A stretch of 64,000 bases of DNA from a bacterium (lineage in GTDB: Bacteria > UBA8248). Below are positions 1 to 64,000 of the stretch, piece after piece. The position numbers and the translations under genes are program-made. Location: contig CBDBZU010000004.1 of assembly GCA_965213625.1 (NCBI GenBank), positions 2,016,001-2,080,000 of the forward strand, in the 5' to 3' direction. Within the stretch, counting starts at the first letter, position 1, and each line of letters starts with the position of its first letter. The notes below the pieces were generated by a model. The model had not been told where the DNA came from. It worked only from the letters and a program-made list of their open reading frames with translations, and searched no databases.

Positions 1-1
1 C

Positions 2-232
2 GATGACGTGCGCGCCCTGCTCGACGACTTTAATGCTCTGGCTGCGCAGGATGACTCTGCTCCCGATGCCCGCGAAGCCCTGGCGCAGCAGGCCGATGCG
101 CTATCCTCCCGCTATGCCGCCGCGCACATGTCGGCCCTCGCCGAACACCTGGGCTTTCTCGCCGAATTCCTGCGGAGTTGCTACCCCATCCGGCCGGTTA
201 TGGAAACGGCTAGGCTGGAAGAAATCTCATAA
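2..232 (+). CDS. 3' end of a gene truncated by the window edge; helical protein of unknown function
   Basis: Frame is open from position 2 to TAA at 230-232, has GC-rich codon usage, and is followed directly by a terminator hairpin. Confidence 0.6.
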   Translation, partial: DDVRALLDDFNALAAQDDSAPDAREALAQQADALSSRYAAAHMSALAEHLGFLAEFLRSCYPIRPVMETARLEEIS

Positions 233-264
233 AAAACCCCCGGAGCATCACGCCCCGGGGGTTT
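231..264. terminator. Intrinsic terminator between convergent genes
   Basis: AAACCCCCGG (234-243) pairs with CCGGGGGTTT (255-264); the A-run from 231 gives a U-tract on the minus strand, downstream of moeB. Confidence 0.75.
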
Positions 265-322
265 CATATGGCTCGGCTTTCGTTGTTTTCCTATTTCTGC
301 TTGACGGCCTGTGTAGCTCCCA

Positions 323-1522
323 TCAGTGCCCGTTTGCGGCGGCGCCGGCGGGTGCTTCCGTGAGGCCGCAGAAGAACTCGTAGTCGATGAGCTCGGTGAT
401 GGAGGGGCTGTCCCCGCACACCGGGCAGGCCGGGTCACGCCTGATCTTGAGCGTCCTGAATTGCGACTTGAGCGCGTCGTACATCAGCAGTTTGCCGATG
501 AGCGGTTCGCCGAAGCCCACGATGAGCTTGGCCGTCTCCGTCGCCTGGATGGAGCCCATGGTGCCGCACAGCGCGCCAAGTACCCCTGCGTCCTGGCAGG
601 AGGGCACCATGCCGGGAGGCGGCGGTTCGGGATAGAGGCAGCGGTAACAGGGGCCGCCCTCTCCGGGGTGGTAGACGGTGGCCTGGCCTTCGAACTTGAA
701 GATGGAGGCGTCGACGATGGGTTTTCCGAGAAATACCGCCGCGTCGTTCACGAGGTAGCGCGTCGGGAAATTGTCCGCCCCGTTCACGATGACGTCGTAG
801 TCTTTGAGGATGTCGAGCGCGTTGTCGCGGTTGATTCTTTCTTCGTGCGCGATGACGTTCACGTCCGGGTTCAGCGCGGTGAGGGTAGCCGTCGCGCTTT
901 CGACTTTGGAGATTCCAACGCGGTCATTCGTGTGGACGATCTGGCGCTGCAGGTTGCTCATGTCCACGACGTCCAGGTCCACGATGCCGATGTTCCCCAC
1001 GCCCATGGCAGTCAGATAAAGCCCGGTGGGAGAACCCAGACCGCCCGCGCCGATCAGGACGACCTTGGCGTCCAGGAGTTTGGACTGGCCCTTTTCCCCG
1101 ATTTGGGAGAGCAGGAAGTGGCGGCTGTAGCGGTTTAACTGCTCTGCGCTCATCTGCTTGTCCACTTGCACGGGAAAGGCCAGGTCTTTCCACTTCCCGT
1201 AACCTCCCGCCATGGACTTCACGTTCTGATAGCCCATGGATTGCAGCACCTGGCCCGCGAGCAGCGAGCGTACGCCGCCCGCACAGTAGGCGACGATGGG
1301 CGTCGTCCTGTCGGGAACGACCTGTTCGATCTTGAGTTCCAGGAATCCGCGGCTCACGTGTTCGGCGCCCGGCAGGTACCCGCCCCGGAACTCGTCCGGT
1401 TCGCGCACGTCGATGAGCGCCAACTCGGCGCCCGAATCGATAGCGGATTTCACATCTTCCGCCGTGATCTCAGGAACATCGCCCCGCGCGGCCTCGAGCA
1501 GGTCTCGTCCTGTTTTTGACAT
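323..1522 (-). CDS. moeB: Rhodanese-ThiF/MoeB fusion (MoeZ-type sulfur-carrier adenylyltransferase)
   Basis: N-terminal rhodanese (DVRE, YCAGGVRS), then RYSRH, GAGGLG, SNLQRQ, CYRC and CPVC zinc motifs. Confidence 0.92.
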   Translation of the reverse strand: MSKTGRDLLEAARGDVPEITAEDVKSAIDSGAELALIDVREPDEFRGGYLPGAEHVSRGFLELKIEQVVPDRTTPIVAYCAGGVRSLLAGQVLQSMGYQNVKSMAGGYGKWKDLAFPVQVDKQMSAEQLNRYSRHFLLSQIGEKGQSKLLDAKVVLIGAGGLGSPTGLYLTAMGVGNIGIVDLDVVDMSNLQRQIVHTNDRVGISKVESATATLTALNPDVNVIAHEERINRDNALDILKDYDVIVNGADNFPTRYLVNDAAVFLGKPIVDASIFKFEGQATVYHPGEGGPCYRCLYPEPPPPGMVPSCQDAGVLGALCGTMGSIQATETAKLIVGFGEPLIGKLLMYDALKSQFRTLKIRRDPACPVCGDSPSITELIDYEFFCGLTEAPAGAAANGH

Positions 1523-1731
1523 TTATTGTTCTCCTTTGCTGCCAGCATTCGCTGAAAAGGGATATGGATTGGAAAATCGTATCGCGAAAGTTGTCGGAAT
1601 GGAAGAGCGGGCAACTCGCTTTCCATAATTCTTTCGAATACTAAACTAAATTACTCAAGAATTGCAAGCCCGCCTGTAAAACCATGGAACCGGGTCATCA
1701 TGCCGAATTATGGTCTTCGTCGCCATGTACG

Positions 1732-2613
1732 CTAGTCGCCCATCCCTGCGCCTTTTTCGAAAAATTCTAAAATGGCGTTCTGGTCCGCGTTCCCGTGGCC
1801 CAGGGCGGCCGCGCTCATATAGACCTGCCGCGCCATCGTCCCCAGCGGAATCGGCGTCCCGATGCCGTCGGCCATCGCCGCGATGATGCGCAAGTCCTTG
1901 AGCATCAGGTTTATCGTGAACGTGGGCGTGTAGTCTTTGGCGATCATGGGTGAGGCCTTGTACTCGATAATCTTCGGGATCACGCTCGCCTTCAGGAACT
2001 CGACCATCAGTTCCGGGTCCAGGCCCCCCTTCGTCCCCATGGTCAGCGCCTCGGCGATGGCGGAGATGTGGATCGCAAAGATGTGGTTCGTCACCAGCTT
2101 CATCTGGAGGCCCGCGCCGTTCGAGCCGAAGTAGTGGATCGAGGCGCTGAAGGCCTCCAAAACGTCGCGGTGGGCATTGAGTGAAGCCTCATCGCCCCCC
2201 ACCATGATGGCCAGGGTTCCCGCTTTTGCGTGAGGCACGCTGCCACTCACGGGGGTGTCCAGAAACTGCACGCCTCGGTTTTTCGCTTCCACCGCCAACT
2301 CCTGGCTGCCTTCGACCGTCAGTGTCGACAAATCGAAGCAGACCGCGCTTTCAGAGGCGGTTGTGAGCGCCCCGGTCTCGCCCAGATAGGCTTCTTTTGC
2401 GTGCTCGACCTCGGGCACTGAACTGCAGATGACCTCGGCGCCCGTAGCGGCTTCCGCAGCCGTCTCGAAGACATTCAAACCGGCCGAGGCCGCCCGCTCG
2501 CGCGCGGCGGGGACGGGGTCGAAGCCGCGTACCTCGAAGCCCGCCTTCACAAGATTCTCCGACATGCCGGAGCCCATGTTGCCTAGACCCAGGAAAGCAA
2601 CCACTTTCGCCAT
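1732..2613 (-). CDS. NAD(P)-dependent beta-hydroxyacid dehydrogenase (MmsB/GarR family), paralog 1
   Basis: FLGLGNMG, DTPVSGS, MVGG, catalytic MKLVTN, KDL. Confidence 0.9.
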   Translation of the reverse strand: MAKVVAFLGLGNMGSGMSENLVKAGFEVRGFDPVPAARERAASAGLNVFETAAEAATGAEVICSSVPEVEHAKEAYLGETGALTTASESAVCFDLSTLTVEGSQELAVEAKNRGVQFLDTPVSGSVPHAKAGTLAIMVGGDEASLNAHRDVLEAFSASIHYFGSNGAGLQMKLVTNHIFAIHISAIAEALTMGTKGGLDPELMVEFLKASVIPKIIEYKASPMIAKDYTPTFTINLMLKDLRIIAAMADGIGTPIPLGTMARQVYMSAAALGHGNADQNAILEFFEKGAGMGD

Positions 2614-2755
2614 TTCTCATCACTCCTGAATTTATTACTGCATCACTCAATGCCCATCGAACGGATCGACGAACCTGATAAATCAAGGCCATACCCCTTG
2701 AGTCGGGCGAGGCGTCTCCCGGCGCGGAAGCATACTTCAGCTTGCCCCTATGAAA

Positions 2756-3661
2756 TTATTTTCTCTTTATCCTCATTCCTGCGGCGCTCAGGAAAGCCTC
2801 GAAAACCGCGTTGCCGTCCGCTTGTTCGAAGCCGCGCGCCACGGCGGATGTGTGAAGTTGCCGCGCGGCGACGCCAATGGGTACGGGAACGCCCAAATCG
2901 TTCGCCTCGTTGGTGCTGAGTCCCAAATCCTTGAAGCTGAGTCCCAAATTCCCGATTACGTTGGAATAATCACGAGCCGCCATCTCTCTTCCTTTGAAAT
3001 GCATCATGTTCGGAATCGCGCTTCCTTGTATGAATTTCATCATCTTGCGGGCCGGAATTCCGGCCTTCACCCCGAACGCAAGGCCCTCGGCCATGCCGGC
3101 GTGCTGGATGAAGATGATGTGGTTCGACACCAGCTTCATGAGCAGGCCGTTTCCCGATTTTCCCATGTAGGTGACGGATTTACTGAAAGCGTCGAGCACG
3201 TCACGGTGTTCCTTGAGGGAGGACTCGTCTCCACCCACGATGGCGGAGATTTGCTTTTGCTCCAAGTGCGGAACGCTTCCGAGCACGGGAGAATCCAGAA
3301 AGGCAATTCCTTTCTTCTTGGCTTCTGCGGCGATCTCTTTCGCCAGGGCGACACTGCTTGTCGACAGCTCGAAACAGACCGCCCCGCGCCGAATGGTCTT
3401 GAGCACGCCGCCTTCGCCCAAGTAGACGTCTCTCACGATCTCGGTTTTTGGGAGCGAACTGCACACTACATCCACGCCCTTGACGGCTACTGCGACTGTT
3501 TTCGCGATTTTCGCGCCGTTCCTCTTTGCCGTCGCGACGGCTTTGGGAGCGGGGTCGTAACCGGTGACGTCGAAGCCGGCGTCAACCAGGTGTTTCGCCA
3601 TCAATCCACCCATGCGGCCCAGGCCCAGAAATGCGATTTTTTTCTTTGCCTCGTTCGCCAT
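2756..3661 (-). CDS. Beta-hydroxyacid dehydrogenase family, paralog 2
   Basis: FLGLGRMG, DSPVLGS, MKLVSN, KDL. Confidence 0.9.
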   Translation of the reverse strand: MANEAKKKIAFLGLGRMGGLMAKHLVDAGFDVTGYDPAPKAVATAKRNGAKIAKTVAVAVKGVDVVCSSLPKTEIVRDVYLGEGGVLKTIRRGAVCFELSTSSVALAKEIAAEAKKKGIAFLDSPVLGSVPHLEQKQISAIVGGDESSLKEHRDVLDAFSKSVTYMGKSGNGLLMKLVSNHIIFIQHAGMAEGLAFGVKAGIPARKMMKFIQGSAIPNMMHFKGREMAARDYSNVIGNLGLSFKDLGLSTNEANDLGVPVPIGVAARQLHTSAVARGFEQADGNAVFEAFLSAAGMRIKRK

Positions 3662-3790
3662 TTCTTCAGACTCCTGAAGTTTCTTGCGCTATCGTTCTAC
3701 GATAATGGTTGAGAACGTTGGGGCCTTCTCTCAAAAATCGAGTGAGGCGCCTCCCGGCGCAAGCGCCTACCTCCGCTTGCCCCTGTAAAA

Positions 3791-4696
3791 TTATTTTCTC
3801 TTCGGCTTCGTGCCCATGGCGTTCAGGAAAGACTCGAAGACTGCGTTGAAATCCGCATCTTCAAGTCCGAGCGCCATGGCGGAGGTGTATTGCTGGCGCG
3901 CGGCGGCGCCCAGGGGCACGGGGGCGCCCAGATCGTTCGCCTCGTTGATGCTGAGTCCCAGATCCTTGTAGCTTATCCCTAAGTTCGCGATGACGTCGGA
4001 ATAATCGCGCGCCGCCATCGTAGTGCCCTTGTAATGGATGAGGAGGGGAATCACGCTTCCCTGCAAAAATTTCATCATTTTGGGAGCCGTCAGGCCCGCT
4101 TTCATCCCGAACGCGAGACCCTCGGCCATACCGGAATGCTGGATGTTCAGAATGTGGTTCGTCACCAACTTCATGATCAGGCCGTTGCCTGATTTCCCCA
4201 TGTAGGTGACGGACTTGCTGAAGGCGTCGAGCACGTCGCGGTGTTCCTTGAGCGCGGCCTGGTCTCCGCCTACGATGGCGGATACCTCTTTACGCTCCAG
4301 GTGCGGAATACTGCCGCTGACGGGCGCGTCCAGAAAGGCGATTCCCTTTTTCTTGGCCGCTTCGGCAATTTCTTTCGCCAGAGTCACGCTGCTCGTCGAA
4401 AGCTCAAAGCAAACGGTGCCGCGCCGCGCCGTTTTGAGTACGCCCTTGGGGCCCAGATATACGTTTCTGACGACGGCGGGAGAGGGGAGCGAACTGCATA
4501 CCACATCTGCGCCCTTGACGGCCGCCGCCACGGTTCTGGCGGTTTTCGCGCCGTTTTTCTTCGCAGTAGCGACGGCATTTGGAGAGGGGTCGTAGCCCGT
4601 TACGGGAAAGCCGGCGTCAACCTGGTGTTTCGTCATCAATCCGCCCATGCGGCCTAGACCTAGAAATGCGATTTTTTTCGTTGCCTTGCGCGCCAT
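3791..4696 (-). CDS. Beta-hydroxyacid dehydrogenase family, paralog 3
   Basis: FLGLGRMG, DAPVSGS, MKLVTN; same length as paralog 2 and offset by exactly 1035 bp. Confidence 0.9.
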   Translation of the reverse strand: MARKATKKIAFLGLGRMGGLMTKHQVDAGFPVTGYDPSPNAVATAKKNGAKTARTVAAAVKGADVVCSSLPSPAVVRNVYLGPKGVLKTARRGTVCFELSTSSVTLAKEIAEAAKKKGIAFLDAPVSGSIPHLERKEVSAIVGGDQAALKEHRDVLDAFSKSVTYMGKSGNGLIMKLVTNHILNIQHSGMAEGLAFGMKAGLTAPKMMKFLQGSVIPLLIHYKGTTMAARDYSDVIANLGISYKDLGLSINEANDLGAPVPLGAAARQQYTSAMALGLEDADFNAVFESFLNAMGTKPKRK

Positions 4697-4705
4697 TTCT
4701 CTCTC

Positions 4706-5584
4706 CTATCTATCAAGCCCGAGCAGTTTCAGGGGGTTTTCCACGAGTATTTTTTCGCGGATGTTTTCATCCGGTGCCCAGTCGAACAGTTGATCCAGCA
4801 AGTCGCCGTCGTTGGGCATCGGTATCTTGCAGACGGGATGCGGCCAGTCCGTGCCCCAGATCACGCGCTCGGGAGCTGTTTCGATGAGGGCGCTGGCGAC
4901 GGGGTCTACGTCCGAATAGGGCGTCTGCTTTAGGCCCGTGATTCGGTATGCGCCCGTGAGTTTCACCCACGTTCGGCCTTCTCTGAGCAAGTCCATGAAT
5001 TCCTGGAGAGGGGCTAGACCCTCGCCCGCCGGAACGTATCCCATGTGCCCGAAAACGCTGTGGACTGGCAGGGAGGAGAAGGTTTTTCTGAGTTCTGGGT
5101 ATTCATGCACGTGGATCAAAAACTCCATGTGCCAGCCCATGTCCTGGATGCGCTCGCCCATCGCCTGAACGTCTGCGAACGAATCGAAGGGGTTCCCGCC
5201 CTTGTCCGCCAGATTGATCCGCAAGCCGCGAACCCCGGCATCGTGAAGGCGCGCCAACTCCGCCTCGCTCACCTCCTTGTCTACGGAGGCCACGCCCATG
5301 AGCCGCCCGCCCGAGCGGGCCATCGCGTCGAGCATGGCGGTATTGTCGACACCGTAGACGCTCGGCTGGGTGAGAACGCCGCGCTCTACGCCGAGCGTAC
5401 GGTGGAGGGTTTCGTAGGCATCGAGCAGGGCGTCGGGAGGCGTGTAGCCCCTTTTGGGGGAATAAGTGTATTTGCTCTCGGGGCCGAAAATGTGCCCGTG
5501 TGTGTCCCAGGCGCCGGGGGGGAGCTTGAAGCGGGGTGCTCTGGGTTGGGGGTCCGGGGGCGGGCAGGGGAGCATATCGGGCAT
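4706..5584 (-). CDS. Amidohydrolase_2 family, LigI-like (2-pyrone-4,6-dicarboxylate lactonase-like)
   Basis: WDTHGHIFG, QPSVYGVDN, GVRGLRIN, WVKLTGAYR, WGTDWPHP, ENPLKL. Confidence 0.85.
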   Translation of the reverse strand: MPDMLPCPPPDPQPRAPRFKLPPGAWDTHGHIFGPESKYTYSPKRGYTPPDALLDAYETLHRTLGVERGVLTQPSVYGVDNTAMLDAMARSGGRLMGVASVDKEVSEAELARLHDAGVRGLRINLADKGGNPFDSFADVQAMGERIQDMGWHMEFLIHVHEYPELRKTFSSLPVHSVFGHMGYVPAGEGLAPLQEFMDLLREGRTWVKLTGAYRITGLKQTPYSDVDPVASALIETAPERVIWGTDWPHPVCKIPMPNDGDLLDQLFDWAPDENIREKILVENPLKLLGLDR

Positions 5585-5599
5585 ACAATTTCCCTTTAG

Positions 5600-5899
5600 T
5601 TAGTGGAGGTCGCCCTCGCGGCCATAGAGCTTGTGGCGAGGTCGTCCCGCCAGAATCTCCGCCTTTCCCCAGTCCGTGACGGCGCGAAAGGCATCGCTCC
5701 TGATGAAAGCCATGAAGTCTTCCTGCGCCTCCCACTCAGAGAGGATGGTGTAGGAATTGGGATTTTTCACCTGCTGATACAAAAGGCTCTGCACGTGGCC
5801 GGCCTGGCCATCAAGGGCGCCTGCCACTGCCTCGAATTTTTCCTCGAATTCTTTTTCCTTGCCCGGCAGGACGTCGTAATACATGCCTACGGTGATCAT
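5600..5899 (-). CDS. Antibiotic biosynthesis monooxygenase (ABM) family protein
   Basis: 99 aa with V.PGKE.EFE, SEW..EDF.AF..SDAF pattern. Confidence 0.85.
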   Translation of the reverse strand: MITVGMYYDVLPGKEKEFEEKFEAVAGALDGQAGHVQSLLYQQVKNPNSYTILSEWEAQEDFMAFIRSDAFRAVTDWGKAEILAGRPRHKLYGREGDLH

Positions 5900-5930
5900 G
5901 TTCCGCTCCTTGCGTGACGCTGGTGAGGCG

Positions 5931-6797
5931 TTAGAGGTATTCGCGCTCCCACGTCTGGATTTCCGAGATGCCCAGGGCGTCGTTATATTCCTGAAAAGTG
6001 GCCATCATCTCGCGCGCCGAGCGCGTGGAGCCTTCTTCCTTCAGGATGCGCAGCACGTCGTTCACCGCTTTCAAATACGTGCAGCGCACGATGCCCGGAT
6101 AGATGATGACGCCGAAGCCGAGTTCTCCGAGTTCATCCACGCTGAGCGCCGCCTCGCGCCTCGATTCATCCAGTGTGGTGACGTGGGGCGGGGGTACCTC
6201 GGCTCCGATTTTCCTGAGTTCCTCCTCGGTGCCTTCCACCTCGATGAATGTGAGATCGGCCCCCGCCTCTTTATAGGCGACGGCCCTGCGGATCGCTTCG
6301 TCGAGTCCGTGATCGGCGGCGGCGTCCGTGCGGGCGAGGATGAGGAAATTATCGCTTTCCCGTGCGTCGAGGGCCGCCTTGAGCTTACCGAGTTGTTCAT
6401 CCAGCGAAATGACGGGGACCGAGCCGGGCAGGAAGCCGCACCTTTTTGGGGTTATCTGATCCTCGATCTGGATGCAGGCGACGCCCGCCGATTCGAGTTC
6501 ACGGACGGTGCGAATCATGTTCACGGCATTTCCGTAGCCGGTGTCGGCATCCGCGATGAGGGGAATGGAAGTGGCTTGAACAATGTTCCTGCAGACATCG
6601 GCCACCTCGCGCAGCGTCATGAAGCCTACGTCGGGTTTGCCGAGGAGCGCCGCCGAGGCGCCGTTGCCCGTCAGGTAGTTCACCTCGAACCCCGACTGCT
6701 CCACCATGCGCGCGCTGAAAGCGTCTATGCAGGCGGGAGCGAGCACGGGTCGGTTCTCTTGCAGAAGCGCCCGAAGGCGCGCACCACGTTCGTTCAT
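5931..6797 (-). CDS. Isocitrate lyase/PEP mutase family enzyme (PrpB-like)
   Basis: DAFSAR, IADADTGYG, IEDQ..PKRCG, ARTDA, Y.EAGAD. Confidence 0.88.
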   Translation of the reverse strand: MNERGARLRALLQENRPVLAPACIDAFSARMVEQSGFEVNYLTGNGASAALLGKPDVGFMTLREVADVCRNIVQATSIPLIADADTGYGNAVNMIRTVRELESAGVACIQIEDQITPKRCGFLPGSVPVISLDEQLGKLKAALDARESDNFLILARTDAAADHGLDEAIRRAVAYKEAGADLTFIEVEGTEEELRKIGAEVPPPHVTTLDESRREAALSVDELGELGFGVIIYPGIVRCTYLKAVNDVLRILKEEGSTRSAREMMATFQEYNDALGISEIQTWEREYL

Positions 6798-6937
6798 GGC
6801 GTTTCCCTCGAATAAGTGGAGAACAAGTTATTCGGAAGTTCTCCCACCACCGGCCACGTGTCAAGCGAGCCTTGTGTTCTGCGTGGCCCTGGAGTTAGAG
6901 TAATCTTGCCTCCACGAAAAAACAGGATCTACACTCC

Positions 6938-7711
6938 ATGCGGAAGAAACGCTCTTCTCGAGCCGAGTCCGAAGAGATGGCGGCCCTCGCCCGAGCCGTC
7001 GAACGTTCCCAGACCGAAGGTTGCGCAGGACTCCATCACCTGAGCACACCGCTGGGACGCGACAATTACCTTTGTAAAGCGGATATCGTGAAAAACTTGC
7101 AACCGAAAGGCGGCAGGTTGCTGGACTGGGGATGCGGTTATGGGCAGATGTCTTATCTCCTGAGAAACCGGGGTTTCGAAGTAGTTTCCTATACCATCGA
7201 GGCGGCAGAACCCTCTCCTTGGAATTCCTTTCTTCGCGAGCAGAATCTAGAAGTTGTTTACGGTGAAGCCCCCGTTCGGCTTCCTTTCGAGGATGAATCG
7301 TTCGATATCGTTTTGTCCTGCGGCGTACTGGAGCATGTAGAAGACGAGAGCGGCTCACTCACGGAAATACGGCGCATTTTGCGTCCTGAGGGGTTGTTCG
7401 TCGTGATGATGCTTCCTAACGAATGGAGCTATGCGGAGTTCATGGCGAGATACATTTTCAAGGCGAGCGATCACGACCGGCTCTATTCCATTAAAAAGAT
7501 GTGTTACATCCTTTCCCGGTTCGGGTTTCGGGCAATCAGGACATGGTATTCGAACATACTGCCAAAAAATTTCACCCCTTTGCCCGAAAAACTCAGACAA
7601 ACATTCGGAGCGCACCCGTATATATGGTTGGGTGTGGAGGCATGGCTGTCCAGGATTCCTCCCGTTTGCTGCTTCAGTGGGGTCGTTGAAGGCGCATTTG
7701 CGCGCCTGTAA
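6938..7711 (+). CDS. Class I SAM-dependent methyltransferase
   Basis: LLDWGCGYG, LPFEDESFD, VLEHV, LRPEG. Confidence 0.88.
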   Translation: MRKKRSSRAESEEMAALARAVERSQTEGCAGLHHLSTPLGRDNYLCKADIVKNLQPKGGRLLDWGCGYGQMSYLLRNRGFEVVSYTIEAAEPSPWNSFLREQNLEVVYGEAPVRLPFEDESFDIVLSCGVLEHVEDESGSLTEIRRILRPEGLFVVMMLPNEWSYAEFMARYIFKASDHDRLYSIKKMCYILSRFGFRAIRTWYSNILPKNFTPLPEKLRQTFGAHPYIWLGVEAWLSRIPPVCCFSGVVEGAFARL

Positions 7712-7822
7712 CGGGCATAAGTAAAAAGGCGGATACGACCGGCGAGATGCTTGGTCATTCGAGTGAAGAAATCTTGAGCGCCTGAAAGATGACGAATGGG
7801 CTATGTATACGGGTAAGCCATC

Positions 7823-8938
7823 ATGCGCGTTTTAATCATTTCGCGCTTCTGCGCGTCGCCGATGTATCGCGCGAAGCTTGCTGCAATCGCACGTCGTCCC
7901 GGCCTGGAAATTTCTCTGCTCGCGCCTGCGGAGTGGAAAGATGGCGCGCGGACACTCATTTGCCGGGAGGGTGAGGAGAATGGCTACTGGATCTTCACCG
8001 GTCCCTTGATTTTGAATGGCAGGGTGGGCGGACACGTCTACCGTAGGGGACTCTGGAGGGCGCTCCGGGAAGCGCAGCCGGACATCGTCCATATGGAGGA
8101 GGAATCCTACAGCTTCGTCGCGGCGCAAGTGCTGCTTTATCTGTCTATGTTGAGGACGCGGCCGAAGCTCATGGTCAACAACTCGGAGAATTTCGATATT
8201 GCTCTCCCCTGGCGTTCCCGCAGAATTGAGAATACCGTTTTTCGTCGCGCGGATGCGCTGTTGGTCTTTGCCCGTACGGCCCGGGAGAGATTGTTGCGCC
8301 TCGGCGCGGTGCCGGAAAAAGTGCGAACGCTGCCCCAGTTCGGACTGGACCCCGAGCTTTTCCGACCTCCCGAGCCGGGTGAACGCGGCAATGTTTTTTG
8401 CGTCGGGTATGTTGGGAGACTGGTTCGCTCGAAAGGGGTGGACGTTCTCCTGAGAGCGCTCGCGGGTCTTTCTGGAGAGTGGAGAGCGCAGATCGTGGGG
8501 GATGGGCCCGAGCGTGAAACGCTTGAGTGGCTGGCGCGATCCCTCGGGATTTGGGAACGTGTGGGATTTGTTGGCTGGGTCGATCACTTCGGGGTGCCTG
8601 GATATTTGCGGCGGTGGCATGTGCTGGCGTTGCCGTCGAGAACAACCGCGCACTGGATGGAGCAGTTCGGCCGGGTGCTGATCGAGGCTATGGGTTGCGG
8701 CGTGGTTCCCGTGGGAGCGGCCACGGGCGAAATCCCGCACGTCATTGGTTCAGAGGGGTTCATATTTCCCGAAGACGATGTAGAGGCTCTTCAAAAAATT
8801 CTCCAGAAGTTGCAACACGAACCCCCCGAGCGTGAAAGGCTGGCGAAGGTGGGTCGCAATAGAGTGTTAGAAGAATTCACCTGGGATGTCCTGGCGGATG
8901 AAACACGTCGTCTCTATGGGGATATATTGAGTACTTAA
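7823..8938 (+). CDS. Glycosyltransferase family 4
   Basis: YVGRLV..KG, EQFGRVLIEAMGCG. Confidence 0.9.
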   Translation: MRVLIISRFCASPMYRAKLAAIARRPGLEISLLAPAEWKDGARTLICREGEENGYWIFTGPLILNGRVGGHVYRRGLWRALREAQPDIVHMEEESYSFVAAQVLLYLSMLRTRPKLMVNNSENFDIALPWRSRRIENTVFRRADALLVFARTARERLLRLGAVPEKVRTLPQFGLDPELFRPPEPGERGNVFCVGYVGRLVRSKGVDVLLRALAGLSGEWRAQIVGDGPERETLEWLARSLGIWERVGFVGWVDHFGVPGYLRRWHVLALPSRTTAHWMEQFGRVLIEAMGCGVVPVGAATGEIPHVIGSEGFIFPEDDVEALQKILQKLQHEPPERERLAKVGRNRVLEEFTWDVLADETRRLYGDILST

Positions 8939-9075
8939 GCGTCAGGCGAATGGATGAGATGAGGTGGGTGGCGTTGTATATTTCTAGCGATCCGGTAGCG
9001 GAATTTCCGCCGAGAGGCGAAGCGCGCTATATTCTAATTTTCTGCGAGGCTGAAATTCTTTTTTGAGAATGCAAA

Positions 9076-10383
9076 ATGGATACGCCGGAAAACGTATCAA
9101 TGAGCGAATCGCCCCATGGAGCTGCGAGATTTTTCGATAAGGCTCGCTTGAGGGTTCCTCCTAAATCCGCCAAGCCATCGATGAGAGAGGTGCTCAGACC
9201 AGTACGGGGCCACAGGGTTTCCGTTTTTGAACGCAGCTATCACTATAAGAGATTTCCGGCGAGATGGGCGTTTCGCGTAGTTGACTTGTTGGGGGAGACC
9301 TTTTTTCGCAATACGAGGGAACGGCCTCCAGCGATTCGCCGCGTTCTTTTGATGCGCCCCGACCATATCGGCGACGTCGTCTGTACGCTGCCCGCAATCC
9401 GTGCGATTCGCGACTCTCTGCCGGATGCGCAAATTGACCTCCTTATTCGCTCATCTGCGCGCTCTTTATTCAGGGAGATGGACGAGGAACTGGACAGGGT
9501 GGATTTCCTCGTCTTCAATGCATCCTGGCGCGACAGGTCTAAGAGAAAGAAATTCGGCTTTCGCTCGATGCGCCGCCTGAGGCGGTTGCTCAGATTGAGA
9601 GCCGATGAAATCGATGGGCCATACGATCTGGCGGTGGATTTCGCGGGTGATTTTCAGTCGATCATTGCGGCCAGGCTCGCGGGCGTGCGCTATATGGTCG
9701 GGCGGGGCATCAGGGGATTCGGCTTCGGTCTGGACGCGGAGGTCGAGGAGTTCCCAAAACGCCACCAGGTAGAATTTAATTTAGACATGCTTGAATATGC
9801 AGGGCTGGGTCCGTTCGAGACGAAAAACCCTTCACTTACGCTATCTATAGAAGAACTGGAAGAAGGACGAGCGGGCATAGCCTCGTTGATGGAGGAGCAC
9901 TCGGGTTCTTTCATTGGGATTCACCCGGGAGCAGGAGGAGTAGAGAGAATCTGGAGCCCGAAACTATACGGAGAATTGATCAGCAGGGTCGTTTCCACGC
10001 TTCCCGCCCGGGTCTTGTTGCTGGGCGGGCCGGATGACCGGCCAATCGTCGATTCGATATTCAAATCTATGAAGGGAGTCCGCGTTCGGGGCACGATTGT
10101 GGACATGTGCGAGAAGGTTGAGCAACTCCGCTCGCTTATGGGGGTGATGAAGGCCTGCCGGTTGTTTATCGGCAACGATTCGGGCCCCACTCATATTGCC
10201 GCTGCGCTCGGCGTTCCCGTGATTTGCATTTTTCAGGGGCCGGCTGAGCCGAGCGTATGGGGGCCGCGCGGCCCGAATGTGGTGGTGTTGCGAAAAAGTC
10301 CCGCTTCCGTGGGCGATACTCACGAAGACAAAGAGAACCAAGAACTCGAGCGCGTCTATGAGGCGGTGAAGAGATGCGTATAG
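9076..10383 (+). CDS. Glycosyltransferase family 9 (heptosyltransferase-like)
   Basis: DHIGDVV, IHPGAG, GNDSGPTHIAAALG. Confidence 0.9.
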   Translation: MDTPENVSMSESPHGAARFFDKARLRVPPKSAKPSMREVLRPVRGHRVSVFERSYHYKRFPARWAFRVVDLLGETFFRNTRERPPAIRRVLLMRPDHIGDVVCTLPAIRAIRDSLPDAQIDLLIRSSARSLFREMDEELDRVDFLVFNASWRDRSKRKKFGFRSMRRLRRLLRLRADEIDGPYDLAVDFAGDFQSIIAARLAGVRYMVGRGIRGFGFGLDAEVEEFPKRHQVEFNLDMLEYAGLGPFETKNPSLTLSIEELEEGRAGIASLMEEHSGSFIGIHPGAGGVERIWSPKLYGELISRVVSTLPARVLLLGGPDDRPIVDSIFKSMKGVRVRGTIVDMCEKVEQLRSLMGVMKACRLFIGNDSGPTHIAAALGVPVICIFQGPAEPSVWGPRGPNVVVLRKSPASVGDTHEDKENQELERVYEAVKRCV

Positions 10384-11504
10384 GGATCGACGCCCGGATG
10401 ATCTCGATGGGCGGCATCGGCACTTATCTCAGAAGCTTGCTCGCCGGTCTGGACAGGCGCGACGACGATGAGGAATACGTCGTTTTCCTTCAGGAAAAGG
10501 ATATGGATTACTGTGCGGATCTGGGTAGTAATTTCAGGCGAGTGTTTTGCGCGGCTCCGCCGTATTCACTTGCTGAGCAGGTGAGGCTGCCTCGAATTCT
10601 GGGGCGTGAGCGGTTGGACCTGATACACCAACCACATTATTTCGCTCCTTTTTTCGGCAAGACACCCATGGTGACGACGATTCACGACATGATTCATCAG
10701 TTGTTTCCGGCGCTTTGCCCCTCGCCGCTTCATTGGCGCGTCTCCAAATGGATGATCGCAAGAACGGTGCGGCGGGCGCGCCTGATCATCGCCGTATCCG
10801 AACACACGAAAAGAGACATCATAGAGCACGTGGGCGTCGCGGAAGAAATGGTGCGTGTGACGTACAACGCTCTGCCACCTGGTTGGGAGGATGGGCGTGC
10901 TCCCATGCCCGAAGCCCTGGAAAGACTCGGCGATGCGCCTTATTTCCTGTATGTGGGAAACCACAAACGCCACAAGAACTTGCAACTGCTGCTCGATGCT
11001 TTTGCGGACCTGTTGAAGGAAGTAGATGGGATTCGCCTCGTCATGACAGGTGAGCGGAAGAGTCTCGAGAGTGTTTTGCGCTTTTTGAGACTCGGAGAGG
11101 AAGTCGTGTTTCTGGGGCAGATGCCCCAAGAGGCGTTACCGGGTCTCTATCGCTCTGCACTGGCGCTGGTGTTTCCCTCCCATTACGAGGGTTTTGGCTA
11201 TCCCCCTCTGGAGGCAATGACCTGCGGCGCGCCGCCGATCGTATCGGACGCGGCCTCTTTACCCGAAGTTGTCGGCGATGCAGGTCTGATCGTTCCGCGG
11301 GGGGATAAGGACGCCTTGCGAAACGCGATGCTGCGTGTCCTGAGGGAGCCGGGCCTGAGAGATACCCTCGCAGAAAAGTCGAAAGAGCGGGCGCGCTATT
11401 TTCAATGGGAAAAACTCGCCGCCGAAACACAGCGCGCCTATCGAGACGCCCTTTTGTGTTCATCCGGTAGCGTTCCCGCCTCGCCATCCGTAGCCAGGTC
11501 GTGA
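10374..11504 (+). CDS. Glycosyltransferase family 4
   Basis: MRIGIDAR, TIHD, HKN, YEGFGYPPLEAM. Confidence 0.9.
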   Translation: MRIGIDARMISMGGIGTYLRSLLAGLDRRDDDEEYVVFLQEKDMDYCADLGSNFRRVFCAAPPYSLAEQVRLPRILGRERLDLIHQPHYFAPFFGKTPMVTTIHDMIHQLFPALCPSPLHWRVSKWMIARTVRRARLIIAVSEHTKRDIIEHVGVAEEMVRVTYNALPPGWEDGRAPMPEALERLGDAPYFLYVGNHKRHKNLQLLLDAFADLLKEVDGIRLVMTGERKSLESVLRFLRLGEEVVFLGQMPQEALPGLYRSALALVFPSHYEGFGYPPLEAMTCGAPPIVSDAASLPEVVGDAGLIVPRGDKDALRNAMLRVLREPGLRDTLAEKSKERARYFQWEKLAAETQRAYRDALLCSSGSVPASPSVARS

Positions 11505-11520
11505 GAGTTCAGGGGCAGAA

Positions 11521-12729
11521 ATGCGAGTAGCAATCGTGCACGATTGGCTCACGGGCATGCGGGGCGGGGAAAAATGCCTCGAGGTATTTTGCGAGATATA
11601 CCCGGAGGCGGATATCTTTACGCTGTTTCACCAGCCGGGTTCGGTTTCTGATACCATCGAGCGTCACCGTATCCATACCAGCCCCTTGCAGCGGATTCCC
11701 GGCGCCAGGCGGCACTACCGCTATATGCTTCCACTCATGCCGACGGCCGTGCGGATGTTCTCCCTCGGTGAATACGATTTCATTCTGTCGAGTTCACATT
11801 GCGTCGCGAAAGGGGCAAAGGGTGGCCATAACACCTACCACCTCAGTTATTGTCATACACCGATGCGCTACGCTTGGAGCGGTTATGAGGCGTATTCCGC
11901 GCGCATGAATGGCGCAGCCAAGTGGTTTTTTCCTCGCCTCGTCGAATACCTGAGAAGATGGGACAACGAAGCCAACAGGGGAGTGCATGATTTTATCGCC
12001 AACAGCCATACGGTGGCGGAGCGTATCCGTCGCTATTACGGCAGACAGGCGGAAGTTCTCTACCCTCCTGTGGATACGGAGTTCTACCGAACCCGAAACG
12101 AGCGCGTTTCTGATTACTACCTCATGGTCACGGCGTTCGCACCTTATAAGCGCGTCGATGCGGCAGTCGAGGCTTTCGGGCGGCTTGGGCGTCCGCTCAA
12201 GGTGGTGGGAGAGGGACAGGACTTCGAGCGTGTCCGCGCGCTGGGAAAACCGAACGTGGAGTTCCTCGGTTGGCAGGATGATGAAACGATCCGGGAGCTT
12301 TACGCCGGATGCCGCGCCTTCATATTCCCGGGAGAAGAGGACTTCGGCATCACCCCGCTCGAGGCGCAGGCGTGTGGCCGCCCTGTTCTCGCATTGGGCT
12401 TGGGTGGCGCGCTGGAGACCGTCGTGGGCTTGAATGCGCAGGAATATGAAGCGCCGCAGGGCTTCATCCCTAGGTCCGTAGCGGAAGATAGTGAAGTGGA
12501 GCCCACTGGAATGTTTTTCTCCGGTTATGAGCCGAGAGATATCGAAGAAGCCGTCGTGGCGTTCGAAAAAATAGAAGACCAATTCTCGCCCAAGGCCTCT
12601 CGCAAACAAGCGGAGTGCTTCGCTCGCGAGAAATTCAAGAAAGCGGCAGCAGAGCGTTTCCGGTGGGGTTGGCTGAATCACCGCGAACGTCTGGAAAAAT
12701 TGGGTGAAACATACCGAGCAATAGAATAA
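11521..12729 (+). CDS. Glycosyltransferase family 4 (mannosyltransferase-like)
   Basis: VHDWLTGMRGGE, YCHTPMRYAW, EDFGITPLEAQACG. Confidence 0.9.
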   Translation: MRVAIVHDWLTGMRGGEKCLEVFCEIYPEADIFTLFHQPGSVSDTIERHRIHTSPLQRIPGARRHYRYMLPLMPTAVRMFSLGEYDFILSSSHCVAKGAKGGHNTYHLSYCHTPMRYAWSGYEAYSARMNGAAKWFFPRLVEYLRRWDNEANRGVHDFIANSHTVAERIRRYYGRQAEVLYPPVDTEFYRTRNERVSDYYLMVTAFAPYKRVDAAVEAFGRLGRPLKVVGEGQDFERVRALGKPNVEFLGWQDDETIRELYAGCRAFIFPGEEDFGITPLEAQACGRPVLALGLGGALETVVGLNAQEYEAPQGFIPRSVAEDSEVEPTGMFFSGYEPRDIEEAVVAFEKIEDQFSPKASRKQAECFAREKFKKAAAERFRWGWLNHRERLEKLGETYRAIE

Positions 12730-12805
12730 TACTGATAAGATAAGGTTGCTTGCCGGCGCCTTGCACGAGGAACTTCTGGCCGGACCCGACAAGGAATATC
12801 ATGTC

Positions 12806-14194
12806 GTGTTGCGCAGATACGGCCAATTGAACGCGCTTTTTCTGATTGCGGGCGATGTCATTGCGCTGATTTCGGCCTGGTTCATGGCGTATTGGCTGCG
12901 TTTCGTCGCGGAGATAGTTCCCGTTCCCTCCGGGTATCCCGATTTCAGTTTCTATCTCATCTCGCTTTTTGTGATACTGTCCACTTGGTTCATCTCTTCG
13001 AGCATAACGTGTTTGTACCATTACCGTGCTGGCCTCAATCGCACTCAGGAGGTCATTCGGCTCACGAGCACAATGGCCTGGACGGTTCTGTTGTTCGCCT
13101 TCTTCACGTTTTTCTACCGAAAACAAAGTTACAGCCGATTGTTGGTTGTTCTGTTCATGGTCTTTGGGCCTGTTTTTCTTTTTTCGGTCAGGCGCCTGGT
13201 CTGGTCCTTTATTCGACGCTTGAGGCGACGGGGTGTGGACATGCGACGCATCCTTATCGCGGGAACGACGCCAATTGCCCGGCGGGTCGCCGCTCATTTG
13301 GAGACATATCGATATCTTGGCTTTCAGGTCGTGGGACACCTCGGTGAGGGAGATGCCGGAGAAGATGTGCGAGTGATCGGGAAACTGGGGGAAGTACGTG
13401 AAGTTGTAGCGCGCGAGGGAGTCCATGAAGTCTATGTGGCGCTTCCTCTGAAGGCGCGCACCGCGCAGCAGGAATTGCTGAACGCCTTGGTAGACTCGAG
13501 CGTTGATGTCCGCCTGGTGCCCGATCTTGTCGAACACATGCGCCTGAACCCTGGGATTGAGGAACTCGACGGACTGCCGGTGGTCCTGTTGTCACAGACA
13601 CCTCTTTTTGGCTGGAATTGCTGGATGAAAGTATTGGTGGATTATTTGCTGGGAGCTTTGTCTTTGCTCGTTTTCAGTCCGTTAATCGTGCTCATCGCTC
13701 TCATCGTGAAGTGGACGAGCCGGGGTCCTATTCTGTATCGCCAGGAAAGAATGGGTCTGGACGGCGTGCGGTTTCACATGTACAAGTTTCGCTCCATGAG
13801 GATAGATGCGGCAGTGGAATCAGACGAGGTCTGGACGAGGGAAGGCGATGAGCGGCGTACCCGGCTCGGCGTTTTCCTCAGAAAGACGAGTCTTGATGAA
13901 TTGCCGCAGTTGTTCAATGTGTTGCGAGGTGAAATGAGCCTCGTGGGTCCGAGGCCCGAGCGTCCGGTTTTCGTGGAGAAATTCAGAGCCTCCGTTCCCG
14001 ATTACATGCTGCGACATAAAATGAAATCCGGGATGACGGGTTGGGCGCAGGTGAATGGATGGCGTGGAAATACGTCGATAGAAAAAAGGATCGAATTCGA
14101 TTTACACTATATCGAGAACTGGTCTTTGGGTCTTGATGTCAAGATTTTATGGCTCACCCTCTGGAAGGGGCTGATAAACAAAAATGCGTACTAG
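12806..14194 (+). CDS. wcaJ: Undecaprenyl-phosphate glucose phosphotransferase (WcaJ-type priming GT)
   Basis: N-terminal TM helices, then YKFRSM, SLDELPQLFNVLRGEMSLVGPRPER, GMTGWAQVNG; GTG start at 12806 chosen after AAGGA (ORF open from 12746). Confidence 0.85.
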   Translation: MLRRYGQLNALFLIAGDVIALISAWFMAYWLRFVAEIVPVPSGYPDFSFYLISLFVILSTWFISSSITCLYHYRAGLNRTQEVIRLTSTMAWTVLLFAFFTFFYRKQSYSRLLVVLFMVFGPVFLFSVRRLVWSFIRRLRRRGVDMRRILIAGTTPIARRVAAHLETYRYLGFQVVGHLGEGDAGEDVRVIGKLGEVREVVAREGVHEVYVALPLKARTAQQELLNALVDSSVDVRLVPDLVEHMRLNPGIEELDGLPVVLLSQTPLFGWNCWMKVLVDYLLGALSLLVFSPLIVLIALIVKWTSRGPILYRQERMGLDGVRFHMYKFRSMRIDAAVESDEVWTREGDERRTRLGVFLRKTSLDELPQLFNVLRGEMSLVGPRPERPVFVEKFRASVPDYMLRHKMKSGMTGWAQVNGWRGNTSIEKRIEFDLHYIENWSLGLDVKILWLTLWKGLINKNAY

Positions 14195-14215
14195 ACGGCA
14201 TTATGGGTGTATGGA

Positions 14216-16638
<2,423 letters not shown>

Positions 16639-16681
16639 CGCGTCCTTACGTGTCGTTCATGCGGCATGGGATCTGGAAAAG

Positions 16682-17521
16682 ATGAAAATGGTGGAAAAAA
16701 GAATAGTAAAAATTGGGGATGTGGCCTTTGGCGAGCCGGGAGCGATTTGCGTTATCGCAGGGCCATGTATGCTCGAAAGTGAGGAATTGGCCGAGAAATC
16801 CGCTCAAAAGATAAAAAAAGTGATAGAAAAATGCGGTATCGGCGGGGTGTTCAAGGCCTCGTATGACAAGGCGAATCGCAGTTCGGGGAAATCTCCGCGC
16901 GGTCCCGGATTAGATGAGGGTTTGAAGATACTCAAGATGGTAAGACGCGAGACCGGCCTTCCGGTGATGTCGGATGTTCATAGCCCCAAAGAAGCCGAAC
17001 GAGCGGCTCGGGTTCTGGACGCCGTTCAGATTCCCGCTTTCTTATGTCGCCAGACGGATCTCCTCCATGCCGCAGGAAGAACGGGTAAGCCCGTGAACGT
17101 CAAAAAAGGGCAGTTCATGGCGCCCGAGGATATGAAAAACGTCGTAGGGAAGCTTGAAGAAGCGGGTTGCCGGCAAATACTTCTTACTGAAAGAGGAACC
17201 AGTTTCGGCTACCACAATCTGGTATCCGATATGCGTTCGCTCGTGAAGATGCGTGAATCGGGATATCCCGTCGTTTTCGATGCGACGCACAGTGTTCAGT
17301 CGCCGGGCGGACTCGGGGAAAGTTCGGGAGGGGATAGGAGCATGGTTCCTCATCTCGCACGCGCCGCGGCGGGCGTCGGCGTCGATGCTTTTTTTATCGA
17401 ATGCCATCCTAGGCCGGATGAGGCATTGTCCGATGGCCCCAATATGATGGATATCGAAGAGCTGGATTCTCTTCTCGCCTCGTTGCAGGCGATAGATTCT
17501 GCGCGACTCGCCGCTCAATAA
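16682..17521 (+). CDS. kdsA: KDO 8-phosphate synthase
   Basis: IAGPC, KASYDKANRSS, PAFLCRQTDL, KKGQF, FDATHSVQ. Confidence 0.96.
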   Translation: MKMVEKRIVKIGDVAFGEPGAICVIAGPCMLESEELAEKSAQKIKKVIEKCGIGGVFKASYDKANRSSGKSPRGPGLDEGLKILKMVRRETGLPVMSDVHSPKEAERAARVLDAVQIPAFLCRQTDLLHAAGRTGKPVNVKKGQFMAPEDMKNVVGKLEEAGCRQILLTERGTSFGYHNLVSDMRSLVKMRESGYPVVFDATHSVQSPGGLGESSGGDRSMVPHLARAAAGVGVDAFFIECHPRPDEALSDGPNMMDIEELDSLLASLQAIDSARLAAQ

Positions 17522-17716
17522 GATTCCATGAGTCAATTCTTCCTTACATCATTAGTTTCGCTCGTTTCCTGATCGCTCCTCTCATATCTTCCTACCGGCA
17601 GGCGCGGGAGTTGGCCTCAAAATATGAATTGGCGCAACTTTTCTACATTTTGGTATTATGTTGATAGGTATGGATTGATCGAGAACTTTTCGTTCACGCT
17701 TTCATGAGAAGAGTTT

Positions 17717-19459
17717 GTGGAACATCAACGCATCTATGCCAAGCCTCAGTCGAATCTCTCTTTCATCGGCGTAAATGTGCGCCTGGAAGGCTCGCTGCGT
17801 TTTGCGGGCAAAGTTTTCGTGGAAGGTAAGTTCAAAGGTGAACTCCATGGTGATGGACATCTGGAGATTGCGGAAGCGGGGATGGCCGAGGGTGAAATTC
17901 ATACGAACGAGTTGGTGAATCACGGTCATACCAAAGGCTCTATATTTGTAGCGAATCGAGTTGAATTTAAAGCAGGATGCTCTCACGAAGGGGATGTGAC
18001 GGCCCGCAAAATATATATGGATCCAGAAGCAAGCTTTGAGGGTAGGTTGATGATGCCAGACGTCGTTGCGACGCCAGCGCCCAAACCGTGGATTTCGAAA
18101 AGACGCTTGCAAATGGCGGCGGGGTTGGTTTTGTTTCTGGCTGCTGGTGTAGCCACGACGGCGATTTCTAGGGAATCTCCGAATTACTTGCGCAATATCT
18201 GGAATCGTTTCGACGCAATATGGGAAGCGAGAGTTGGTGAATGGCTGAACCCCATCGGGCCGAAAAATCCGAAGCTTAAACTCGAAGAGCAGCAGAGGAG
18301 ATATATTGCGGAGGCAGCTCGGCACCAAAGCAAAGGAGAGTTCAAAAAAGCCGCGGCAAGTCTGAGGAAAGCGTTGGTGCTCAAGGGGAGTCGCCAGAAT
18401 GTGGCCCGCTACCGTTTGGCGAAAATACTGGCGCAGCAAAATCATACCGCTGAGGCCATCCGTGAAATACAATCTCTACTCCAACGTACCCCGGGACACA
18501 TTGAAGGGATGATCCTGCTTGGCGATTTGTATGTTAGCAGTGGGCAACTCTCACAGGCTCTGGAGATATACAAAGAAGCCTATCTGCGCGAACCTGAGGA
18601 CATCGTCCTAAAAAGGCGGCTCCAGATCGTTGAATCCCGCGTCAGATCGGTACGGCCTGGATCGACCGAACCTGCAGAAGAGGCTTTGGACCCGACCCAG
18701 GTTTTAATCAATGCGGAGCGCTTCATATCCGAAAAAGAGCCGGTGAGGGCCGTGAACCTGCTCAGAGGCGCCATTGAAAAAACACCGGACAATGCGAGAT
18801 ACCATTTCTTGCTGGGCGCTGCTCTGGTTCAATTGAACCGTAGGGACGAAGCAATTCGCGCTTATGAGAAAGTAGTTTCTTTATCTCCCGACTGGCTGGA
18901 TGGATATATACGTTTGGGTGCTCTATTGGAATCCAAGGGTCGGGACAAGGATGCGATTGCGCTTTACGAAAAAGCGGGCCAACTGGACTTGAACGACACC
19001 GAGATGAAAATTCGCATTGCGAAGCTTCATAGATCGAGGGAACGGAACAAAACCGCTCATGAGATACTTGTGAATTTGTTGAAGGAAAATCCCCGTTCAT
19101 CTCGCGTTTTGGTGGAACTTGGTGTTTTCCTTTGGGAAACCGGGAAACCGAAAGATTCGAAGAAGGTGTTTTTGCAGGTGCTAGAAATTGATAAGAATTC
19201 CGCTCCGGCGTTGAATCGGTTGGCGTGGTTTCACCGGAAGGATAAAGAAAGTTTGGATCACGCAATCAAACTTTCCAAACGTTCACTGGAAATCCAACCC
19301 GATACGCCGGCGTATCTCGATACCCTGGCGGAGTTATATTATCGCAACGGGGAATCGGTGAAAGCGCTACCGCTCATTCAGAGGGCGATTGAGTTAGACC
19401 CCGGAAGTCGCTATCTTCGTCTACAATTGGAAAAATTCAAGAAAGCGAGCCGCAAATGA
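17717..19459 (+). CDS. Bactofilin (polymer-forming cytoskeletal) domain + TM helix + TPR-repeat protein
   Basis: N-terminus IG.NVRLEGSL.F.GKVFVEGKFKGEL...EGEI...GDVTARKI.MDPEASFEG; hydrophobic AAGLVLFLAAGVA; many TPRs ending YLDTLAELYY. Confidence 0.8.
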   Translation: MEHQRIYAKPQSNLSFIGVNVRLEGSLRFAGKVFVEGKFKGELHGDGHLEIAEAGMAEGEIHTNELVNHGHTKGSIFVANRVEFKAGCSHEGDVTARKIYMDPEASFEGRLMMPDVVATPAPKPWISKRRLQMAAGLVLFLAAGVATTAISRESPNYLRNIWNRFDAIWEARVGEWLNPIGPKNPKLKLEEQQRRYIAEAARHQSKGEFKKAAASLRKALVLKGSRQNVARYRLAKILAQQNHTAEAIREIQSLLQRTPGHIEGMILLGDLYVSSGQLSQALEIYKEAYLREPEDIVLKRRLQIVESRVRSVRPGSTEPAEEALDPTQVLINAERFISEKEPVRAVNLLRGAIEKTPDNARYHFLLGAALVQLNRRDEAIRAYEKVVSLSPDWLDGYIRLGALLESKGRDKDAIALYEKAGQLDLNDTEMKIRIAKLHRSRERNKTAHEILVNLLKENPRSSRVLVELGVFLWETGKPKDSKKVFLQVLEIDKNSAPALNRLAWFHRKDKESLDHAIKLSKRSLEIQPDTPAYLDTLAELYYRNGESVKALPLIQRAIELDPGSRYLRLQLEKFKKASRK

Positions 19460-19651
19460 TGCCCGAAATGATCGGATGAATAGATATACTCAGTACACCT
19501 TGGTGAGTTTGAGCAACTGAGCACTTGTCTGGCAGCGAACAAACGTGTTGTATGGGATACTTATAAACAAGTGTTATGAAGGGGTTGTGAAGAGCAATTT
19601 ATCCCGTATTGTTATCTAGTAGTCGCCACCCTAAGTTTGGAGGGCTGAGAA

Positions 19652-20485
19652 ATGGGTATTCTTACAATTTCGAGAGAACTTGGAAGCGGTGGTGATGCTG
19701 TCGGGAAAATAGTTGCTGAAGAATTGGGATGGGAGCTTTTGGATAACGACGGATTTGCGGATGCGGCGCAATCGTATGGTTATGTTCGAGCCGAACTCGA
19801 ACAGGTGGATGAGAGAAAGCCCGGTTTGATAGACCGTTTCTTCCGTGACAGACAACTCGTATATCTCGATATCATGCGCGCCATCGTGTATGAATCGGCC
19901 TTGAAGAATAATTTCGTCATTCTGGGCCGTGGCTCTCACCTGCTACTGGAGGGAATTGAAGGCGTTTTCAGAGCCCGCATCGTGGCGCCGCGAGTATATC
20001 GCCAACGAACATTGGTAAAAAACGAGGGGATTACCCCATCCATGGCGGAGCAGTTCATACGCCACAACGATGATGAGAGAATGGCTTATACGCGACATTT
20101 TTTCGATGTCAGGTGGGGAGAGCCGAGCCATTTCGATATCATTTTGAATACCGGGTATTTTAATGAGGACATGTCGATACGGCTCTTGGTGAACATATTG
20201 AACAGTGAACAATTTTCCCAATCCCAACCATCGAAATCTCAAAAACTCCAGAATCTGGCTTTCGCGCAAAAGATTAAAGCGACGATTATGACGGATGAGC
20301 GAATTGATGCGAGCGGCATAGTCGTAGAGTGTCTCGGTTCAGGAGAGCTGTTCTTGCACGGACGCGTCAATAGCGATGAAGAAAAAGAATTGGCAGAATC
20401 CATTGCCAGAGAATTTGCTGGAGTTGTTGAATTGAGCAGCGAACTGGTCGTGATGCCACCAATCGAAGGATGGTATCCGGTATGA
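19652..20485 (+). CDS. Cytidylate kinase-like family protein with C-terminal BON domain
   Basis: TISRELGSGG, VILGRG, D.ER..Y...F...W..P..FD.ILNT; C-terminal LHGRV.S.EEKELAE.IA...GV. Confidence 0.8.
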   Translation: MGILTISRELGSGGDAVGKIVAEELGWELLDNDGFADAAQSYGYVRAELEQVDERKPGLIDRFFRDRQLVYLDIMRAIVYESALKNNFVILGRGSHLLLEGIEGVFRARIVAPRVYRQRTLVKNEGITPSMAEQFIRHNDDERMAYTRHFFDVRWGEPSHFDIILNTGYFNEDMSIRLLVNILNSEQFSQSQPSKSQKLQNLAFAQKIKATIMTDERIDASGIVVECLGSGELFLHGRVNSDEEKELAESIAREFAGVVELSSELVVMPPIEGWYPV

Positions 20486-21111
20486 ACAGTAGATTTATTC
20501 GAATAAGCAAGTCACTGCTCGAAAGATGTTTAACATTTCGGTTTGTGTGTATCTGGGGGCTCATGGCGATGCTCTCTGGATGTAGTCTGGTGGTGATGCA
20601 AAACGACTACCAAGAAGATAAGGAGCAAAACCAAAAAGCAGTCGAATCGATCCGTGGCCAGCTTCTCGCCCACACGCAAATCTTGGCGAATCACGGAAAA
20701 TCACTGAACGAATTCAAATTACAGCTTCGAGATACGGTCTCGAATGTCGAGAAAGCGGTGAAGGAATTAAAGGCGAAGCCCAAGACGGCAATGCTTTCTT
20801 CTAAGCCGGAGCGCAAAAAGGAATCCGCCTCGAAACCAGCTAATCAGAGAAAAATGAGCACGGTTACTAGATATATCCGCCACACATATCGGGGGTTGTC
20901 GCTGAGTTATGCCGGAGGTTATAACGAGCCACGCGGCTCGCGTTATCCCTACAGACTCAAACCGGGAACACGCGTAGCCATCATTACCGGTGATCGGGGT
21001 GGTTTCACCAAGGTGGAGGTGAGTTCAGGCCGCTGGGTGGGTAAGAAAATGTGGGTGCGCACCCGCTGGCTTGTGGAGCAGGTGCCGAGTCGCGTAGGCG
21101 GAAAAAGTTGA
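20482..21111 (+). CDS. Hypothetical lipoprotein with coiled coil and possible C-terminal SH3-like domain
   Basis: Lipobox LSGC, Q/E/K-rich helix, LKPGTRVAI...FTKVEV.SG..VGKKMWV; ATGA overlap with upstream gene. Confidence 0.6.
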   Translation: MNSRFIRISKSLLERCLTFRFVCIWGLMAMLSGCSLVVMQNDYQEDKEQNQKAVESIRGQLLAHTQILANHGKSLNEFKLQLRDTVSNVEKAVKELKAKPKTAMLSSKPERKKESASKPANQRKMSTVTRYIRHTYRGLSLSYAGGYNEPRGSRYPYRLKPGTRVAIITGDRGGFTKVEVSSGRWVGKKMWVRTRWLVEQVPSRVGGKS

Positions 21112-21113
21112 TT

Positions 21114-22289
21114 TTATATATTTCTTAGTCCCTCGATTAGGTCGTCTCTCAATTCCTCAAAATCTTCTAGTCCCACAGAATATCTAATCAAACCTGCGGA
21201 AATACCTCGGTTCTTCGCGCCTTCTATTCCAATATCTGCATACGCCATTTTCACGTGATGCTCCACTTGGCTCTCCGTACCCCCGAAGCCGGGGGCGAGT
21301 ACGGGAATTTGGAGAGCGCTCACCAACTCATCGGCTTTTTGGGGGTCGCCAGCCAGCTCAAAACTCACCAACCCGCCGAACGCGGACATATATTGGACTG
21401 CTCGCTGATGATCCGGGTGAGACTCCAGACCGGGGTAGTGAACCCGGGAAACCTTAGGTTGGCCAGCGAGAAATTCAGCCAACTTGAGAGCCGTGTCGCT
21501 GATGCGCCGGACACGCAATTCGAGCGTTTTCAATCCACGCTCCACCAGGAAAGCCTCTTGCGGTCCGAGAATGGAGCCCAGAAGTGATTGTTGTTCGCGC
21601 AGCGCGTCGATGATGTCCAGACCGCCAGAAACCGCGCCCGCAACGACGTCGTTGTGGCCACCAATAAATTTCGTTGCGCTTTGAACCGCCAAGTCGGCTC
21701 CATGTTCCAACGGGCGGAACAGGGCGGGAGATGCAATGGTCGAGTCCACGATGAACCTGGCATTTCTACGTCGGGTCCATTCAGCCATTTTTTCGATGTC
21801 CGGTATGCGAAGCGTGGGGTTAGAAGGAATTTCCGTGAACAACACCCGGACCGGATCTTCAGGGAGGGCTTCGAGGGATTCCGCTGAATTATCCGGCAGG
21901 ATATCGACGCATATCCCGAATCGAGTGAGTAGTCCGTCTGCGATGTCTCTCGTATGTCTGTAGCTCTCTTGCGGGATGACGATTCGCGCATTCGGCGACA
22001 GGAGTGAGAGAAATATCGACGAGACAGCCGCCATTCCACTGGCGTAGAGAAGAGAGGCTTCTGCGCCTTCTAAGAGAGCAAGCCTGCATTCGGCGGCTTC
22101 GTTCGTCGGGTTTGCGTATCGTGTATAGAAAAACGCGTCAGTTTTGCCACTGTGGAAGGCTTCCAGATCATCTGAGTTGTCGAAGGTGAAAGTCGCGGTT
22201 TGGAAGATCGGCGGGGAGAGCGAGTTCTTCGCCTGATTGCGCTCATCTCTTCTCATGTTTCTCGACAATGCAATCATCTCCTGTAACAC
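21114..22289 (-). CDS. metB: Cystathionine gamma-synthase / trans-sulfuration PLP enzyme
   Basis: PIFQTATF, YTRYANPT, SGMAA, SATKFIGGHND, RGLKTL, IRYSVGLE; exact start uncertain. Confidence 0.8.
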   Translation of the reverse strand: MLQEMIALSRNMRRDERNQAKNSLSPPIFQTATFTFDNSDDLEAFHSGKTDAFFYTRYANPTNEAAECRLALLEGAEASLLYASGMAAVSSIFLSLLSPNARIVIPQESYRHTRDIADGLLTRFGICVDILPDNSAESLEALPEDPVRVLFTEIPSNPTLRIPDIEKMAEWTRRRNARFIVDSTIASPALFRPLEHGADLAVQSATKFIGGHNDVVAGAVSGGLDIIDALREQQSLLGSILGPQEAFLVERGLKTLELRVRRISDTALKLAEFLAGQPKVSRVHYPGLESHPDHQRAVQYMSAFGGLVSFELAGDPQKADELVSALQIPVLAPGFGGTESQVEHHVKMAYADIGIEGAKNRGISAGLIRYSVGLEDFEELRDDLIEGLRNI

Positions 22290-22320
22290 GAGCAGAGTGA
22301 AAAATAAAATCGAACGAATG

Positions 22321-23664
22321 CTACCCTATGGACAATGCGCCGAGTTTCTTCTCAATGGCTTCTTGAACCATATTGATTTCTTCTGGGAGCTCAATAGGAG
22401 TATTGGCGAATCGGCTGTCGACGCGCGGAATTGCTTTTTGGTGGTAATTGACCTTGAATTCGGTGAATTTCAGACCATGAGCCGTAGAGATGACCACTAC
22501 CCGATCTCGTGGGTTAATTTCTCCTCTCGCAATGATTTTTTCAAGAGCGGCCAGTGCCACACCTGTCTGGGGGCAGTTATACATCCCGGTTCTGTCCGCG
22601 CGGGCAGCCGCGTTGGATAATTCCTCCTCGCTCGCCTGCTCTACGGTACCCTCGAATGCCTTTAGGGTCCCGATGGCTCTCTCGATACTCACCGGGTTCC
22701 CGATTTGGATGGCTGTCGCCAACGTCGGTTCGGCCTCTATGGGGTCGAATTCCTGAAATCCTGTCATGAAACTTCTGTACAGGGGATTGGCTTTTTCCGT
22801 CTGTGCGCAAACGATTCGGGGCAACTTGTCTATCAACCCTAAATCTCGCATCTGCATGAAACCCTTGCCAAGCGCACTTACATTTCCAAGGTTGCCGCCG
22901 GGAATGATGATTAAGTCGGGAACCTCCCAATCGAACTGCTGGACGAGTTCAATACTGATGGTTTTCTGTCCCTCAATTCGAAGCGAATTCATGCTGTTGG
23001 CGAGGTATATTCCCTGTTCTTCGCATACTTTTTTCACGATACGCATGCAACCGTCGAAATCCGTGTCGATGGCGAGCACCAAGGCCCCGTTTGTGATGGG
23101 TTGAATGAGTTGTGCAACGGATACTTTATCTCGTGGCAGAAAAACGATAGCGGGGATATCGGCTGCTGCTGCATATGCGGCTAAGGCGGCGGAAGTATCG
23201 CCTGTCGATGCGCAGGCGACGGCGCGAAGTTTTTTCCCGTCGGCCATCATCTGTTGGGCCGCGGACACGAGCACCGTCATACCAAGATCCTTGAAAGAGC
23301 CGGTGTGGCTGTTTCCGCATTGCTTAATCCACAACTCACCGATTCCGAGTTCGCGTCCCAGGCGATTCGCCCAGAAAAGGTTTGTCCCCCCCTCGTAGAA
23401 CGAGATGATGTTTTCATCGTCTATCAGCGGGCAGACCCACTCTTTCTTTCCCCATACGCCACTGCCGTACGGCCATATGTTGCGCTGGTAGCGGTCGTCG
23501 AATAAGTGACGCCACTCCGACGCGCTACGCATGCGCAGAGTTTCCAGGTCGTGTGTGACGTCGAGGAGGCTATCGCATTCGCGACACTGATAAACAGAGT
23601 CGAAAATGGAGTATGTCGCTTCGCATTCTGGGTTTATGCATTGGAACCAGCAGTTGCAATCCAT
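22321..23664 (-). CDS. thrC: Threonine synthase
   Basis: [47 protein letters not shown]. Confidence 0.95.
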
Positions 23665-23718
23665 TTCTTCCCCAAAAGATTAAAGGGGCGAAGCCAAGCC
23701 TCGCCCGAAGGAGATGGA

Positions 23719-23747
23719 ATTATTGCAAAGGCAATCCGAGGTGGCAA
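23719..23747 (-). promoter_or_regulatory. Putative sigma70 promoter of thrC-metB
   Basis: Minus strand TTGCCA-17 nt-AATAAT. Confidence 0.5.
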
Positions 23748-23800
23748 ATCTGGATTTTTATTTCATGTAATGTGGTTCCCAGAATTCTAATCAAATTGCG

Positions 23801-25054
23801 CTAAGTTGTAGCCACTTGCGGGACGCGGACCTCTTTTTCGTTGATGAAAGTGACTATCACCGCCGCCTGTAGACATAGGTAGGCGGCCAAGGCGAATGCA
23901 AGGTTGTAACTGCCTGTCACGTCATAGATGTATCCGCTCAGCCATGCGCTAAGACCCGAGCCGAGTTGGTGGCTGAACGTGATGAGGCCAAAAAGAATTG
24001 CCACGTTTTTGGAGCCGAAGAAATCTCCCGTCAGCGCCGAAGTGAGCGGGACGGTAGCTATCCAGGAGAGGCCTATGATCATGGGTGTGGCCCAGACTGT
24101 AAAATCATTTTTGAAGAAGATGAATAAGACGAATCCGAGGCCCCTGAAGGCGTAAATCAGGCTCAAGGGGAATTTCCTGCCTATTTTGTCCGACAGGGGG
24201 CCAACCGCCAGAACACCAAGGGTGTTGAGGCCACCCCCCAAGGCGAATGATGTGGCTGCGACGGCAGCAGAAAAGCCCACGTCCGTCGCAAACGGCACCC
24301 AGTGCACGGAGACGACGGTTACGGTGAATCCGCAGGTGAAAAAGCTCGTCAGCAGGAGGACGAACGGCATCTTTTGAAGGCACTTCACCCAGTGCAAATC
24401 ATACGGGACGACCATCTTGACGCCGTTGCCGGAAGTGGGCGCGCTCGGAGGGACATCCCTGGATGAGGGGGAGTTTTTGACGAGGAATATCGAGATGGGC
24501 ATCAGGGTGAACACGAAAATGATGCCGATGGTGAGCGAAGTCGTTCTCCAGTCCAGAAAGCCGATCATATACGCGAAGACGGGAAGCAATATGAGTTGAC
24601 CCATACTTGAGCCTGCGCTGATGATGGACATGCCCAGCCCCCGCCTGTCCGGGAACCAGTTCGACACCAGGGGGGTGAAGGCGGTCACGCTGTTGCCGAT
24701 ACCGCCGATCCCCAACAGTATGCCGAAGAACAGATACACGCCCCAAAGGGAGTCGACATAGTAGATTCCCAGCATGGCGATGGTCGTCAACGCCGAGCCC
24801 CAGATGATGACCGTCTTGGGGTCCCAGCGGCGCATCATGAGCCCGCCCAAGGGCTGGGACGCGCCGTAGAGAATCAGGCAAAGAGAAAAGGGGAGCGACA
24901 ACGAGGCGCGGCTGATGTTGAAATCCGAAATCATCGGCTTCAGGAAAAGACCGAATGAATTTCTGGTAGCTAGACCTAAAAACATCATAAAAAAACAGCC
25001 GGCAAGAATGTACCAGCCATAATATATCTTTTTGGGAGAATCGTCTTGGCTCAC
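23801..25054 (-). CDS. MFS transporter
   Basis: YYGWYI, WFPDRRGLG, G.LSDKIGRK, G.IYD.TGSY; about 12 TM segments; GTG start after GAGG. Confidence 0.9.
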   Translation of the reverse strand: MSQDDSPKKIYYGWYILAGCFFMMFLGLATRNSFGLFLKPMISDFNISRASLSLPFSLCLILYGASQPLGGLMMRRWDPKTVIIWGSALTTIAMLGIYYVDSLWGVYLFFGILLGIGGIGNSVTAFTPLVSNWFPDRRGLGMSIISAGSSMGQLILLPVFAYMIGFLDWRTTSLTIGIIFVFTLMPISIFLVKNSPSSRDVPPSAPTSGNGVKMVVPYDLHWVKCLQKMPFVLLLTSFFTCGFTVTVVSVHWVPFATDVGFSAAVAATSFALGGGLNTLGVLAVGPLSDKIGRKFPLSLIYAFRGLGFVLFIFFKNDFTVWATPMIIGLSWIATVPLTSALTGDFFGSKNVAILFGLITFSHQLGSGLSAWLSGYIYDVTGSYNLAFALAAYLCLQAAVIVTFINEKEVRVPQVATT

Positions 25055-25223
25055 AGGCGCCTCGGTATCCGTAGGATGTGGGTGGCTTGCATTTGCGCTA
25101 GAGTTTATAACATTCATGGATGAAAGACACGCTGCAGATCGCATTATCACGCATTGCGCCGTGCAGGCCCCATGTTCTTCAAAACATGAGGGAGATATTA
25201 GTGAATGACGAGGAGGGTTTCTC

Positions 25224-26561
25224 TTGGACGCGCCGAAATTTGTGGTCCCCCACCCCGGCCCCAAAACCCGGGAGGAGCTTGAACGCCTGAGAAAGGCGGA
25301 AAGCCGCGCTGCCCTCAGCTTCGGGATGAGCCCCGAAACCGTCGTCGTCGAGCGCGCGCAAGGAGCGGTAATCGAGGACGTCGACGGCAATTTGTTTCTG
25401 GATTTCGTCGCTGGCTTCGGGTCCCTGAATGCAGGTCATTGCCATCCCAGGGTTGTCTCGGCGATGCAAAAACAAGCCGAGCTGGTCCACCAAGCCATGT
25501 CATTGGGTTCGAGGGTGAGGAACGAATTTCTCGAAAAAATTCTCTCTTTGCATACCGGCGCAACTCCAAAGAGCATGATTCTCGGTTCCTCGGGCAGCGA
25601 AGCGGCCGAGATCGCCCTCAAGATGGCCCGCCGGGCGACAGGGCGCGATGAAATCGTCGCATTTACGGGCGCGTTCCACGGCAGAACTCTGGGGGCCGTA
25701 GCCCTGATGGGAAGAAAAAACCAAAGGGAGGGGCTGGGAACCTTGGTCCCGGGAATTCATCATGTTCCTTATCCCTATCCTTATCGAAACCCCTTCAGCG
25801 ATGGCCCGGAGAAATGCGCCGAGGGGACGATTCGCTACATTAACGAATTTCTTGAGAATCCGGTTAGCGGCTGGGGCGACGTGGCGGCCGTCATTATCGA
25901 ACCGGTTCAGGGAAATGGCGGCATGATCCCGGCCCCAATCGGGTTTTTGAAGGCTCTCCAAGAGATATGCGAACGTCACGGCGTGTTGCTCATTATCGAT
26001 GAGGTGATGAGCGGTTTTTGCCGTACCGGAAAGATGTTCGCTTATCAGTATGAAGATATCGAACCCGATCTGATCGTGATGGGAAAATCGATTTCAGGCG
26101 GATTGCCCCTTGCAGCCTGCGTCGCGAAAAAAGAGATTGCCGATGCCTCGAATCCCGGAACCGAAAGCAGCACATATGCCGGAAACGTCATGGCATGCGC
26201 CGCCGGTCTGGCTTCCATCGAGGTGTACGAGGAGGAAAACCTCTCTGAACGCTCCCTGGAAATGGGTTCTTATTTCATGAGAAGGCTGGAGGAACTCTCC
26301 GAGCGCCATTCCATAGTCGGCGAAGTTCGCGGTCGCGGGCTGATGGTTGCGGCCGAGTTGGTTACCGACCGGACGACGCGCGAGCCCTTGAGCGTCGCGA
26401 AAAAGGCGAGTGACATGGCCTTGAAAAAAGGTCTTCTCATCTATCCGGGAGGACACCACGGGAACGTCCTGGCGTTTTTGCCTCCTCTGATAATCGATAA
26501 AGCTCAAGTCGATACGGCCGTCGGAATCGTCGATGAGGTGCTGCTCGAACTCGATGCATAA
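25224..26561 (+). CDS. Class III aminotransferase (4-aminobutyrate aminotransferase-like)
   Basis: DVDGN.FLDF, AFHGRT, EPVQGNGG, DEVMSGFCRTG, GKSISGG, VRGRGLM. Confidence 0.9.
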   Translation: MDAPKFVVPHPGPKTREELERLRKAESRAALSFGMSPETVVVERAQGAVIEDVDGNLFLDFVAGFGSLNAGHCHPRVVSAMQKQAELVHQAMSLGSRVRNEFLEKILSLHTGATPKSMILGSSGSEAAEIALKMARRATGRDEIVAFTGAFHGRTLGAVALMGRKNQREGLGTLVPGIHHVPYPYPYRNPFSDGPEKCAEGTIRYINEFLENPVSGWGDVAAVIIEPVQGNGGMIPAPIGFLKALQEICERHGVLLIIDEVMSGFCRTGKMFAYQYEDIEPDLIVMGKSISGGLPLAACVAKKEIADASNPGTESSTYAGNVMACAAGLASIEVYEEENLSERSLEMGSYFMRRLEELSERHSIVGEVRGRGLMVAAELVTDRTTREPLSVAKKASDMALKKGLLIYPGGHHGNVLAFLPPLIIDKAQVDTAVGIVDEVLLELDA

Positions 26562-26641
26562 CGGCCCGAGGTGATGAGTGATACCATTGCTCTCCTTTGT
26601 GCTAAGATAAGTTCATTGGTTCTGCCGCTTTGAGGTAAGGA

Positions 26642-27970
26642 ATGCGGAGGAAATTTCACAGAAAAGTCCATCTGGCGTTTTTGCTCTCTCTGGTGGCGAT
26701 GGGCGCGATTTTGACCCTCTACCACGCCACCGCTGCGCAGAAGTCGCCTCCCGTCGTTGTGCTGGACGTGGCCGACGCCATATCGCCGGGTACTTCCGAG
26801 TACATCGCATTCGGCATCGAAGAGGCTGCCCGAAGGCAGGCGCAGCTTCTCGTCATCCGTCTTGATACCCCTGGCGGTCTGGTTACCAGCACGCGCGATA
26901 TCGTGAAGTCGATTTTCGGCGCAAGCGTTCCCGTGGCGGTATACGTCGCTCCGGGAGGCGCGCGGGCCGCATCCGCCGGCACGTTCATCACCATGTCGGC
27001 CCACATCGCCGCTATGGCGCCGGGCACGAACATCGGCGCGGCATCTCCCGTTTCGGGTGGGGGAAAGCAGATTCAGGGAGATATGCGCAAAAAGGCAATG
27101 AACGACGTGGCCGCTTTCGCGCGGGCGGTGGCATCCCGCACCGGGCGCAACATCGAATGGGCGGAAAGCGCGGTCCGCGAGGCGATATCCGTGGATGAGG
27201 CCGAAGCCTTGAAGCAAAAAGTCATCGACCTGGTGGCCGCAGACGTGCGGTCCCTTCTTCTGGCGGTTCACGGGAAAAAGATAAAACTCGCGAGTGGGGA
27301 CACCGTCACCCTCTCGACAAAAGGCGCTGTGCAAATCGTGCTCGAGCGAAGCTGGCGCCAGAAGGTGCTCACCCTTCTGAGTGACCCCAACATCGCCTAT
27401 ATCCTGATGTTGCTGGGGATGTATGGGCTGTTCTTCGAACTCTCGAACCCCGGTTCCATTCTGCCCGGCGTGGTGGGGGCCATCAGTCTCTTGCTGGCCC
27501 TCTACGCCCTCAAGGTCTTGCCGGTCAACTATGTGGGGCTTTTGTTGATGGGTCTCGCCATCATCATGTTTCTCCTGGAAATCAAGGTGGTGAGTTACGG
27601 GGGGCTCACCATCGGCGGAATCATCGCCATGACGCTCGGTTCGGTCATGCTCATCGATTCTCCGGACCCCTACCTGCAAATCAGCCTGAAAGTGATTCTC
27701 CCTGCGGTCGCCGGAACGGCCATGTTCTTCGTCTGGCTCGTGGGCATGGGATTTCGCGCCCAGCGGGTGCGGCCGGTTTCGGGTTCGGAGGGGATGCTCG
27801 AACAGTCCGGCATTGTGAGCGCATTGCCCGGGGAAGGGTCGCCGGCCCAGGTGCGGGTGCACGGCGAAATATGGCAGGCGGATTCTCCAGAGCCATTGGA
27901 AGTCGGGGATAAAATCCGCGTAGTCTCGGTGGAGGGCCTCAGGCTCCGCGTCGAGAAGGAGGGTGGATAA
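26642..27970 (+). CDS. nfeD: NfeD membrane-bound serine protease (long form)
   Basis: LDTPGGL, AASAG, APGTNIGAA, TM region, C-terminal OB-fold VRVHGEIWQA. Confidence 0.93.
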   Translation: MRRKFHRKVHLAFLLSLVAMGAILTLYHATAAQKSPPVVVLDVADAISPGTSEYIAFGIEEAARRQAQLLVIRLDTPGGLVTSTRDIVKSIFGASVPVAVYVAPGGARAASAGTFITMSAHIAAMAPGTNIGAASPVSGGGKQIQGDMRKKAMNDVAAFARAVASRTGRNIEWAESAVREAISVDEAEALKQKVIDLVAADVRSLLLAVHGKKIKLASGDTVTLSTKGAVQIVLERSWRQKVLTLLSDPNIAYILMLLGMYGLFFELSNPGSILPGVVGAISLLLALYALKVLPVNYVGLLLMGLAIIMFLLEIKVVSYGGLTIGGIIAMTLGSVMLIDSPDPYLQISLKVILPAVAGTAMFFVWLVGMGFRAQRVRPVSGSEGMLEQSGIVSALPGEGSPAQVRVHGEIWQADSPEPLEVGDKIRVVSVEGLRLRVEKEGG

Positions 27971-28762
27971 ATGAATTGGAGCTTGATAATCGCCGCTATC
28001 ATCGTCTTGTTGTTCCTGGCGAGCGCTATCCGGGTGCTGAACGAATACGAGCGCGGCGTCATCTTCCGGCTGGGGCGATTCCTTTCTACGAAAGGTCCCG
28101 GCATCATCATCGTGCTTCCGGTGATCGACCGCATGACCCGCGTGGGCTTGCGGCTGGTGACGATGGACGTGCCGCCGCAGGATATCGTCACGAAGGACAA
28201 CGTGTCGGTGAAGGTGAACGCCGTGGTCTACTTCCGCGTACTGAACCCGGAGCGCGCGATCATCGAGGTGGAGGATTTCCTCTACGCCACGGGCCAGTTG
28301 AGCCAGACGACGCTCCGGAGCGTGCTGGGCCAGATGGAATTGGACGATCTGCTTTCCGAGCGCGAGAAGATCAACTCCCAGCTCCAGGAACTCCTCGATC
28401 ACGCCACCGACCCGTGGGGCATCAAGGTCACCAACGTGGAGCTCAAGCACGTCGACCTCCCCGGCGAGATGCAGCGCGCCATCGCCCGCCAGGCCGAGGC
28501 CGAGCGTGAGCGCCGCGCCAAGGTCATCCACGCGGAGGGCGAATACCAGGCGAGCGAGCGTCTGGCCTCGGCTGCCGCCACCATCGCCACGGCCCCGGGC
28601 GCGCTCCAGCTCAGGTTCCTGCAAACCCTCTCCGAAGTCGCCACCGAGAACAACTCCACTATCGTCTTCCCCTTGCCGCTCGACCTGATCAGGCCCTTCG
28701 TGGATGAGCCGAGAAGCAGAGGCGACGCGCCAGGAGGAGAGATAGAAGGCGGCGACGCCTAG
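27971..28762 (+). CDS. Stomatin/SPFH (slipin) family protein
   Basis: [42 protein letters not shown]; directly follows nfeD. Confidence 0.95.
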
Positions 28763-29031
28763 GCGAGCAATTGCGGGCAGTTGCGGGGCAAGCAGAAAAC
28801 TTTTTTTGACGCTGAATTTGAGTGCGTTGCGCTTAGATTTATTAGTAAATTCGTTATATTACAATCGGTTACGAGGCATATCCCTTTCAGGAATTTATCG
28901 AAAAACCCCGTGAATTTATCCATATTTACGGGAAATATGATTATTTCCATTTCTGCGCCTTCCTCGAATCCATCCGTGCAGTTCCTCTCTCCGCGATTAT
29001 CGAACCAGAGTAAGGAGAGCAGGTGTGCGCT

Positions 29032-29507
29032 TTTGTAGAGGGTATCGAAAATCCCCGAAGCGGGGGAGTTCGAACGAGGCTGCCCGCGTTTTTCTGCAGA
29101 TGGATAGGTCGCTCCTGCGGAGAATGCAGTTATCACCGTCTTCAATTTCTCCCAAAAGCCAGATTCCATGAGAAATCCTCCGCGCCTTTCGATTCCATTC
29201 CTATCGTTGCGGGCGTCATCGTTTTCCCGCGTCGCGCGCACGATACCGAATCTCCGAAAATGCAGGGATGCGGCAAATGCGGGGAAATGCGGCCTTGTCC
29301 GGTTTTATGGAAGTTGTAGGGGCGGCTCGCGAGCCGCCCGCGCCGTTTTCCCGAGGAGGGGATTTGCATGCGCGTTTGCCCGTGGGCGTGAGAAGGTGAA
29401 CAGGTGGTAATACGATAGAAGGATATGTTGTCCGCCCTTGATTGTGTTGCTCCGATGTTGACGACCTTTGCAGGGGTGTCGAACTTCCCCGAGGAGGGGG
29501 AGTTCGA
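29032..29507 (+). repeat. Two direct copies of a ~40-bp hairpin element (29032-29073 and 29467-29507)
   Basis: ggtatcgaaaatccccgaagcgggggagttcga vs ggtgtcgaacttccccgaggagggggagttcga, 28/33 identical; each is an imperfect inverted repeat. Confidence 0.6.
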
Positions 29508-29522
29508 GCGAACCGCCCCTAC
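29316..29522. repeat. Inverted pair of GTAG-type REP palindromes (REPIN-like)
   Basis: GTAGGGGCGGCTCGCGAGCCGCCC at 29316-29339 and an inverted copy ending CGAACCGCCCCTAC at 29522. Confidence 0.7.
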
Positions 29523-29553
29523 GCCATCAAAGCAGGTTCCCGGTGATATCGCC

Positions 29554-29660
29554 CTACCTACTCGAACAGCTCAGGAAGACGCCGCTCTCGGGTTTCTCGT
29601 TCCCTCCCTATTCGGTGAGGCTGGCCTTCAAACTCACGTCGAAGGCGAGGTCGACCCGCG
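29554..29660 (-). pseudogene. Orphan copy of the last ~35 codons of an autotransporter beta-barrel gene
   Basis: Ungapped 75/100 identity of 29561-29660 to 31631-31730; translates RVDLAFDVSLKASLTE*GGNEKPESGVFLSCSSR*. Confidence 0.85.
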
Positions 29661-29819
29661 TGAAGCGGAGGCCGGTATGCGGTTCGCCGACGAACGCCGT
29701 CAGCCTGAAGTTCGGCGGCGATCGCCTGTCTGCCGCATGGAACCCCGCATATCGCCATTTATTGCTATTATTAGACTCTAAGAGATACCTCTCGACAGCA
29801 TGTCAAGAGTGATTCCGGG

Positions 29820-30010
29820 GGCCGGGAGAGGCTCCAGAGACGGCCCTCCCCGGTGGGGTCGGCGGCGGAGCGGGGCTACGGGAAGGTGGCCGGGGTACGC
29901 TGGGAGCAGACGGACCGCACCGCGGAGCAGACCGAACGCTCCGGGGGTCTCGCCGGGTTGCGCGATGCCGCGGTCATTGCAATGGCGAACGACGCGCTCA
30001 GGCTTTCCCT
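29820..30010 (+). pseudogene. Fragment of a Cre-like tyrosine recombinase
   Basis: RLQRRPSPVGSAAER-GYGKVAGVRWEQTD...GLAGLRDAAVIAMANDALRLS resembles the linker and box I (RD.A.I....D.LLR.SE) of Cre-like integrases; truncated at both ends. Confidence 0.6.
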
Positions 30011-30040
30011 GCGCTACTCGTTCCGAGGCGGTGTGATGTA

Positions 30041-31210
30041 ATGCGTTACGAGTACATGATCGGCTGTCTCGCGGGGCTTCTGCTGATCTGCGCGTGGGCC
30101 GGCCCTGCCGCCGCCGACGGCAACTTTTCGCAGCGCTCCGGCTTCGCCGAGTATTTCGCGGCCAACCCTCCGGCCGACGCCGCCGGTCCGGCCGAGCGGG
30201 CCCTGACCCGCCGCCACGCGCCGCGCTTCCACCTGCCCGCCGGCCACGAAGGTCCCATCGACTTCTACCGCGACTACATCGCCCACGGTTACCTGATAAC
30301 GGGCGACGGCGTTCGCATCGACGGCCCCACCACCGGTGACCTGAACCGCAACCGCGACGACGTCCGCGCCGAGTTCACGCACGTGCCGGGCGGGGTCGAG
30401 CCCCGGCCCGTCGTCTACGGCGCGGTGGAGCGTACCGGTCTGTGGGCGCCTGAGGAAGCGGACCGGCCGGCCGGGGAATTCACCGTCCTCACATACCACC
30501 TGGTGTTCCGGGTGAGCGGCTTGCCGGCGGGGTTGTCCCCGGTCGCGTCCATCCCGCTTCGGCTGGTGGCGGACCTCGACGACTGGCACCAGCTCGACCA
30601 CTACACCGCCGCGTTCGTGGTCCTGGCCGCGGACGGGCGTCCAGTCGCCTTGACCCTGCAGCAGCACAACTATCTGCGCACCTACCTGGTCGGCGAGTCG
30701 GTGGAGCTCGGGCCCGACGGACGCTTCGACATCGACGTGGCCATCCGCTCGAACGAGCTTTACCCCCACGTTCCGGGACGGACGGTGCGCCGGGCGGTGC
30801 GGTTTTTGGACCATGACGCCAGGGCCTTCATGATGGGTTTCGGCAATCGCCCGATGATGTCGGCAGACGACATCACCGACCCGGACCGCACCGTCGACTA
30901 CGAGCTCGCCTTCCTCCCCGGCTCCGACGCCTTCTACTCGTTCCACGGCTTCCTCGGCGAGCGCCGCCTTTTGCCCGGCCGTGACGGCCCGCCCGGGGCC
31001 CGCTACAACACCCTGCCCGAGCTCAAGCCCCTGCCCGCGCAGATCTTAGGCGGTTACTGGCGCGAGGGGAACGAGGGCGACTGGGCGCGGTATCGGATCA
31101 GCCGGGAGAACGGCTCCGGCCCGGCCGGCTTCGCGCTCGCGCAGGCGGCGGTGTTCCATCGCAACCTCGGCTGCCTGCGCCGGGAGCGCAAAGGCTGCGC
31201 GCTAGAGTAG
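30041..31210 (+). CDS. Secreted hypothetical protein, very GC-rich (likely foreign)
   Basis: 389 aa, signal peptide ending PAAA-D, GAGG RBS, strong third-position GC bias. Confidence 0.8.
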   Translation: MRYEYMIGCLAGLLLICAWAGPAAADGNFSQRSGFAEYFAANPPADAAGPAERALTRRHAPRFHLPAGHEGPIDFYRDYIAHGYLITGDGVRIDGPTTGDLNRNRDDVRAEFTHVPGGVEPRPVVYGAVERTGLWAPEEADRPAGEFTVLTYHLVFRVSGLPAGLSPVASIPLRLVADLDDWHQLDHYTAAFVVLAADGRPVALTLQQHNYLRTYLVGESVELGPDGRFDIDVAIRSNELYPHVPGRTVRRAVRFLDHDARAFMMGFGNRPMMSADDITDPDRTVDYELAFLPGSDAFYSFHGFLGERRLLPGRDGPPGARYNTLPELKPLPAQILGGYWREGNEGDWARYRISRENGSGPAGFALAQAAVFHRNLGCLRRERKGCALE

Positions 31211-31620
31211 CGGCGTAAGCGACTGTCCCCCGACCCCTTCTTACGACGGGGTCGCAATTGAGCTCGTGGAAGATGATGGGCCACACGGTCGATACCGTCA
31301 TCGCCGCGATGGAGACGAACCACCCCTATTTAACCAACCAGAAGACGCTCTACGTCGAGAGCATCGAGGCGGGCTGCCGAACGAGGCGACCCAGGCAATA
31401 GAGCGGCGGGCGCAGGGTACGGAGAGGACGCGTTCCCGGCGATTGATGAAAATACAGGAAAATCGCATTCATCATCGACCGGTTTTCCCGGGAGTTGCGC
31501 CCGGTGACCTACACAAGTCCGCCGCCGGGGCCTGTCCCTGCAATATCTATCCCTTCTCCGGTCGGGATGGATTTCAAAGGAGGAGGGAAGCAGCGCCTCC
31601 CCCCTCCCTCGAAGGATGGC

Positions 31621-34600
31621 TCACCACCGCCTCGAACAGCGCAGCAGCACGCCGCTTTCAGGTTTTTCGTCGTACTCCGACTCCTTGAGCGAGGCCTCCA
31701 AACTCACGTCGAAGGCGGGATCGATCCGCCAGCGCGCGCCCGCGCGCCAGATCTCTCCGCTATCCGACAACGCCACGCCCGCGTAGGGCGTAAGCAGGCC
31801 GCGCCTGGCGTCGAAACCGTAGCCCACCTCGGCGTCGAGCCGCGTTTCGGGGTCGAATGCACCCGCTTGGATGCCGCCGAATCTCTGCGACCAGAGTTGC
31901 TCGGCGCTCCCCGAATCCGCACCCCAGCCGGAGCCCACGCGCACGGACAACCCACGCCCGTCGTCGCCCGGCGCGTAGAGCACCGAGCCGCTAACGCCCC
32001 ATTCCTCATAGTCGTTATCGGCGTGGGCGAGGAGGCCGCGCGCGCTCACCTCCATCGTCAGGCTTCCCGACGAATAGCGCAGTGAGCCGCTGACTTCGAG
32101 ACCGCTTCCCGTCTCGGCGTCGCCCCCGTCGTAGCGAAGGCCGACTTCCAGCGAGGGCGTGAGCACCCCGCCTCCCAGTTTGAACTCGCGCGAGCCTTCG
32201 AGGAGCACGCGGATTCGGCTCGTCTCCGCTTCAGCCGCGGCGAGGTCCGCCGCCGCTTCTGAAGTCGTGCGCGTGACGAGCAAGTCCGCGCGCAGGGCGA
32301 GTTCGTACCCGCCCGTACCGGTGGCGGGAAGGAGCACGCCGCGTACCCCGGCAGCCGCCATGCGCATCTCGATGTCGGTCTCGATGTGCCGCGCGCCCTC
32401 TGGCGAAAGCGTCAGATCGCCTTGCCCTTGTCCGAGCGCGCCCCAAAGCGAGAGCCGTTCGCTCACCCTGTAGCGGGCGTAGGGGTAGACGCCCATGAGC
32501 GTGCTCTCCACCTCGCCCGCACAGCCGGCCTCGCACGCCCCGCTCATCCGGAACGAGCCTTCGCCCGCACTTCGCGCAAGCGCCACGCCGAAGAGCCACT
32601 TGTCCCGCTCGAAGTCGATCCCCAGAGTCGCCGTGGTCACGTCGCCCTCGAGGCTGAGCGTGTCTTCCTTGCCGCTGAAGTTCGATCGCGCCCCACGGCC
32701 CCAGACCGACCAGCGTGGTCCTGACTCCATTTTCTCGGAGGACGCCATGTGGAACGAACTCGCGAGCATGAACTCGCTCATCTCGATTTCGCGCCGCGTC
32801 GCCTCAGCGTCCTCACCCGAAACGCCGCCTGGGCTGCCGAAAGCATTACCTGCGCCATCTCTACCGATTCCGTAATCGCCCAAGGCGAGGCGGGCGTTCG
32901 GGTCCGCCGGGAGGAGGGGGTCCCGGCCCAACGCCAGGCTTTGCCCGCCGAGCACAACGCCCGTGCGTGCGCCGCGCAGCCGCTCGGCAATCGCGTCGGT
33001 CACGTGCTCCGCCGCCTCGCGCCCGAATCGCGCGAGCCAAGCCTTTGGCATCGGGTCGGTGTTCGTGATCGTCCCGATCGCGGTTCCATCGGCGATTCTG
33101 AAGCGAATGCCCTCCTTTCCGCTCGGCGCCAAAGACAGTTCGAGGCGCATCGTCTCGCTGCCTTCGTCGAGCGAGTCGTCGAGCACCGGAATCGACACCG
33201 TGCGCGTCGTCACCCCGCGAGGGAAGACCACGAACCCCGTTTCGGCCACGTAGTCGCTTCCTGCCTGCGCCGTTCCGTCGACCGTGCGGTAGTACACCGC
33301 CTCTGAGCGCTCAGGCGCTCGGTTGAAGGTCACAACGAAGTCGAGCGTGGCCTTCGGCTCCTCCTGCGCCTCCGCATCGGCCACCGAGACCGCCGGAATC
33401 CCCTGCGCCTCGGAAATCTCCGGACCGCCGACCGCGCACCGCACCCCGACGTCCTCGCTGTGGTCGCAGTTGTGGACGCCTACCGCATTGTTGTTCGCGC
33501 GTGGACAGTCGATCAGGCTCGTCTCGTTGCCCACGCACAGTAAGTCGTCCAGGTGAATCGGTCCGTCGCCTTCGCCGAAATGCGCTCGGAGAAAGCGACC
33601 GCCGTTGCCTACCGAGCCCTCCGGGAAGCCGAGCGCGCGGCACGCGACGTCCGCTTCCTCATCGGTCCAATAATCGTCGCAAACCGTTCCCCACCGGCCG
33701 CCGTAAAATATCTCGAGGCGGCCCTCATGGGGCGTATTTCCGCCCACCAGTCGCAGCATTCCACCGTCGATGTGGGTCACCCGCAGGGTATAGGTTTGCG
33801 TCGTGGTGGTGTCCTCGGCCGTCACCTTGACCTTGACGACGTTCTCGCCCATGGCAAGGTCGATCTCGAAGGTGTTTGGGCTGCTCGTATCCGCGTCGGT
33901 AAGCGCCGTATTGTCCGACGCGAAAAACGCCACGCTTGCGTCCGGGTCGCTCGTCGTCGGTGTCACCGTGATGCGCGCGACGCCGCTCTCCACCGAGGCG
34001 GTGTAGCTTGTTGTCTCGGGCGCGAACGCCTCGTTGATCGAACCGGGGCTTATCTCGAGCGCGCTCAGGGTCGCGTCGGAGATATCTTCTTCTGTGATGA
34101 TGACGGATGCGCGGCAGGGGCAGGTCGGGGAAATCAGGGAACCGGGCAACAGTTCGAGTACAACGCCAAACCGCTCGTCACCCTCGTCTTCGGCGTCGGC
34201 AACAGTCTGCACGGTCACCGTCTTCGTCGCCGAGAAGGTGTTACCGTCCGCCGTATAGTCGCCCGGTTCGACGCGCAGTATTTCTGAAATCGCCGCATAG
34301 TCGTCGGGGCTTCCCGCTGTATCCGCCCGGGCGCTAACCGAATAAATTAGGGTTTCCCTCGGCTGCGGCACGTTTGCGCCGGTCTTGGCCTTTATAGCGA
34401 CGTCCAGGCTCTCGCCCTCTCTCACAATGTAGTCGTTCTGCGCCCAGCTGACGATGAGGAGCGGGTCCGCCGCCACCATCGCCACCGTCGCCGAGTCGTC
34501 GGGCGCGGCGGCCGCCTCGTAGCCCGTCCCCACCGCGACACTCGCCGTGATGTCCCCGCTCGTCGAACCGCTGTAAGTGCTTCTGAGCTTCACCGTTGCC

Positions 34601-36732
34601 GAGGTCTCGTTCGCCGGAATGGTGACGCTCGGCGAAGTGTCCGAGAGATACATTACCGCCTGCGTTATCGAGAGGTTGACCGTGAGCGGGGAGGCGGAAG
34701 ACGCAGAGCGCGTCACGCGGAACTCGGGGTGCGCGATTTTCGGCGCCGCCTTTGCGTGCACCGCCTCGATAGAGACCGTCGGCGTTGCGCCTTGTTCCGA
34801 CTGGCGCACGATCGTGAGCGTATAGGTCTGCGTCGTGGTGGTATCCTCGGCCGTCACCTTGATCTTCACGACGTTTTCGCCAGTCGAGAGATCGACCTGA
34901 AACCCCTCGGTGCTCCCGTCCGCGTCGGCGAGCGTCGATTCGTCCGCCGCCCGATACGCCACACTTGCAATCGGGTCGGTCGTCGTCGGCGTCACCGTGA
35001 TGCGCGCAACACCGCTCTCCACCATAGCGGTGTAGCTCGTGGTCTCAGACGCGAACGTCTCGTTGATGGAGCCGGGGCTGATTTCCAACGCGCTCAGAGT
35101 CGCGTCGGAGAGGGCGTCTTCTGTGATGGTGACGAAGGCGTAGCACCCGTCGATCGAATCCGAATGGGTCGTGGGACAGGTCGGGTCTATCGGGTTTCCG
35201 CCCACATGTTGGAGTAAAGCGAAAAACCGCTCGTCCTCCTCGTCTTCCGCGTCGGCAACAGTCTGCAAGCTAACCGTCTTCGTCGTCGAGAATGCGGCGC
35301 CCTCCGCCGAATAATCGCCCGGTTCGACGCGCAGTATTTGTCCAGTCACCGAATAGTCGCTGGGGCTTTTCGCCGTGTCCCCCTCGGTTGACACTGAATA
35401 ATCAACGGACTCTCTCGGTTGTGGCACGTTCGCGCCGGTCGTGACCTTGAACGCGACGTCCAGGCTCTCGCCCTCGCGCACCGTGTAGTCGTTCTGCGCC
35501 CAGCTGACGATGAGGAGCGGGTCCGCCGCCACCATCGCCACCGTCGCCGAGTCGTTCGGCGCGGCGGCCGCCTCGTAGCCCGTCCCCACCGCGACACTCG
35601 CCGTGATGTTCCCGCTCGTCGAACCGCTGTAGGCGCTTCTGAGCTTCACAGTCGCCGAGGTCTCGTTCGCCGGAATGGTGACGCTCGGCGAAGTGTCCGA
35701 GAGATACTCGTCCGCCTGCGTAATCGAGAGGTTGACCGTGAGCGGGGAGGAGGAGGACTCGGAGCGCGTCACGCGGAACTCGGGGTGCGCGATCCTGGGC
35801 GCCGCCTTGGCGTGCACCGCCTCGATAGAGACCGTCGGCGTTGCGCCTTGTTCCGACTGGCGCACGATCGTGAGCGTATAGGTCTGCGTCGTGGTGGTAT
35901 CCTCGGCCGTCACCTTGATCTTCACGACGTTTTCGCCAGTCGAGAGATCGACCTGAAACCCCTCGGTGCTTCCGTCCGCATCGGCGAGGGGACTGCCGTT
36001 CGAATCGAGCCAGGAGATGGTTGCGCTCGAGTCAGTCGTCGCCGGCGTCACCGTGATCCGCGTGACGCCGCTCTCCACCGTGGCGGTGTAGCTCATGGTC
36101 GTCGACTCGAACGTCTCGCTGAGCGAGCCTGTGCTTATCCCCAGTGTGTTCAGGGTCGCGTCGTTCGACATGGATGCGAGGTCCGTCAGTCGAAGCGAAA
36201 CGGTTTCGTCCACGGTCCAGGAGAGGGCTGAGCCGTCCCAGGCCCACCTGCTTGTTCCCGACCCGTGGTTAGCGATGTCAGCGCTGTCGAAGTCGTATGT
36301 CTTCTCGCCGACGTACAGGGTGAGCGAGCGCAGGTTGGCCGGAAGAATCGGCCGGACGGAGAATTCGAGCCTTCCGTTGCTGCGCACGAAGACCGCATGA
36401 ACGGCGTAGGTGGCGTCGCCTTCGGTGAAGTCGTCGTCCGTGAGGACGGCGCTTTCGGAGCACCTCTCACCCGCTTCGACATCGTTGCTGCAGCCCTGAA
36501 TGCCGCCGGGGAGTTCCTTGACGGTCAGGGTCCCGGACCAGACTTGTTTCTCCGCCGCGGCCATCGCTGCGAATGTCAGGAAGAAGAAAACGGTGAGCGC
36601 CGCGAGCAGCGCCGTATTGAAGCGGCCGCCGGGCCGGGTGATGCGCGTATTACATAGTGTTTGGTGAGTGGTGTTGTTCCGGGTTTGTTCGCCTGGTTCG
36701 TCGTCGGATGTTTCGCAAGATGTGGATCCCAT
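31621..36732 (-). CDS. Large autotransporter-type surface protein: cadherin-like beta-sandwich x3, Calx-beta-like domains, SRCR domain, C-terminal beta-barrel
   Basis: Signal-like TM segment; DATL..L.IS.G....F...TTSYTA repeats; SRCR LRLVGG...EGRLEI...WGTVCDD; MPKAWLARFGR linker; barrel ending in W. ATG 36732 follows GAAGGGGA (ORF open to 36822). Confidence 0.88.
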   Translation of the reverse strand: MGSTSCETSDDEPGEQTRNNTTHQTLCNTRITRPGGRFNTALLAALTVFFFLTFAAMAAAEKQVWSGTLTVKELPGGIQGCSNDVEAGERCSESAVLTDDDFTEGDATYAVHAVFVRSNGRLEFSVRPILPANLRSLTLYVGEKTYDFDSADIANHGSGTSRWAWDGSALSWTVDETVSLRLTDLASMSNDATLNTLGISTGSLSETFESTTMSYTATVESGVTRITVTPATTDSSATISWLDSNGSPLADADGSTEGFQVDLSTGENVVKIKVTAEDTTTTQTYTLTIVRQSEQGATPTVSIEAVHAKAAPRIAHPEFRVTRSESSSSPLTVNLSITQADEYLSDTSPSVTIPANETSATVKLRSAYSGSTSGNITASVAVGTGYEAAAAPNDSATVAMVAADPLLIVSWAQNDYTVREGESLDVAFKVTTGANVPQPRESVDYSVSTEGDTAKSPSDYSVTGQILRVEPGDYSAEGAAFSTTKTVSLQTVADAEDEEDERFFALLQHVGGNPIDPTCPTTHSDSIDGCYAFVTITEDALSDATLSALEISPGSINETFASETTSYTAMVESGVARITVTPTTTDPIASVAYRAADESTLADADGSTEGFQVDLSTGENVVKIKVTAEDTTTTQTYTLTIVRQSEQGATPTVSIEAVHAKAAPKIAHPEFRVTRSASSASPLTVNLSITQAVMYLSDTSPSVTIPANETSATVKLRSTYSGSTSGDITASVAVGTGYEAAAAPDDSATVAMVAADPLLIVSWAQNDYIVREGESLDVAIKAKTGANVPQPRETLIYSVSARADTAGSPDDYAAISEILRVEPGDYTADGNTFSATKTVTVQTVADAEDEGDERFGVVLELLPGSLISPTCPCRASVIITEEDISDATLSALEISPGSINEAFAPETTSYTASVESGVARITVTPTTSDPDASVAFFASDNTALTDADTSSPNTFEIDLAMGENVVKVKVTAEDTTTTQTYTLRVTHIDGGMLRLVGGNTPHEGRLEIFYGGRWGTVCDDYWTDEEADVACRALGFPEGSVGNGGRFLRAHFGEGDGPIHLDDLLCVGNETSLIDCPRANNNAVGVHNCDHSEDVGVRCAVGGPEISEAQGIPAVSVADAEAQEEPKATLDFVVTFNRAPERSEAVYYRTVDGTAQAGSDYVAETGFVVFPRGVTTRTVSIPVLDDSLDEGSETMRLELSLAPSGKEGIRFRIADGTAIGTITNTDPMPKAWLARFGREAAEHVTDAIAERLRGARTGVVLGGQSLALGRDPLLPADPNARLALGDYGIGRDGAGNAFGSPGGVSGEDAEATRREIEMSEFMLASSFHMASSEKMESGPRWSVWGRGARSNFSGKEDTLSLEGDVTTATLGIDFERDKWLFGVALARSAGEGSFRMSGACEAGCAGEVESTLMGVYPYARYRVSERLSLWGALGQGQGDLTLSPEGARHIETDIEMRMAAAGVRGVLLPATGTGGYELALRADLLVTRTTSEAAADLAAAEAETSRIRVLLEGSREFKLGGGVLTPSLEVGLRYDGGDAETGSGLEVSGSLRYSSGSLTMEVSARGLLAHADNDYEEWGVSGSVLYAPGDDGRGLSVRVGSGWGADSGSAEQLWSQRFGGIQAGAFDPETRLDAEVGYGFDARRGLLTPYAGVALSDSGEIWRAGARWRIDPAFDVSLEASLKESEYDEKPESGVLLRCSRRW
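33780..36165 (-). repeat. Intragenic tandem repeat, ~1.03-1.06-kb unit, about 2.3 copies
   Basis: 34754-34914 is identical to 35810-35970 (offset 1056); unit starts near 36165, 35109 and 34080. Confidence 0.9.
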
Positions 36733-37036
36733 GGTCTGTTCCCCTTCCTGTTGTAGCGGCGGCGGATGTGGAAGGTGGCGGCAGGAGTGAAATTTCGAGG
36801 TAGGCGGCAGGCTCGCCTTCAAGTCCAGGTGCGTCCGGCGAGGCCCGAATGGGCAAGAAAATGGTATCAGCGGAAGCGAAGAACGAATGTAAAGATTGTG
36901 TAAAGATCGTCAGGGTTTCGTAAATATCCTCGCGTTGGCGCGCCCTTGAGGAAGGGAAGCCGGCCAGTGAGGAGGTTGTTGAAAAAGCCCTCCTGGTTCG
37001 CAATTGGGTCCGATACCGGGCCTGTCCGTATGAAAT

Positions 37037-37528
37037 TTAGCGGTCTATCGGGTCACGCGGGTCGAACTCGTTTCCCCATACGCCGCGCCGGTATCGCTTG
37101 GCGAGGTTTTCGGCTTCTATCAGTTTCTTGCGGTAGCGAATGTTGGGGTGTTTCACGAGGGCGCGGCCCAGACCCCGGAGCACCATGAGCTCGTTCACGA
37201 GGCCGCCTTCTTCGAGGAAGACGTAATAAAGAGTCTGACCGGAAGAATCCACGGGTTTTTCGTCGATCTCGAGGCTCACCGTCCTGTTCTCGATGAGGCG
37301 CTTTAAGAACGCACGGGCCTGGACGGAGCCTGGCGCGCCGGGCGCGGGGGCGGCCACGCCGATCAATGCGGAGCGCAGGCCGCCGCCGAGTTGAAAGCTC
37401 GCTCCGTCGTAGACCTTGGTGACGCGCGCTTTGAGGCGTTTTCGGGGCGCTTCCCCTCGGGCGGGCGCAGGGGCGCTCATGACGGCGGTGAGCAGAAGCG
37501 CACACAACATGAGAGTCGTTTTTTTCAT
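37037..37528 (-). CDS. Thermonuclease (SNase-like) family secreted protein
   Basis: Signal peptide, VTKVYDG, LIGVAAP, VNELMVLRGLG, AE..AK..RRGVW; canonical DGDT and D.YGR appear altered. Confidence 0.8.
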   Translation of the reverse strand: MKKTTLMLCALLLTAVMSAPAPARGEAPRKRLKARVTKVYDGASFQLGGGLRSALIGVAAPAPGAPGSVQARAFLKRLIENRTVSLEIDEKPVDSSGQTLYYVFLEEGGLVNELMVLRGLGRALVKHPNIRYRKKLIEAENLAKRYRRGVWGNEFDPRDPIDR

Positions 37529-37749
37529 CCTCGCCTCATTCGGTCTTGATGGGGGCAGCCCCAAAAACTTTCTCGATTTCACAGGTTCATAAGTTCCGCT
37601 CATGATCCCTACCGGCGGTCATATATACCATAGGGCGAACCGAATCGCTTTTCACCCGACCTTGCATGCCGGGCGGGGCGCGGCGACAATGCGTGTGTTG
37701 GGAAAATGGACGCGGCGTATGATGATACTTGCAGATAAGCGGGCTGACA

Positions 37750-38280
37750 TTGGCGGATACGAGCGAGAAGCGGATATTCATCATTGCCGGGCCGAACGGC
37801 GCGGGGAAGACGACGTTCGCCACGGAATTTCTGCCGAACGAGGCGGACTGCCCTTATTTTATCAACACCGATCTCATCGCCGCCGGGTTGAATCCGTTTC
37901 ATCCTGCTCGGGCCGGCGTACAGGCCGGCAGGCTGGTTTTGAACCAAATTCGCGAACACGCGCTGCGGGGAGAAAGTTTCGCTTTCGAGACGATTTTGAG
38001 CGGTCGCGGCTATTCGCGCCGGATTCCCCTTTGGCGGGAGCAAGGCTACCGGGTCAAACTGTTCTTCTTGCAACTACCGACGCCAGAGATGGCTATCGCT
38101 CGCGTCGCGCAGCGCGTTCTGGAGGGAGGCCACGACGTGCCCGAGGGAGTGATTCGCAGACGGTTCGAAACCGGCTGGCGCAACTTCGAGCTAATCTATC
38201 GAGACCTGGTCGACGGGTGGATTTTGTACGACAATTCGGGTGAAGAACCGAAACGGCTGGCGGAGGATTCGAAAACATGA
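37750..38280 (+). CDS. Zeta toxin-like P-loop kinase/ATPase
   Basis: IIAGPNGAGKTTFA, FINTDLIAAGL, FAFET.LSG, RV.EGGHDVPE.VIRRRF, YDNSG. Confidence 0.85.
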   Translation: MADTSEKRIFIIAGPNGAGKTTFATEFLPNEADCPYFINTDLIAAGLNPFHPARAGVQAGRLVLNQIREHALRGESFAFETILSGRGYSRRIPLWREQGYRVKLFFLQLPTPEMAIARVAQRVLEGGHDVPEGVIRRRFETGWRNFELIYRDLVDGWILYDNSGEEPKRLAEDSKT

Positions 38281-38495
38281 ATTCACAGGGCGAAAGCCCG
38301 GCTGAAAAACCTCGCGATCCCGACTTCGTCGGCGCCGACGCTGCGATGCACAGGGCGGCCCTACGCGCGCGCCGACGCGCGGAAGAAGCGGCGAGGGCCG
38401 CCGCCTCCGGTGGTGTCGAGCATGAACTGGGCGAGATTCGCTGGATGCACACCGGCCGCGACCCGCGCGAGCGAGGCCCCCGGAAGGCGGTGTGA
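38277..38495 (+). CDS. Small protein translationally coupled to the zeta-like ATPase (putative partner)
   Basis: ATGA overlap, GGAGG upstream, DPDFVGADAAMHRAALRARRRA helix. Confidence 0.6.
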   Translation: MNSQGESPAEKPRDPDFVGADAAMHRAALRARRRAEEAARAAASGGVEHELGEIRWMHTGRDPRERGPRKAV

Positions 38496-38686
38496 GGGGG
38501 ACGGCGAGGATGCTCCGGCGTAATCCCCAGGAGTATTCGGCGCCCCGATATCATCTCCGCTGAAATCCCATTTCGATAGTCGCCTTCAGTTGGCTTTGGT
38601 ATAATAATCTCTTCTGGAATCGGCGCGTTGCGCATCGGTGCGCCGACCCTTCCTTCATAAGCCGTCTGCAACAATGGAGACATAAC

Positions 38687-39295
38687 ATGAAATGGATCAT
38701 TCTGACGCTCGTCGCCGCTCTTTCACTCAGCGTTCAAACTACAAGCGCAAAACAACTCGAAAAGGCGATTTTCGCCGGCGGTTGCTTCTGGTGCGTGGAG
38801 TCTGATTTCGACAAGGTGCCGGGCGTGGTCTCGACGACTTCAGGCTATACCGGCGGCAAGACCAAGAACCCGACCTACAAGCAAGTCACCTATGGCGACA
38901 CGGGCCACTACGAGGCGGTCGAGATCACCTATGATCCGGCAAAGGTAAGCTACGATGCGCTGCTCACCGCCTTCTGGCATTCGGTCGACCCGACCGATGA
39001 CGGCGGCCAGTTCTGCGACCGGGGCGATTCCTACAAAACAGCCGTGTTCGCCCTGAACGAAAAGCAGCGCAAGGCGGCCGAGGCCTCGAAGAAGACGGCG
39101 CAAAAGTTACTCGACAAACCGATCGTCACCCCGATACTCGCCGCCGCGATTTTCTACCCCGCCGAGTATTATCACCAGAACTATTATAAGAATAACTCGG
39201 TCCGCTACCGCTACTACCGCTTCTCGTGCGGCCGCGACAAGAGGCTCAAGAACCTCTGGGGCGAGCACGCCTTCAAGGGCATCCCCAAAAACTAA
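38687..39295 (+). CDS. msrA: Peptide-methionine (S)-S-oxide reductase with signal peptide
   Basis: FAGGCFWCVE, SGYTGG, GHYEAV, GQFCDRG, FYPAEYYHQNYY. Confidence 0.95.
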   Translation: MKWIILTLVAALSLSVQTTSAKQLEKAIFAGGCFWCVESDFDKVPGVVSTTSGYTGGKTKNPTYKQVTYGDTGHYEAVEITYDPAKVSYDALLTAFWHSVDPTDDGGQFCDRGDSYKTAVFALNEKQRKAAEASKKTAQKLLDKPIVTPILAAAIFYPAEYYHQNYYKNNSVRYRYYRFSCGRDKRLKNLWGEHAFKGIPKN

Positions 39296-39306
39296 TGATG
39301 CCGCGC

Positions 39307-39332
39307 CGCCCCGGCCCACGAGGGCCGGGGCG
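39307..39332. terminator. GC-rich hairpin between convergent genes
   Basis: CGCCCCGGCCC-acga-GGGCCGGGGCG perfect 11-bp stem; no clear U-tract. Confidence 0.5.
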
Positions 39333-39371
39333 TACGGGGGGCGGTTTCCGCTAGATGCCGGTTTTGTCGAC

Positions 39372-39761
39372 CTACTTCAGTTTAAATGTCTTGTTGAGCA
39401 AGTTGGCGCACGCTTCCGCCACATTGTTGTCCGGCTTTGCTCCGCCCGGTGAAGTTGCCCAGCCGGCTTTCAGCAAATGATTGCCCCGTTCCCATGAATC
39501 GACCGCTGCGAGTTTAGGAACCAAACCGTTATCGGTATTAACCGCCCGCTCAAACTTATCGGCGCAGATGGGCGCCAAAGCCGCGACCATGGCTGTTTCG
39601 GTTGCTGTATCCACCATTTTCTCAGCAGCGCTGCCGAGTACCCATCCGCCCCAACCAAAGCCGATGATCAGCGTGCAAATTACGCCTGCCGCAAAACCTT
39701 GAAACAGTCTTTTCAAAGAGTTTCCTTCAACCAGGGGTGCCAAAAACGAAGGCGTTTTCAT
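39372..39761 (-). CDS. Hypothetical membrane-anchored protein
   Basis: IGFGWGGWVLG TM segment, LAPICADKF, GWAT.PG, VAEACA.LL; AAGGA RBS. Confidence 0.75.
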   Translation of the reverse strand: MKTPSFLAPLVEGNSLKRLFQGFAAGVICTLIIGFGWGGWVLGSAAEKMVDTATETAMVAALAPICADKFERAVNTDNGLVPKLAAVDSWERGNHLLKAGWATSPGGAKPDNNVAEACANLLNKTFKLK

Positions 39762-40042
39762 AGGGGATCCTTTTCCCTTTGAGGGAGGAGAATTCCTCCC
39801 TGCTATATCCATCGTAGCACAGTTATCCCGCCTCCCGTATGCGGGGGAGAGGGCGCTCGTGAAAAGGAGATGGGAAGAGGGATCGTCGCAACGCAAAACT
39901 GATTACTGAATATAACCGATCAAACGTTGGAAATAGAGGAGACAGTAATGCATCGGGCCAAGTCTTCTGCCATTGCCGGGGAAACAAGAACCAGGCGGCT
40001 CCCATCTCTACGGGCTCGCCGATTCGCCTTGCGGGAGATATT

Positions 40043-40729
40043 CTAGGTGGCTTGGTTGCGCTCCAGCATGTCCAGCACGTCGTCCGTTTTCGTCACCCAG
40101 CCGAATTTCGATTCGAAGTTGAAGAGCGTTGCCTCTCGCGTGAAGTCCGGGCCGGTGTGATCCATCGCATCCTCGATGAGAATGGGCCAGAATTCGCGGA
40201 AAAAGGCCTCGCGCGCCGTGCTCTCTACGCAGACGTTCGTGGCCACGCCGGTGAAGAGGATGTGGCGGATGTCGAGGCCGTTGAGCTGGTTTTCCAGCGT
40301 CGTACCCGCAAAGCCGCTGTAGCGGGCTTTCTTCACCACCAGGTCGTCCGGCTCGGGCTTGAGCTCGTCGATAATCTCCCACCCCCACGTTCCCTCGATG
40401 ATGAGCTTCTCGCGGTCCTCCGGGCGTTCCTTGATCATCCGGATGGCCATCTGCTTGCGGATGTTGGGCGACTGCGGCCCGCCTGCGTCGCTGAGGTCGG
40501 GCTGGTACCCGAACTGGAGATAGAATACCTGCACGCCGGCCGCGCGCGCCGCAGAGAGCAGGCGCTGGTTGGCCGCGATGACGGGGTTCGTGCGGGATTC
40601 GTCGATGCCTACTCCCAGATCGAGCATTCCGCCCTTCTTCGCATAGGCGTTCTGCATGTCGACCACGATGAAAGCGGTTCGCCCTAAGTCGATTTCCACG
40701 TCCTGGGGCCGTGCCTTGAGGATTGCCAT
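40043..40729 (-). CDS. Cysteine hydrolase/isochorismatase family, RutB-like ureidoacrylate amidohydrolase
   Basis: VVDMQNAY..KGG.LD, KARYSGF, TGVATNVCVEST.R; GGAG RBS. Confidence 0.88.
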   Translation of the reverse strand: MAILKARPQDVEIDLGRTAFIVVDMQNAYAKKGGMLDLGVGIDESRTNPVIAANQRLLSAARAAGVQVFYLQFGYQPDLSDAGGPQSPNIRKQMAIRMIKERPEDREKLIIEGTWGWEIIDELKPEPDDLVVKKARYSGFAGTTLENQLNGLDIRHILFTGVATNVCVESTAREAFFREFWPILIEDAMDHTGPDFTREATLFNFESKFGWVTKTDDVLDMLERNQAT

Positions 40730-40865
40730 GCGTCTTCTCCATGATTGTCGGGAAAATTCGTCTCCGCGCGCATTCTCGCAGAACCACGCCTCCACCTCCA
40801 GCCTGTGCGGCGCATGCCTCAACAAATACGTATATTCTTCTCGATTGAACCGAGCTTACAAGAAC

Positions 40866-40912
40866 GTAGGGACAGGCCCCCGTGCCTGTCCGAGGTCGCG
40901 ACCTGTCCCTAC
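40866..40912. repeat. Fused inverted GTAG-type REP palindromes
   Basis: GTAGGGACAGG-cccccgtg-CCTGTCC followed by AGGTCGCGACCTGTCCCTAC. Confidence 0.75.
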
Positions 40913-41134
40913 AGGTCAGAGAGCCAAACCACAGTTCGCGAACCGTGGAACGCACACGCAGGCACACGCCCACGCTCCCTGATTGATCTATGAAAAGGCT
41001 ACGAAAACCAGTTTACTTGCCCTTGTATGCCCCTATGAACGCCTTTCATTGCGGCTCAAGCCCTCTTGCCCCTAAAATGTCGAATCATGGATCATGTCGC
41101 CAGATAAGTTTGTTTTTCGTTTGGGAGCAAGTTT

Positions 41135-42115
41135 GTGGCCAACATAGCGGAACTGAAAGAGGGCGAGCGGTTCGACGCTTTTTTCAAAATCCGGGAATAC
41201 GAGGCGCGCCAGAGCCGGGCGGGCAAGGAGTATCTCGATCTGACGCTCGAAGACGCGACGGGCGATGTAGCCGCCAAGGTCTGGGAGCCCGCGACGCAGG
41301 TGCAGGGAGCCATCGGGGCGGGCGATTTCATCAAGGTGCGGGCCGCCGCCGAAAACTACCAGGGCCGCCTGCAGCTCCGGGTCGAGCGCGTCCGCCGGGT
41401 GAATGAGCAGGATTACGAGAGCGGCTTCAAGCCCGAGGACTACGTGCAACGAACGCCGTATGACATCGACGTCATGTGGAAGGAGGCGAAGCGCATCGCG
41501 GGCGGCTGCCACCCGCTCGTGGCCGCGTATCTCTCCGCGATATTGAATGAGTATGAGGAAAAATTCCGCGAGTGGCCCGCCGCCCAGCGCATTCATCATC
41601 CTTATCTCGGCGGCCTGCTTGAGCACACCCTGTCGGTCACGAAAACGTGCCTTTATCTGGCGGATAAATACGACGTATCGAAAGACCTGCTCGTCGCGGG
41701 CGCGCTCTTGCACGACATCGGTAAGCTCGAGGAACTCTCCACCGAGGGCGCGACGCACTACACCGCCGCCGGCCGCCTCCTCGGCCACATCGTGCTGGGG
41801 CGCGACATCGCCCGCGAGTGGGCGGGGCGAGAGGGCGTATTCGCAGAGGGGGAGGCGCTGCCCGGGGATTTCCTGCTGCATCTCGAGCACCTCATCCTCT
41901 CGCACCAGGGCCAGCCCGATTGGGGAACGGTGAAGGTGCCCATGTCGGCGGAGGCGCTCCTGCTCCACTATGCGGACGACATCGACGCGAAGTTCAACCT
42001 CTTGAAGCGCGCGGTGGAAGAAGACAAGGGGGATGAGGATTTCACGGCCAGAAACCACACCATGGCGCGCGTCTTCTACAAGGGCGGCCCGCAGCTCCCG
42101 CCGGAGAATGCTTGA
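41135..42115 (+). CDS. yhaM: YhaM/Cbf1-like 3'-5' exoribonuclease (OB fold + HD domain)
   Basis: YLDLTLEDATG...AKVW, PAA..IHH.Y.GGLLEH, LLHDIGK, ILSHQG, HYADDIDAK. Confidence 0.88.
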   Translation: MANIAELKEGERFDAFFKIREYEARQSRAGKEYLDLTLEDATGDVAAKVWEPATQVQGAIGAGDFIKVRAAAENYQGRLQLRVERVRRVNEQDYESGFKPEDYVQRTPYDIDVMWKEAKRIAGGCHPLVAAYLSAILNEYEEKFREWPAAQRIHHPYLGGLLEHTLSVTKTCLYLADKYDVSKDLLVAGALLHDIGKLEELSTEGATHYTAAGRLLGHIVLGRDIAREWAGREGVFAEGEALPGDFLLHLEHLILSHQGQPDWGTVKVPMSAEALLLHYADDIDAKFNLLKRAVEEDKGDEDFTARNHTMARVFYKGGPQLPPENA

Positions 42116-42198
42116 TATGTTTGAGTCTCAGGCGAATCTCGTCTCCTGCATACACCCCGACGCGGCTCGTCCCGGTCCACTGCTGGAGAAACCGGAAT

Positions 42199-43089
42199 AT
42201 GCCTGACCATATGAAAATCATGAACGAGAAGACGGGGCGCATCGTCATGCTGGCGGTGGACCACGGCTATTTCCAGGGCCCCACTTCGGGCTTGGAAGAG
42301 CCTGCAAAGACTATGAAGCCCCTGCTGCCCTGGTGCGACGCGATGAGTCCCACGAAGGGCGTCTTCCTTCGCTGCATGCCGCTGGAGAACAAGACGCCGG
42401 TTATCTTGAGGGCCTCGGGCGGAAACGCCATCGTCTATTCAGACCCCGTGGAACTGGAGCGCGAGCTCAGTATCCGGTCGGCGGGCCTTGCGGATGAGGC
42501 GGCGCGCGAGGCGATGCGGGAGCAAATCGCCGATGAGGTCACGAACCGCGAACTCTCGAACGAGTCCATCACCGTCTCGGCAGCGGAGGCGTCGCGCCTG
42601 GGTGTTGCGGGCGTTTCGGTTTCGGTCTACGTCGGCGCGCGCTACCAGAAGGAATCCATCCTGAACCTGGCGCGCATGAGCGACGAGGGCCGCCGGGAGG
42701 GCTTGATCGTCTTGGGCATCACTGCGGTGGGCAAGGAGATGACGCGCGACGCCCGCTACCTCGGGCTGGCCACGCGCATTGCGGCCGAACACGGAGCGGA
42801 CGTCGTGAAGACATACTATTGCGAGGGCTTCGAGCGCGTGGTGCGCGGTTGTTTCGCGCCCATCGTCATCGCGGGCGGCAAGAAGGTGCCCGAGCGCGAG
42901 GCGCTCGCGTTCTGCCGCCGGGCCATCGATGAGGGCGCCGTAGGCGTGGACATGGGCCGGAACATCTTCCAGAGCGCGCACCCGGTCGCCATGATCCGGG
43001 CGGTTCGCGCCGTCGTGCATGACGATTTAAGTCCCGACGCGGCGTATGAGATGTTCGAGGATCTGAGCGCAATCTCCCTCACGGATTAA
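42199..43089 (+). CDS. lsrF: LsrF-like class I aldolase/thiolase
   Basis: MLAVDHGYFQGPTSGLE, TAVGKEM.RDARY.GLATRI.AE.GA..VKTYY, IAGGKK, GVDMGRNIFQS. Confidence 0.8.
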   Translation: MPDHMKIMNEKTGRIVMLAVDHGYFQGPTSGLEEPAKTMKPLLPWCDAMSPTKGVFLRCMPLENKTPVILRASGGNAIVYSDPVELERELSIRSAGLADEAAREAMREQIADEVTNRELSNESITVSAAEASRLGVAGVSVSVYVGARYQKESILNLARMSDEGRREGLIVLGITAVGKEMTRDARYLGLATRIAAEHGADVVKTYYCEGFERVVRGCFAPIVIAGGKKVPEREALAFCRRAIDEGAVGVDMGRNIFQSAHPVAMIRAVRAVVHDDLSPDAAYEMFEDLSAISLTD

Positions 43090-43118
43090 AGCCTGCGCGT
43101 AACCCGGGAAGTATCAAA

Positions 43119-44147
43119 ATGCCGGAAACCATGCGAGCTGCCGTTTATTACCGAAACGACGACGTGCGGGTTGAGGAGGTGGAGAAACCCCGCGCCGGAG
43201 CGGGCGAGCTTTTGGTCGAGACGCGCGCGAGCGGCATCTGCGGCAGCGACGTCATGGAGTGGTACCGGGTGGGGACCGCGCCGCGCATACTGGGCCATGA
43301 GGTGACGGGCGTCGTCACAGAAGCAGGCGAGGGAGTGGAGGGCTTCCGCGTGGGCGATCGCGTCTCCGTCACCCATCACGTGCCGTGCAACCGCTGCGCG
43401 CTGTGCCTGCGCGGAGACCACACCGCCTGCGCGACGCTAAAACGCACGAATTTCGACCCGGGCGGTTTCGCCGAGTTCATCCGTCTGCCCGCCATCAACG
43501 TGGAGCGGGGGACGTTCCGCCTGCCCGATGAGGTGTCCGACGACGCTGGCGTGTTCATTGAACCCTTGGGCTGCGTCCTGCGCGGCTGGCGGCGCTTCCG
43601 GATGACGCCGGGCTTGAGCGTCCTCGTGGTGGGAAGCGGGATGTCGGGCCTGCTGCACGTGCAGGCGGCGCGCCTCCTGGGGGCGGGAGCCGTTTTTGCG
43701 ACGGACGTGCATCCCTGGCGCCTGAAAGCCGCCGAACGCTTCGGCGCGCGCGCGCTGCCATCTTGTGAAGATATGGCGGAGGCGCTTCGGGAGGCGAACG
43801 AGGGTTGTCTGGCGGATCGCGTCGTTTTGTGCGCCGGCGCGCCCGAGGCCTTGGAGACGGCTCTCGCATGTGTGGCGACTTGCGGCGTCCTGCAGCTTTT
43901 CGCTCCCACGTCGCCCGGTTATCGCCCCGCGATGGATCTCAACCGGATATGGAGCGAGCAGATCGCCGTCACCACCACCTACGGCGCGGCCCCGCTAGAC
44001 CTCGAAGAAGCGCTCGCGCTCATCCGCGCCGGACGCATCGGGGCCGAGGAGATGATCACCCACAGGCTCCCGCTCGCACAGGCGCAGGAGGGCTTCCGCC
44101 TCGTCGCCCGGGCGGGCGAATCCCTGAAGGTGGTGCTGCGGCCTTAA
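43119..44147 (+). CDS. Zinc-dependent dehydrogenase (sorbitol/threonine dehydrogenase-like)
   Basis: GICGSD, LGHE, C..C..C......C, EPLGC, G.G.SG, ITHRLPL. Confidence 0.9.
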   Translation: MPETMRAAVYYRNDDVRVEEVEKPRAGAGELLVETRASGICGSDVMEWYRVGTAPRILGHEVTGVVTEAGEGVEGFRVGDRVSVTHHVPCNRCALCLRGDHTACATLKRTNFDPGGFAEFIRLPAINVERGTFRLPDEVSDDAGVFIEPLGCVLRGWRRFRMTPGLSVLVVGSGMSGLLHVQAARLLGAGAVFATDVHPWRLKAAERFGARALPSCEDMAEALREANEGCLADRVVLCAGAPEALETALACVATCGVLQLFAPTSPGYRPAMDLNRIWSEQIAVTTTYGAAPLDLEEALALIRAGRIGAEEMITHRLPLAQAQEGFRLVARAGESLKVVLRP

Positions 44148-44276
44148 TCCGCACGGGAAGCCGAATATTGCGGTAGAGCGCGAAAGGGGGTAGTGTTTTA
44201 TAAGGGTTTGCGGGCCATGGAACGCGAGGCCATGGAGTTCCGCAGGGAAAAACTAGGGACCCGAGAGGAAGCGGAA

Positions 44277-44492
44277 ATGACGACTTTTCAAACAGCGACA
44301 CTCGGGTTCTACGCCATACAGTCCCTCATCGGTCTCGCGCAGTGCCTGCTCATCTGGATGGGCCTTAGGCAGATGAGCCGCTCCTCGGAATCGAGAGAAA
44401 GAGAGAGCTCAAGGCGGCATGAGGAGGTCATGAAAAATCACGAGGAGTCCATGACCGCGCTCAAGGCGCTCATCGAGCGAACGGCGAAATAA
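44277..44492 (+). CDS. Small membrane protein with C-terminal coiled coil
   Basis: 71 aa, GAGG RBS, one TM helix, then RRHEE...HEESMTALKALIERTAK; own terminator. Confidence 0.7.
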   Translation: MTTFQTATLGFYAIQSLIGLAQCLLIWMGLRQMSRSSESRERESSRRHEEVMKNHEESMTALKALIERTAK

Positions 44493-44516
44493 CCTCCGTT
44501 TCTTACTGCCCACACC

Positions 44517-44546
44517 GCCCCCGTCCTCCGGGTCAGGGGCTTTTTT
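44517..44546 (+). terminator. Intrinsic terminator
   Basis: GCCCC...GGGGC stem followed by TTTTTT. Confidence 0.65.
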
Positions 44547-44562
44547 GTTGGGCGAACCTCCG

Positions 44563-47067
44563 CTACTCATCCACGGGGTGGTAGGTCAGTTCGTCATCGG
44601 ATGAGGCGTTCTCGCCGCCCTCGGTCGCTTCATCCTCATAGAGGGAATCGGGCGGGGCGTCTTCGGTGAATTGCGCCTCATCCGCCTCGCTATCTTGCAA
44701 CTCTTCGGCCTCCTGCGGGACAGGGGCGGGTTGCCGGAGGAGCGGGGCGAGTTTCGCCTCGCGGCGGATTCTCTCGGGCAGACCGCTCCAGCGCCTCCTC
44801 ACGCGCGCGTTGCCTATCGCGATGCCGAGCGCCTTTTTCGAGCCGACGAACACCGCCAGCCGCTTCGCTCGCGTGAGCGCGGTGTAAACGAGGTTTCTCT
44901 GCAGCATCGGGTAGTGCTGGGTGTGGAGCGGGATGACCACGGCGGGGTATTCACTGCCCTGGCTCTTGTGCACGGTGATGGCGTAGGCGTGCATCACCTC
45001 ATCGAGCGCGCCGCGCGTGTATTCGACGACGTTCGAATCGAAGGCCACGCGAACGCTTCCCTCCTCGGGCGAGACGCTCCTGACGACGCCGATGTCGCCG
45101 TTGAACACGTCCTTATCGTAGTTGTTGCGCACCTGGATGAGTTTGTCCCCGGTGCGGAATATGCGGCCTCCGCTCTGGAGCGCGGGCGCGCCTCCTGCGG
45201 GGTTGAGCGCTTCTTGTAGGCGCGCGTTCAGGCTCTGCACGCCGAGCACGCCGCGCTGCATGGGGGAGATGACCTGGAGGTCGGTGATGGCGTCGACCCC
45301 GAATCGCTCGGGAATGCGCTCGCGGCACAGTTCGATGATGAGGTCCGCGCAGCGCTCCGCCTCGCTCTCCTCGATGAAGTAGTAATCGAGCGGCGCGTCT
45401 TCCTTCTCCCCCTTGCCGTTTCGGGGCATCTCGCCGCGGTTCACGCGGTGGGCGTTTTCGACGATCAGGCTCTCCTGCGCCTGGCGGAAGACCTCGGTGA
45501 GCCGCACGACGGGCAGGGTCTCCGAGGTGATGACGTCGTTCAATATGTTGCCCGGCCCGACTGAGGGAAGCTGGTCCACGTCGCCCACCAGAACGAGCGT
45601 CGCCTGGTCGGGCGCCGCGCGCAGCAGATGCGCCGTGAGGTGCACGTCGAGCATTGAGGCTTCATCGATGATCACGATGTCACCGGTGAGCGGGTTTTCC
45701 GCGTCGCGGGTGAAGCCGCCCGAATGCCAGCTGTATTCGAGCAATCTATGGATGGTGGACGCCTCGTGGCCGGTGACTTCAGAAAGACGCTTCGCCGCCC
45801 GGCCCGTGGGCGCGCCGAGGATGACCTGGAGCCCCAGCTTCGTATAGAGGTTCGTGACGGCGCTCACGATGGTCGTCTTGCCGGTTCCGGGACCGCCCGT
45901 GACGATGAGCACTTTCTGTGTGAGCGCGCCCTCGATGGCTGCGCCCTGATCGCCGGTCGCCTTGCCGCCCTCGAGCGCCCGCCGGGCGAGGTGGCCCAGG
46001 CGCTCTTTCGTCGTGGCGCCGGGCGCCCCCTGTCCCCGCATGGCGGCCTCGAGACGCGCCTCGTCGCGCGGCGTGCGGATGAGCGCGGCGAGGCGGCGGG
46101 CGACTTCGCATTCCGCGGCGTACAGCGGGCGCGCATAGACGCGCTTGCCCTCGGGCGAAGCCATATTCTCGACCATGTTCGCCGATTCGATCACCAGGGA
46201 GCCGCCCTGGCCCAGATTTTCGAGGACGGGGGTCAAGGCTTCGGCTTCCGTCTCGAGCATTTCAGCGGCGGTCTCGACCAGATCGCCATAGGGCAGAAAA
46301 CAATGGCCCTCGCGCTCGGCGAGCTGGTCCAGCACGTAGACGGCTCCCGCAGCGAGGCGTTTTGGGGAGTCCACGGGAATGCCGAGTTTCTGCGCGATGC
46401 GGTCCGCGCTCTTGAAGCCCACGCCGTGAATCTCCGCCGCCAGCCGAAATGGGTCTTCGCGCAGTATCCGTATGGACGCCTCGCCGTAGGTTCTCAAGAT
46501 TTTTTCCGACAGATGGAGCGGGACGTCGTATTGCCGCAGGAAGAGCATGATTTCCTTGACTTCGCTCTGGCTTTTCCAGCTCTCTATAATTGCTTCCAGC
46601 TTCTTTGCGCCCAGACCGGCGACTTCCGTGAGGCGCTCCGGGTGGCTGTCCAGAATATCGAGGGATTTCTCCCCGAAACGCGCCACGATTCTCTTGGCGA
46701 GTGCGGGGCCGATGTTCTTAACGATGCCTGAGGCCAGGTACTTTTCGATTCCCTCGATCGTCGTAGGCTCCAAAGGACGGGCGAGATCGGCGTGGAACTG
46801 GCGGCCGAACCTGGGGTGGTCCTTCCAGCCGCCCTCGAAGCGCACACGCTCGCCCTCGCGGATGGAAGAGAGGTATCCCACCACGGCCACGCGCGGGAAA
46901 TCCTCGTTGTCCGGCTGGACGAGCAGGACGGTGTAGCCGGTGTCCTCTGCGCGGAACCGTATGCGTTCCACCGCGCCGGTCAGTTCGGTGCCGTCTTCCG
47001 GGAAAAGGCCCGCCTGTGGAGGAGGGGTTCCTCTTCTGGGGCGCGTAGATCGGGGCTTTCGCGTCAT
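44563..47067 (-). CDS. recD2: ATP-dependent RecD-like DNA helicase
   Basis: N-terminal HhH region, GGPGTGKT, APTGRAAKR, IIDEASM, VGDVDQLPSVGPG, YAITVHKSQGSE, YTALTRAK. Confidence 0.95.
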   Translation of the reverse strand: MTRKPRSTRPRRGTPPPQAGLFPEDGTELTGAVERIRFRAEDTGYTVLLVQPDNEDFPRVAVVGYLSSIREGERVRFEGGWKDHPRFGRQFHADLARPLEPTTIEGIEKYLASGIVKNIGPALAKRIVARFGEKSLDILDSHPERLTEVAGLGAKKLEAIIESWKSQSEVKEIMLFLRQYDVPLHLSEKILRTYGEASIRILREDPFRLAAEIHGVGFKSADRIAQKLGIPVDSPKRLAAGAVYVLDQLAEREGHCFLPYGDLVETAAEMLETEAEALTPVLENLGQGGSLVIESANMVENMASPEGKRVYARPLYAAECEVARRLAALIRTPRDEARLEAAMRGQGAPGATTKERLGHLARRALEGGKATGDQGAAIEGALTQKVLIVTGGPGTGKTTIVSAVTNLYTKLGLQVILGAPTGRAAKRLSEVTGHEASTIHRLLEYSWHSGGFTRDAENPLTGDIVIIDEASMLDVHLTAHLLRAAPDQATLVLVGDVDQLPSVGPGNILNDVITSETLPVVRLTEVFRQAQESLIVENAHRVNRGEMPRNGKGEKEDAPLDYYFIEESEAERCADLIIELCRERIPERFGVDAITDLQVISPMQRGVLGVQSLNARLQEALNPAGGAPALQSGGRIFRTGDKLIQVRNNYDKDVFNGDIGVVRSVSPEEGSVRVAFDSNVVEYTRGALDEVMHAYAITVHKSQGSEYPAVVIPLHTQHYPMLQRNLVYTALTRAKRLAVFVGSKKALGIAIGNARVRRRWSGLPERIRREAKLAPLLRQPAPVPQEAEELQDSEADEAQFTEDAPPDSLYEDEATEGGENASSDDELTYHPVDE

Positions 47068-47147
47068 GGGTCGATCCTGGTCGCATCCGGGCGAGCGGGG
47101 CGGTACTTCACATGGTGCGCGTGTCCTGGGTGGGGGCGAGAGTCGAA

Positions 47148-47951
47148 CTAGTCCTCACTCCTCCCGGAATTTTTCGCTTCATTCCAAAGTGTTTCCAACT
47201 CTTCGAGCGATACGTCCTCGGGCGAGAGTCCCCGGGCGCGCAGCGCTTGTTCGATATAGTGAAAACGCGCGGTGAATCGTCCGATGCAGGCGCGGGCCGC
47301 CCCTTCGGCGTTCACCCCGAGTTTTCGGGAGAGGTTCACGGCGGCGAAGAGAAAATCGCCCATCTCCTCCTCAAGCGCCTCGCGGTCTTCTTTTTGCATC
47401 GCCTCTTTGAGTTCCGCCCATTCTTCTTCCACCTTCTCCGCTGCACCGGCCGCTTCCGGCCAGTCGAAGCCCACGCGCGAGGCCTTCCCCTGAAGCCTCT
47501 GTGCGCGCTGGAGCGCGGGCATGGCGGTGGGTACGCCGTCGAGAATGGAGGCCGAACCGTTATCGTCACCGGCGCGGGCCTTTCTCTTGCTGATTTCCCA
47601 GTTCCTGAGCACCTCGCCGCTGGTCTCGGCAAGGGTGTCCTCGAACACGTGGGGGTGGCGGTCGATCATCTTCTGCGCGAGGGCGCGGGCGGTCTCCTGG
47701 GCGTCGAAGAGACCCTTCTCCTCGGCGAGCCGGCAGTGGAAGAGCACCTGAAGCAGGAGGTCGCCCAACTCTTCCTTGAGCATCGCGGGGTCGCCCGCCT
47801 CGATGGCCTCCATCACCTCGTAGGCCTCCTCGATGAGGTAGGGCTTGAGACTCTGGTGGTCCTGCTCCTTATCCCAGGGGCAGCCGTCCGGCGCTCTGAG
47901 GCGGGCCATGACCTCCACCGCACGCTCGAAACCGTTTTTATTCTCACTCAA
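47148..47951 (-). CDS. mazG: Nucleoside triphosphate pyrophosphohydrolase
   Basis: LRAPDGCPWD, EEAYE, EELGDLLLQ, RHPHVF, GFDW, EEMGD; TTG start inferred. Confidence 0.95.
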   Translation of the reverse strand: MSENKNGFERAVEVMARLRAPDGCPWDKEQDHQSLKPYLIEEAYEVMEAIEAGDPAMLKEELGDLLLQVLFHCRLAEEKGLFDAQETARALAQKMIDRHPHVFEDTLAETSGEVLRNWEISKRKARAGDDNGSASILDGVPTAMPALQRAQRLQGKASRVGFDWPEAAGAAEKVEEEWAELKEAMQKEDREALEEEMGDFLFAAVNLSRKLGVNAEGAARACIGRFTARFHYIEQALRARGLSPEDVSLEELETLWNEAKNSGRSED

Positions 47952-48118
47952 GGTTTTGGCCTCACGATTGGGGATTCGCGACGTCCGCAGTATATGCGCA
48001 ACGGCCAGGGACAGGCAATAAGGCTTTCGTGGGGTCACATCGCATGATATGGGAGAATCACGCACCTACGAGCCCAATATGTCGTGATGAAATGAGCGTT
48101 TCGCAGTCCGACAGTTTT

Positions 48119-48195
48119 GTAGGGACAGGTCGCGACCTGTCCCACGGGGTACGCGATGGTTTTGTAATGGCGGAACAAATAGATCCCGCCCCTAC
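48119..48195. repeat. GTAG-type REP palindrome with a degenerate inverted partner
   Basis: GTAGGGACAGGTCGCGACCTGTCCC (48119-48143), whose first 20 nt equal the reverse complement of 40893-40912; TCCCGCCCCTAC ends at 48195. Confidence 0.75.
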
Positions 48196-48214
48196 GACAC
48201 AGGAAGGGATTGCT

Positions 48215-51200
48215 CTACCAGCGTACGGAGCCAAGCAGAGCGATGCCGTGGGAGGGTTTCCCGCCTACTCGCTCGCGGCGGTCTCCCTCGAGTCTCAGGC
48301 TCACGCGGTCGTCGACTTGCAGACGCCCGCCCACGCGATAGGTCTGGCTTCCTATGTCCGAGAGGGCAAGGCCGGCGTAGGGTTTGAAGTGGCCGCCACG
48401 GGGCGTTTCCATCCCGTAGCCCACTTCGGCTTCAAGTTGCGCGCTTGCGGTTCCTTCGCCCAGACCTGCCACGGAGGCCTGCGACCACAGACGCTCCGCC
48501 CCGCTTGCGGCGTCGCCCCAGGTGGAACCCACCTGCACGGAGAGGCCCTTTTTCGTAGTACCCCAGATGAGATGAACGGAACCTGACACGCCCATTTCGC
48601 TGAATCTGCTCTCCTCGTGCAGCAGTAAACCGCGCGCGTTCACATCGATCACCATGTCCATTGATGGGTCGAAGAATCGGAAGCCGCCGCCCAGTTCGAT
48701 ACCTCCTCCTTCTTCCGCATCGCCCTTGTCATAGCGAACGCCAATCACCAGCGAGGGCGTGATCGATGCCCCCTGGCCTATTTTGTATTCACGTGAACCC
48801 TCAAGAAGCAGACGGAAGCGGTTCGTGTTCGTATCCACCGGGAGCAGTTTGTCGCGTACCTCGTCTGCCTCAATCTCGACCACCATGACGTCGCCCTTCA
48901 CCGCGAGGTCATAGTCAATCTGGCGCGTCGGCGGGAAGAGTGCGCTGCGGAAGCCGAACGCCCCCATCCGCATCGAGATGTCGGTCTCGATTTTCTCGCC
49001 GCCGCCTTGTTCGGTCTGCACATACTCACCGTTCCCGAATCCGAACATGCTCCAGATCGTAAGGTGCTCGCTCACCGTGTAGCGAATGTAGGGATAGGCG
49101 CTGTTGAGGCGGGCCTCCACGTCGTTGTGCTGTCCGTCAATCGAGAAGTATCCCTCGCCCAGTGTGTGTGTGAGTGCAACGCCCACCATGGTGCGGCCCC
49201 ACTCGAAATCGGCCCCGAGCGTGCCTGTGGTCACGTCTCCCTTGAAAGTGGAACTGTTTTCATCTCCAAAGAAACTCGTCCTCGCGCCTCGGCCCCAGGC
49301 CGTCCATAGCCCGCCCTGGCTATTTTCCGTATTCTGCGCCGATGTGAGATGGAACGAACTCGCCATCAATAGATCGCTCATTGACATCTCGCGGTACTCG
49401 GTTGCGGAGCCGTCTCCAGCAAGACCGCCGAAGCCCAGGGTGCGGCTTGCGAGACGGGCAGTGGTAGCAAGTTCCGGGTCTTCCTGAGCGAGTGGAAGCG
49501 GAGAATCGCTGTTGAAGAAGTCCACGTACTGTCCGGCGAGCGTCATATTCGACGACTGCCTCATGGAAGGCGCTTTCAGCCGACTCTCGATCGTCTCCAC
49601 CGCCTGACTCGCCACCGTGCGCCCGAAGCGCGTAAGCCAATCATTCATCCCTTCAGATGTGTCTTTTACGTTATCTGCCTCTGTGGTCGCGCTTACAACG
49701 TCCGACCACGTGCTATGGCCTTGCGAGTTGTGCGCCCGGATGCGGTAGTGTTTCGTCGTTCCAGCGGAAAGTTCTGCGTGGGAATACGAGGTGGACGAAG
49801 CGGAAATCTGCCCGCCCAGCCCGTTCCAGCCCGATTTGCCGTTGTCGGAAACTTCCAGTTCATAGCGGGTGATGGCCGCGCCGTTATCCAGTGGTGCCGC
49901 CCAGGCAAGGTCTATCCGCGTCTGGCCGTTCGCCGTCGCGCTCAATACGGGCTTATCTGGTACGGTCGAAGTTTTGACCTCATTGCCATTGCCGCCGCCG
50001 CTATTTTCACCGTTCCCACCATTACCGCCGTTGCCACCATTACCGCCGTTGCCACCATTGCCGCCGTTGCCAACATTTCCGTCGTCGTTCCTGCCGGGGT
50101 TGATGTTCCCCCTGTTGTTGGCGCTTTGCGTGGTTGCGTTTTTGGGATTCGACCACTCGCCGGGGCCTACGGAGTTGTGCGCCCTTATCTGGTAGTACTT
50201 CCTCGTCCCTGGTGAAAGGTCAGTATGATTGTACGATCTGTCTGTAGAGGGCAGGCTGCTGTTTAGTGGCGCCCAGGAGTTGCCGTCATCGGATACTTCG
50301 AGTTCGTAGCTGGTGATGGCCATGCCGTTATTCGCTGGTTCATCCCAGGAGAGGTCGATTTTCGTCTGGCCGTTCGCCGTGGCGCGGAGCACCGGCGCGT
50401 CCGGCACGCCCACGAGGGTGGTTGCATTCTTGGGGTCGGACCATTCGCTGGGGCCTTGCGAGTTGCGCGCCAGGATGCGGTAGTACTTTTGGGTTCCGGG
50501 CGAAAGATTGGAGTGAGTGTACGATCTGGCCGTAGAGCTGATGCTGGTCGCGAGGTTCGTCCAACCGCTGTTGCCGTCGTCGGATACCTGGAGTTCATAG
50601 CGTGAGATGGACGCGCCGTTATCTTCAGGTTCATCCCAGGAGAGGTCGATTTTCGTCTGGCCGTTCGCCGTGGCAGTCAACACGGGTTTGGCCGGCACGT
50701 CCGCTTGCGTGGTCGCGTTCTTGGGATCCGACCACGGGCCGGGGCCTTTTGAGTTGCGTGCCCGTACCTGGTAGTACTTTCTCGTCCCGGGCGAAAGACC
50801 GGTATCATTGTATGTTCTGGGCGATGTGGCCAGGTTGGCGTTGAGATTCATCCAATCGTTGCCGTCGTCGGATTCTTGGAGTTCGTAGCGTGAGATGGAC
50901 GCGCCGTTATCCGCTGGTTCACTCCAGGAGAGGTCGATCTGCGTCTTACCGTTCGCCGTCGCGCTCAACACCGGCTTGCCCGGCACGCCCACGAGGGTGG
51001 TTGCATCCTTGGGGTCGGACCATTCGCTGGGGCCTTGGGAGTTGCGCGCCAGGATGCGGTAATACTTTTGGGTCCCGGGCGAAAGATTGGAGTGAGTGTA
51101 CGATCTGGCCGAAGAGCTGATGCTGGTCGCTAGGTTCGTCCAACCGCTGTTGCCGTCGTCGGATACCTGGATTTCGTAGCGGGAGATGGACGCGCCGTTA

Positions 51201-52540
51201 TCTTCAGGTTCCTCCCAGGTGAGGTCGATTTCCGTCTCTCCGTCCGCCGCCGCGTTCAACACGGGCTTGTCCGGTACGCCCGCCTGCGTGGTCGCGCTGG
51301 TGGCCCTCCATGGCCCGAACCCTACCGAGTTGTATGCCCGTATCTGGTAGTATTTCTTCGTTCCGGTGGAAAGTCCCGTATGGTTATGCGATTTGACAGA
51401 TGGGCCGTAGTTGCTCTCGAGGTTCGTCCAGTTGCTGCCATCGTCGGATACCTGGAGTTCATAACGGGTGATGTCCGCGCCGTTCGTCGCCGGTTCATCC
51501 CAGGAGAGGTCGATCTGCGTTTCGCCGTTCGGCGTCGCGCGCAGCACCGGCGCGCCCGGCACGTCCGTCTCCGTGGTCGCGTCCGCGACGTTCGACCACC
51601 CGCCGGCGCCTTTCGAGTTGTGCGCCTGTATGCGGTAGTACTTTCTCGTTCCGGGCGAAAGTCTCGTGTGGGAATAGGTGGTGGCCGAAGCTGCAAGGCT
51701 GGATGCGATATTCGTCCAGCCGGAAGTACCGTTGTCGGATACCTGAAGTGTATAGCGTGAGATGGACGCGCCGTTGTCATCCGGAGCATTCCAGGAGAGG
51801 TCGATCTGCGACTTGCCGTTCGCCGCCGCTCGCAGCACTGGCGGGTCCGGAGGGGTCGGCTCACTGCGTATCGTTATCTTGCCTCGCTCGTGTATCGGGC
51901 AGTTTGTGTCGTCCTCCCAGACCTCGTGCATGATATTTATCGGCGTTGTAATATTCTTGTGCGCCGTAAACGTGATCGTTCGCCATTCAGTCGGCTGTTC
52001 TGCATCATTCATGTTGTCCACATCGAATTCCCAGCCGACCGACGGTATCCAACTGATCATTGCGTCTTCTCGGTTGCCTGGCGGGTAGAAACCGTCCCCG
52101 CGCGCCACGCCGTTGACGAAAATTCTGACCCACCAGTTATCGGCTTTCGGTTGCCGGGTAAGCCTGATGCGGTAGGATTTGGACTCTCCCGCCCGGAGAT
52201 TTAACGAACTTACCGACCCCTCCACCTCCACGTCTCCATTCGCCGGGTTGCCGTCCCAGGGTTCGCCTGACTGCGCCAGGGAGTTTGCGCCGTAGAAGCC
52301 GGAGGCGACGAGCAGGAACGAGAGAGCGAAAGCGACGAGCGAGCGCAAGCGTCTGCCCCGATTCGTTCGGACGCTCACGAGGCGAAGGCGGGGAACTGCG
52401 CCGCTCGTAATCCTGACCAATTCGTTTTTGGGCTTTCGCACTTTCGATGAGTCCGTTCGCCGGGTTCGCTCCCGGTAAGCGGTCTCATGCTGGCGAGCCC
52501 GCCCCTCGTGGGAAGCAGAACCGTAGTTGCCGGGCGGCAA
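48215..52540 (-). CDS. Autotransporter-type surface protein with seven fibronectin type III repeats
   Basis: Seven P..PVL.A.ANG.T.IDL.W..P.DNGA.I..YELQVS units, Gly/Asn linker, WLTRFGRTVA, beta-barrel ending VRW; true start probably nearer the signal peptide (~52378). Confidence 0.88.
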   Translation of the reverse strand: MPPGNYGSASHEGRARQHETAYRERTRRTDSSKVRKPKNELVRITSGAVPRLRLVSVRTNRGRRLRSLVAFALSFLLVASGFYGANSLAQSGEPWDGNPANGDVEVEGSVSSLNLRAGESKSYRIRLTRQPKADNWWVRIFVNGVARGDGFYPPGNREDAMISWIPSVGWEFDVDNMNDAEQPTEWRTITFTAHKNITTPINIMHEVWEDDTNCPIHERGKITIRSEPTPPDPPVLRAAANGKSQIDLSWNAPDDNGASISRYTLQVSDNGTSGWTNIASSLAASATTYSHTRLSPGTRKYYRIQAHNSKGAGGWSNVADATTETDVPGAPVLRATPNGETQIDLSWDEPATNGADITRYELQVSDDGSNWTNLESNYGPSVKSHNHTGLSTGTKKYYQIRAYNSVGFGPWRATSATTQAGVPDKPVLNAAADGETEIDLTWEEPEDNGASISRYEIQVSDDGNSGWTNLATSISSSARSYTHSNLSPGTQKYYRILARNSQGPSEWSDPKDATTLVGVPGKPVLSATANGKTQIDLSWSEPADNGASISRYELQESDDGNDWMNLNANLATSPRTYNDTGLSPGTRKYYQVRARNSKGPGPWSDPKNATTQADVPAKPVLTATANGQTKIDLSWDEPEDNGASISRYELQVSDDGNSGWTNLATSISSTARSYTHSNLSPGTQKYYRILARNSQGPSEWSDPKNATTLVGVPDAPVLRATANGQTKIDLSWDEPANNGMAITSYELEVSDDGNSWAPLNSSLPSTDRSYNHTDLSPGTRKYYQIRAHNSVGPGEWSNPKNATTQSANNRGNINPGRNDDGNVGNGGNGGNGGNGGNGGNGGNGENSGGGNGNEVKTSTVPDKPVLSATANGQTRIDLAWAAPLDNGAAITRYELEVSDNGKSGWNGLGGQISASSTSYSHAELSAGTTKHYRIRAHNSQGHSTWSDVVSATTEADNVKDTSEGMNDWLTRFGRTVASQAVETIESRLKAPSMRQSSNMTLAGQYVDFFNSDSPLPLAQEDPELATTARLASRTLGFGGLAGDGSATEYREMSMSDLLMASSFHLTSAQNTENSQGGLWTAWGRGARTSFFGDENSSTFKGDVTTGTLGADFEWGRTMVGVALTHTLGEGYFSIDGQHNDVEARLNSAYPYIRYTVSEHLTIWSMFGFGNGEYVQTEQGGGEKIETDISMRMGAFGFRSALFPPTRQIDYDLAVKGDVMVVEIEADEVRDKLLPVDTNTNRFRLLLEGSREYKIGQGASITPSLVIGVRYDKGDAEEGGGIELGGGFRFFDPSMDMVIDVNARGLLLHEESRFSEMGVSGSVHLIWGTTKKGLSVQVGSTWGDAASGAERLWSQASVAGLGEGTASAQLEAEVGYGMETPRGGHFKPYAGLALSDIGSQTYRVGGRLQVDDRVSLRLEGDRRERVGGKPSHGIALLGSVRW
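50016..50069. repeat. 18-bp tandem repeat x3 encoding a (GNG)n linker
   Basis: ccaccattaccgccgttg x2 plus one single-mismatch copy. Confidence 0.85.
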
Positions 52541-52811
52541 AGTCGTGCGTCGGAGCCAGGTCGGGTGTTGGTGGTGAAGATATGTATGAAGGGCGAATGT
52601 ACTACCTTGGGGACATCAAATATCCCATAAACGTGCGGTGATTGCAACCTTCATGATGCGCGTGACTCCCATGAGCATCGCTTTGAATAAATATCCCATC
52701 ATATGGCGTAATCTTGCTCTCAAAGACACAAAATATTGTGGTTGTTGCTTGACAATTCTCTTTGAATGCGGGACATTGGATTTTAGTGAGCGCCGACACG
52801 AGGACCCATCC

Positions 52812-54725
52812 ATGGAAAAAGAATCGCGAATACGCATTCTCCCCGAATCGCTCGCGAACCAGATTGCCGCAGGCGAGGTGGTGCAGCGCCCCGCCTCCGT
52901 CTTGAAGGAGTTGGTGGAGAACAGCATAGACGCGGGCGCCTCGCGGGTGGAAATCGATTTGGTATCAGGCGGTTCGGCGCGCGTTCAGGTGGTCGACGAC
53001 GGACACGGCATGAGCGAAGACGACGCGCTCTTGTGCCTCGAGCGTCACGCGACGAGCAAGATAGCCACGGATTGGGACCTGGGCCGCGTCGCCACTCTGG
53101 GCTTTAGGGGCGAGGCGCTGCCGAGCATCGCCGCTGTCTCGAAGATGACCATCACCTCCAGAAGGTCGGAGGATGCTCTGGGAACCGAGGTGCGCATTGA
53201 TGGCGGCAAGCTCCAGCGCGTCACCGAGATGGGCACAACACCCGGCACGAGGGTCGAGGTGCGCTCGTTGTTTTTCAACGTGCCGGCGAGACGCAAATTC
53301 CTCAAGAGAAAAGAGACCGAGCTCGCCCGCTGCCTCGAGGTGGCGAATCAGGCGGCCATGGCGAACCCGAACGTCTCGTTCGTCCTGCGCCACGGGAAGA
53401 GGACGCTGCTGGATCTTGACGCCTCTGAGGGGCTCATGGCCCGCGCCGCCCAACTCGTAGGCGAGGCGGCTGCCTCACATCTGCTTAAAATTCCCGGCGC
53501 CACGACGGAGAACATGACGTTAAGCGGCTGGGCGGGCGCGCCCGGGCTCAACCGCTCCACGCGCGACGCGCAGTATCTGTTCGTGAACGGACGACCCATC
53601 CGGGACCGGCTTTTCGTCCATGCGGCGTATGCGGCCTACAGAAGCTTCCTGCCGGTGAAACGCCATCCCGTCTTCATCCTCTTTTTGGACATGCCGCCCG
53701 AGGACGTGGACGTGAACGCCCACCCCGCCAAACAGGAGGTGCGCTTCCGCTTCGCATCGAGCGTTTACGATCTCGTTCGCGATAGCGTCGCCGCCGTGCT
53801 GGGCGCGAGGCCCGAGAGAGTAAGGCGCGATTTCGCGCGGGAGGGAGTGGGCCACGCGGCCCCGAATGTCGCCGCAGAAGAGGGCGCTGCGTCCACGGCA
53901 TCGCCGTCCACGCGTTCCTCCGCGCCTGCTTTACTGGGCGGCGGCGGATACATTGGAGACTATGGAGCCGCCGGGGATTACGGCGCCTCTGAGGAAGAAG
54001 GATCGCTCGACGCCTCTCCACCTGCACCCGACGCGGAGGCGACGGATACCGACCTGCCTGCGCCGATGAGTTCCCCATCTGCATCGACGGCCCCCTCGCC
54101 ACTCGAGCGGATGCTCGAGCCGCCCCATCCGTCCGATCCTGTCGTTCTCTCCGAATGTCGCTATCTCGGTCAGTGGGAGGAGTGTTTTCTTCTCTTCGCC
54201 TCGCCCCAGGGGCTCGTGCTCGTTGATCAGCACGCTGCGCACGAGAGAGTGCTTTACAACCGGTTCCGCGATCAGTTCAGGGAGGGCCACGTCGACAGCC
54301 AGGCGTGTCTGGTGCCCGAGGAGATTCAGCTCAGGCCCGAGGAGGCGCTGAGTATCGAGACGCACCGCGAGGATCTGCTGCGCTCGGGCTTCGAACTCGA
54401 GTGCGCGGGTCCCGGGGAGTACCGGATTCGGGCCGTGCCTGCGCTTCTGGCGGATCGTGATCCCGCAGGCGCGGTACGCCAGATCGTGGAAAGTCTGGCG
54501 GATATTGAACAGCCCGTGAGCTTCGCCGACCTGATCGACGGCATCATTGCGAGGATGAGTTGTAGGGGCGCGGTGAAGGCGGCGCAGCCCATGCGCCCCG
54601 AGGCAGTGGCCGCTCTCATCGATGAACTCGAGAATACGCCGGGCAGGTGGACCTGCCCGCATGGAAGGCCCGTCATGCTCGTAATGGGCACAGACCCCGT
54701 GAGGAGGCGTTTTCTGCGAAGTTGA
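52812..54725 (+). CDS. mutL: DNA mismatch repair endonuclease MutL
   Basis: NQIAAGEVV.RP, ENSIDAG, HATSKI, GFRGEAL, DQHAAHER, CPHGRP. Confidence 0.97.
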   Translation: MEKESRIRILPESLANQIAAGEVVQRPASVLKELVENSIDAGASRVEIDLVSGGSARVQVVDDGHGMSEDDALLCLERHATSKIATDWDLGRVATLGFRGEALPSIAAVSKMTITSRRSEDALGTEVRIDGGKLQRVTEMGTTPGTRVEVRSLFFNVPARRKFLKRKETELARCLEVANQAAMANPNVSFVLRHGKRTLLDLDASEGLMARAAQLVGEAAASHLLKIPGATTENMTLSGWAGAPGLNRSTRDAQYLFVNGRPIRDRLFVHAAYAAYRSFLPVKRHPVFILFLDMPPEDVDVNAHPAKQEVRFRFASSVYDLVRDSVAAVLGARPERVRRDFAREGVGHAAPNVAAEEGAASTASPSTRSSAPALLGGGGYIGDYGAAGDYGASEEEGSLDASPPAPDAEATDTDLPAPMSSPSASTAPSPLERMLEPPHPSDPVVLSECRYLGQWEECFLLFASPQGLVLVDQHAAHERVLYNRFRDQFREGHVDSQACLVPEEIQLRPEEALSIETHREDLLRSGFELECAGPGEYRIRAVPALLADRDPAGAVRQIVESLADIEQPVSFADLIDGIIARMSCRGAVKAAQPMRPEAVAALIDELENTPGRWTCPHGRPVMLVMGTDPVRRRFLRS

Positions 54726-54757
54726 GCAGAATTTTCGTGCCAAGACCGGGGAAGCTC

Positions 54758-54786
54758 TTGACACCCGCGCCCGCGCGCAACAGAAT
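54758..54786 (+). promoter_or_regulatory. Putative sigma70 promoter upstream of guaBA
   Basis: TTGACA-17 nt-CAGAAT. Confidence 0.65.
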
Positions 54787-54792
54787 GGCGAG

Positions 54793-56524
<1,732 letters not shown>

Positions 56525-56749
56525 TTGATAGAGGATGGTCCGGTGCGGCGCCCGTCGGTGTCGAATCTGGTGTGCGCGTATGTATGAGCGCTTCGCCCAT
56601 CGCCCACAAAAATGAAAGCGCCGGGTATCGAGGGATATGGGGTCCCGATTTATCCGGCGCACTGGAAGTCGGCCGATGGCCCGTTTTGAGAGCGGACCTG
56701 AGAGTGGAGGGGGGAGAAGCGATTCGTCTCGCTTTGTCCTGAAATAAAG

Positions 56750-58279
56750 ATGCGCGATCAGATACTCATTCTCGATTTCGGCTCGCAGTATACGCAACTC
56801 ATCGCCCGGCGCGTGCGGGAGTTGAACGTGTATTGCGAGATTCAGCCTTGCACTCGTAACTGGCGTGAGGTCACGGGTTCGCACACCAAAGGCGTCATAC
56901 TCTCCGGCGGACCGAGCAGCGTGTACGAGAACGGCTCTCCCTCGGTCGATCCTGCGCTGTTCGAGAGCGACTTCCCCATTCTTGGGATTTGTTACGGCAT
57001 GCAGCTCATGACCCACCTTCTCGGCGGGAAAGTCGGTCCTTACGCCAAAAGAGAATTCGGGCGCGCCGAAGTGGTGGTCGAAGAACCTGTTGGCATCTTT
57101 CTCGGCTCCCAGGGCGCCGAGACCGTCTGGATGAGCCATGGGGACACGATAGAAGAGCCGCCGCCCGGCTATAGGCAGCTCGCGCGGTCGGAAGGGTCGC
57201 CTGTGGCGGCGATGATGTCCGACGATGGACGGCGCTACGGCATACAGTTTCACCCCGAAGTGGCGCACACCCCCCGAGGCAAGGAAATTCTCCACAACTT
57301 CGTGAACAGGATATGCGGATGCACGGGCGATTGGACCATGCGCTCCTTTATCGAGGAAGCGGTCGAGCACATCAGGGAACAGGTCGGGGACAAGCGCGTG
57401 GTGTGCGGCCTCTCGGGTGGCGTGGATTCCTCCGTTACGGCGATGCTCTTGAAACAGGCGATAGGCGAGCGGCTCACCTGCATCTTCGTGGACAACGGCC
57501 TGCTCAGAAAGAACGAGGCCGAGCAGGTGGTGGAGACCTTCGGCGACAGGCTTAACCTCGTGCACTCGGACGCGAGCGGGGAATTCCTGAGCGCGCTGCG
57601 CGGCGTCACGCACCCCGAGGCCAAGAGAAAGAGGATCGGCGAAATTTTCATCCGCGTGTTCGAGCGCGAGGCGAGTAAGCTGGGCGACGTGAAGTTCCTG
57701 GCCCAGGGGACGCTCTACCCCGACGTCATCGAGAGCGTCTCGTTCAAGGGACCTTCGGCGACCATAAAAAGCCACCACAACGTGGGCGGGCTGCCCAAAT
57801 GGATGCGGCTCGCGCTCATCGAGCCCCTGCGCGAGTTGTTCAAGGATGAGGTGCGCGAGGCGGGCGAGGAGTTGGGGCTGCCCCGCGAGATGCTCTGGCG
57901 CCATCCGTTCCCCGGTCCCGGCCTCGCCGTGCGCGTTTTGGGCGAGGTGACGGAAAAGCGCGTGAAAACCCTTCAGGAAGCGGACGCCATTTTCATCGAA
58001 ACGCTCCGCAAGCACGATCACTACTACAAGGTCTGGCAGGCGTTCGCCGTGTTGCTGCCCGTCAACACCGTCGGCGTGATGGGCGACGCGAGGACGTATG
58101 AGAACGCTCTCGCGCTCCGGGCCGTCACCAGCCAGGACGGGATGACGGCGGACTGGGCGAGACTTCCTGCGGATTTACTCGCCGAGGCCTCATCGCGCAT
58201 CATCAACGAGGTGCGCGGCGTGAACCGCGTGGTCTACGACATCTCCTCCAAGCCGCCGGGCACGATCGAGTGGGAGTGA
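56750..58279 (+). CDS. guaA: GMP synthase (glutamine-hydrolysing)
   Basis: [50 protein letters not shown]. Confidence 0.98.
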
Positions 58280-59213
58280 GAAAGAAAAAGGGAACATCTA
58301 AGTTGAAACGATGAGAAAACTAATTCTACTCACCACACTCACTGTATTCCTGACAACGGGTTGCGGTGAAGTTGTGGATTATGTCCAAAGCAAAATAAAT
58401 AAAGGTAACCATAAGGGCGTTGCGGCGTGCATCAAAATTAACAAGAACGATCTTGTGTCTATAGAGACGGTACGTAGAGCATGCACGAAATCTCACGAAA
58501 AGCTTCTTTCTGTTTATGGTGTTAGTTTCGGCAAGAATCCTTGGCGAGGATCTTTCAGTAAGTGGGGGGAGAAATGGAATGTCAGTGTTGCTGGGGCAAA
58601 TCAGTTAAAAACTCACATAATTACTAGTTTTGTAGTTAAAGTGGAAGTTTTTGACCCAGAAGGCAAGTCACGCAAACGCCTAATGTCTTTTGAAGGGCTA
58701 TGGCTCGAACCGCTGAAAAAGTTTTCTAAATCAAAGTCATTTGATTTTGGTCCCGAGGATAAAATGAATAAATGGTGCAATGATTTGTTCACCCAAAGCA
58801 CAGATTATAAGTCCTGCAAAACTTGGGGAATCACAGAGATAAAGGGTATCCTTATTGCTATTGACTAATCTTTCGACTACGAAATTTTATTTAGTGTTCG
58901 TAGTTCCAAAGAAAAATTAACATAAATAATCAATATGTTCCGAGAATAGGATTATTAAGTATGTGTAAATTAAACAATTCAGAAACAATAGGTTGCGCGA
59001 ACGCCGTGGTTCCACACTTATTTTTGGGTTCGCATGACCTGGGATAAGAGTCACGCTGAACGCGAATATGCACTCAGACTTCAGCTTCAAGGAAAAGCTC
59101 AATCAGATCGTCGTGGCTTTCAATGTATTAAAGCACTATACGTGCCTTGGTACACACTAGCGTGAATGCGGCATTTGTCTCCTCCAAGCCGCCGGGCACG
59201 ATCGAATGGGAGT
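58242..59213. mobile_element. Integrase-less islet bounded by a duplicated guaA 3' end (attL/attR-like)
   Basis: 58242-58277 and 59178-59213 match at 35/36 nt (offset 936); the interior is markedly AT-rich. Confidence 0.8.
58311..58868 (+). CDS. AT-rich hypothetical lipoprotein (islet cargo)
   Basis: MRKLILLTTLTVFLTTGC lipoprotein signal; Lys-rich; four further Cys. Confidence 0.75.
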   Translation: MRKLILLTTLTVFLTTGCGEVVDYVQSKINKGNHKGVAACIKINKNDLVSIETVRRACTKSHEKLLSVYGVSFGKNPWRGSFSKWGEKWNVSVAGANQLKTHIITSFVVKVEVFDPEGKSRKRLMSFEGLWLEPLKKFSKSKSFDFGPEDKMNKWCNDLFTQSTDYKSCKTWGITEIKGILIAID

Positions 59214-59250
59214 AGGGTAAGGCAGGAAAATTCAACAATTTAAGCAAAAA

Positions 59251-60000
59251 TCACTTTTTCTTCTTCTTCACCAACTGGATTTTATCGAAATCTACAATGG
59301 AAATCCTTTCGCCGGTCGCCCTCTCGTCGCCGGGCCGGTAAATCCCGAATTTGAAATGCGGCGCTCCGCATGACTTCACGATAAAAAACGCCTTGTCTAA
59401 TATCTTTTCGTCACTGAAATAGAGGTTGTAATTTGATTTTGTGAAGTTAACCTCCAGTTTTACGTCGATCCATTTCCCGATGACTTCATTGATGCGGACA
59501 TTCCTTTTGAAGCGCTCATCCCAATTATTGGTTATCAAGCGACCATTCGAAAATTTGAACATCATTGGAGGACCGACTCTGCAACCTGAACCAGATTGGT
59601 GCATTTGAAAAAAGTCTTCCCTGGGGTAGGAAAATCCCTTTACGAACCGAACCTTGAAGGTCAACGTATAGTCTGCATCTTGCGCCAAAGTGCTCGCCTG
59701 CTTTATTTCCGCCCGCTCCCAGTATGGCGCGCCGTGTCTTTGTATACCGTCGGTGCTGCATCCTCCTACCTGTTTGTTTTTCAATGTAAAGCGCAGAAAC
59801 GTCTCTTTTCCTTCCGTTACCCATTGTATCGAAGAGGATTCCGGGAGGCCGCAGTTGTCGTAAAACTCGACGTTCCAGTCTTTGTCCTGATAGGTCGTAT
59901 TGCCGCCCGTATCGAAATATCCGGCGGTTGAAATCCCGTCAGTTGTAGTTTTACATCCCGCCAAAAAGACGATAATAATCAAGAGAAGAAATTTGCGCAT
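59251..60000 (-). CDS. Lipoprotein, polysaccharide lyase (heparin lyase I-like) family
   Basis: Lipobox LAGC; ERAEI, FFQMH, GKW.DV, HFKFGIYR, V.FD.I beta-jelly-roll lyase motifs. Confidence 0.7.
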   Translation of the reverse strand: MRKFLLLIIIVFLAGCKTTTDGISTAGYFDTGGNTTYQDKDWNVEFYDNCGLPESSSIQWVTEGKETFLRFTLKNKQVGGCSTDGIQRHGAPYWERAEIKQASTLAQDADYTLTFKVRFVKGFSYPREDFFQMHQSGSGCRVGPPMMFKFSNGRLITNNWDERFKRNVRINEVIGKWIDVKLEVNFTKSNYNLYFSDEKILDKAFFIVKSCGAPHFKFGIYRPGDERATGERISIVDFDKIQLVKKKKK

Positions 60001-60200
60001 TTTTTTCTCCAATTTTTATCGAGTATTTGGAATAAGAACACTTTCCGGCATATTAGACGTCTTAGATGAAAAAGCAAGAAAACCATGTGGCGGTTTTAGG
60101 TTTAAATCTATTAGATTCAGTTAGTTGCAATTAATTGGCTGCCCTTTCCTTTGTAAAGTTCGTCGCCGCGTCTGTTGTTTTCCAGAGGAGCTGAAAGAAT

Positions 60201-60758
60201 ATGTATCACACCTTGAAGACCTCGCTCGTAGTGCTCCCACTCTTGTTCCTTGGCGTACTTCTCCCGGGAATGAGCGCACAAGCCCATGAGGCGAATTACC
60301 CCCATTTTCACATCGCCCAGAGCGGGCATGGAAAGATGGGGCATGAGGGCCACATGAGCAAGCCCCACGAGGGTGGGATGAAGAAGGGCCATGCACACGG
60401 GATGAAGCATTCCGTCAAAATGATTCCCGCAGGCTACAAGAACCCCCCGAGTGTTAAGATACGCTTGGCGAAAGACGCCCATTCCAAGGGGGCGCTCAAT
60501 TTGTTCCTGAGCCTCGAGAATTTTCGCTTCGCGCCCGAAGACGTCAACAAGACATCCAGGATCAACGAGGGCCACGCGCACCTGTACGTAAACGGCAAGA
60601 AGCTCACGAGGCTGTACGGCGCTTCCTATTTCATGGATAAACTGCCGAAGGGGAATCTCGAAATCAGGGTCACGCTGAACACCAACATGCACGAAGACCT
60701 GAGTTACAAGGGAAAACTCGTTCAGGACGCCGTGGTGTTCAAGGATTACAACAACTAG
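60201..60758 (+). CDS. Secreted His/Met-rich hypothetical protein (possible metal binding)
   Basis: Signal peptide ending AQA-HE, His/Met-rich stretch, NFRFAPE, EGHAHLYVNG.K..RLYG, LNTN.H. Confidence 0.75.
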   Translation: MYHTLKTSLVVLPLLFLGVLLPGMSAQAHEANYPHFHIAQSGHGKMGHEGHMSKPHEGGMKKGHAHGMKHSVKMIPAGYKNPPSVKIRLAKDAHSKGALNLFLSLENFRFAPEDVNKTSRINEGHAHLYVNGKKLTRLYGASYFMDKLPKGNLEIRVTLNTNMHEDLSYKGKLVQDAVVFKDYNN

Positions 60759-60776
60759 GCGCAGGGAAACGAAACT

Positions 60777-61142
60777 TTGGTGATTTGGACGCATTTCATT
60801 CTGGCGGTGCTGGCGATTGGGCTGGGCCTCGTCAACCTTGCGTCCACAAAGGGAACGCGGAGGCACCGCATCATCGGCTGGTGCTGGCTTGTCACGATGA
60901 CCTACGTCACGGTCTCGTCCTTCTGGATACGAGAACTCAACCATGGCGATTTCAGCTGGATTCACCTGCTGACGATATGGACCATTTTCTGCATGATTGT
61001 TGCGGTTGTCTCGATACGGCGGGGAAATGTGCGGCTGCACGCGTCGTTCATGACGGGCACGATGATAGGCGCCTTCATCGCCGGCGGGTTCGCCATGATG
61101 CCCGGCCGGTTCATCAGCGAGCTATTCGGATACGGCGGGTGA
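60777..61142 (+). CDS. DUF2306-like membrane protein
   Basis: KGT..HR..G..W, SSFWI, FSWIHLL, H...M, GGFAMMPGR. Confidence 0.75.
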   Translation: MVIWTHFILAVLAIGLGLVNLASTKGTRRHRIIGWCWLVTMTYVTVSSFWIRELNHGDFSWIHLLTIWTIFCMIVAVVSIRRGNVRLHASFMTGTMIGAFIAGGFAMMPGRFISELFGYGG

Positions 61143-61304
61143 TTCGCCTCGATCGGAAAAGCATCGCCTTGCAGCGAAAAAAGATGGCGGCGACAGGCAT
61201 CAGTCGATAAACTAATAACACTGCACCAGGGTTACACAGGCTATACGAAAAGAAGTAACCTAACAGAGCACGCCCCTATTAAAATCCGCCCCCGGGGAAA
61301 AGAC

Positions 61305-64000
61305 ATGCCGTCTCCATTCGTTCATCTGCATCTACACTCCCAGTACAGTCTGCTTGACGGCACCACGCGGATCGGCGACCTGGTGCAGCGCGCCGCCGAG
61401 CTCGGGCAACCCGCCGTGGCGCTCACCGACCACGGGAACATGTTCGGCGCGGTAAAGTTCTACGAAGCGGCGAAAAGGGCGGGCGTCAAACCCATCATCG
61501 GTTGTGAGGTGTACGTCGCCCCCGGCAGCCGGTTCGTCAAGGGCTCTACGAACGGCGGCGGACGCGCCTACCACATGCTGCTGCTCGCCCGGAACCAGAC
61601 GGGCTACAACAATCTGTGCGAACTCGTCACGCGCGGCTTCACCGAGGGTATGTACTATTTCCCCAGAATTGACCGAGAACTGCTCTCCCAGCACGCCGAG
61701 GGCCTCATCTGCACCTCCGCCTGCCTGCGCGGAGAGGTGAACGATCACCTCCTGCACGGCCGCGAAGAGGCGGCGCGCGAGGCGGCCGGGTTCTATAAGG
61801 AGCTCTTCCCGAATCGCTACTACCTCGAACTCCAGGACCACGGCATGGAGGAGGACAAGCAGGTCATCCCCAGGGTCATCGCCCTCTCGAAAGAGATGGG
61901 GCTGCCCCTCGTCGCCACCAACGACGTGCATTATCTGGACAAGGGGGATCACAGCGCCCAGGAAGTGCTTATCTGCATCCAGACGGGCAAGACTCTGAAC
62001 GACCCCAATCGCATGACGATAAAGAGCGAGGAGTTCTACCTCAAAACCGCAGAGGAGATGGAGGCGCTCTTCGCAGAGGTGCCCGATGCCCTCGCCAACA
62101 CGCTCTCCATCGCCGAGCAATGCGATTTCGAGTTCGACTTCGGCGGGGCCCACTACCCGGATTTCGAAACCCCCGACGGGGCCGACAAGAAAGAATACCT
62201 CAAACGCACGGCCGAGGAGGGACTCGCGCACAAGCTCGCGCAGTTCGGGATCGAGGGCGCCGAGGCGGAGCGCTACCGCGAGCGACTCAAGATGGAGCTC
62301 GAGGTCATCAACAGCCAGAATTACGAAGGCTATTTCCTTATCGTCTCCGATTTCATCCGCTACGCCAAGGAGCAGGGCATTCCCGTGGGTCCGGGCCGGG
62401 GCTCGGCGGCAGGCAGCCTGGCCGCCTACTCGCTGGGCATCACGGGCATCGACCCGCTCAAATATTCCCTGCTTTTCGAGCGTTTCCTGAACCCCGAGCG
62501 CATCAGCCCGCCCGACGTGGACATCGACTTCTGCATGGACCGCCGCGATGAGGTCATCCGCTACGTGCAGGAAAAATACGGGCGCGAGAATGTCTGTCAG
62601 ATCATTACCTTCGGGAGCATGCTGGCGAAGGGTGTCTTGCGCGACGTGGGACGCGTGATGGATATGCCATATGGCGAGGTGGACCGCATCGCCAAGCTGG
62701 TGCCCAACGAACTCAAGATCACGCTCGATGACGCGATGAAGAAAGAGCCTCGCCTGCGCGATACCGTGGAGCGCGACCCGAAGGTGGGCGGGTTGATGAG
62801 TACAGCCAGAAAGCTCGAGGGTAATATTCGCCATGCGGGTACCCACGCGGCCGGCGTGGTCATCGCGCCGTCCAAGCTCACCGACTTCGTACCGCTATAC
62901 AAGGCTTCGGGCGGCGAAATGATGACCCAGTTCGACATGAAGGACATCGAGGAAATCGGCCTCCTCAAGATGGATTTCCTGGGTCTCAAGACGCTCACGG
63001 TGCTGGAGCGCGCCGTGAACCTCGTGCGCGACGGAGGCGGAGATCTGGACCTGGAAACGCTGACCCTTGATGATGAGGCGACGTACCGTCTGCTCGCCGA
63101 GGGGAAAACGACCGGCATTTTCCAGCTCGAGAGCAGGGGAATACGAGAGTATCTCAGAAAGCTCATCCCCACGACGTTCGAGGATCTGATCGCCATGGTC
63201 GCGCTCTACCGCCCTGGTCCGCTGGAGAGTGGCATGGTGGACGCTTTCATCAACAGGAAGCACGGGCGCGAGCAGATTGATTATTTCTTCGATGAGCTCC
63301 AGACCATCCTCGAGGGTACCTACGGCGTCATGGTGTACCAGGAACAGGTGATGCAAATCTCGAACGCGCTCTCAGGCTTCTCTCTGGGGCGTGCGGACGT
63401 GCTGCGCAAGGCGATGGGCAAGAAGAGCCAGAAGCTCATGGCCGAGCAGCAGGCCGATTTCGTGGACGGGGCCGCTGAGCGCGGACACGACAGGAAAAAG
63501 GTTCAGTCCCTGTGGGATCAGATCGATAAGTTCGCGGGCTATGGCTTCAATAAGAGCCACAGCGCGGCCTACGCCCTCATCGCCTACCGAACGGCGTATA
63601 TGAAGACGCACCATCCGCACGAGTTCATGTCTGCGCTGCTCACGTGTGATAGGGAGAACGCGGATAAAGTCATCAAAGACATCGCCGAGTGCCGAAGCAT
63701 GAAGATTCCCGTACTTCCGCCGGACGTGAACGCCAGCCAGAAGGATTTCACGGTCGAGCGAGAGTCTATCCGCTTCGGTCTGGCTGCCGTGAAAAATGTG
63801 GGCGAGGGGCTGGTAGACGCTGTTTTGGTAAGCCGGAACGAGGAGGGGCCGTTCAGGGACCTGGGCGATTTTTGCAGGCGCGTGGAGCACCGGCATCTGA
63901 ACCGGCGGGCGCTCGAGAGCCTCATCAAGGCGGCGGCATTCGATTCTCTAGGCGTGGGGCGTGCGCAGGCGACGGCGTCGCTCGACATCGTGCTCGAAGC
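61305..64000 (+). CDS. dnaE: DNA polymerase III subunit alpha (runs off window end; absent from ORF track)
   Basis: Manual translation: MPSPFVHLHLHSQYSLLDG, ALTDHGNMFG, VGPGRGSAAGS, PDVDIDF, KMDFLGL, YQEQVMQ, FAGYGFNKSH. Confidence 0.97.
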   Translation, partial: MPSPFVHLHLHSQYSLLDGTTRIGDLVQRAAELGQPAVALTDHGNMFGAVKFYEAAKRAGVKPIIGCEVYVAPGSRFVKGSTNGGGRAYHMLLLARNQTGYNNLCELVTRGFTEGMYYFPRIDRELLSQHAEGLICTSACLRGEVNDHLLHGREEAAREAAGFYKELFPNRYYLELQDHGMEEDKQVIPRVIALSKEMGLPLVATNDVHYLDKGDHSAQEVLICIQTGKTLNDPNRMTIKSEEFYLKTAEEMEALFAEVPDALANTLSIAEQCDFEFDFGGAHYPDFETPDGADKKEYLKRTAEEGLAHKLAQFGIEGAEAERYRERLKMELEVINSQNYEGYFLIVSDFIRYAKEQGIPVGPGRGSAAGSLAAYSLGITGIDPLKYSLLFERFLNPERISPPDVDIDFCMDRRDEVIRYVQEKYGRENVCQIITFGSMLAKGVLRDVGRVMDMPYGEVDRIAKLVPNELKITLDDAMKKEPRLRDTVERDPKVGGLMSTARKLEGNIRHAGTHAAGVVIAPSKLTDFVPLYKASGGEMMTQFDMKDIEEIGLLKMDFLGLKTLTVLERAVNLVRDGGGDLDLETLTLDDEATYRLLAEGKTTGIFQLESRGIREYLRKLIPTTFEDLIAMVALYRPGPLESGMVDAFINRKHGREQIDYFFDELQTILEGTYGVMVYQEQVMQISNALSGFSLGRADVLRKAMGKKSQKLMAEQQADFVDGAAERGHDRKKVQSLWDQIDKFAGYGFNKSHSAAYALIAYRTAYMKTHHPHEFMSALLTCDRENADKVIKDIAECRSMKIPVLPPDVNASQKDFTVERESIRFGLAAVKNVGEGLVDAVLVSRNEEGPFRDLGDFCRRVEHRHLNRRALESLIKAAAFDSLGVGRAQATASLDIVLE

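Follow-up and report, generated by a model that had tools for sequence, protein, structure and literature searches.

A group A SRCR domain in a type V autotransporter-like protein of a probably sponge-associated bacterium

[quoted passage not shown] Classical type Va autotransporters carry a beta-helical passenger, which in many cases is released by cleavage, and the disulfide loops that autotransporter passengers are known to tolerate while being exported are small.

In sponges, the SRCR repertoire is expanded, according to the accessible text of PMC10855680. Among the animal domains with a mapped ligand site is that of SALSA/DMBT1, in which, as given in the available part of the paper, cation site 2 is formed by D1019, D1020, and E1086, cation site 3 by D1020, D1058, D1059, and N1081, and a D1019A or D1020A change abolishes binding (PMC7043408). 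Sponge symbionts are known for eukaryote-like proteins with animal-typical extracellular domains, and lateral transfer has been reported for their cadherin and fibronectin III genes (accessible texts of PMC8163846 and PMC11706023); the text of the large MAG study also remarks that genes for classical secretion systems are found in few sponge symbionts (PMC8163846). The term SRCR does not occur in the main text of PMC11706023, nor does the word "scavenger" in the accessible text of PMC8163846, while the supplementary tables of both might list PF00530. In the literature searched, we found no description of bacterial SRCR autotransporters, although supplementary tables may list PF00530 in symbiont MAGs.

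Here, we analyze SR1, a gene located in a 64,000-nucleotide stretch of a bacterial genome (assembly GCA_965213625.1; hereafter the window), which encodes an SRCR domain between other extracellular modules and a C-terminal outer-membrane beta-domain. With moderate confidence, we read SR1 as a self-exporting surface adhesin whose SRCR domain would be a functional, Ca2+-using ligand-binding module, carried as a cassette shared between phyla.

Gene architecture, export domain, and assembly authenticity

SR1 lies on the minus strand and comprises the parts listed below, with amino acids numbered according to the open reading frame as listed (31621–36822, minus strand).

31621–36732, minus strand: whole SR1 gene, 1,703 codons plus stop; putative SRCR-bearing type V autotransporter adhesin
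36553–36732, minus strand: predicted signal peptide with a long N-terminal extension (aa 31–90; by inspection)
36163–36552, minus strand: N-terminal module without a family (aa 91–220; dN/dS 0.27 versus the sister-species ortholog)
35857–36138, minus strand: cadherin-like beta-sandwich 1 (aa 229–322; PF12733, 66.6 bits)
35206–35415, minus strand: weak Calx-beta-like module (aa 470–539; PF03160, 21 bits versus a cut-off of 27)
34801–35058, minus strand: cadherin-like beta-sandwich 2 (aa 589–674; PF12733, 60.3 bits)
34084–34353, minus strand: second weak Calx-beta-like module (aa 824–913; PF03160, 24.4 bits versus a cut-off of 27)
33775–34017, minus strand: cadherin-like beta-sandwich 3 (aa 936–1016; PF12733, 52.6 bits)
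33436–33756, minus strand: SRCR domain, group A, six cysteines (aa 1023–1129; PF00530, E 7e-26)
33109–33351, minus strand: membrane-proximal Calx-beta domain (aa 1158–1238; PF03160, 60.6 bits)
32707–33108, minus strand: linker with a PKAWLARF motif at its start (aa 1239–1372; amino acid identity 0.95 to the sister-species ortholog)
31624–32706, minus strand: outer-membrane beta-domain ending in tryptophan (aa 1373–1733; PF03797, OMP_b-brl)

The start codon, ATG at 36732–36730, is preceded about 8 nt upstream by the purine-rich GGAAGGGG, and the start methionine is also kept in the ortholog of the sister species (G020). By eye, a basic stretch at the N-terminus leads into a hydrophobic core, and an A-x-A site precedes EKQVW, a layout that recurs in the G020 ortholog despite an amino acid identity of 0.61 in this region. 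For the following module (aa 91–220), Pfam gave no family at E <= 0.01, and the top score of 0.79 in an atlas search is a lead only. The three cadherin-like stretches were all matched by PF12733 in the whole-protein Pfam scan, and the second of them lies in a block of about 1,056 nt that is duplicated in frame in SR1 and single-copy in G020. This block was found by a direct-repeat search (spacings of 1029 and 1056 nt); Tandem Repeats Finder reported nothing, because its longest period was 500. Pfam matched neither the passenger fragments aa 331–460, 691–815, and 1261–1400, nor a neighboring ORF of 389 aa, nor an extra 283-aa piece of the G020 ortholog, and the only NCBIfam match to SR1 was a sub-threshold one of Calx-beta type (sodium/calcium exchanger model, 43 bits versus a cut-off of 680). 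Promoter and terminator scans gave counts no higher than in shuffled sequence.

The linker motif PKAWLARF is common to the three SRCR genes of the genome (SR1, SR2, and SR3). In the structural model, the linker is mostly disordered (pLDDT < 50, model residues 1–81), with a short helix ahead of the barrel. When the last 459 aa were scanned alone, the beta-domain matched PF03797 with 40.6 bits against a cut-off of 26 (E 3.2e-10), which upholds the earlier assignment of the protein as an autotransporter; the family scored 33.7 bits in the genome search, was absent from the matches when whole SR1 was scanned with Pfam, and was accompanied in the C-terminal part by OMP_b-brl (29.2 bits). The barrel was modeled with moderate confidence (mean pLDDT 61.5) as a beta-meander of 16–18 strand-like elements with a low-confidence stretch at model residues 344–395. 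Its best superpositions were on the translocators of BrkA, Hbp, EspP, and NalP, a weak fit (target TM 0.46–0.59), and its top fold matches by E-value were TonB-dependent receptors, but with rmsd > 15 Å. At about 365 aa, the beta-domain exceeds the length of a classical type Va domain with 12 strands by some 100 aa. Since the passenger is built of cadherin-like, Calx-beta, and SRCR modules, we file SR1 as autotransporter-like (type V) and not as classical type Va. The genome encodes BamA (PF01103, 181 bits, 801-aa frame) and contains 12 autotransporter beta-domain matches and six DsbA-family matches. As a point against export by this route, the SR1 SRCR domain would form two disulfide loops of about 70 residues.

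The GC content of the ORF (65%, versus 58.6% in the window) and database matches dominated by animal SRCRs could raise the suspicion of an assembly chimera or host contamination, with animal DNA fused to a bacterial gene as the SRCR stretch. However, in each of three short-read runs (X1, X3, and X4), one contig spans 32400–34457 with no other letters and no gaps, bridging both domain junctions; the runs come from one study and at most three samples, which may include the source sample, so they test the assembly and do not count as independent occurrences. The sister species carries a syntenic SR1 ortholog with the same junctions in a megabase-scale assembly, a single contig of 4.13 Mb in the source genome holds all three of its SRCR genes, and the reading frame is unbroken over all 1,703 codons. 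Third-position GC is even along the gene, at 76.6% in the SRCR stretch and 80.4% in the whole ORF. The first-pass annotation, which had found the codon style to match the rest of the gene and taken this as an argument against a chimera, is borne out on both points, and the mis-assembly check that it had proposed for the domain boundaries left the junctions intact in all three runs. A chimera is refuted for practical purposes by the run contigs and the synteny with G020, and we give it almost no credence.

Identity, ligand site, and selection of the SRCR domain

The domain identity is established by a full-length Pfam match to PF00530 (90.9 bits versus a cut-off of 26.1, E 7e-26, profile positions 1–99 of 100) that is far beyond chance; the six-frame genome search gave 97 bits, and 26 solved SRCR sequences matched the domain at E <= 1e-10. 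The six-cysteine motif described earlier is real and lies on the minus strand (aa 1023–1129, 33436–33756), where the domain contains exactly six cysteines; read on the plus strand, 33436–33759 gives a meaningless translation. All six cysteine columns are cysteine in 120/120 bacterial domains and in at least 113 of 114 domains of the eukaryote set. Group A, which we take here to be the six-cysteine type without the two extra cysteines of group B, fits the SR1 domain, which has no cysteine at the extra group B position and a histidine at the group B C1 column. The AlphaFold2 model (pLDDT 84.5, pTM 0.79) predicts an SRCR fold, a beta-sheet cradling one long alpha-helix. All 50 of the Foldseek PDB matches listed for the model are SRCR domains, the top one being that of human SCARA1 (7dpx; TM 0.84, rmsd 1.8 Å). 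Sequence, cysteine pattern, and predicted fold thus agree with the first-pass view of an animal-type group A domain, and the HMM check suggested there returned the full-length match given above.

Residues equivalent to those of the SALSA/DMBT1 cation sites are conserved. The SR1 columns corresponding to D1019, D1020, E1086, D1058, D1059, and N1081 are D27, D28, E101, D70, D71, and N96, respectively, a mapping based on motif spacing and alignments to solved SRCR sequences and not on a direct alignment to the SALSA chain. In the 120 bacterial domains, aspartate occupies the D27, D28, and D70 columns in 111, 116, and 116 cases, glutamate the E101 column in 109, the D71 column holds D (74), N (26), or E (13), and the N96 column N (90) or D (26). 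Conservation of these cation-site columns is at least as high as in the 114 domains of the eukaryote set. Structural cation site 1 is partly kept in SR1, T31 and E34 replacing two aspartates. Compared with the G020 ortholog, dN/dS is 0.21 for the SRCR domain, 0.24 for the barrel, and 0.35 overall, values obtained from this one species pair; the SRCR domain is under purifying selection. Together with the intact cation-site residues, this lends indirect support to the ligand capture proposed in the first-pass annotation.

Relatives, distribution, and origin of the SRCR cassette

The domain is 42–56% identical to animal SRCRs, single animal domains reach up to about 110 bits against it, and within the phylum it is confined to one genus (6/23 species there, 0/28 elsewhere; 6/51 in total). 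Together with the expanded SRCR repertoires of sponges (accessible text of PMC10855680), this could suggest that the symbiont recently copied a receptor module directly from its sponge host and displays it as self, a form of mimicry. The domains nearest to that of SR1 are, however, bacterial, from records titled as other phyla, and score 127–149 bits, against 119 bits for the best domain of the eukaryote set; scoring was per domain, since summed whole-database scores of multi-repeat animal proteins mask single-domain relatives, and the eukaryote set was itself picked by scores added up across many repeats, so that it may lack a closer animal protein with a single SRCR domain. The best named sponge domain (103 bits) ranks below crinoid and sea-urchin domains. 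In a tree reduced to 36/120 bacterial and 37/114 eukaryote-set domains, with four long-branch rows omitted, the SR1 domain falls in a set of six rows, all of them bacterial (SH-aLRT 96), and the rows closest to it there belong to records with the titles Acidobacteriota, Pseudomonadota, Chloroflexota, and Binatota. The AU test on this reduced set (p 0.67) did not reject the grouping of all sampled bacterial SRCRs in a single clade, and the third-position GC of the SRCR stretch is like that of the surrounding gene. Because the nearest relatives are bacterial and the AU test leaves one bacterial clade standing, recent host capture is unsupported, and we regard it as very unlikely. The host mimicry proposed in the first-pass annotation likewise gains no support from such a capture. 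The domain would ultimately be animal-type, yet belong to a bacterial SRCR subgroup shared across phyla as an exchangeable cassette.

The distribution qualifies the earlier description of the domain as rare in bacteria. It stands insofar as SRCR is absent from 14/14 control genomes and from most species of the phylum, but a scan of genome collections found at least 73 SRCR loci in bacterial records whose titles name many different phyla, a lower bound because the scan was seeded with only two peptide patterns from a five-sequence alignment. SRCR shares an ORF with the same barrel on megabase contigs whose titles are Binatia, Poriferihabitaceae, and "bacterium", and 23 of the 120 closest barrel relatives of SR1 have between one and three SRCRs, whose positions vary. 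Between the orthologs of the source genome (G000) and G020, entire modules are duplicated or inserted in frame. The SRCR domain is one cassette of a large, modular autotransporter family, and its patchy spread over distant phyla is consistent with lateral transfer.

A purely structural role, with the SRCR serving as a rigid spacer in the stalk that binds no ligand, would fit its being one module among many beta-sandwich spacers and its membrane-proximal position in SR1. Against this reading, SR1 and most of the 120 bacterial domains retain the surface cation-site residues, which the fold does not require, the SR1 domain has the dN/dS of 0.21 given above, and in 11 of the 23 SRCR-bearing relatives the first SRCR lies at the passenger's distal tip, beginning before residue ~130. 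We consider a mere spacer highly improbable.

The SRCR might also target other microbes or prey instead of a host, as a module for bacterium-to-bacterium aggregation or capture with no link to host association. Records titled Myxococcota, Bradymonadia, and Bdellovibrionales often contain SRCR domains, the titles of some pointing to groundwater or lakes, Myxococcota-titled records contribute 50 of the 120 bacterial domains in the tree set, and animal SRCRs bind bacterial surfaces (available part of PMC7043408). The SR1 subgroup, however, contains no Myxococcota rows in either tree, and a related sequence, a single 619-nt piece of ~96% identity, was found in a sponge-metagenome run. In sponge-metagenome run X11, 19 of 30 bins were covered, the SRCR itself not being among them. 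The source bacterium is probably sponge-associated, and we judge microbial targets to be unlikely for SR1.

Predicted role and comparison with known systems

In the self-exporting adhesin that we favor, a Sec signal peptide would direct SR1 to the periplasm, BamA would insert the C-terminal beta-domain into the outer membrane, and the passenger would then be displayed at the cell surface as a string of cadherin-like and Calx-beta beta-sandwiches with one SRCR near the membrane-proximal end. As judged from the conserved site residues, the SRCR would be a functional ligand-binding module, probably using surface-bound Ca2+ as animal SRCRs do, and its candidate ligands are acidic, e.g., glycans bearing sulfate or phosphate, components of the matrix, or the surfaces of other cells. 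Calcium-dependent surface adhesion is the most likely role suggested by the sequence.

The passenger could also be cleaved off and, as a soluble decoy, vie for microbial ligands with the SRCR pattern-recognition receptors of the host, whose recognition of microbes would be damped. Such a role would agree with the cleavage release of many type Va passengers and with ligand-site residues that are those of host-type receptors; the SRCR, however, lies in a membrane-proximal position, about 110 residues from the linker, which fits a displayed stalk equally, and we hold the decoy to be distinctly unlikely.

A broader conjecture, which we regard as doubtful, concerns sponge-habitat bacteria of several phyla. 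They may swap self-exporting adhesins whose cassettes include a working host immune-recognition module, the symbiont being treated as self or occupying the ligands of host SRCR receptors, and the large beta-domain may let a disulfide-rich domain pass the type V pathway. If this were true, display of an SRCR whose Ca2+ ligand site is intact would let the symbiont join the sponge's SRCR-based recognition and aggregation network as self; alternatively, the symbiont SRCR would occupy ligands by which host SRCR receptors mark bacteria for phagocytosis. An SRCR with a conserved ligand site on a predicted bacterial surface suggests a recognition system usable from both sides. For autotransporter biology, SR1 raises the question of how a domain expected to hold three disulfides crosses the outer membrane.

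Similarly to animal group A SRCRs, including those of SCARA1/SR-A, SCARA5, MARCO, Mac-2 binding protein, neurotrypsin, and LOXL2, the SR1 domain matches PF00530 over its full length, has its six cysteines at group A positions and none at the extra group B position, is 42–48% identical to solved structures with TM 0.79–0.84, and at cation sites 2 and 3 keeps the acidic residues. It differs from them in being bacterial and intron-free and in having bacterial closest relatives. Cadherin-like and Calx-beta modules flank it, whereas the animal receptors have collagenous or coiled-coil stalks, and the predicted anchor is an outer-membrane barrel in place of their transmembrane helix. Compared with CD163 domains, its loops carry insertions of 4 and 3 residues.

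Similarly to type Va autotransporters (BrkA, Hbp, EspP, NalP, EstA), SR1 has a predicted signal at its N-terminus, followed in the same polypeptide by a passenger and a beta-domain at the C-terminus, has a PF03797 match above the cut-off, an aromatic last residue, and BamA in its genome, and its barrel model superposes best, though weakly (target TM 0.46–0.59), on such translocators. In contrast to them, its passenger consists of beta-sandwich modules arranged as beads on a string together with a domain expected to hold three disulfides, and its beta-domain of ~365 aa is not confidently 12-stranded.

A third comparison is with the eukaryote-like proteins of sponge symbionts, with which SR1 shares animal-typical extracellular domains (cadherin, fibronectin III, and Calx-beta in the accessible texts of PMC8163846 and PMC11706023). 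SR1 unites cadherin-like and Calx-beta modules, both classes known from such proteins, and the spread of SRCR over distant phyla resembles the lateral transfer reported there for cadherin and fibronectin III genes (PMC8163846, PMC11706023). SRCR thereby joins a catalog of eukaryote-like symbiont domains that in the main texts comprises cadherin, fibronectin III, ankyrin, and similar classes. Unlike the proteins described in those texts (PMC8163846, PMC11706023), SR1 has an explicit predicted export route, a type V barrel within the same polypeptide.

The SRCR domain of SR1 and its genomic setting

SR1, an autotransporter-like gene of the UBA8248 genome (window 31621-36732, minus strand), carries the peptide that the first-pass annotation had read at 33436-33759 as an SRCR (scavenger receptor cysteine-rich) domain. 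This peptide is genuine: it corresponds to aa 1023-1129 of the minus-strand ORF 31621-36822 (window 33436-33756; start Met = aa 31) and contains exactly six Cys. A plus-strand reading of 33436-33759 was ruled out, its translation being noise. The Pfam search proposed in that annotation matched PF00530 at E 7e-26 and 90.9 bits (cut-off 26.1), covering profile positions 1-99 of 100. Sequence comparison with the Protein Data Bank returned 26 different SRCR sequences with E <= 1e-10, headed among single-domain matches by neurotrypsin (111.5 bits), LOXL2 (108.6) and SR-A (102.4). The AlphaFold2 model of the domain (alignment of nine sequences) reached a mean pLDDT of 84.5, and among the Foldseek matches listed, 50/50 were SRCR domains, the best being human SCARA1 (TM 0.84, rmsd 1.8 A, 46% identity).

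A host-contig chimera, already doubted on account of codon style, would place a foreign fragment inside the gene. The window sits on a 4,134,368-bp contig of a 4.15 Mb genome, and the codon style is indeed native, with GC3 of 76.6% in the SRCR domain vs 80.4% in the whole ORF and an even course along the gene. The suggested examination of the domain junctions was carried out in three short-read runs (X1, X3, X4), which come from one study and represent at most three samples, the source sample possibly among them; in each, one contig covers 32400-34457 and spans both SRCR junctions with 0 differences and 0 gaps, ending where the SR1 internal repeat starts. The chimera is further contradicted by the SR1 orthologue of a sister species (G020), found at the syntenic locus with identical SRCR junctions and with flanking genes at 90-94% DNA identity. 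The SRCR feature of SR1 is real and well supported.

Passenger modules, beta-domain and related genes

The likely start codon of SR1 is the ATG at 36732-36730, kept in the G020 orthologue and preceded by the purine-rich GGAAGGGG ~8 nt 5'; translation from this ATG yields 1,703 aa. On visual inspection, the first 60 residues resemble a putative long signal peptide in which a basic stretch precedes a hydrophobic core and then an A-x-A site. Compared with G020, the signal-peptide region (36553-36732, minus strand) has an aa identity as low as 0.61 and a dN/dS of 2.0, and the ~180 nt 5' of the ATG (36733-36909, minus strand) are closely conserved. The modules that follow were mapped by fragment-wise Pfam scans.

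Passenger modules of SR1 (minus strand; aa counted along ORF 31621-36822)
aa 91-220 (window 36163-36552), minus strand: N-terminal module, no Pfam family, best atlas score 0.79
aa 229-322, 589-674 and 936-1016, minus strand: three cadherin-like beta-sandwiches, 52.6-66.6 bits
aa 470-539 and 824-913, minus strand: two Calx-beta-like stretches, sub-threshold (21 and 24.4 bits vs cut-off 27)
aa 1023-1129 (window 33436-33756), minus strand: SRCR domain, PF00530
aa 1158-1238, minus strand: clear Calx-beta domain, 60.6 bits

When the last 459 aa were scanned alone, the autotransporter beta-domain PF03797 (40.6 bits vs cut-off 26, E 3.2e-10) and OMP_b-brl (29.2 bits) were matched; PF03797 was absent from the matches listed for the whole protein. 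The model of the linker and barrel, of only moderate quality (mean pLDDT 61.5, 13 sequences), comprises a disordered linker and then a long antiparallel beta-meander, whose reasonable superpositions are nearly all with autotransporter translocators, including BrkA (target TM 0.59), Hbp (0.53), EspP (0.52) and NalP (0.46). TonB-dependent receptors ranked first by E-value, yet they superposed with rmsd >15 A. In contrast to classical 12-strand type Va autotransporters, whose beta-domains comprise 250-280 aa, the SR1 beta-domain is larger (~365 aa). The genome also encodes BamA (181 bits), 12 autotransporter beta-domain matches and six DsbA-family matches. Four of these six (main contig 3636235-3636789, 2987909-2988472, 3609336-3609791 and 3655067-3655546) may be selenocysteine-containing thiol-disulfide oxidoreductases because each contains one in-frame TGA.

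Relative to G020, SR1 contains an exact in-frame tandem duplication of a ~350-aa (~1,056-nt) block (window 33882-36201; direct repeats spaced 1029 and 1056 nt), which consists of a cadherin-like, an unknown and a Calx-like module, with copies 63-80% identical at the DNA level. The G020 orthologue has one copy only of this block and carries, immediately after the SRCR domain, a 225-aa in-frame insertion matching no Pfam family. Modules have therefore been gained or lost at domain boundaries with the frame kept, as would be expected of a cassette-type adhesin. For this one species pair, Nei-Gojobori dN/dS was 0.21 in the SRCR domain (107 codons), 0.24 in the barrel and 0.35 overall. Converging on SR1 is a 389-aa ORF (window 30041-31210, plus strand) that is single-copy in the genome, opens with a signal-peptide-like segment and matches no Pfam family; it lies within a ~1.9-kb stretch at 68% GC that is absent from the syntenic G020 locus.

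Two further SRCR genes were identified in the genome. SR3 (L005:1909-8376, plus strand; ~0.22 Mb on the main contig; 2,155 aa) bears its SRCR domain at the N-terminal tip (aa 82-194), together with Calx-beta, Big_12 and a barrel of SR1 type. SR2 (L004:3509-8656, minus strand; ~3.42 Mb) combines SRCR with fn3, cadherin, Calx-beta and Ig-like modules, and its passenger ends exactly at the conserved linker motif; 27 nt 3' of it, an ORF (L004:2159-3481, minus strand) encodes a barrel sharing 57% identity with the SR1 barrel. Judged from sequence, the pair would be either an autotransporter that has been split or frameshifted, or a two-gene form. Modules of ~120 aa resembling, by eye, the SR1 N-terminal module recur in both SR2 and SR3.

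Distribution and origin of bacterial SRCR domains

The SRCR domain, supposed in the first-pass annotation to be rare in bacteria, is more widespread than that. PF00530 was found in 0/14 control genomes and in 6/51 species examined of the phylum, all six in one genus (the genome studied and 5/22 other species), with 0/28 genomes positive from the phylum's 14 other genera. A scan of 185,579 species (one genome each), seeded with only two peptide patterns, yielded at least 73 SRCR loci, many from Myxococcota-titled records and others from a range of phyla by record title, among them Acidobacteriota, Pseudomonadota, Chloroflexota, Binatota, Gemmatimonadota, Spirochaetota, Bdellovibrionota, Nitrospirota and Latescibacterota. 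In 15 of the 73 (L015-L087), an SRCR match and an SR1-type barrel share one ORF, three of these having a strong SRCR match on megabase contigs titled Binatia, Poriferihabitaceae and 'bacterium'. In four SRCR-barrel proteins, Pfam showed a recurring plan of variable beta-sandwich modules, SRCR and Calx-beta, in this order, ahead of the barrel region already assigned to these ORFs. The SR1 barrel belongs to a large family, with 1,378 of the 8,000 candidates scored reaching E <= 0.001; among its best 120, 23 carry one to three SRCR copies, the first beginning within the first ~130 residues in 11 of the 23. A sponge-metagenome run contained a 619-nt piece of the SR1 gene at ~96% identity.

L019, a 2,321-nt contig in a Chloroflexota-titled bin, encodes SRCR with an outer-membrane barrel and may be mis-binned; L020 and L037, on Dehalococcoidia-titled megabase contigs, have the related SRCR in an ORF that lacks a barrel; and in L077 and L082, from one Nitrospirales-titled record, partial SRCR matches occur in each of several ORFs of just 60-144 aa, which may be decayed or frameshifted arrays.

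The backbone of a 234-domain SRCR tree (99 columns) was unresolved. With the sampling cut to 36 bacterial and 37 eukaryote-set domains, the latter picked by summed multi-repeat score and including some unnamed proteins, the tree placed SR1 in a set of six rows, all bacterial (SH-aLRT 96), nearest to the G020 orthologue and to rows from Acidobacteriota-, Pseudomonadota-, Chloroflexota- and Binatota-titled records. Scored against the SR1 domain on one scale, G020 reached 226 bits, five domains from other phyla 127-149 and the best eukaryote-set domain 119. The paralogous domains of SR2 and SR3 scored only ~48-51 bits and had no clear bacterial neighbours. A single clade of all 36 bacterial rows was not rejected (AU test, p 0.67), the constrained tree lying 12.9 log-likelihood units above the quick free tree. 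At E <= 0.001, 30,831 representative proteins carry SRCR, the top lists being animal wherever a source is named. By sequence, the SR1 domain is animal-type. A single old transfer and later spread among bacteria would agree with the data, which lend no support to a recent capture from the host. We infer the direction of the original transfer only because SRCR is ubiquitous in animals and patchy in bacteria.

Ligand-site conservation, proposed function and export

The sections of PMC7043408 on SALSA/DMBT1 SRCR8 assign D1019, D1020 and E1086 to the surface cation site 2 and D1020, D1058, D1059 and N1081 to site 3; hydroxyapatite, heparin and a streptococcal protein are bound in a Ca2+-dependent manner, this binding being lost with D1019A or D1020A, and the same surface is used by MARCO, CD6 and CD163. 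Mapped by motif spacing and alignments to Protein Data Bank SRCR sequences, the corresponding SR1 residues (domain numbering) are D27, D28, E101, D70, D71 and N96, and sites 2 and 3 are therefore intact; of structural site 1, which is buried, only part is kept (T31, E34). These site 2/3 columns are conserved in 120 bacterial domains at least as well as in 114 eukaryote-set domains (first Asp, 111/120 vs 94/114; Glu, 109/120 vs 82/114), and all six Cys columns are Cys in 120/120 bacterial domains.

We propose, as the best explanation, that SR1 is probably a surface-displayed adhesin exported by the type V route, whose SRCR cassette would bind acidic ligands via bound Ca2+ in association with a host. 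Both the Calx-beta and the cadherin-like modules come from families with names taken from Ca2+-dependent proteins, which would fit seawater-level Ca2+. Type Va passengers are not known to tolerate any but small disulfide loops, and the SR1 domain should form two of ~70 residues, the main difficulty for the proposed export. The domain might be kept reduced until it has left the cell; alternatively, the enlarged beta-domain might be relevant.

Full-text searches brought up no account of SRCR autotransporters in bacteria; supplementary tables might list the family. Pairing 'scavenger receptor cysteine-rich' with 'autotransporter' retrieved only an unrelated review, 'Calx-beta', 'autotransporter' and 'symbiont' together retrieved nothing, and the 15 publications citing PF00530 included, by titles and abstracts, none on a bacterial gene. 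SRCR figures as a host receptor in the relevant part of a sponge-holobiont review. For sponge symbionts, enrichment and lateral transfer of cadherin and fn3 genes have been reported (PMC8163846, where 'scavenger' is absent from the portion consulted), and SRCR is not among the eukaryote-like domain classes in the corresponding portion of PMC11706023. The binding hypothesis lends itself to direct testing, and the problem of export is genuine. SR1 forms no new category; it joins two known kinds of protein, eukaryote-like symbiont adhesins and type V autotransporters.
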